Origin: an uncultured virus (IMG/VR IMGVR_UViG_3300008107_000208)
Lineage: Duplodnaviria > Heunggongvirae > Uroviricota > Caudoviricetes
IMG/VR virus record: IMGVR_UViG_3300008107_000208
Location: 57,206-77,205 of that record
DNA length: 20,000 nucleotides
Strand: one strand, 5' to 3'
Part shown: piece after piece, positions 1-20,000 of the stretch
Layout: every line of letters starts with the position of its first letter
Position numbering within the stretch: position 1 is the first letter of the stretch
The notes under the pieces: generated by a model
Database searches by the model: none
Told to the model about the DNA's origin: nothing
Seen by the model: only the letters and a program-made list of their open reading frames with translations
Program-made: the position numbers and the translations under genes

Positions 1-1
1 A

Positions 2-481
2 AATAATATAGTACTTCAAGTAACAGTAGTCAATAACTCTGATATTTTGGATGAAAATGGAAATGAGTCAGAAGAGATTGGAATTCAATTCAATAAAAAC
101 TTATTAGGACAAGATACAAAGTGGGTTCAAACTTCTTATAATTCAAATTTTAGATATAAGTATGCTGGGATAGGTGACTTCTATGATGAAGTTCATCAAG
201 TTTTTATTCCACCAGGATATCATTATGATGAAGAATATAATCGAGTTGTTTTAGATGGTTCTTTATATAATGAAGAATTTGATGAATTTATTTTACCTCA
301 ACCACATCCTTTATGGTGGTATGATCCAGAAAGAAAAAAATGGAGACCACCATTTCCAAAACCAATGACTACTCATCAATATGAATGGGATGAATCTATT
401 TCAGATTGGAAACAAGTTGAAGGTTCTTCCTGGATACATTCATGGAGCAGTTCATCCAGAAACAGGAGAGATTTTAACTAA
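2..481 (+). CDS. Hypothetical phage protein, 5'-truncated by window edge
   Basis: Frame is open from position 2 (NNIVLQVTVVNNSDILDENG...), so the TTG at 47 is probably not the start. W-x-QTSYN...YAGIG...YD...FIPP...W...P-x-P...WDE pattern resembles a common small phage protein family. Confidence 0.75.
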   Translation, partial: NNIVLQVTVVNNSDILDENGNESEEIGIQFNKNLLGQDTKWVQTSYNSNFRYKYAGIGDFYDEVHQVFIPPGYHYDEEYNRVVLDGSLYNEEFDEFILPQPHPLWWYDPERKKWRPPFPKPMTTHQYEWDESISDWKQVEGSSWIHSWSSSSRNRRDFN

Positions 482-941
482 ATCTAGGTCTATACAATTA
501 GATATCTCTTATAATGATAAAAATCTTTCCAATATTATAACGGTAACTCAAAAGTTATTCAATCATGGGTTTTTGAATATCTTTTATGATAGGTTTCCAC
601 AACATAAAAAAATTCTAAACACTAATTATTGCTACACAAAAGTTAGATATTATCATGATGGAGACTATTATGCTCCCCATACTGATATAAATCATGACTT
701 TTTAGCGTTCAGTTATTTCAATAGAGAACCTAGAAAGTTTACGGGTGGTGAATTATTTTTTCCAGAGTATGGTGATTATGAATTTAAATGTATGAACAAT
801 AGTTTAATTCTGTTACCATCATATGTTACTCATGGAGTTAAGTGGGTAAGTATAGAAGATACAGATTATTATTCTGGAAATGGTAGATATTGTATATCTC
901 ATTTCTTTGGTATTGATTATCAAAAAGCACATGAAAATTAA
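381..941 (+). CDS. 2OG-Fe(II) oxygenase (prolyl-hydroxylase-like); start uncertain
   Basis: HxD (YYAPHTD), GGELFF, distal His (LPSYVTHGV) and 2OG-binding Arg (GRYCISHF). Overlaps upstream ORF by 101 nt. Confidence 0.85.
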   Translation: MNGMNLFQIGNKLKVLPGYIHGAVHPETGEILTKSRSIQLDISYNDKNLSNIITVTQKLFNHGFLNIFYDRFPQHKKILNTNYCYTKVRYYHDGDYYAPHTDINHDFLAFSYFNREPRKFTGGELFFPEYGDYEFKCMNNSLILLPSYVTHGVKWVSIEDTDYYSGNGRYCISHFFGIDYQKAHEN

Positions 942-1641
942 TCAAATTTACCACACATCTCACTGTGGTTCTACTTTAATGGCAACATTATTGGCGAATT
1001 CTACAACTGTTTATTGCGAACCATCATGGTCTTCTAGGTTATTAAATGGTGAGTTGGAACTTGATGATGCCACTATTAAATTTGGAAGTGGATGGTGTCC
1101 GTTTTCACATCAACTACCGGGTAAAAAAGTTTTCTTGTATAGGAAATTAAAACATCATCTGTTTAAAATAAAATCATCAAACTATATTAATCGTATTGTA
1201 TCTACAAAGTATGAACATCATCTAAAACATTGTCACCCATCTTTAAAGGAATATCAGTTTACAACTGATCTTGAGAAAATTACTTTTATGTGGTTGAATA
1301 ATGTTCAATGGATAAGTGATATTGGTGATGTCTTATGGGTAGAATCAAATAGTTTTTTTGAGAATAAAAAAGAAACTATGGATAAAGTATGTGATCACTT
1401 TAATTTAGATAGAGTAAAAAACTATGAACTATCTAATGTTTATGTGAAGTCTTTTGGTCTGATAGGGAAAGAAAAATCAATTAATGAAACTGAGATACCA
1501 AATTTAGGTACAGTAAAATCTTTATACCCTTCTTTTGGTATCATTGATGATGACTTATGTGATCTATGTCCTGAAATTAATGATTTAGTTTCATGGATTA
1601 AAAAAGAAATACCCAGTATGCAAATTGATTTTCTAAATTAA
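931..1641 (+). CDS. Sulfotransferase-like (P-loop fold) protein
   Basis: Likely start ATG 931, overlapping the upstream stop. N-terminal HTSHCGSTL resembles the 5'-PSB PAPS-binding loop, followed by EP and KKVFLYR (3'-PB-like). Confidence 0.6.
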   Translation: MKINQIYHTSHCGSTLMATLLANSTTVYCEPSWSSRLLNGELELDDATIKFGSGWCPFSHQLPGKKVFLYRKLKHHLFKIKSSNYINRIVSTKYEHHLKHCHPSLKEYQFTTDLEKITFMWLNNVQWISDIGDVLWVESNSFFENKKETMDKVCDHFNLDRVKNYELSNVYVKSFGLIGKEKSINETEIPNLGTVKSLYPSFGIIDDDLCDLCPEINDLVSWIKKEIPSMQIDFLN

Positions 1642-1654
1642 AAAATTACTAGAC

Positions 1655-1683
1655 TTGACAATCCCCAAATAATCCTTTATAAT
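1655..1683 (+). promoter_or_regulatory. Sigma70-type promoter, perfect consensus
   Basis: TTGACA (1655-1660), 17 nt, TATAAT (1678-1683). Confidence 0.9.
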
Positions 1684-1689
1684 AATCAA

Positions 1690-1790
1690 GTCTTTCAAAT
1701 CCTTGTATCTTTGGGAATGAAGACCCTCTCTGTGGTGGGAGAGATGAGTTGGTGGTTACTAGAGAGGGTCTTAGCACCCTCTCTTTTTTT
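1690..1790 (+). ncRNA. Candidate ~100-nt small RNA or attenuator leader
   Basis: Bounded by a perfect promoter and an intrinsic terminator. Three hairpins: 1690-1724, 1726-1743, 1761-1784. No credible ORF. Confidence 0.65.
1761..1790 (+). terminator. Rho-independent terminator
   Basis: AGAGAGGGT-CTTAGC-ACCCTCTCT 9-bp stem followed by a T run. Confidence 0.85.
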
Positions 1791-1801
1791 GCCTAGACCC
1801 C

Positions 1802-1830
1802 TTGACACCAGGACCCAGACCCCCTATAAT
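1802..1830 (+). promoter_or_regulatory. Sigma70-type promoter, perfect consensus
   Basis: TTGACA (1802-1807), 17 nt, TATAAT (1825-1830). Upstream of ORF 1856 and the tRNA cluster. Confidence 0.9.
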
Positions 1831-1855
1831 ACTCAGGTAATCAACGGAACATCCA

Positions 1856-2050
1856 ATGGGAACCGCACAAGAATCTGTCCTGGGCATTGTTATTGATGTC
1901 TGCACTCGCTCTTTCCTTCTCATTAGTGATGAAGGTAATGAGAAAATGGTAGAGTGTGAAACTGTTCAGGAGTTTATGAATGTCCTGGAAGTTGTTACTG
2001 CTAACCTTGAACCTCATCAAATCGAATACGCTGATATTGCTGTAGAATAA
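1856..2050 (+). CDS. Small acidic hypothetical protein (64 aa)
   Basis: ATG directly downstream of a promoter; stop 2 nt before the next ATG. Confidence 0.75.
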   Translation: MGTAQESVLGIVIDVCTRSFLLISDEGNEKMVECETVQEFMNVLEVVTANLEPHQIEYADIAVE

Positions 2051-2052
2051 TA

Positions 2053-2226
2053 ATGGAAGTGTTTACTGTAAAAGAGTGGGAAGAAAACTTTGATGCTCTC
2101 CTAGAACGAGTAGAACAAGGAGAGCACATTGGTATCATTGGAGAAGATGGTAAGGCAGCAGTTATGATGCCTGCCGATGATGAACTTATACGAATACACA
2201 CTGAGTTAAACAACGAAGCTCAGTAA
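2053..2226 (+). CDS. Phd/YefM antitoxin-fold small protein (57 aa; absent from ORF track)
   Basis: Hand translation: MEVFTVKEWEENFDALLERVEQGEHIGIIGEDGKAAVMMPADDELIRIHTELNNEAQ. Pattern N(F/L)xxLLxxVExGExxxI...AV matches the Phd/YefM N-terminal domain by eye. Confidence 0.65.
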   Translation: MEVFTVKEWEENFDALLERVEQGEHIGIIGEDGKAAVMMPADDELIRIHTELNNEAQ

Positions 2227-2238
2227 GTTCATCATCTA

Positions 2239-2326
2239 GGAAGTGAGACTTGGTAGTCAGAGGAGTCTTATAAACTCTTTCCGCCAGATTAGCGGCTTTG
2301 AGGTGGTTCGAATCCACCCACTTCTA
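2239..2326 (+). tRNA. tRNA-Ile(UAU), atypical (short D-loop, long variable arm)
   Basis: Acceptor GGAAGTG/CACTTCT; anticodon arm GGAGT-CTTATAA-ACTCT; T arm GGTGG-TTCGAAT-CCACC; discriminator A; no encoded CCA. Confidence 0.75.
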
Positions 2327-2420
2327 TTGGTAGTCGTTAGGCAGATAGCCTAAAAAGACGCCAACTTCTACTACGGGTATCTTCCGTAGCGTCGTATGGG
2401 AAGGGCAATGTTCTTCCCAA
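2327..2420 (+). ncRNA. Structured inter-tRNA element with three hairpins and a possible kissing-loop pseudoknot
   Basis: Stems TTAGGC/GCCTAA (extended by GTC/GAC and TTGG/CCAA), CTACGG/CCGTAG and TGGGAAG/CTTCCCA. Loops AGATA and TATCT are complementary. Confidence 0.5.
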
Positions 2421-2429
2421 TTACATAAA

Positions 2430-2503
2430 GCAGGTTTAGCAATCTGGTAGAATGCTCAGAACTCATAATTCTGCGAAGGCGAGTTCGATCCTCGCAACCT
2501 GCA
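2430..2503 (+). tRNA. tRNA with CAU anticodon (elongator Met, or lysidine-type Ile2)
   Basis: Acceptor GCAGGTT/AACCTGC; anticodon arm CAGAA-CTCATAA-TTCTG; T arm GCGAG-TTCGATC-CTCGC. Lacks initiator features (paired 1:72, no three G-C anticodon-stem pairs). Confidence 0.9.
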
Positions 2504-2508
2504 CCTAC

Positions 2509-2582
2509 GCCCGCATAATCCAACAGGCAGAGATAGGGAGCTTAAAACTCCTCCAGTGTCGGTTCGAATCCGACTGTGGGTA
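2509..2582 (+). tRNA. tRNA-Leu(UAA) with short variable loop
   Basis: Acceptor GCCCGCA/TGTGGGT; anticodon arm GGGAG-CTTAAAA-CTCCT; 5-nt variable loop CCAGT; T arm GTCGG-TTCGAAT-CCGAC; discriminator A. Confidence 0.88.
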
Positions 2583-2587
2583 TAAAA

Positions 2588-2594
2588 ATAAATA
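2588..2594 (+). promoter_or_regulatory. T4-like late promoter
   Basis: ATAAATA about 20 nt upstream of ATG 2616. Confidence 0.7.
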
Positions 2595-2615
2595 TAAGAT
2601 ACGGGAGTGAAGCCT

Positions 2616-2921
2616 ATGTCTTATAGAATAGACACTGCGTACTGCTGGTATAACGAAGGCAGCATGATAGTGAAAATGTATTTCATTAATCAAGTCCCAT
2701 TCACATTTGATGAGATGCCTGATGGGCATTTGGAAGATGATGATCTTAAGAGACTAGCAGATAAAGAAAGATCATTTGAACCAGACGACTTATACAGAAG
2801 TTCTTTCTACCTTATAGATGAGGAAGTGCATCCTTGTATGTTCCCGATAGAACTAGAAAACCCTGAAGATATGCCTGATGAACTAGAATATTATCACGAT
2901 GAGGAAGATTTGATGGGTTGA
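2616..2921 (+). CDS. Acidic hypothetical phage protein
   Basis: GGGAG RBS at 2603-2607 favours ATG 2616 over GTG 2607. Confidence 0.8.
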   Translation: MSYRIDTAYCWYNEGSMIVKMYFINQVPFTFDEMPDGHLEDDDLKRLADKERSFEPDDLYRSSFYLIDEEVHPCMFPIELENPEDMPDELEYYHDEEDLMG

Positions 2922-2927
2922 TAAATA
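2921..2927 (+). promoter_or_regulatory. T4-like late promoter
   Basis: ATAAATA upstream of the large fibre gene. Confidence 0.75.
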
Positions 2928-2959
2928 AAACATAGAAATATATTGGCGTATATAATCCG

Positions 2960-5900
2960 ATGCCTTTAAACAAACTGGAAAATTTCATAAAGAATACTGA
3001 AGGGCGTATTCTCTATGTTAACCCAAGTGACCTTGATGCTACCGATTCTATCGAGAATCAAGGTAATTCGTTAACAAAACCTTTCAAAACGATTCAGAGA
3101 GCACTGCTAGAGGCAGCGAGATTCTCATATTTGAGGGGAAGTGATAATGATATTGTAGAGAAAACTACAATTCTTTTATTTCCTGGCGAACACGTCATTG
3201 ATAATAGACCTGGATATGCTATTAAAGATGTAAGTGGAACTGCTACTGCCGTATCTCCAGCTGGTTCAGAGACCGTAGCATCTACAGAATTAACTCTTAC
3301 ATCATCTTCAGTATTTGATCTAACGCAGCAAGAAAATATTCTTTATAAGTTTAATAGTATTCATGGTGGTGTTGTTGTACCTAGAGGTACTTCAATTGTT
3401 GGTTTAGACCTTAGAAAGACTAAGATTCGTCCTAAGTATGTACCAAACCCAACTGATACTAATGTAGCAGGTTCTTCTATTTTCAGAATCACAGGTGCTT
3501 GTTACTTCTGGCAGTTTTCTATCTTTGATGGTGACCAGAGTGGTCTAGTATATACTGATGCATCAAACTTTGGTTCTGGTAATCAGTCAAAACCAACATT
3601 CTCTCACCACAAACTAACTTGTTTTGAGTATGCTGATGGTGTGAATATCCCTACTGGATATTCCATTACAGACCTCGACATGTATTATAGCAAGCTTTCG
3701 AATGCATTTAATTCGGAAACTGGCAGAAATATTGACCAGAAGTGGCCAGCTGAACCACTAGGTTTTGCTAAGAAGCGTTCTGAGTGGGAAATTGTTGGCG
3801 CATTTGCTGCTGACCCAGTTAATATCTCTACCATTATTTCTGGAGATAGTTTCACTCCTGGTAGTGTTATTACAGTTACTACATCTACAGCACATGGTCT
3901 TACAACTGGTACACCTATCAAAGTTAAAGGTGTAAGTGTTGATGACTATAATGTATCAACCACAGTTCAAAGTGTAAGCAGCGAAACTCAGTTTACTTAT
4001 CTACTACCATTTGTAAGAAACAATCTTCCTGCTTCTCCTAGTGCTTCTGGAGCAACAGTTACTATCGAGACTGATACTGTTGGTGGTGCTTCTCCATATA
4101 TCTTTAACTGTTCCTTGCGTTCAGTTTATGGTATGAACGGTCTTCATGCCGATGGTGCTAAGGCATCTGGTTTCCGTTCGATGGTTGTTGCTCAGTTTAC
4201 TGCTGTTTCTCTACAGAAAGACGACAGAGCATTTGTTAAGTATAATGAGTCTTCTAGAGCGTATGAAGGTATTACGGTTTCTAAAGTAACTGGTGCATCA
4301 CTTTCAAGTGAATCTTCATCTACAGATTCTAATAAAGTTTATCACCTAGACTCTGATGCTCTCTATAGAACTGGATGGGAATCTAGTCATATTAAAGGTT
4401 CGAACGATGCCTTTATTCAGGTCGTCTCTGTATTTGCTATTGGTTTTTCATATCACTTTGATGGTAGAACTGGTGCTGACTTCAGTATCACAAACTCTAA
4501 CTCAAACTTTGGTCAGTTCTCACTGAACGCAGAAGGATTTAAGGCAGAAGCATTTGCGAAGGACAATAAAGCATTTATTACTTCTGTTATTACACCAAAA
4601 GCAATTGTAGCGACAGAAGAGAGTATTGACTGGGTACAACTAGATGTTGGTTTAACAACTTCTGTTGGTATTTCAAGCCATCTATATCTTTATGGTTACA
4701 ATGATAAGAACATTGCTCCACCAGTTCTTGTTCAAGGTTATAGAGTTGGTGCTAAACTGAACGATCAACTATCGTTCGTTGGATCTGGAACTACCTACAG
4801 TGCAAATATCCTAATGGTTGATAATGCCATTAGCACATCTGGTATTACCTCTGCTCTAGGAACATCTAGTTCATTTAAACAATACTCTGTAAGTAGCGTT
4901 TCATCTAGCGTTCTGACTATTGGAACACATAACTTACTAACTGGTGAAAAGATTCTACTCATCAGTGATAGTGGAGACCTACCAGAGAATATTAATCCAC
5001 ACACCATTTATTATGTTATTAAAGAGTCTTCAACTCAAATTAAGATAGCATCTTCAGCAACGAATGCTGAGAATAGTGCATTCATTACACTATATGGTGG
5101 AACGAATATTAAAGTTATTAGTAGAGTAAGTGATAAGGCTGCTGGTGAAATTGGTTCACCTATTCAGTTTGATGCTGCAAATAACAATTGGTTTATTCAT
5201 TCATCCCATAATAATGCTATCTACACAGCATTTAATACTCTAGGAACTGGAACTCTTGGTTCTGCATCAAATCCATCATTCTTTAATAGAACAGAAGATC
5301 CAAGAAGTCTTGATGAGAAACTCTATAAGTTTAGAGTTGTAGTTCCAAAAGAGTTTGATAATGCAAAGGATCCAGAAGAAGGATTTGTTATTCAGGAGTC
5401 CAGCACTACTGGAGCAAGATCTAACGCTGACTTTACTGCTACTGGAATTACAACATCTGACTATGATTATAACAGAAACCCAAGATTCATCAGCACCTGC
5501 TCAACGAGTTCTTCTACAGTTACTGTTATTACAGAACTACCACATAATGTAAGAGTTGGTGAGAAGATTATCATCAGAAATGTAACCAGCACTGGAAACA
5601 CTGCTGGAACTGTTAATAAGGGATATAATGGAGTATTTACTGTTGCTTCTGTAGTTGATGATAAGACATTTACTCACTCAACAGCAGATGTTTATGGTAT
5701 AACTCATTCTACTGGTTCATTTACAAATGATACAAGCAGTAGAACAACTGCTCTTCCAAGATTAGAAAGAAATGATTGGAATGAGAACTTCTATGTTTAT
5801 AGAAACGAGGTCATCTCTCCATATATTAAGGATGTTCAAGATGGTGTTTATCACTTGTATGTGTTAAATGCTGGTAATACTGTTGAAACTGAATTCACTG

Positions 5901-8209
5901 GACATTCCTATAGTCAAAATGTTAAAGATCTATATCCACAGTTGGATAGAGATAATATCAGTGATAATCCAAACTCAAGTAAAACATACGCTAAGAGATC
6001 TCCTATTGGCGATGTTGTAACTGATGATCTTAAGAAGAGTCTTACAAGAGAAACTGTTGATATTTTACTCCCAGCTCTTGGTATTGGTCTTCCTATCACT
6101 GGAGTTACAACTTCATTCCCAAGTGCAACTGTTGGAGTTGCAACTTTAACATTCGCTAGAGAGCATGGTTTTAATGGAATTGTAACTTATAGTTCCTTTA
6201 CTGGTGGTAGTGGATATACCAATGGAACTTACTATAATGTAAAACTCTTTAATAATGGAACATCAACTTGGGATGGCGCTACCGCCACTGTAACAGTTGC
6301 TGGTAATGCTGTATCCTCTGTAGATATTACTGTTGGTGGTTCTGGTTATACAAATGGCGAAGAACTAGACTTTGATACTGGAAGAATTGGTGGTGGAGTA
6401 GGCGCTGGTTTAACTGTAACAACTGCTGGTATTTCAACAGTTATTGGTAATACCGTTCAAATCACAGGTATTGGAACAACTGCTGGTGGATACTATCGTA
6501 TTACTGGTGTTCCTGCTAAAAATCAAGTTGCTATTGCTATTACTGATAAGGATCCAAGAATTGTTCAAGGGCAATATCTACTGAACATTGCACCTGAACT
6601 AACTGTTTCTTCTTCAGCATTTACTTCAGCAACTGGTATTACCACCTTTACAATGTCTGAACCTCATGGTTTTGTGGTTGGTAATAGACTCACCGTTAAG
6701 AACTCTACAGATCAAAACTTAGGCGACTATCTAGTTACTGGTATCACAACCACAACAGTTAGTGCTAAGACGAGTGCATCACTTACTTCTCCTAAGTATC
6801 TGTTGAAGCATGGTCTATCTTCCAATGATAAGACCTCTGATGTTGATGGTGAGAATCTTGGAGCAAGAGGATTCTTCTTCTACGGAAACGAGACTGCTAT
6901 TCTTCAGTCTAATATCTCCAATCAGACTACACTTCATATTAAAACTACAAACTCTGGTATTTCAACTACCAATAGATTTGAACTTGGTTCATATATCCAA
7001 GTTGATGATGAGATTATGAGAGTTGTAACCAGCACTCTTGCTGGTTCTGGTAACAATGAAGTCAGTGTTATTCGTGGTGCTTTAGGAACTCTGAAGCAAA
7101 ACCATTCTGGTGGTGCTCTTATTAAGAAGATCACACCTAAGGCTATTGAGTTCCGTAGACCTTCATACTTACGTGCTTCTGGACATACATTTGAATATCT
7201 TGGTTATGGTCCAGGTAACTATTCAACTGCACTTCCACAAGTTCAGGTCAAGAGTCTGAGTGATAAGGAAGACTACCTCGCACAAGCACAAGAGAAGAAC
7301 TGCGGTATCGTTGTTTATACTGGTATGAACAGCGTTGGCGACTTCTTCATTGGTAATAAGAAGATTAACTCTGCTACTGGTCAAGAAGAAGTATTTGATA
7401 TTCCAGTACCAACAATAACTGGTGAAGATCCTTCTAGTTTGAGTGTTGTATTTGATGAAGTTATTGTTAAGCAAAGACTTCTAGTTGAAGGTGGAAACTC
7501 TGGTACTGTTCTGTCTCAGTTTGATGGTCCAGTTAAGTTCAACAAAGAAGTTAAAATTAATGATACAACTACTATTTCTGCACCACTAAAAGTAACTGAT
7601 ACTACACAGTCAACTGATTTCAGTACTGGTGCAGTCACAGTTAGTGGTGGTGTTGGTATTGCGAAGAACTTGAATGTTGGTGGAAATGCTAATGTAACTG
7701 GAAACCTAACCGTAAGTGGAAATCTAGTTATTGATTCTTCATCTACTCTAGTTTCTTCCGCTGGTAGTTTTGGTAACATTAAAATTGCCGTTACTGATGA
7801 CAATACTATTGATACTCAGTCTGGAAATCTAAAACTCAATGCAAATGGTGGAAGCACTCTTGTTGCAATCCAAACTAATACAACAATCACTGGTATCTTG
7901 AGCGTAACTGATGATATTACTGCTTTCTGGTCTTCTGACGAAAGATTGAAGGATAACATCACTAGAATTGATAATCCACTAGAAAAGGTTCTATCAATCA
8001 GTGGTAACACATTTGATTGGAATGAAAAGTCCAACAAGACTGGTCATGATGTTGGTCTTATCGCTCAAGAAATTGAGAAGATTCTACCAGAGGCAGTCAC
8101 AACTAGAGATAATGGTTACCTTGCGGTTGACTACCATAAGATTGTTCCTCTACTGGTTGAGGCTATTAAAGAACTTTCTAGAAAGGTTGACGACCAGAAT
8201 CATAAATAA
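2960..8209 (+). CDS. Large tail fibre / virion structural protein with C-terminal peptidase S74 intramolecular chaperone
   Basis: 1749 aa, S/T/G/V-rich. ILYVNP...G-N-S...PFKTIQRAL N-terminus (beta-helix-type start); repeated H(G/N)xxxG beta-barrel units; C-terminal SDERLK...GLIAQE...VDY...LVEAIKEL from 7934. Confidence 0.9.
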   Translation: MPLNKLENFIKNTEGRILYVNPSDLDATDSIENQGNSLTKPFKTIQRALLEAARFSYLRGSDNDIVEKTTILLFPGEHVIDNRPGYAIKDVSGTATAVSPAGSETVASTELTLTSSSVFDLTQQENILYKFNSIHGGVVVPRGTSIVGLDLRKTKIRPKYVPNPTDTNVAGSSIFRITGACYFWQFSIFDGDQSGLVYTDASNFGSGNQSKPTFSHHKLTCFEYADGVNIPTGYSITDLDMYYSKLSNAFNSETGRNIDQKWPAEPLGFAKKRSEWEIVGAFAADPVNISTIISGDSFTPGSVITVTTSTAHGLTTGTPIKVKGVSVDDYNVSTTVQSVSSETQFTYLLPFVRNNLPASPSASGATVTIETDTVGGASPYIFNCSLRSVYGMNGLHADGAKASGFRSMVVAQFTAVSLQKDDRAFVKYNESSRAYEGITVSKVTGASLSSESSSTDSNKVYHLDSDALYRTGWESSHIKGSNDAFIQVVSVFAIGFSYHFDGRTGADFSITNSNSNFGQFSLNAEGFKAEAFAKDNKAFITSVITPKAIVATEESIDWVQLDVGLTTSVGISSHLYLYGYNDKNIAPPVLVQGYRVGAKLNDQLSFVGSGTTYSANILMVDNAISTSGITSALGTSSSFKQYSVSSVSSSVLTIGTHNLLTGEKILLISDSGDLPENINPHTIYYVIKESSTQIKIASSATNAENSAFITLYGGTNIKVISRVSDKAAGEIGSPIQFDAANNNWFIHSSHNNAIYTAFNTLGTGTLGSASNPSFFNRTEDPRSLDEKLYKFRVVVPKEFDNAKDPEEGFVIQESSTTGARSNADFTATGITTSDYDYNRNPRFISTCSTSSSTVTVITELPHNVRVGEKIIIRNVTSTGNTAGTVNKGYNGVFTVASVVDDKTFTHSTADVYGITHSTGSFTNDTSSRTTALPRLERNDWNENFYVYRNEVISPYIKDVQDGVYHLYVLNAGNTVETEFTGHSYSQNVKDLYPQLDRDNISDNPNSSKTYAKRSPIGDVVTDDLKKSLTRETVDILLPALGIGLPITGVTTSFPSATVGVATLTFAREHGFNGIVTYSSFTGGSGYTNGTYYNVKLFNNGTSTWDGATATVTVAGNAVSSVDITVGGSGYTNGEELDFDTGRIGGGVGAGLTVTTAGISTVIGNTVQITGIGTTAGGYYRITGVPAKNQVAIAITDKDPRIVQGQYLLNIAPELTVSSSAFTSATGITTFTMSEPHGFVVGNRLTVKNSTDQNLGDYLVTGITTTTVSAKTSASLTSPKYLLKHGLSSNDKTSDVDGENLGARGFFFYGNETAILQSNISNQTTLHIKTTNSGISTTNRFELGSYIQVDDEIMRVVTSTLAGSGNNEVSVIRGALGTLKQNHSGGALIKKITPKAIEFRRPSYLRASGHTFEYLGYGPGNYSTALPQVQVKSLSDKEDYLAQAQEKNCGIVVYTGMNSVGDFFIGNKKINSATGQEEVFDIPVPTITGEDPSSLSVVFDEVIVKQRLLVEGGNSGTVLSQFDGPVKFNKEVKINDTTTISAPLKVTDTTQSTDFSTGAVTVSGGVGIAKNLNVGGNANVTGNLTVSGNLVIDSSSTLVSSAGSFGNIKIAVTDDNTIDTQSGNLKLNANGGSTLVAIQTNTTITGILSVTDDITAFWSSDERLKDNITRIDNPLEKVLSISGNTFDWNEKSNKTGHDVGLIAQEIEKILPEAVTTRDNGYLAVDYHKIVPLLVEAIKELSRKVDDQNHK
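8202..8208 (+). promoter_or_regulatory. T4-like late promoter
   Basis: ATAAATA upstream of ATG 8227. Confidence 0.7.
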
Positions 8210-8226
8210 CTTAAAAACCGTCTAAG

Positions 8227-9876
8227 ATGGCAGATTATAGAAAGTCGTTTAATTTTCGTAATGGCGTCCAGGTTGATTATGATAACTTAGTTGTAAATTC
8301 AAACGGTTTGGTTGGAATCGGCACCACGATTCCAACTGAAGTTTTGGACGTAAGAGGAACTGCCAAAGTTGTTGGACTAGCAACAGCAGACCAACTTCAT
8401 AGTAAAACATTAAATGTAAGTGGTGTTACAACTTTAACCTCCGCTTCTATTGGTAACCTATCAATCAGTTCTAGCGGTATTGTTACGGCAGTATCTGGTG
8501 TAGTTTCATTTTATGGTGATGGTTCAACTCTAAGTAACCTTCCAACGTCACAGTGGGTTGATGTTGATGTTGGTTTAGGATTTACTAGCATTTACGCTGC
8601 TGGAAATGTTGGCGTAGCAACAACAGATCCAAGATATGTATTTCAAATTGGAGGTAATCCAAATACGCAAAATGGTATTGGTATTAACTCAACTGGAAGT
8701 ATTAAGGCAACTGGTATCATAACAGCATCTGACTTCTATGGGACTTTCAGAGGTGGTTTAGTTGGTGATGTTTATTCTACTGGAGTTTCAACATTCACAT
8801 CACTAAAAGTAGGTACAGTTACTGTTGATAGTGGTATCGTTACTGCAACAACATTTGTTGGCGATTTAACTGGAAATGTCGTTGGTATTGCTACAACCGC
8901 AAGAGGACTAATTGGAACTCCAAATATTACTGTTGGAGTAGTAACTGCATCTAAACTTGTAGTAGATTCTATTGAAGTTACAGCAACACCATCTGGTATC
9001 ACTACTGTTACCAAACTATTGCACGTTGGAACTGGTGGAACTTCTTTTGCAGCACTAGACTCTGGAAGAATTGGAGTAGGAACAGCAGAACCAACATCAG
9101 ACTTCCAAATTAGAAAGTCAAATGCTACATTACTTGAGGTTATCTCTACTGATAGTCAATCTAGAATTAGTATTGGTCAGTCTATAGGTATTGGGAACAG
9201 CAATGCTATTTTAAGATTTGGTAACTTAAGCAAGACTCTAGAGTTAATCAACAATGATACCGGAGATATTAGAACTGTACTCCACAATGGTACTGGTGCT
9301 GGTAGCACTGGAAACTTTAAGTGGATTTATGGTCAGACTAACTCCGAAAGAATGACCCTAACATGGGATGGTAATCTTGGTATTAACCAGACGATTCCAA
9401 CCCATAAGTTACATGTTGTTGGTACATCAACAGTTACGGGCAATGCCTGGTTTGGTGGTAACTTAACTGTTGCTGGTTCTATTAGTGGAACTTTAAATCT
9501 AGATCCTATTATAACATCAAACATCTACACCACTTCTGGAGTTAGTACTATCAGTACACTGAAGGTAACTGGAAGTGCAAACTTTAATGGTTCTAGTTTT
9601 GTTGGATTAGGAACTAATGTTGGTGTTGGAACTGACTCTGGATTCCAAGATACTGGTTTAACTGTAAATAATGGTATTCGTGCAAATACATTAACATTGA
9701 CGGATGGAATGAACGTTGCTAGTGGATATGTTACATCATTCTCAGTTCGTTCTACTAGTGGATTTATTAGTAGTGGTGTTGGAACTGAGTTTGTTCAGAT
9801 AACCTATGGAACATCACCAAGCAGAGTTATATTTACTGTACCAGGTGTTGGTTCAACTTCACTTCGATTATTCTAA
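8227..9876 (+). CDS. Tail fibre-like protein
   Basis: 549 aa with repeated GxVG(I/V)xTxxP and G(I/V)(V/I)TAxxFxG motifs typical of trimeric phage fibres. Confidence 0.8.
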   Translation: MADYRKSFNFRNGVQVDYDNLVVNSNGLVGIGTTIPTEVLDVRGTAKVVGLATADQLHSKTLNVSGVTTLTSASIGNLSISSSGIVTAVSGVVSFYGDGSTLSNLPTSQWVDVDVGLGFTSIYAAGNVGVATTDPRYVFQIGGNPNTQNGIGINSTGSIKATGIITASDFYGTFRGGLVGDVYSTGVSTFTSLKVGTVTVDSGIVTATTFVGDLTGNVVGIATTARGLIGTPNITVGVVTASKLVVDSIEVTATPSGITTVTKLLHVGTGGTSFAALDSGRIGVGTAEPTSDFQIRKSNATLLEVISTDSQSRISIGQSIGIGNSNAILRFGNLSKTLELINNDTGDIRTVLHNGTGAGSTGNFKWIYGQTNSERMTLTWDGNLGINQTIPTHKLHVVGTSTVTGNAWFGGNLTVAGSISGTLNLDPIITSNIYTTSGVSTISTLKVTGSANFNGSSFVGLGTNVGVGTDSGFQDTGLTVNNGIRANTLTLTDGMNVASGYVTSFSVRSTSGFISSGVGTEFVQITYGTSPSRVIFTVPGVGSTSLRLF

Positions 9877-11054
9877 TGTCTTTAACAAGAACGACAACAA
9901 GTGAAACAGGTCCTTTTTATGCTTCTGGATCTATATCTTTTAGTTCCCTAAGAACTAACTTTAAGAGGACATCATCAGGAAACATAAAAGCATCTGAACT
10001 TAGAAGAAATACGAATGTTAATACAGCAGAACCAATAGTTCCAGATTGTACTGAAAATAGAACTTCTGGACCCTTGAGTGGTGGAATATCAACATCAAGT
10101 AACTTAAAATTATCCCAGTTTAGAAATTCTATAAAATATTATGATTTAACACAAGGATCTGACACAGATTTAAACTTAAATATTGCAGCATCCTCACTCT
10201 GGAATTCAAACTTACAATATAATATTGAAAAAAGAGTTTATTTATCTGGAACCAGTGGGTCAACAACTACATCAACACCAGCAGCAAGTCTAAATGCTAC
10301 TGCCGTTTATAATGTATTACTTCTTATCACTGGAGTAATACTTGGTGATGGAGGATCTGCAGGAACAGAAACGATAAATGGTGGAGATGGTGGTGATGCT
10401 CTCTATATCAACACAAATAGTACCGGAACAGTTACTGTAAGGACTTCTGGTGCCTCTGCACAAGTCTACGGCGGCGGCGGTGGCGGCGGAGGTGGTGGAG
10501 ATGGTGGAACAGGTGGTGGAGGTCAATATACTGTCAGTTATACAGAACGAGTAGGAACTGGATATAGTAGAGGTGGTCCTGGTAATTGTGGTTGCCCCGG
10601 TGGACAGTATTGTAGCGGCAGACAAGGTAATGGAGATAACTGCTGTGGTGGAGCATTAGGAACCCCTGGAGAATGTTTCTGCTGTTTCTATGATAGAACA
10701 GTATCTTATACTGTTAATACAGACGGTGGTGCTGGCGGTGATGGCGCAGATGGCGGATTGGGTCAAGGTTACCTACAGTCCAGAACATTTGGTGGAACTG
10801 GTGTAGGTGGTTCTGCTGGTGGAACTAATGCAGGAGCTGGTGGAAAAGGTGGAGATGGTGGAGATGGTGGAACTTGGGGACAAAATGGTGAAAATGGTGA
10901 TACTGGAAATACTGGTGTTAACGGAAACCGCACAAATGGATTGGCAGGTGCTTCAGGTACATTAGGAGGAACGGCAGGTAGAGCAGTAGCAGGTTCTGGA
11001 TATACTATTGATACTGCTAATGGAGTTGACTCTGCATACCTTGGTCTGAAGTAA
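9876..11054 (+). CDS. Glycine-rich adhesin-like protein (T-even gp38-like) with Cys-rich insert
   Basis: GxIxGxGG..G..GGxGGxAL...YGGGGGGGGGG and a GGxGG-rich C-terminus resemble the polyglycine sandwich of gp38 adhesins. TAATG-coupled to the fibre gene. Confidence 0.7.
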   Translation: MSLTRTTTSETGPFYASGSISFSSLRTNFKRTSSGNIKASELRRNTNVNTAEPIVPDCTENRTSGPLSGGISTSSNLKLSQFRNSIKYYDLTQGSDTDLNLNIAASSLWNSNLQYNIEKRVYLSGTSGSTTTSTPAASLNATAVYNVLLLITGVILGDGGSAGTETINGGDGGDALYINTNSTGTVTVRTSGASAQVYGGGGGGGGGGDGGTGGGGQYTVSYTERVGTGYSRGGPGNCGCPGGQYCSGRQGNGDNCCGGALGTPGECFCCFYDRTVSYTVNTDGGAGGDGADGGLGQGYLQSRTFGGTGVGGSAGGTNAGAGGKGGDGGDGGTWGQNGENGDTGNTGVNGNRTNGLAGASGTLGGTAGRAVAGSGYTIDTANGVDSAYLGLK

Positions 11055-11081
11055 GATACATAAACTAGATGATGGTTTGTA

Positions 11082-11447
11082 ATGGAAAACGAGTATCCTT
11101 CTTTATCACAACAAGGTAAGAACTTAGCTTCTTTTGCTCTACAGATAGCAAGAAAAGCATTTGCTGAAGGTACAGCATCTGTTGCCGTGTCTGAAGGTAT
11201 CCAGAGAGCAAGAATAAACACCTGTAGGGCTTGTCCTGCCTATGATGATATTCAACACAGATGTAAAGAATGTGGTTGCTTTCTTGCTGCTAAAGTAAAG
11301 TTCTCTGCTGCTTCTTGTCCCTTAGGTAAATGGGAAGAATCAGATAGAAAATGGGCAGAGGATGAATATGAAACTATTGTTGATAGTTTTGATGAGGAAA
11401 CTAAGCATGAGTTGAGTCATATTAGTGACTGGAAAGAAAACACTTGA
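11082..11447 (+). CDS. Cys-rich putative metal-binding protein (DUF6171-like)
   Basis: R...CxxC...CxxCGC...K...CPxGKW motif. Confidence 0.7.
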   Translation: MENEYPSLSQQGKNLASFALQIARKAFAEGTASVAVSEGIQRARINTCRACPAYDDIQHRCKECGCFLAAKVKFSAASCPLGKWEESDRKWAEDEYETIVDSFDEETKHELSHISDWKENT

Positions 11448-11472
11448 CGAACTCATAAAAACCCTGTAGACT
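11444..11472 (+). promoter_or_regulatory. Sigma70-like promoter
   Basis: TTGACG (11444-11449), 17 nt, TAGACT (11467-11472). Confidence 0.55.
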
Positions 11473-11514
11473 ACCTTTGTCCCGGTTGAAGATGAGAGTA
11501 TGAGCTCTTAAAGG

Positions 11515-11569
11515 GACAGTTATGAAACTGGCACAGGGTTCATCGGTAGAGTCCCCTCCGTGCTATAAT
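11515..11569 (+). promoter_or_regulatory. Palindrome plus extended -10 early-type promoter
   Basis: CAGTT-ATGA-AACTG palindrome (11517-11530) and TGCTATAAT (11561-11569); no -35 consensus. Confidence 0.7.
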
Positions 11570-11593
11570 AAGTCTATCGTCGATGAGGAAGTG

Positions 11594-12763
11594 ATGCAAC
11601 TCCGTCCCCACCAGCAGGATGCTACTGACGCTATGCTGGCGTTTGAGAAGGGTCAAATCATCGTTCCTACGGGCGGTGGTAAGACTATGTGCATGATCAA
11701 GGATTCTCTTGATTATCTGAATGCTTATGATGCTGGAGTCATTGTTGTAGTTGCTCCTCGTATCCTGCTTGCCGAGCAACTCTCTGCTGAGTTTCTTGAA
11801 TTTCACACTGATGTTGCTGTGATGCACGTTCATAGTGGTGAGACTCATCACTTCAGCAGCACTCGCCCTGCTATTATTCACAACTGGTCTAAGCAAGCAT
11901 ATCGCAAGCAACTGATCTTCACTACCTATCACTCTCTGCCCCGTCTTCAAGAGGCGGACATCAACGTTGACTGCATTTACTTTGATGAAGCGCACAATTC
12001 CGTCCAACGTAACTTTTTCCCTGCTACGGAGCACTTCTCTTCTACTGCTAACCGCTGCTATTTCTTCACTGCTACTCCTAAGCATTCTCTTACTGTTTCC
12101 AAGCCTGGGATGAATGATGTAGAAGTCTACGGTAAAGTCATCTGTAATGTTCCTGCTCCTAAGTTGGTTGAGGAAGGTTACATTCTTCCTCCTAAGGTTG
12201 TTGTGAAGCAACTTGAGATGGTTCAGGACAAACAGATGATTGCTGACCGTGACTCTCAGAATCTTCTGGATACTATTGACGACAATGATCTGGGTAAGAT
12301 TCTGATCTGTGCTCGTTCTACCAAACAGATTATCAAACTGCTGAGTGAGTCTGACTTCCGTAAGGAGTTGACTGAGCGTGGTTATTCCTGCATGTATATC
12401 ACTGCTAAGACTGGTGGTGTTATTGACGGTCAGAAAGTCAACCGTGAAGTATTCTTTGATACCCTGAATGCTTGGGGCAAAGATCCTTCCAAGAAGTTTG
12501 TGGTTCTTCACCACTCTATTCTGTCTGAAGGTATCAATGTCTCTGGACTTGAGGCAGTCCTGTTTATGCGTAACATGGACTACATTGGAATCTCTCAGTC
12601 TATCGGGCGTGTGATCCGTCTTGGAGGCGCTCAGAAGACCTTTGGACTCGTCTGTGTGCCTGTCTACGATAAGGTGGGCATCAGCACCGCCAAGAGCGTC
12701 CAAGCGGTCGTAGACACCGTTTTCCAACAGGGTTTGCCTGCTGTATCTGTTGTGCGTCGCTGA
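11594..12763 (+). CDS. SF2 DEAH-box helicase (ResIII-like)
   Basis: Q motif LRPHQ, Walker A PTGGGKT, DEAH, TATP, SEGINV, QSIGRVIR. Start moved to ATG 11594 because of the GAGGA RBS and the promoter lying within 11522-11569. Confidence 0.92.
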   Translation: MQLRPHQQDATDAMLAFEKGQIIVPTGGGKTMCMIKDSLDYLNAYDAGVIVVVAPRILLAEQLSAEFLEFHTDVAVMHVHSGETHHFSSTRPAIIHNWSKQAYRKQLIFTTYHSLPRLQEADINVDCIYFDEAHNSVQRNFFPATEHFSSTANRCYFFTATPKHSLTVSKPGMNDVEVYGKVICNVPAPKLVEEGYILPPKVVVKQLEMVQDKQMIADRDSQNLLDTIDDNDLGKILICARSTKQIIKLLSESDFRKELTERGYSCMYITAKTGGVIDGQKVNREVFFDTLNAWGKDPSKKFVVLHHSILSEGINVSGLEAVLFMRNMDYIGISQSIGRVIRLGGAQKTFGLVCVPVYDKVGISTAKSVQAVVDTVFQQGLPAVSVVRR

Positions 12764-12769
12764 CTTTTC

Positions 12770-12778
12770 TGCTATAAT
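12770..12778 (+). promoter_or_regulatory. Extended -10 promoter
   Basis: TGCTATAAT followed by AAAGGA RBS and ATG 12802. Confidence 0.7.
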
Positions 12779-12801
12779 ACCAACACCGAAAGGAAACTAC
12801 C

Positions 12802-12942
12802 ATGAAGTGCCGAGTTCAACTCTTTGTTGCTGGTCAAGTCTTCTATGAGGAAGTAATCTGTCGTGACTATCAAGAAGCACGAAAGGTAGCACTTGCCCGT
12901 AATCCTAATGCTAAAGTTATTGGCGTTACCGCTGTATTCTAA
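12802..12942 (+). CDS. Small hypothetical protein (46 aa; absent from ORF track)
   Basis: MKCRVQLFVAGQVFYEEVICRDYQEARKVALARNPNAKVIGVTAVF; strong RBS; TAATG coupling to next ORF. Confidence 0.8.
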   Translation: MKCRVQLFVAGQVFYEEVICRDYQEARKVALARNPNAKVIGVTAVF

Positions 12943-13169
12943 TGGGTAAATTTCAAAAACCTTTCATCGATCGTCCTGGTATTCTTGACCCAAAGACAGG
13001 AGATCCTGAAGGTTATGTAACCAATGATGGAATGTGGGCAGCGGTTCCCATCATTGGTTCTAAAGGTTTTGCTATCATTAACAATGGTTCTGTTGTTCAT
13101 GAAGCACGAAACTATACTGCCGCCAAGAGCTACATTCTTAAGGAAATCAAAAAGTCCAAGAAGAAGTAG
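12942..13169 (+). CDS. Small basic hypothetical protein
   Basis: Coupled start; 75 aa with Lys-rich tail. Confidence 0.75.
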   Translation: MGKFQKPFIDRPGILDPKTGDPEGYVTNDGMWAAVPIIGSKGFAIINNGSVVHEARNYTAAKSYILKEIKKSKKK

Positions 13170-13196
13170 TTTAAATACTATAACTGAAAGCAACTC

Positions 13197-13376
13197 ATGA
13201 ACAAAGAACAAAAACGCAAGGATGCTCTTGGATTGTTTATTGAAAGTGTATTGAAACCAGACCATGAGTTGAGACAGTGTGCTCACAACCAAAAGTGTTA
13301 CAATGAGTTACTTGAATGGAGACAAGAAGTTCTTGAGTATCTAAACTCCCGTAGAGGTGAGGAGTTTAGTACATGA
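13197..13376 (+). CDS. Small hypothetical protein (59 aa; absent from ORF track)
   Basis: MNKEQKRKDALGLFIESVLKPDHELRQCAHNQKCYNELLEWRQEVLEYLNSRRGEEFST; ATGA overlap with next ORF. Confidence 0.75.
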   Translation: MNKEQKRKDALGLFIESVLKPDHELRQCAHNQKCYNELLEWRQEVLEYLNSRRGEEFST

Positions 13377-13609
13377 ACTATCAACTATTTCTACTGTTTG
13401 TTTTCGCAGTGGCTGCGTATTTCATCGTAACTGATGAGAGCGTTGCCGCTGCTTTTTATTATGTGTATAGGTTAGCAAAAGCATACATTCAGCGTCAGTG
13501 GTGGTGGATTACGCACAATCCCCGTAATCCTGTGGTAAAATATCTAATGTGGCGTCGTTCTATGAAACTCGCTAAAGAGTTACAGAAATACTTTGATGAA
13601 AATAAATAG
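13373..13609 (+). CDS. Hypothetical membrane protein
   Basis: Hydrophobic N-terminal segment; GGAG RBS. Confidence 0.7.
   Translation: MNYQLFLLFVFAVAAYFIVTDESVAAAFYYVYRLAKAYIQRQWWWITHNPRNPVVKYLMWRRSMKLAKELQKYFDENK
13602..13608 (+). promoter_or_regulatory. T4-like late promoter
   Basis: ATAAATA about 20 nt before ATG 13629, with AGGAG RBS between. Confidence 0.6.
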
Positions 13610-13628
13610 ACCATACCAGGAGTAAAGT

Positions 13629-13946
13629 ATGCTCTCTACGCAATATCGTCTTCGTCTTGAAGCAATTTGTGAGAAGATTGTTCTACACGAAGAAGTGAGT
13701 TTGGAAGATATGATTTGGGCAGAAAAACTTGCTAAGTCTAATCGTTCTGCTGCAACAATACTTCGTCAGGCAAGAAGAAGAGCAGAGAATCCTGATATGG
13801 ACGATATGGATGACTTTATGAACCAACTTGATATTGGTGGTTTAGGACATGAGCGATTTGGTCGTCGTGGTTTTGATAGTCCAGACGATCTTCTTGACTG
13901 GTTTAAGAGAGACGATGACGAAACTGATTGGAGGCAGCGTGACTGA
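13629..13946 (+). CDS. Hypothetical phage protein
   Basis: AGGAG RBS; 105 aa with acidic C-terminus. Confidence 0.8.
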   Translation: MLSTQYRLRLEAICEKIVLHEEVSLEDMIWAEKLAKSNRSAATILRQARRRAENPDMDDMDDFMNQLDIGGLGHERFGRRGFDSPDDLLDWFKRDDDETDWRQRD

Positions 13947-14181
13947 AACAGCAGTAATTTATTCTAACGGAAGTCAAGAGTGTGAGCGTATTGGTATGCT
14001 CTTAAGAGCACTTGGTGGTGAGTTTCTTGAATATAAGTTGAACCAACACTTCACTCAAAGAGGATTTGAAGCAGAGTTTGGTTCTGATGCTGAATACCCT
14101 CAAATTAATATTGGGTTTAAGCATGTTGGTGGTATGAAAGAAACACTTCAGTATATGAAAGATAACGGTTTGTTTGAATGA
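13939..14181 (+). CDS. Glutaredoxin-like protein with SxxC site
   Basis: GTG start after GGAGG. VIYS..SQEC, YPQI and HVGG match glutaredoxin motifs. Confidence 0.75.
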   Translation: MTETAVIYSNGSQECERIGMLLRALGGEFLEYKLNQHFTQRGFEAEFGSDAEYPQINIGFKHVGGMKETLQYMKDNGLFE

Positions 14182-14378
14182 CCTACGAAGAGTTTATTCA
14201 CAAAGGCACTGAGTTCTATATGGAAATGGTGCGTCTTGTTGATACTAAACTTAAATATCGTATGGACTTTACTGATGAGGAGAAGGAAATAAAAGATCAC
14301 ATTATGGAGTTTCAACATAATGTTAAAATCAATGAGTTGAGAGATAAGTTCCAAAAATGCTGGGAGATTGAAGAATGA
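14178..14378 (+). CDS. Hypothetical protein
   Basis: ATGA-coupled on both sides. Confidence 0.7.
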   Translation: MTYEEFIHKGTEFYMEMVRLVDTKLKYRMDFTDEEKEIKDHIMEFQHNVKINELRDKFQKCWEIEE

Positions 14379-14962
14379 ATGACGAAGACAAGAAACTGAT
14401 AGAAGCATTTCCTGTTCCAGTATCACATATTTCAAACTTCATCAATGATGAAGAAAGGGTAAGATTGTGTGACAAACTAAAAAATGCAAAGTATCATCAA
14501 CATTCAGCACTGTCTGGTGACGCTTCTTCTACACACTACTACAAGAAAGAAATCAATAAGGACTTAGGTAAACAGTTACTGAACCGTTTAGAGCAGTCTG
14601 TAAATGAGTATGGTAAGATATTTGGTTTGCCACCTCTTAAGATTTTTAATACCTGGGCAAATATACAGAACTCTAATAGTGTATTGAAGTATCATACGCA
14701 TCCAAATGCTGAAGTTTCTGGTGCTTTGTACTTAAATATAACTGAAGAGGGGGGAAAACTAAACTTCTCAACACCAAACCCATATATTTCAAACCAGTTC
14801 TACTTGGAGAGAAACTGGTACAACTATGAAACTTTTTGGATACAACCAAAGAATTGTGACCTAATACTATTTCCTGGTTGGTTGAAACATGGTTCCTTTG
14901 ATAATAGTATGGATAACCGAATAGTTGTTAGTTTTAATGCAATATCGCATGTATTTGTATGA
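14375..14962 (+). CDS. Putative 2OG-Fe(II) oxygenase (TIGR02466-like)
   Basis: FPVPV start, WANI, HTHPN..VSGALY, LILFPGWLKHG, RIVVSFN. Confidence 0.85.
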   Translation: MNDEDKKLIEAFPVPVSHISNFINDEERVRLCDKLKNAKYHQHSALSGDASSTHYYKKEINKDLGKQLLNRLEQSVNEYGKIFGLPPLKIFNTWANIQNSNSVLKYHTHPNAEVSGALYLNITEEGGKLNFSTPNPYISNQFYLERNWYNYETFWIQPKNCDLILFPGWLKHGSFDNSMDNRIVVSFNAISHVFV

Positions 14963-15150
14963 AAAATGTTATAATTTTATCACTCTGTTTTTTACCCCTT
15001 TTTACGATATGGTTAGTGATGAAACTCTCAGTATGGATTGCTACTGTTAATATGGAGCAGAAGTATGTCAGAGATGACGCCAAACGACCACACGGACCTT
15101 ATGTGGAAGACCCATATGGAGACTCTGATGAGGAAGGCGAAGATTATTGA
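14959..15150 (+). CDS. Small membrane protein
   Basis: N-terminal hydrophobic helix, acidic tail; coupled start. Confidence 0.65.
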   Translation: MKNVIILSLCFLPLFTIWLVMKLSVWIATVNMEQKYVRDDAKRPHGPYVEDPYGDSDEEGEDY

Positions 15151-15283
15151 AACAAAAGAAATAATTGAGCAGGCAATCTGGCAGTGGTATTTTGAGCGTG
15201 GTCTTGATGTTCCTAACTGGAAAATGCAGAAAGATCCTGATTGGTGGACTGATTACTTGAGAGAGCTTGACAATGAAGATTAA
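15128..15283 (+). CDS. Small Trp-rich hypothetical protein
   Basis: Most plausible start is ATG 15128, giving the smallest overlap. Confidence 0.6.
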   Translation: MRKAKIIETKEIIEQAIWQWYFERGLDVPNWKMQKDPDWWTDYLRELDNED

Positions 15284-15295
15284 AGACCCTATAAT
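15267..15295 (+). promoter_or_regulatory. Sigma70-type promoter, perfect consensus
   Basis: TTGACA (15267-15272), 17 nt, TATAAT (15290-15295). Confidence 0.88.
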
Positions 15296-15317
15296 ACCTA
15301 GCAAATACTCTATCGTC

Positions 15318-15518
15318 ATGGACTACAAACCCTACAGTATGGAATGGAGTCGGAGGAGATATCTTTCCGAAGCAATCCAACAATACTTTGATACTGATGC
15401 TCCAGTGGATGTAATCCTGGACGATATTGTGGATGTGCTTGGACAAAATGTTGCGGAGCATAAGACCCGTGCCGATAAGTTTCAAGAAGTTATTGACGGT
15501 TTAAAATCTATTTCTTAA
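15318..15518 (+). CDS. Hypothetical protein
   Basis: First ATG downstream of the promoter (MDYKPYSMEW...). Confidence 0.7.
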   Translation: MDYKPYSMEWSRRRYLSEAIQQYFDTDAPVDVILDDIVDVLGQNVAEHKTRADKFQEVIDGLKSIS

Positions 15519-15519
15519 T

Positions 15520-15663
15520 ATGACTCCTGAACAACAAACCCTGCTGGAAACAGTAGCAGAAGAACTTGGTGGAAAACTTTACACCGTTCTTGTAACTGAT
15601 AAGTATAAAGAGCACAAGAAAATTGTGATTGAATATGCTGAACAAAAACGACAAGGTAATTGA
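15520..15663 (+). CDS. Small hypothetical protein (47 aa; absent from ORF track)
   Basis: MTPEQQTLLETVAEELGGKLYTVLVTDKYKEHKKIVIEYAEQKRQGN; fills the gap between ORFs. Confidence 0.65.
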   Translation: MTPEQQTLLETVAEELGGKLYTVLVTDKYKEHKKIVIEYAEQKRQGN

Positions 15664-15814
15664 ACTTCGTCTCTATTCTCCTCACAAGTGTGACTTTATT
15701 TGTGAGAGAGAAGACGGCACACATTATCTTTATGTGAAGCGTGACTGGATTGGTTATTATGAACTCCATCGTAATGGAAAGCAGTGGATTTGTGGTGAAA
15801 AGATATGTCTTTGA
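15635..15814 (+). CDS. Hypothetical protein
   Basis: ATG 15635 lies in the listed ORF; contiguous gene packing. Confidence 0.55.
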   Translation: MLNKNDKVIELRLYSPHKCDFICEREDGTHYLYVKRDWIGYYELHRNGKQWICGEKICL

Positions 15815-15993
15815 CTGAAAAAGATAAAATCTTTCGTGATGTTTGGCAATGTGCCTATCAAAGGCGATACAATGCTATGTGTAAAGGTGACTGGGAATTG
15901 TATGCTCGTGAACATCAAACAATTCGGATGTGCCTTAAAATAGCAAAATGGACTTATTTTGATACAGAAAAAACAAACTACCTAAGACAATGA
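15805..15993 (+). CDS. Hypothetical protein
   Basis: Contiguous packing; ATGA coupling downstream. Confidence 0.65.
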   Translation: MSLTEKDKIFRDVWQCAYQRRYNAMCKGDWELYAREHQTIRMCLKIAKWTYFDTEKTNYLRQ

Positions 15994-16211
15994 CCGAACT
16001 CACACTACTCACATTACTTAATTTTGTTGCTGGTGACTTCTGTGCTGCGAAAGCACAGGGTATGGATACTCTTAAGTCTGTTCTTATTGCCTATTCCAAA
16101 GCAAATGATAAGTTTGGTGGGAATAATGTGAGGAAAGTTATTAACAAATCTCCTGCGATTGAAGTCACTGCCCTTGCTGTTGTTGCTACTAAATGCCCTA
16201 ACCTGCTGTGA
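15990..16211 (+). CDS. Hypothetical protein (possible signal peptide, two Cys)
   Basis: Hydrophobic N-terminus; FC...CP pair. Confidence 0.65.
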   Translation: MTELTLLTLLNFVAGDFCAAKAQGMDTLKSVLIAYSKANDKFGGNNVRKVINKSPAIEVTALAVVATKCPNLL

Positions 16212-16226
16212 TTTGGAGAAAATCTA

Positions 16227-16619
16227 ATGGGAATGTTTGACTGGGTGAAGAGTAGTTATCCCCTACCAGAACCTTTCATGGATATAAACCAAACCAAAGA
16301 TATTGAGGAAGGTTATAGTGGAACCATGACTCACTTCTGGATAGATCCTGCTGGTTATTTGTGGTGTGGTGATTATAAAGGAACTTCTACATTTGAGGTT
16401 ATTGAAAAAGATGATCCACGATATAATGATAAACATCTTTTCTTAAACTATGAGTGGATACCTACAGGAAAGCACGGTAAGTTTGCTGTTCACATTATTA
16501 CAAAATACATTGAAATATACCCAGAACAATGGAAGGGTAAATGGGAAGATTGGCCTAGGTTGAAACTTCACTTCAAACATGGTAAACTACAAGACTATGA
16601 GGATGTAACAGGACGATGA
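16227..16619 (+). CDS. Hypothetical phage protein (MGMFD-type N-terminus)
   Basis: GGAG RBS; MGMFD...QTKD pattern. Confidence 0.8.
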   Translation: MGMFDWVKSSYPLPEPFMDINQTKDIEEGYSGTMTHFWIDPAGYLWCGDYKGTSTFEVIEKDDPRYNDKHLFLNYEWIPTGKHGKFAVHIITKYIEIYPEQWKGKWEDWPRLKLHFKHGKLQDYEDVTGR

Positions 16620-16888
16620 CTCTATTTCAATTTAAGCACCATTATGACTTTGGGCATGACTTTTATATTCAGGTTTTAAATCTAAAGAAATGGTCACTGC
16701 TTCAACTATCTGTTAGTTGGAATGATTATCCATCTTGGCCTTATCTACAAGTCACATTTGGTTCTAATGGTTTGTTCTCCATTCTGTTCTGGGCATATAA
16801 GTTTGGATTGGATGTAGATATTCTTTCACGCACCTGGAATTGGAACTACTTGGAGAATGTAGATGAGCAGGAAGTTGACTTGGATTGA
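16616..16888 (+). CDS. Hypothetical aromatic-rich protein
   Basis: ATGA coupling. Confidence 0.65.
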   Translation: MTLFQFKHHYDFGHDFYIQVLNLKKWSLLQLSVSWNDYPSWPYLQVTFGSNGLFSILFWAYKFGLDVDILSRTWNWNYLENVDEQEVDLD

Positions 16889-17189
16889 GTATTATTTTGG
16901 GCATTGCTTCCAAACTGGTTGGAGGGAGATGTGGAACAACTTTAAGATGTGGAGAGACCTCATCAGTGGAAACTATGAGGGTTATGCTCTCTTGGAGGAA
17001 GATGATCCTTATGAAGAGTGTTATCAATGGTTCTGGACTTCCATCAACCTAGATGAAACTTATCCAAAAGAGTTTCTTGAATATCTCCAACAACTTGTAG
17101 ATGATATTGATAGTGGTAAAGTCAAGACATATCCTTTAGGAGATGTTATGGGAGAGTTGAAGAAGTTGATAGAGGAAAATGAGGAATAG
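16863..17189 (+). CDS. Hypothetical protein
   Basis: GGAG RBS; 108 aa. Confidence 0.7.
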   Translation: MSRKLTWIEYYFGHCFQTGWREMWNNFKMWRDLISGNYEGYALLEEDDPYEECYQWFWTSINLDETYPKEFLEYLQQLVDDIDSGKVKTYPLGDVMGELKKLIEENEE

Positions 17190-17316
17190 AATTATATTGA
17201 TACTACCATTTCTCCAGTTTATCATTGCTGGTGTGACGCTTTGGAAACTGGACCAAGGGCAACCAATTTTGGTCTGTATGCCCTATAATACTTACATGAT
17301 CTGCCGCCCCCAATGA
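17179..17316 (+). CDS. Small putative membrane peptide (45 aa; absent from ORF track)
   Basis: MRNRIILILPFLQFIIAGVTLWKLDQGQPILVCMPYNTYMICRPQ; GAGG RBS; ATGA overlap with ORF 17313. Confidence 0.5.
   Translation: MRNRIILILPFLQFIIAGVTLWKLDQGQPILVCMPYNTYMICRPQ
17235..17289 (+). promoter_or_regulatory. Early-type promoter (GAAACTGG motif plus -10)
   Basis: GAC..TT..GAAACTGG, then TATAAT 38 nt after the start of AACTG, the same spacing as at 11526/11564. Confidence 0.6.
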
Positions 17317-17711
17317 CCTACAAAGCAACTCTAAAAGTTTCTTTCGATACTGAATGGACTTCCACCCATTACAGCAGCGGTTTTGATGATATGATGCTCC
17401 CCGAAGAGCATTATACTTTTCAGGTTCCTGCTGAAGACCTTAACACTTATCAACTGTTTACCTTTTTCGCAACTGTTGCCCGTGCAATGGGTCACGATGA
17501 CCTCAACATTATGAAAGGTGCTTGTGCTCTTGCATTCGGTGAACACCGAAAAGAAGAAGATATGCGTAAGGTTGCTGATGAGTTTGAACTGACTTTGGGT
17601 GAAGACCTGAGGAAGAAGTTTGATGATATGCAACAGGCAGATGCAGAGTGGGAACGCCTTAAAAAAGGTCCTATGGGTACTGCCCTGACTGATGAGGAGG
17701 AGGCAGAATGA
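17313..17711 (+). CDS. Hypothetical protein
   Basis: 132 aa directly downstream of the promoter. Confidence 0.8.
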   Translation: MTYKATLKVSFDTEWTSTHYSSGFDDMMLPEEHYTFQVPAEDLNTYQLFTFFATVARAMGHDDLNIMKGACALAFGEHRKEEDMRKVADEFELTLGEDLRKKFDDMQQADAEWERLKKGPMGTALTDEEEAE

Positions 17712-17914
17712 CTTACGATGATCTCTACTGTCATGTGGTAAACTATGTTGCTATGCCTCATACTACCATCACAGAGCATGACAAACGCCGTGCTTGTCTC
17801 ATTCTAGGAGCATTCATGGAGTTTATTATGGATTGTACTGATGCTGGTATTGATCCACGCACACTTGATATGACTGGTATTATGAATGAGAAACTTGATG
17901 AGATTGGAGCATGA
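17708..17914 (+). CDS. Hypothetical protein
   Basis: GGAGG RBS, ATGA coupling. Confidence 0.75.
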   Translation: MTYDDLYCHVVNYVAMPHTTITEHDKRRACLILGAFMEFIMDCTDAGIDPRTLDMTGIMNEKLDEIGA

Positions 17915-18135
17915 CTAAAAACTACCGCATCAAAAAAATAACAGACGGACACTCAACCAGATACTATCCACAACACAAAAGATTTGGATTGTTTTGGTAT
18001 AATCTATTTGTAGATGAATATAGGGATGGTGATTATGATACATTTGAACAAGCACAGTATCACCTTTGTAACTATTTGAGAGAACCTGCGGTAGAATATT
18101 TGTCCTTTGATTGTGATTGTGGAGAACCCCAGTGA
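17911..18135 (+). CDS. Hypothetical protein
   Basis: GGAG RBS, ATGA coupling; YRIKK...YYPQ pattern. Confidence 0.75.
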   Translation: MTKNYRIKKITDGHSTRYYPQHKRFGLFWYNLFVDEYRDGDYDTFEQAQYHLCNYLREPAVEYLSFDCDCGEPQ

Positions 18136-18362
18136 CTGACGAACAAATTCAAATGCTCCGCCGTCTCATTCAAGATGAGATTGAGGTTGCTGGTGTTGAT
18201 GGTATGGAACATGGTGTATGGGGTTGGATGGATAGTCAATTAGACAAACGCTGGAAAGAGTTTCAAGAGAGTTTCATTCCTCCAGACATTTCAACCATTG
18301 GTTCAGATTTGCTGGATGCATTTCATGACCGTGCAATCAATTCCAAGAATAAAAATGAATGA
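18132..18362 (+). CDS. Hypothetical protein
   Basis: GTGA-coupled start at 18132 after GGAG. Confidence 0.65.
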   Translation: MTDEQIQMLRRLIQDEIEVAGVDGMEHGVWGWMDSQLDKRWKEFQESFIPPDISTIGSDLLDAFHDRAINSKNKNE

Positions 18363-18729
18363 TGATATGCCCTGGATTGATCTCACACCAGAAGAAGTCC
18401 AAGAACTCCGCACCAAGAAACAAGAACTCACAGAATACGGCAAACAGAAACTCCGCAAACTTATGAATGAAGAACAACTAACAGAAAAAGAAAATAAAGT
18501 TCTAGACATCGCAAAGAACTTGATGGAGGAAAACAAAGAAGCATTCCAACATCTTGCTGCGATTGAAAGGAAGGAGTTTGCTGAAAAGGATTTTGAAGAC
18601 CTCACCAGAGATCAAAAGATCCAACTAGCATTGGAAGAAATTGATTGGATTGTGATTGGTGGGCAAGATGGTGAAGAGTTTTATGGTTCTATTCAGTTTC
18701 TTCGTAAAGTATTGAGGAGTCTACGATGA
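18355..18729 (+). CDS. Hypothetical helical/coiled-coil protein
   Basis: ATG 18355 overlaps the upstream stop; E/K-rich. Confidence 0.7.
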   Translation: MNDDMPWIDLTPEEVQELRTKKQELTEYGKQKLRKLMNEEQLTEKENKVLDIAKNLMEENKEAFQHLAAIERKEFAEKDFEDLTRDQKIQLALEEIDWIVIGGQDGEEFYGSIQFLRKVLRSLR

Positions 18730-18911
18730 GTCGCTTCACCGAAAACCCCGACGAAATTGTACTCCAAGACATTCAAATGTTTCACCTGGAAAGTATGAAT
18801 GAACGCACTCTTTGGATTGGTGTGTATACCGAAGATGATAAAATCTATCACTTGAATATTTCTGCGGATGGTGATAAACTGAGGTACTATTGGAGTGATG
18901 AGACACCGTGA
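18726..18911 (+). CDS. Hypothetical protein
   Basis: GAGGAG RBS, ATGA coupling. Confidence 0.75.
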   Translation: MSRFTENPDEIVLQDIQMFHLESMNERTLWIGVYTEDDKIYHLNISADGDKLRYYWSDETP

Positions 18912-19066
18912 GTAGTAAAACTTATCTACAATATGTGGCGATTCCAGCACTTGCGTTTTTCGTTTCGGCACTTGTGTCCTATAATCTAACACCAGACAGA
19001 ACTCCTCAACATACTTCTACAGTTGTTGGGTCTTCTGGTGATCTTAAATGCACTACCATACGATAG
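18908..19066 (+). CDS. Small membrane protein (52 aa; absent from ORF track)
   Basis: GTGA-coupled start; MSSKTYLQYVAIPALAFFVSALVSYNL... contains a TM-like segment. Confidence 0.55.
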   Translation: MSSKTYLQYVAIPALAFFVSALVSYNLTPDRTPQHTSTVVGSSGDLKCTTIR

Positions 19067-19214
19067 ACACAACTATAAGTTGGTTTATAGTAATGGACAG
19101 GAAGTTTTCTTTGAAGAGTATATTGATGTTCAGGCAGCATGGTTTCAGACTCCATCGGACTTTGTAAGTCATATAGAAGTTCTTGATAAAAAGAAGAGCA
19201 AGGGGTTCAAATGA
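19038..19214 (+). CDS. Hypothetical protein; start uncertain
   Basis: PYDRHNYKLV...HIEVLD...KGF. No in-frame ATG; GTG 19038 or TTG 19023 possible. Confidence 0.55.
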   Translation: MILNALPYDRHNYKLVYSNGQEVFFEEYIDVQAAWFQTPSDFVSHIEVLDKKKSKGFK

Positions 19215-19405
19215 TTTCTATCTTTGACTTATTTCATGATGAGCGTAGATACGGTTGGGTTGTAGACAAACGCTACGACTGGATCAATATGCTCTCTAAA
19301 ATGAAACAGAATAATCCACACCGTTTCAAGGAGTTTAAATATTCTGAAGCAAGCATTTATCACCACATAGATAGATTGCAACAAGAGCAAAACCTCTACG
19401 ACTAA
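19211..19405 (+). CDS. Hypothetical protein
   Basis: ATGA and TAATG coupling. Confidence 0.7.
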   Translation: MISIFDLFHDERRYGWVVDKRYDWINMLSKMKQNNPHRFKEFKYSEASIYHHIDRLQQEQNLYD

Positions 19406-19878
19406 TGAGCGAAGTTCATTTCAAGAAGCATAGAGTTTTTCGTGAAACAGAAGCAGTTGTTTTCTACGATATCTCTGTGGATGGTTCTAATGCCCAAGAT
19501 CTTGTCTGTCACACTGGACCAGCAATCTCACCACCAGATGATATTGTAGGTGCAAAACAATTTTATATTCACTATCACCAGATTGACCACAATCGTGTTC
19601 TATCTGGTGTTCGCACATTTGAACTTGTGAATACGGAATGGAGATATCCCTATCACATTGTTCATCTGAATCGTTCTTCTGGTGCTCTGGTGATTCCTAA
19701 AATGACTTTCCATCGTTCATACTCTGGTGAAGATGGTTCTATTGTAATCAACCAGGCAATTCGTGATGATGAGTTTAATCCAGAGACAGAGTTTGTCCCC
19801 ATATCAGCAGCAAAGAATCCAGACTTATATCATATTCTTGCCCACGAAAAACCAGTTATTCATACTCTAGGAGAATAG
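19405..19878 (+). CDS. Cupin-fold protein (RmlC-like superfamily)
   Basis: Cupin motif 1 (YIHYHQIDHNRVLSG) and motif 2 (LVIPKMTFHRS). Confidence 0.65.
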   Translation: MSEVHFKKHRVFRETEAVVFYDISVDGSNAQDLVCHTGPAISPPDDIVGAKQFYIHYHQIDHNRVLSGVRTFELVNTEWRYPYHIVHLNRSSGALVIPKMTFHRSYSGEDGSIVINQAIRDDEFNPETEFVPISAAKNPDLYHILAHEKPVIHTLGE

Positions 19879-19879
19879 T

Positions 19880-20000
19880 ATGGAATTTAGAGCAGATCAG
19901 TGGCGTCTCATTCAGACTGCTGTTCGTAGGTATCAAGTTGAGAAATGTCTCAACAATACCGCAGAGTATTGGGAATGTAGTGCCGTGCTTGACGAAATAT
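19880..20000 (+). CDS. Hypothetical protein, 3'-truncated by window edge
   Basis: AGGAG RBS; MEFRADQWRLIQTAVRRYQ... open to the end. Confidence 0.65.
   Translation, partial: MEFRADQWRLIQTAVRRYQVEKCLNNTAEYWECSAVLDEI

Follow-up and report, generated by a model that had tools for sequence, protein, structure and literature searches.

A conserved, structured RNA of T4-like cyanophages that is probably encoded by an early small RNA gene

Introduction

Small RNAs are few in lytic phages, and fewer still in cyanophages. What, then, is encoded in an uncultured viral genome at a locus where a perfect promoter is followed by about 100 nucleotides of hairpins and an intrinsic terminator? The first-pass annotation had offered two answers, a phage small RNA or a riboswitch-like attenuator built on a perfect terminator/antiterminator switch. 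Here the two readings, together with several others, were weighed by comparison of the locus with its relatives in other phages. The DNA analysed, hereafter referred to as the window, is a stretch of 20,000 nucleotides, and all positions are those of the window unless a genome coordinate is given.

Results

Source of the window and parts of the transcription unit

The window covers the final 20 kb of a viral record of 77,205 bp (G000:C1:57206-77205), for which the completeness was estimated to be 37%, and its G+C content is 38.7%. Markers of T4-like cyanophages were recognized among its proteins, including a 1,749-aa tail fibre, 2OG-Fe(II) oxygenases and a UvsW-type helicase. The helicase shows 77% identity to its homologue in Synechococcus phage S-SKS1, and all the phage records that match it (419/419) are cyanophages or marine viruses. 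As judged from these sequences, the window comes from a T4-like cyanophage that has S-SKS1 and S-SRM01 among its relatives.

The elements named in the first-pass annotation were all recovered when the locus was read again: a perfect TTGACA-17-TATAAT promoter, a 9-bp terminator that closes the unit, a 12-nt segment complementary to the terminator and otherwise contained within hairpins 1 and 2, and GGTGG at two sites in loop and linker (1734-1738 and 1751-1755). The early, sigma-70-type promoter P1 is located at 1655-1683 on the plus strand, as are all other parts of the unit, with the −35 hexamer TTGACA at 1655-1660, a 17-nt spacer and the −10 hexamer TATAAT at 1678-1683 (12/12 in the promoter scan). 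From the promoter geometry, transcription should start at 1689-1691, 6-8 nt past the −10 hexamer and at the foot of hairpin 1; the match of the family covariance model (see below) starts at 1686. In the minimum-energy fold, hairpin SL1 (1690-1724) consists of an outer stem GUCUU/AAGAC, an internal loop and an inner 4-bp stem, and carries a 9-nt apical loop, UGUAUCUUU, at 1704-1712. Hairpin SL2 (1726-1743) follows, with the pyrimidine arm CUCUCU, the purine arm GGAGAG and the loop GUGGUG at 1732-1737. The linker between 1744 and 1760 is unpaired in the consensus structure and contains the second conserved motif, UUGGUGGU, at 1749-1756. The intrinsic terminator at 1761-1790 was the top site in the terminator scan, and is composed of a 9-bp stem with 5 G-C pairs (1761-1769/1776-1784), a 6-nt loop (1770-1775) and a T-run (1785-1790). 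The segment AAGACCCTCTCT (1720-1731), formed by the 3′ arm of SL1 and the 5′ arm of SL2, is the exact reverse complement of AGAGAGGGTCTT (1761-1772), and this copy-specific 'antiterminator' is considered separately below.

Downstream of the unit, a second perfect promoter, P2 (1802-1830; 12/12), serves a DUF7294 gene (1856-2050) and a Phd-like antitoxin gene (2053-2226), both assigned by protein family matches, and a cluster of three tRNAs (2239-2582; tRNA calls), all on the plus strand. The Phd/YefM-like antitoxin (PHROG 375; the Pfam match is below cut-off) follows DUF7294 and stands alone, with no toxin adjoining; the phage may use it to counteract a toxin of the host. At 2239-2326, an 88-nt tRNA-Ile (anticodon tat) was called by ARAGORN. 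At threshold, the Rfam tRNA model recognizes the other two tRNAs but not this one, which is an unusual or interrupted tRNA.

Perfect 12/12 promoters were detected in the window at only three positions, 1655, 1802 and 15267, all on the plus strand, while about 0.007 would be expected from 4^12. Promoter-like sites overall were not enriched in the window (56 vs 60.5 ± 8.1 in shuffles). The third perfect TTGACA-17-TATAAT promoter, at 15267-15295, lies within a run of small ORFs, and in the whole genome the promoter sites with at most one mismatch are all on the plus strand (10/10). The single-sequence folding energy of the RNA was unremarkable (z = −0.84; 38 of 200 shuffles were equally stable), and the case for RNA structure therefore rests on comparison.

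A family of related RNAs in cyanophages

Relatives of the unit were collected by scanning uncultured viral contigs. With a 16-mer from SL2, at least 118 loci were detected, or at least 120 together with the two loci of the genome itself (L001 and L002); among these, at least 82 carry the RNA element, in 49 distinct versions. A promoter-anchored scan of viral contigs, with the promoter plus the first seven letters of the RNA, added members with other SL2 sequences. Across three alignments, the number of distinct core sequences is at least 82. Covariance model R1 was then built from the MAFFT alignment A2 of 64 members. The model scored 101 bits at 1686-1788 of the window, and no other site in the window exceeded 12.7 bits. 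A second copy in the same genome, at G000:C1:16815-16918 (L002 1486-1589), gave 112 bits, and a score of 89 bits was obtained in the cultured freshwater Synechococcus phage S-SRM01 at 10973-11078. The S-SRM01 copy is unannotated and intergenic, and lies upstream of a glutaredoxin gene. S-SKS1, the closest cultured relative by helicase, has no copy (R1 best E = 0.35).

When the window copy was compared by BLAST with 50,697 phage records, the 39 records matched were all at E ≥ 2. With a member nearer to the consensus as the query against the same records, matches were obtained to S-SRM01 (two records of one phage) and to a 38-nt 3′ piece in ACG-2014f; most of the RNA is present only in S-SRM01 among these 50,697 records. 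In the search of the window with Rfam 15 at gathering thresholds, only two tRNAs matched, and the RNA unit was left unmatched. Even when E-values up to 10 were allowed for 1500-2000, the best overlap was L20_leader, with 14.6 bits against a threshold of 58.7 (E = 4.1), and the 6S RNA model found no match in the genome. The statement of the first-pass annotation that the family was not recognised thus agrees with the Rfam search. The genome paper of S-SRM01 (PMC8557907) mentions no small RNA, sRNA, promoter or glutaredoxin. A catalogue of 10,006 candidate viral RNAs is described in the accessible part of PMC10690425. These sequence comparisons indicate that the unit at 1655-1790 belongs to a conserved RNA family, which is absent from Rfam and from the S-SRM01 annotation.

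The SL2 16-mer is also shared by unrelated viral contigs (L003, L005, L011, L026 and about 25 more loci), mostly of ~30-45 kb in size. In these contigs the 16-mer forms the top of a longer hairpin, GCCUCGCUCU-GUGGUG-GGAGAGUGAGGC, for which no Rfam match and weak similarity to Pseudomonas phages were found. That two groups of unrelated phages share this loop with its closing pairs may be more than coincidence.

Conserved fold and invariant exposed motifs

The structure was tested with alignment A3, in which 61 distinct sequences were fitted to the model; fitting leans the counts towards the structure, and with this in mind 98.5% of cells in the three-hairpin fold form standard pairs, as compared with 92.1 ± 0.3 in shuffles, and compensatory changes on both sides were observed in 18 of the 25 pairs. 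None of 500 shuffles reached any of five structure measures, and registers slid along the alignment pair at 55-73%. From the plain MAFFT alignment A2 the three hairpins were likewise obtained, and 11 of 25 pairs showed compensatory changes. All seven model pairs of SL2 show changes on both sides in some sequences, and all eight model pairs of the terminator covary across the family. The outer stem GUCUU/AAGAC of SL1 is invariant (61/61), and receives no covariation support because it never varies; in the inner stem of SL1, one C-G pair is replaced by U-A in 10 of the 61 distinct sequences. Two pair positions are dominated by G-U (59/61 and 41/61), which indicates that the plus strand is the folded strand.

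Unpaired letters are more constant than the stem letters of SL2 and the terminator in these 61 sequences. In the SL1 loop UGUA(A/U)CUUU, all positions but the A/U position are kept in 58-61 of 61 sequences; the letters of the SL2 loop GUGGUG are kept in 59-61, and those of the linker UGGUG..GU in 53-59. Two or more GUGGUG/GGUGGU motifs are present in 55 of the 61 distinct sequences. L157, the most divergent member, carries its second GUGGUG in the terminator loop instead of the linker, which suggests that what matters is the display of GUGGUG twice in single-stranded form. Taken together, this comparative evidence indicates that a folded RNA between promoter and terminator is under selection. 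A G-quadruplex reading of the GG runs was also considered and rejected, as G-to-A changes in the purine arm of SL2 are matched by C-to-U changes opposite.

Transcription signals and coding capacity

The state of the promoter was counted from the 16-mer scan, which involves no selection for promoters. Among the 44 distinct loci with enough upstream sequence in this promoter-blind scan, a perfect TTGACA-N16-18-TATAAT was observed in 34 and a single mismatch in nine; 43 of 44 thus carry at most one mismatch, and the exception is one locus of the paralogue type without promoter. Family promoters are placed at the same distance from the RNA, with the −10 hexamer ending a few bases before GUCUU. Every family member ends in a hairpin followed by a T-run of 6-8 T. 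The common terminator types of the family are GGAGGG/CCCUCC and GAGGAGA/UCUCCUC, from which the lineage-specific version of the window differs. In 44 of the 49 distinct versions, the terminator is followed by TATAAAT, which, lying before the next gene, we take to resemble a T4-type late promoter. Upstream of the −35 hexamer, S-SRM01 (L252 ~1434-1447) and 14 of 41 distinct family loci share a palindrome, GTCAA-N2-6-TTGAC. Its right arm forms the −35 hexamer, and it is missing from the window's copy; the palindrome might serve as an operator or form the stem-loop in a junction of the PeSL type.

The first-pass annotation had called the unit ORF-free. This holds for conserved reading frames, but not for mechanical ones: three ORFs overlap the unit, at 1711-1896 on the plus strand (61 aa from TTG) and at 1649-1777 and 1695-1808 on the minus strand, and none of them is conserved. 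Since 2 nt are inserted before SL2 in a common variant, and linker lengths differ by 1-4 nt, no reading frame survives across the family. The only AUG (1717-1719) is replaced by ACG in S-SRM01, and by AAGG, AUUG or ACUG elsewhere. The unit thus has its own conserved promoter, a terminator and a covarying fold without a conserved ORF, as does a stand-alone small RNA gene.

In a search of public RNA runs, small shares of the stretch (0.04-0.07) were found in three runs and none in three others. Contigs from four RNA runs cover only 1761 onwards, with the DUF7294, antitoxin and tRNA genes of relatives, and leave 1200-1760 bare; such contigs cannot show transcript ends or strand.

The terminator/antiterminator complementarity

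In the second reading of the first-pass annotation, the unit is a cis-acting attenuator or riboswitch: the segment 1720-1731, once a signal has released it from hairpins 1 and 2, would pair with the 5′ arm of the terminator, allowing read-through into the antitoxin and tRNA genes. Folding of the window copy is compatible with such a switch. The 12-bp helix is exact, with a duplex energy of −20.2 kcal/mol, and the antiterminator is the minimum-energy fold of transcripts ending at 1772-1780 (−24.9 to −27.6 kcal/mol); at 1772, its energy is −24.9 kcal/mol, against −16.0 kcal/mol for SL1 plus SL2 before the arm is made. In the nascent folds of this copy, the mean probability that the terminator arm pairs upstream is 0.99. 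The full-length RNA, however, prefers the terminator by 3.3 kcal/mol (−30.9 vs −27.6), and the probability of the antiterminator falls to 0.002.

The comparison between the two folds does not support a family-wide switch. Across the 61 sequences, the antiterminator fold gave 77.3% pairing, as compared with 76.6 ± 0.5 in shuffles, of which 78 of 500 reached the observed value, and a slide by +1 still gave 75%; pairing at the level of ~77% is what any pyrimidine arm facing a purine arm gives. Changes on both sides were found in 4 pairs vs 4.7 in shuffles, so that there is no excess of covariation; the three-hairpin fold is supported by covariation and the antiterminator fold is not. The longest Watson-Crick helix is 12 bp in one sequence of 61, that of the window, 8 bp in one other and 0-6 bp in 59: the exact 12-nt complementarity between 1720-1731 and 1761-1772 is absent from the other 60 sequences, which counts against the switch. 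Pairing of the arm upstream with a probability above 0.5 was predicted for only 15 of 64 nascent folds, often with other partners, and the value for the paralogue is 0.06. Control of the antitoxin/tRNA genes by read-through is also needless, because the perfect promoter P2 starts at 1802, 18 nt after the T-run, and read-through would add little; neither is there a fixed downstream gene, as neighbours vary between copies and have promoters of their own. Altogether, we consider attenuation quite improbable as the function of the unit.

The 3′ arm of the terminator repeats 9 nt of the SL1/SL2 junction (1723-1731 = 1776-1784). To judge from the sequences, the window terminator is evidently a replacement in this lineage, and the exact complementarity would stem from that replacement. 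A kinetic contest of the two folds is conceivable for the window copy on the basis of the modelled energies. Its effect would be, at most, a somewhat leaky terminator in this lineage, and not the mechanism of the family. The 'perfect switch' is accordingly treated as a lineage-specific by-product, which should stay out of the annotation.

A second copy, variable neighbours and mobility

The second copy lies 42 kb upstream in the same genome. In its core, 57 of 58 letters are identical to those of the window copy, and both flanks and the terminator differ. It starts 20 nt past the stop codon of an 89-aa ORF, and no promoter is recognisable in front of it, the best candidate having 4 mismatches. 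Its terminator is followed by the promoter TTGACT-17-TATAAT of a tail-fibre-like gene. This copy must be either made by read-through as a 3′ UTR or silent, and it may represent a 3′-UTR form of the RNA. At the position of this second copy, a related contig (L047/L165) carries instead the P1 promoter and the RNA of the window.

The gene downstream of the RNA varies, being DUF7294 in the window, the tail-fibre-like gene at the second copy and glutaredoxin at most loci, each with its own promoter. Among the closest 80 glutaredoxin loci, the RNA is present just upstream in 46 and other sequence in 34; one of the 46 carriers, L320, contains a decayed copy (40 bits). L126, which shares its contig with L125, has a glycine-rich coding sequence joined at GGTGG to the promoter, SL1 and the first half of SL2, and the fusion looks like a recombination joint inside the RNA gene. 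The composite motif known as PeSL is seen at the flank of the unit, where the terminator at 1761-1790 is followed by the promoter at 1802-1830; it describes the flank, and not the RNA. By analogy, the element appears to behave like the small cassettes of T4-type phages that are bounded by such terminator/promoter junctions.

Discussion

Alternative explanations

Several other explanations of the conserved unit were weighed. If it were a promoter-terminator spacer, shuffled as a PeSL-type cassette and functionless as an RNA, its bounding by terminator/promoter junctions, its optional presence (46 of the 80 closest syntenic loci) at varied positions and the fusion of its 5′ half to a glycine-rich gene at L126 would all be expected; PeSL are described in the available portion of PMC4122927 as composite terminator/promoter motifs mediating indels. 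The compensatory changes in SL2 and the near-invariant loops of the 61 sequences, however, represent a selection that no spacer needs, and we regard this explanation as improbable. A put-like processive antitermination, in which the 5′ hairpins bind RNA polymerase and let it pass this and later terminators, would fit the location directly after an early promoter and the order of two conserved hairpins followed by a terminator, which is reminiscent of put of phage HK022. Against this, the paralogue is situated at a gene end and not behind a promoter, all members retain a strong terminator with 6-8 T, each of the two copies in the genome has a new promoter behind it, and no sequence or model match to any Rfam family was obtained; put-like action is very improbable.

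The 35-nt SL1 could also be viewed as a mimic of the host CRISPR repeat, by which an RNA anti-CRISPR traps Cas proteins. The likeness is one of shape only, in that the 35 nt have paired ends, form a small hairpin and carry an 8-nt tail that finishes with GAAGAC, and we presume that cyanobacterial CRISPR repeats are similar in this respect. A degenerate but strict 25-nt SL1 pattern, by which diverged repeats would be missed, gave three single matches in 185,579 species genomes. These matches are at chance level: none of the three belongs to an array or comes from a cyanobacterium, and the model gave them 16 bits at best. We regard an anti-CRISPR role as extremely unlikely. Finally, a leader peptide with tandem Trp codons could be read from AUG 1717, which is in frame with UGG UGG at 1750-1755, and the +2 variant puts the first motif in frame. 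This reading has next to no probability: the start codon is lost in relatives (ACG in S-SRM01; AAGG, AUUG and ACUG in others), length changes of 1, 2 and 4 nt disrupt the frame, and the alignment already contradicts it.

Proposed function of the RNA

The small-RNA reading of the first-pass annotation is supported by the family with its covarying stems, invariant loops, retained promoter and varied downstream genes, and by the lack of an Rfam match. We consider it likely that 1655-1790 is a complete gene for an early, structured, trans-acting non-coding phage RNA of ~100 nt, which uses exposed motifs. Transcription by the host RNA polymerase would begin early, at the consensus sigma-70-type promoter, and stop at the intrinsic terminator of the unit itself. 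The RNA is predicted to fold into SL1, SL2 displaying GUGGUG, the linker with the second motif UGGUGGU, and the terminator hairpin. We infer that it acts in trans through its invariant exposed stretches, most likely by binding to two sites on one partner, since an early promoter, a compact fold, a strong terminator and invariant loops are combined with variable neighbours. The partner might be a host RNA-binding protein, which would be titrated, or a C-rich RNA. Two-site binding is favoured over antisense action because two short identical motifs are present ~17 nt apart, without one long seed, and we think it more probable that a host factor is titrated or recruited than that the RNA acts by base-pairing.

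Complementary sites within the phage were also searched for, and none was conserved. ACCACC, the complement of the motif, is not enriched at translation start regions of the phage's own genes (1 vs 1.5 expected). On the plus strand of the genome, GGTGG occurs 178 times and its complement CCACC 40 times, which shows that the phage's own transcripts are poor in motif-complementary sites. A k-mer search of the phage genome for complements detected a perfect 14-nt complement of 1718-1731 at G000:C1:39161-39174 (L256 ~1662-1675), where about 0.03 matches were expected. It is located inside a 517-aa gene, whose S-SRM01 relative is annotated as M23 peptidase, and its first 12 letters are AGAGAGGGTCTT, as in the 5′ arm of the window copy's terminator. 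As a conserved target this site was rejected: it is missing from the S-SRM01 homologue, and it involves stem letters, not loops.

One specific form of the titration model is a decoy with two sites, produced within minutes of the onset of infection, in which a host RNA-binding protein is captured by GUGGUG/UGGUGG and perhaps also by the SL1 loop, the suspects in cyanobacteria being the small Rbp proteins of the RRM type. In this precise form the proposal is tentative and rather unlikely. As a lead towards such a partner, cyanobacteria possess RNA-binding proteins of the RRM type and are devoid of cold-shock-domain proteins. The control genomes are consistent with this: RRM_1 was detected in Synechococcus elongatus and one other of 14 control genomes, and S. 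elongatus was without a cold-shock domain. Neither RRM_1 nor the cold-shock domain was found in either phage genome searched. One host protein of this type, Rbp3, is reported to contact folded elements with UUNGN motifs near mRNA 3′ ends (PMC12232666). The linker sequence UUGGU fits this loose UUNGN pattern. In the excerpts of literature listed as matching GGUGG, UGGUGG or GUGGUG, mostly eukaryotic proteins are concerned, and no bacterial or phage RNA-binding partner was among the matches listed. If the decoy reading is true, host mRNA handling would be redirected to the benefit of the phage, and lytic cyanophages would have their first example of a protein-sponge RNA.

Whatever its partner, the family looks like one with a real function in host takeover: it combines consensus early promoters with covarying stems and invariant loops, and at least 82 sequence variants of it occur across freshwater T4-like cyanophages. 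What the window adds to the family is a promoter-less paralogue, a replaced terminator and an explicit negative test of the switch. Both S-SRM01 and its host are cultured, which makes it feasible to map and delete the RNA, to employ it as a bait and so to test directly what it binds.

Comparison with known systems

Trans-acting small RNAs encoded by phages, with their own promoter and intrinsic terminator, have been reviewed (PMC12197685, as far as its accessible part shows). The cyanophage RNA is like these in being a stand-alone gene of ~100 nt without an ORF, with a host-type promoter and a Rho-independent terminator with a U-tail. It is unlike them in that it matches no Rfam 15 family, that its source is a lytic T4-like cyanophage, and that it conserves two short G/U motifs and a 9-nt loop instead of one long seed. 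CsrB and RsmZ are RNAs that titrate a protein through repeats of the motif A(N)GGA. The cyanophage RNA likewise repeats its motif in a hairpin loop and a single strand, ~17 nt apart, and keeps the motif while the stems covary. The motif is, however, GUGGUG/UGGUGG and not A(N)GGA, only two copies are present, and the binding of a protein is putative.

With attenuators and riboswitches, the window copy alone shares mutually exclusive helices that compete for the 5′ arm of the terminator. In contrast to these systems, the family does not conserve the alternative helix and has neither a conserved domain for binding a ligand or tRNA nor a constant gene downstream, where an independent promoter is located. 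The PeSL (promoter-early/stem-loop) cassettes of T4-type phages, as outlined in the portions available of PMC2839356 and PMC4122927, are similar in that a terminator hairpin is directly followed by an early promoter, as at 1761-1830 and at the second copy, and in that the element is optional and moves within variable regions. The difference lies in what the element is: PeSL is the junction itself, whereas the cyanophage unit is a conserved structured RNA held between a promoter and such a junction.
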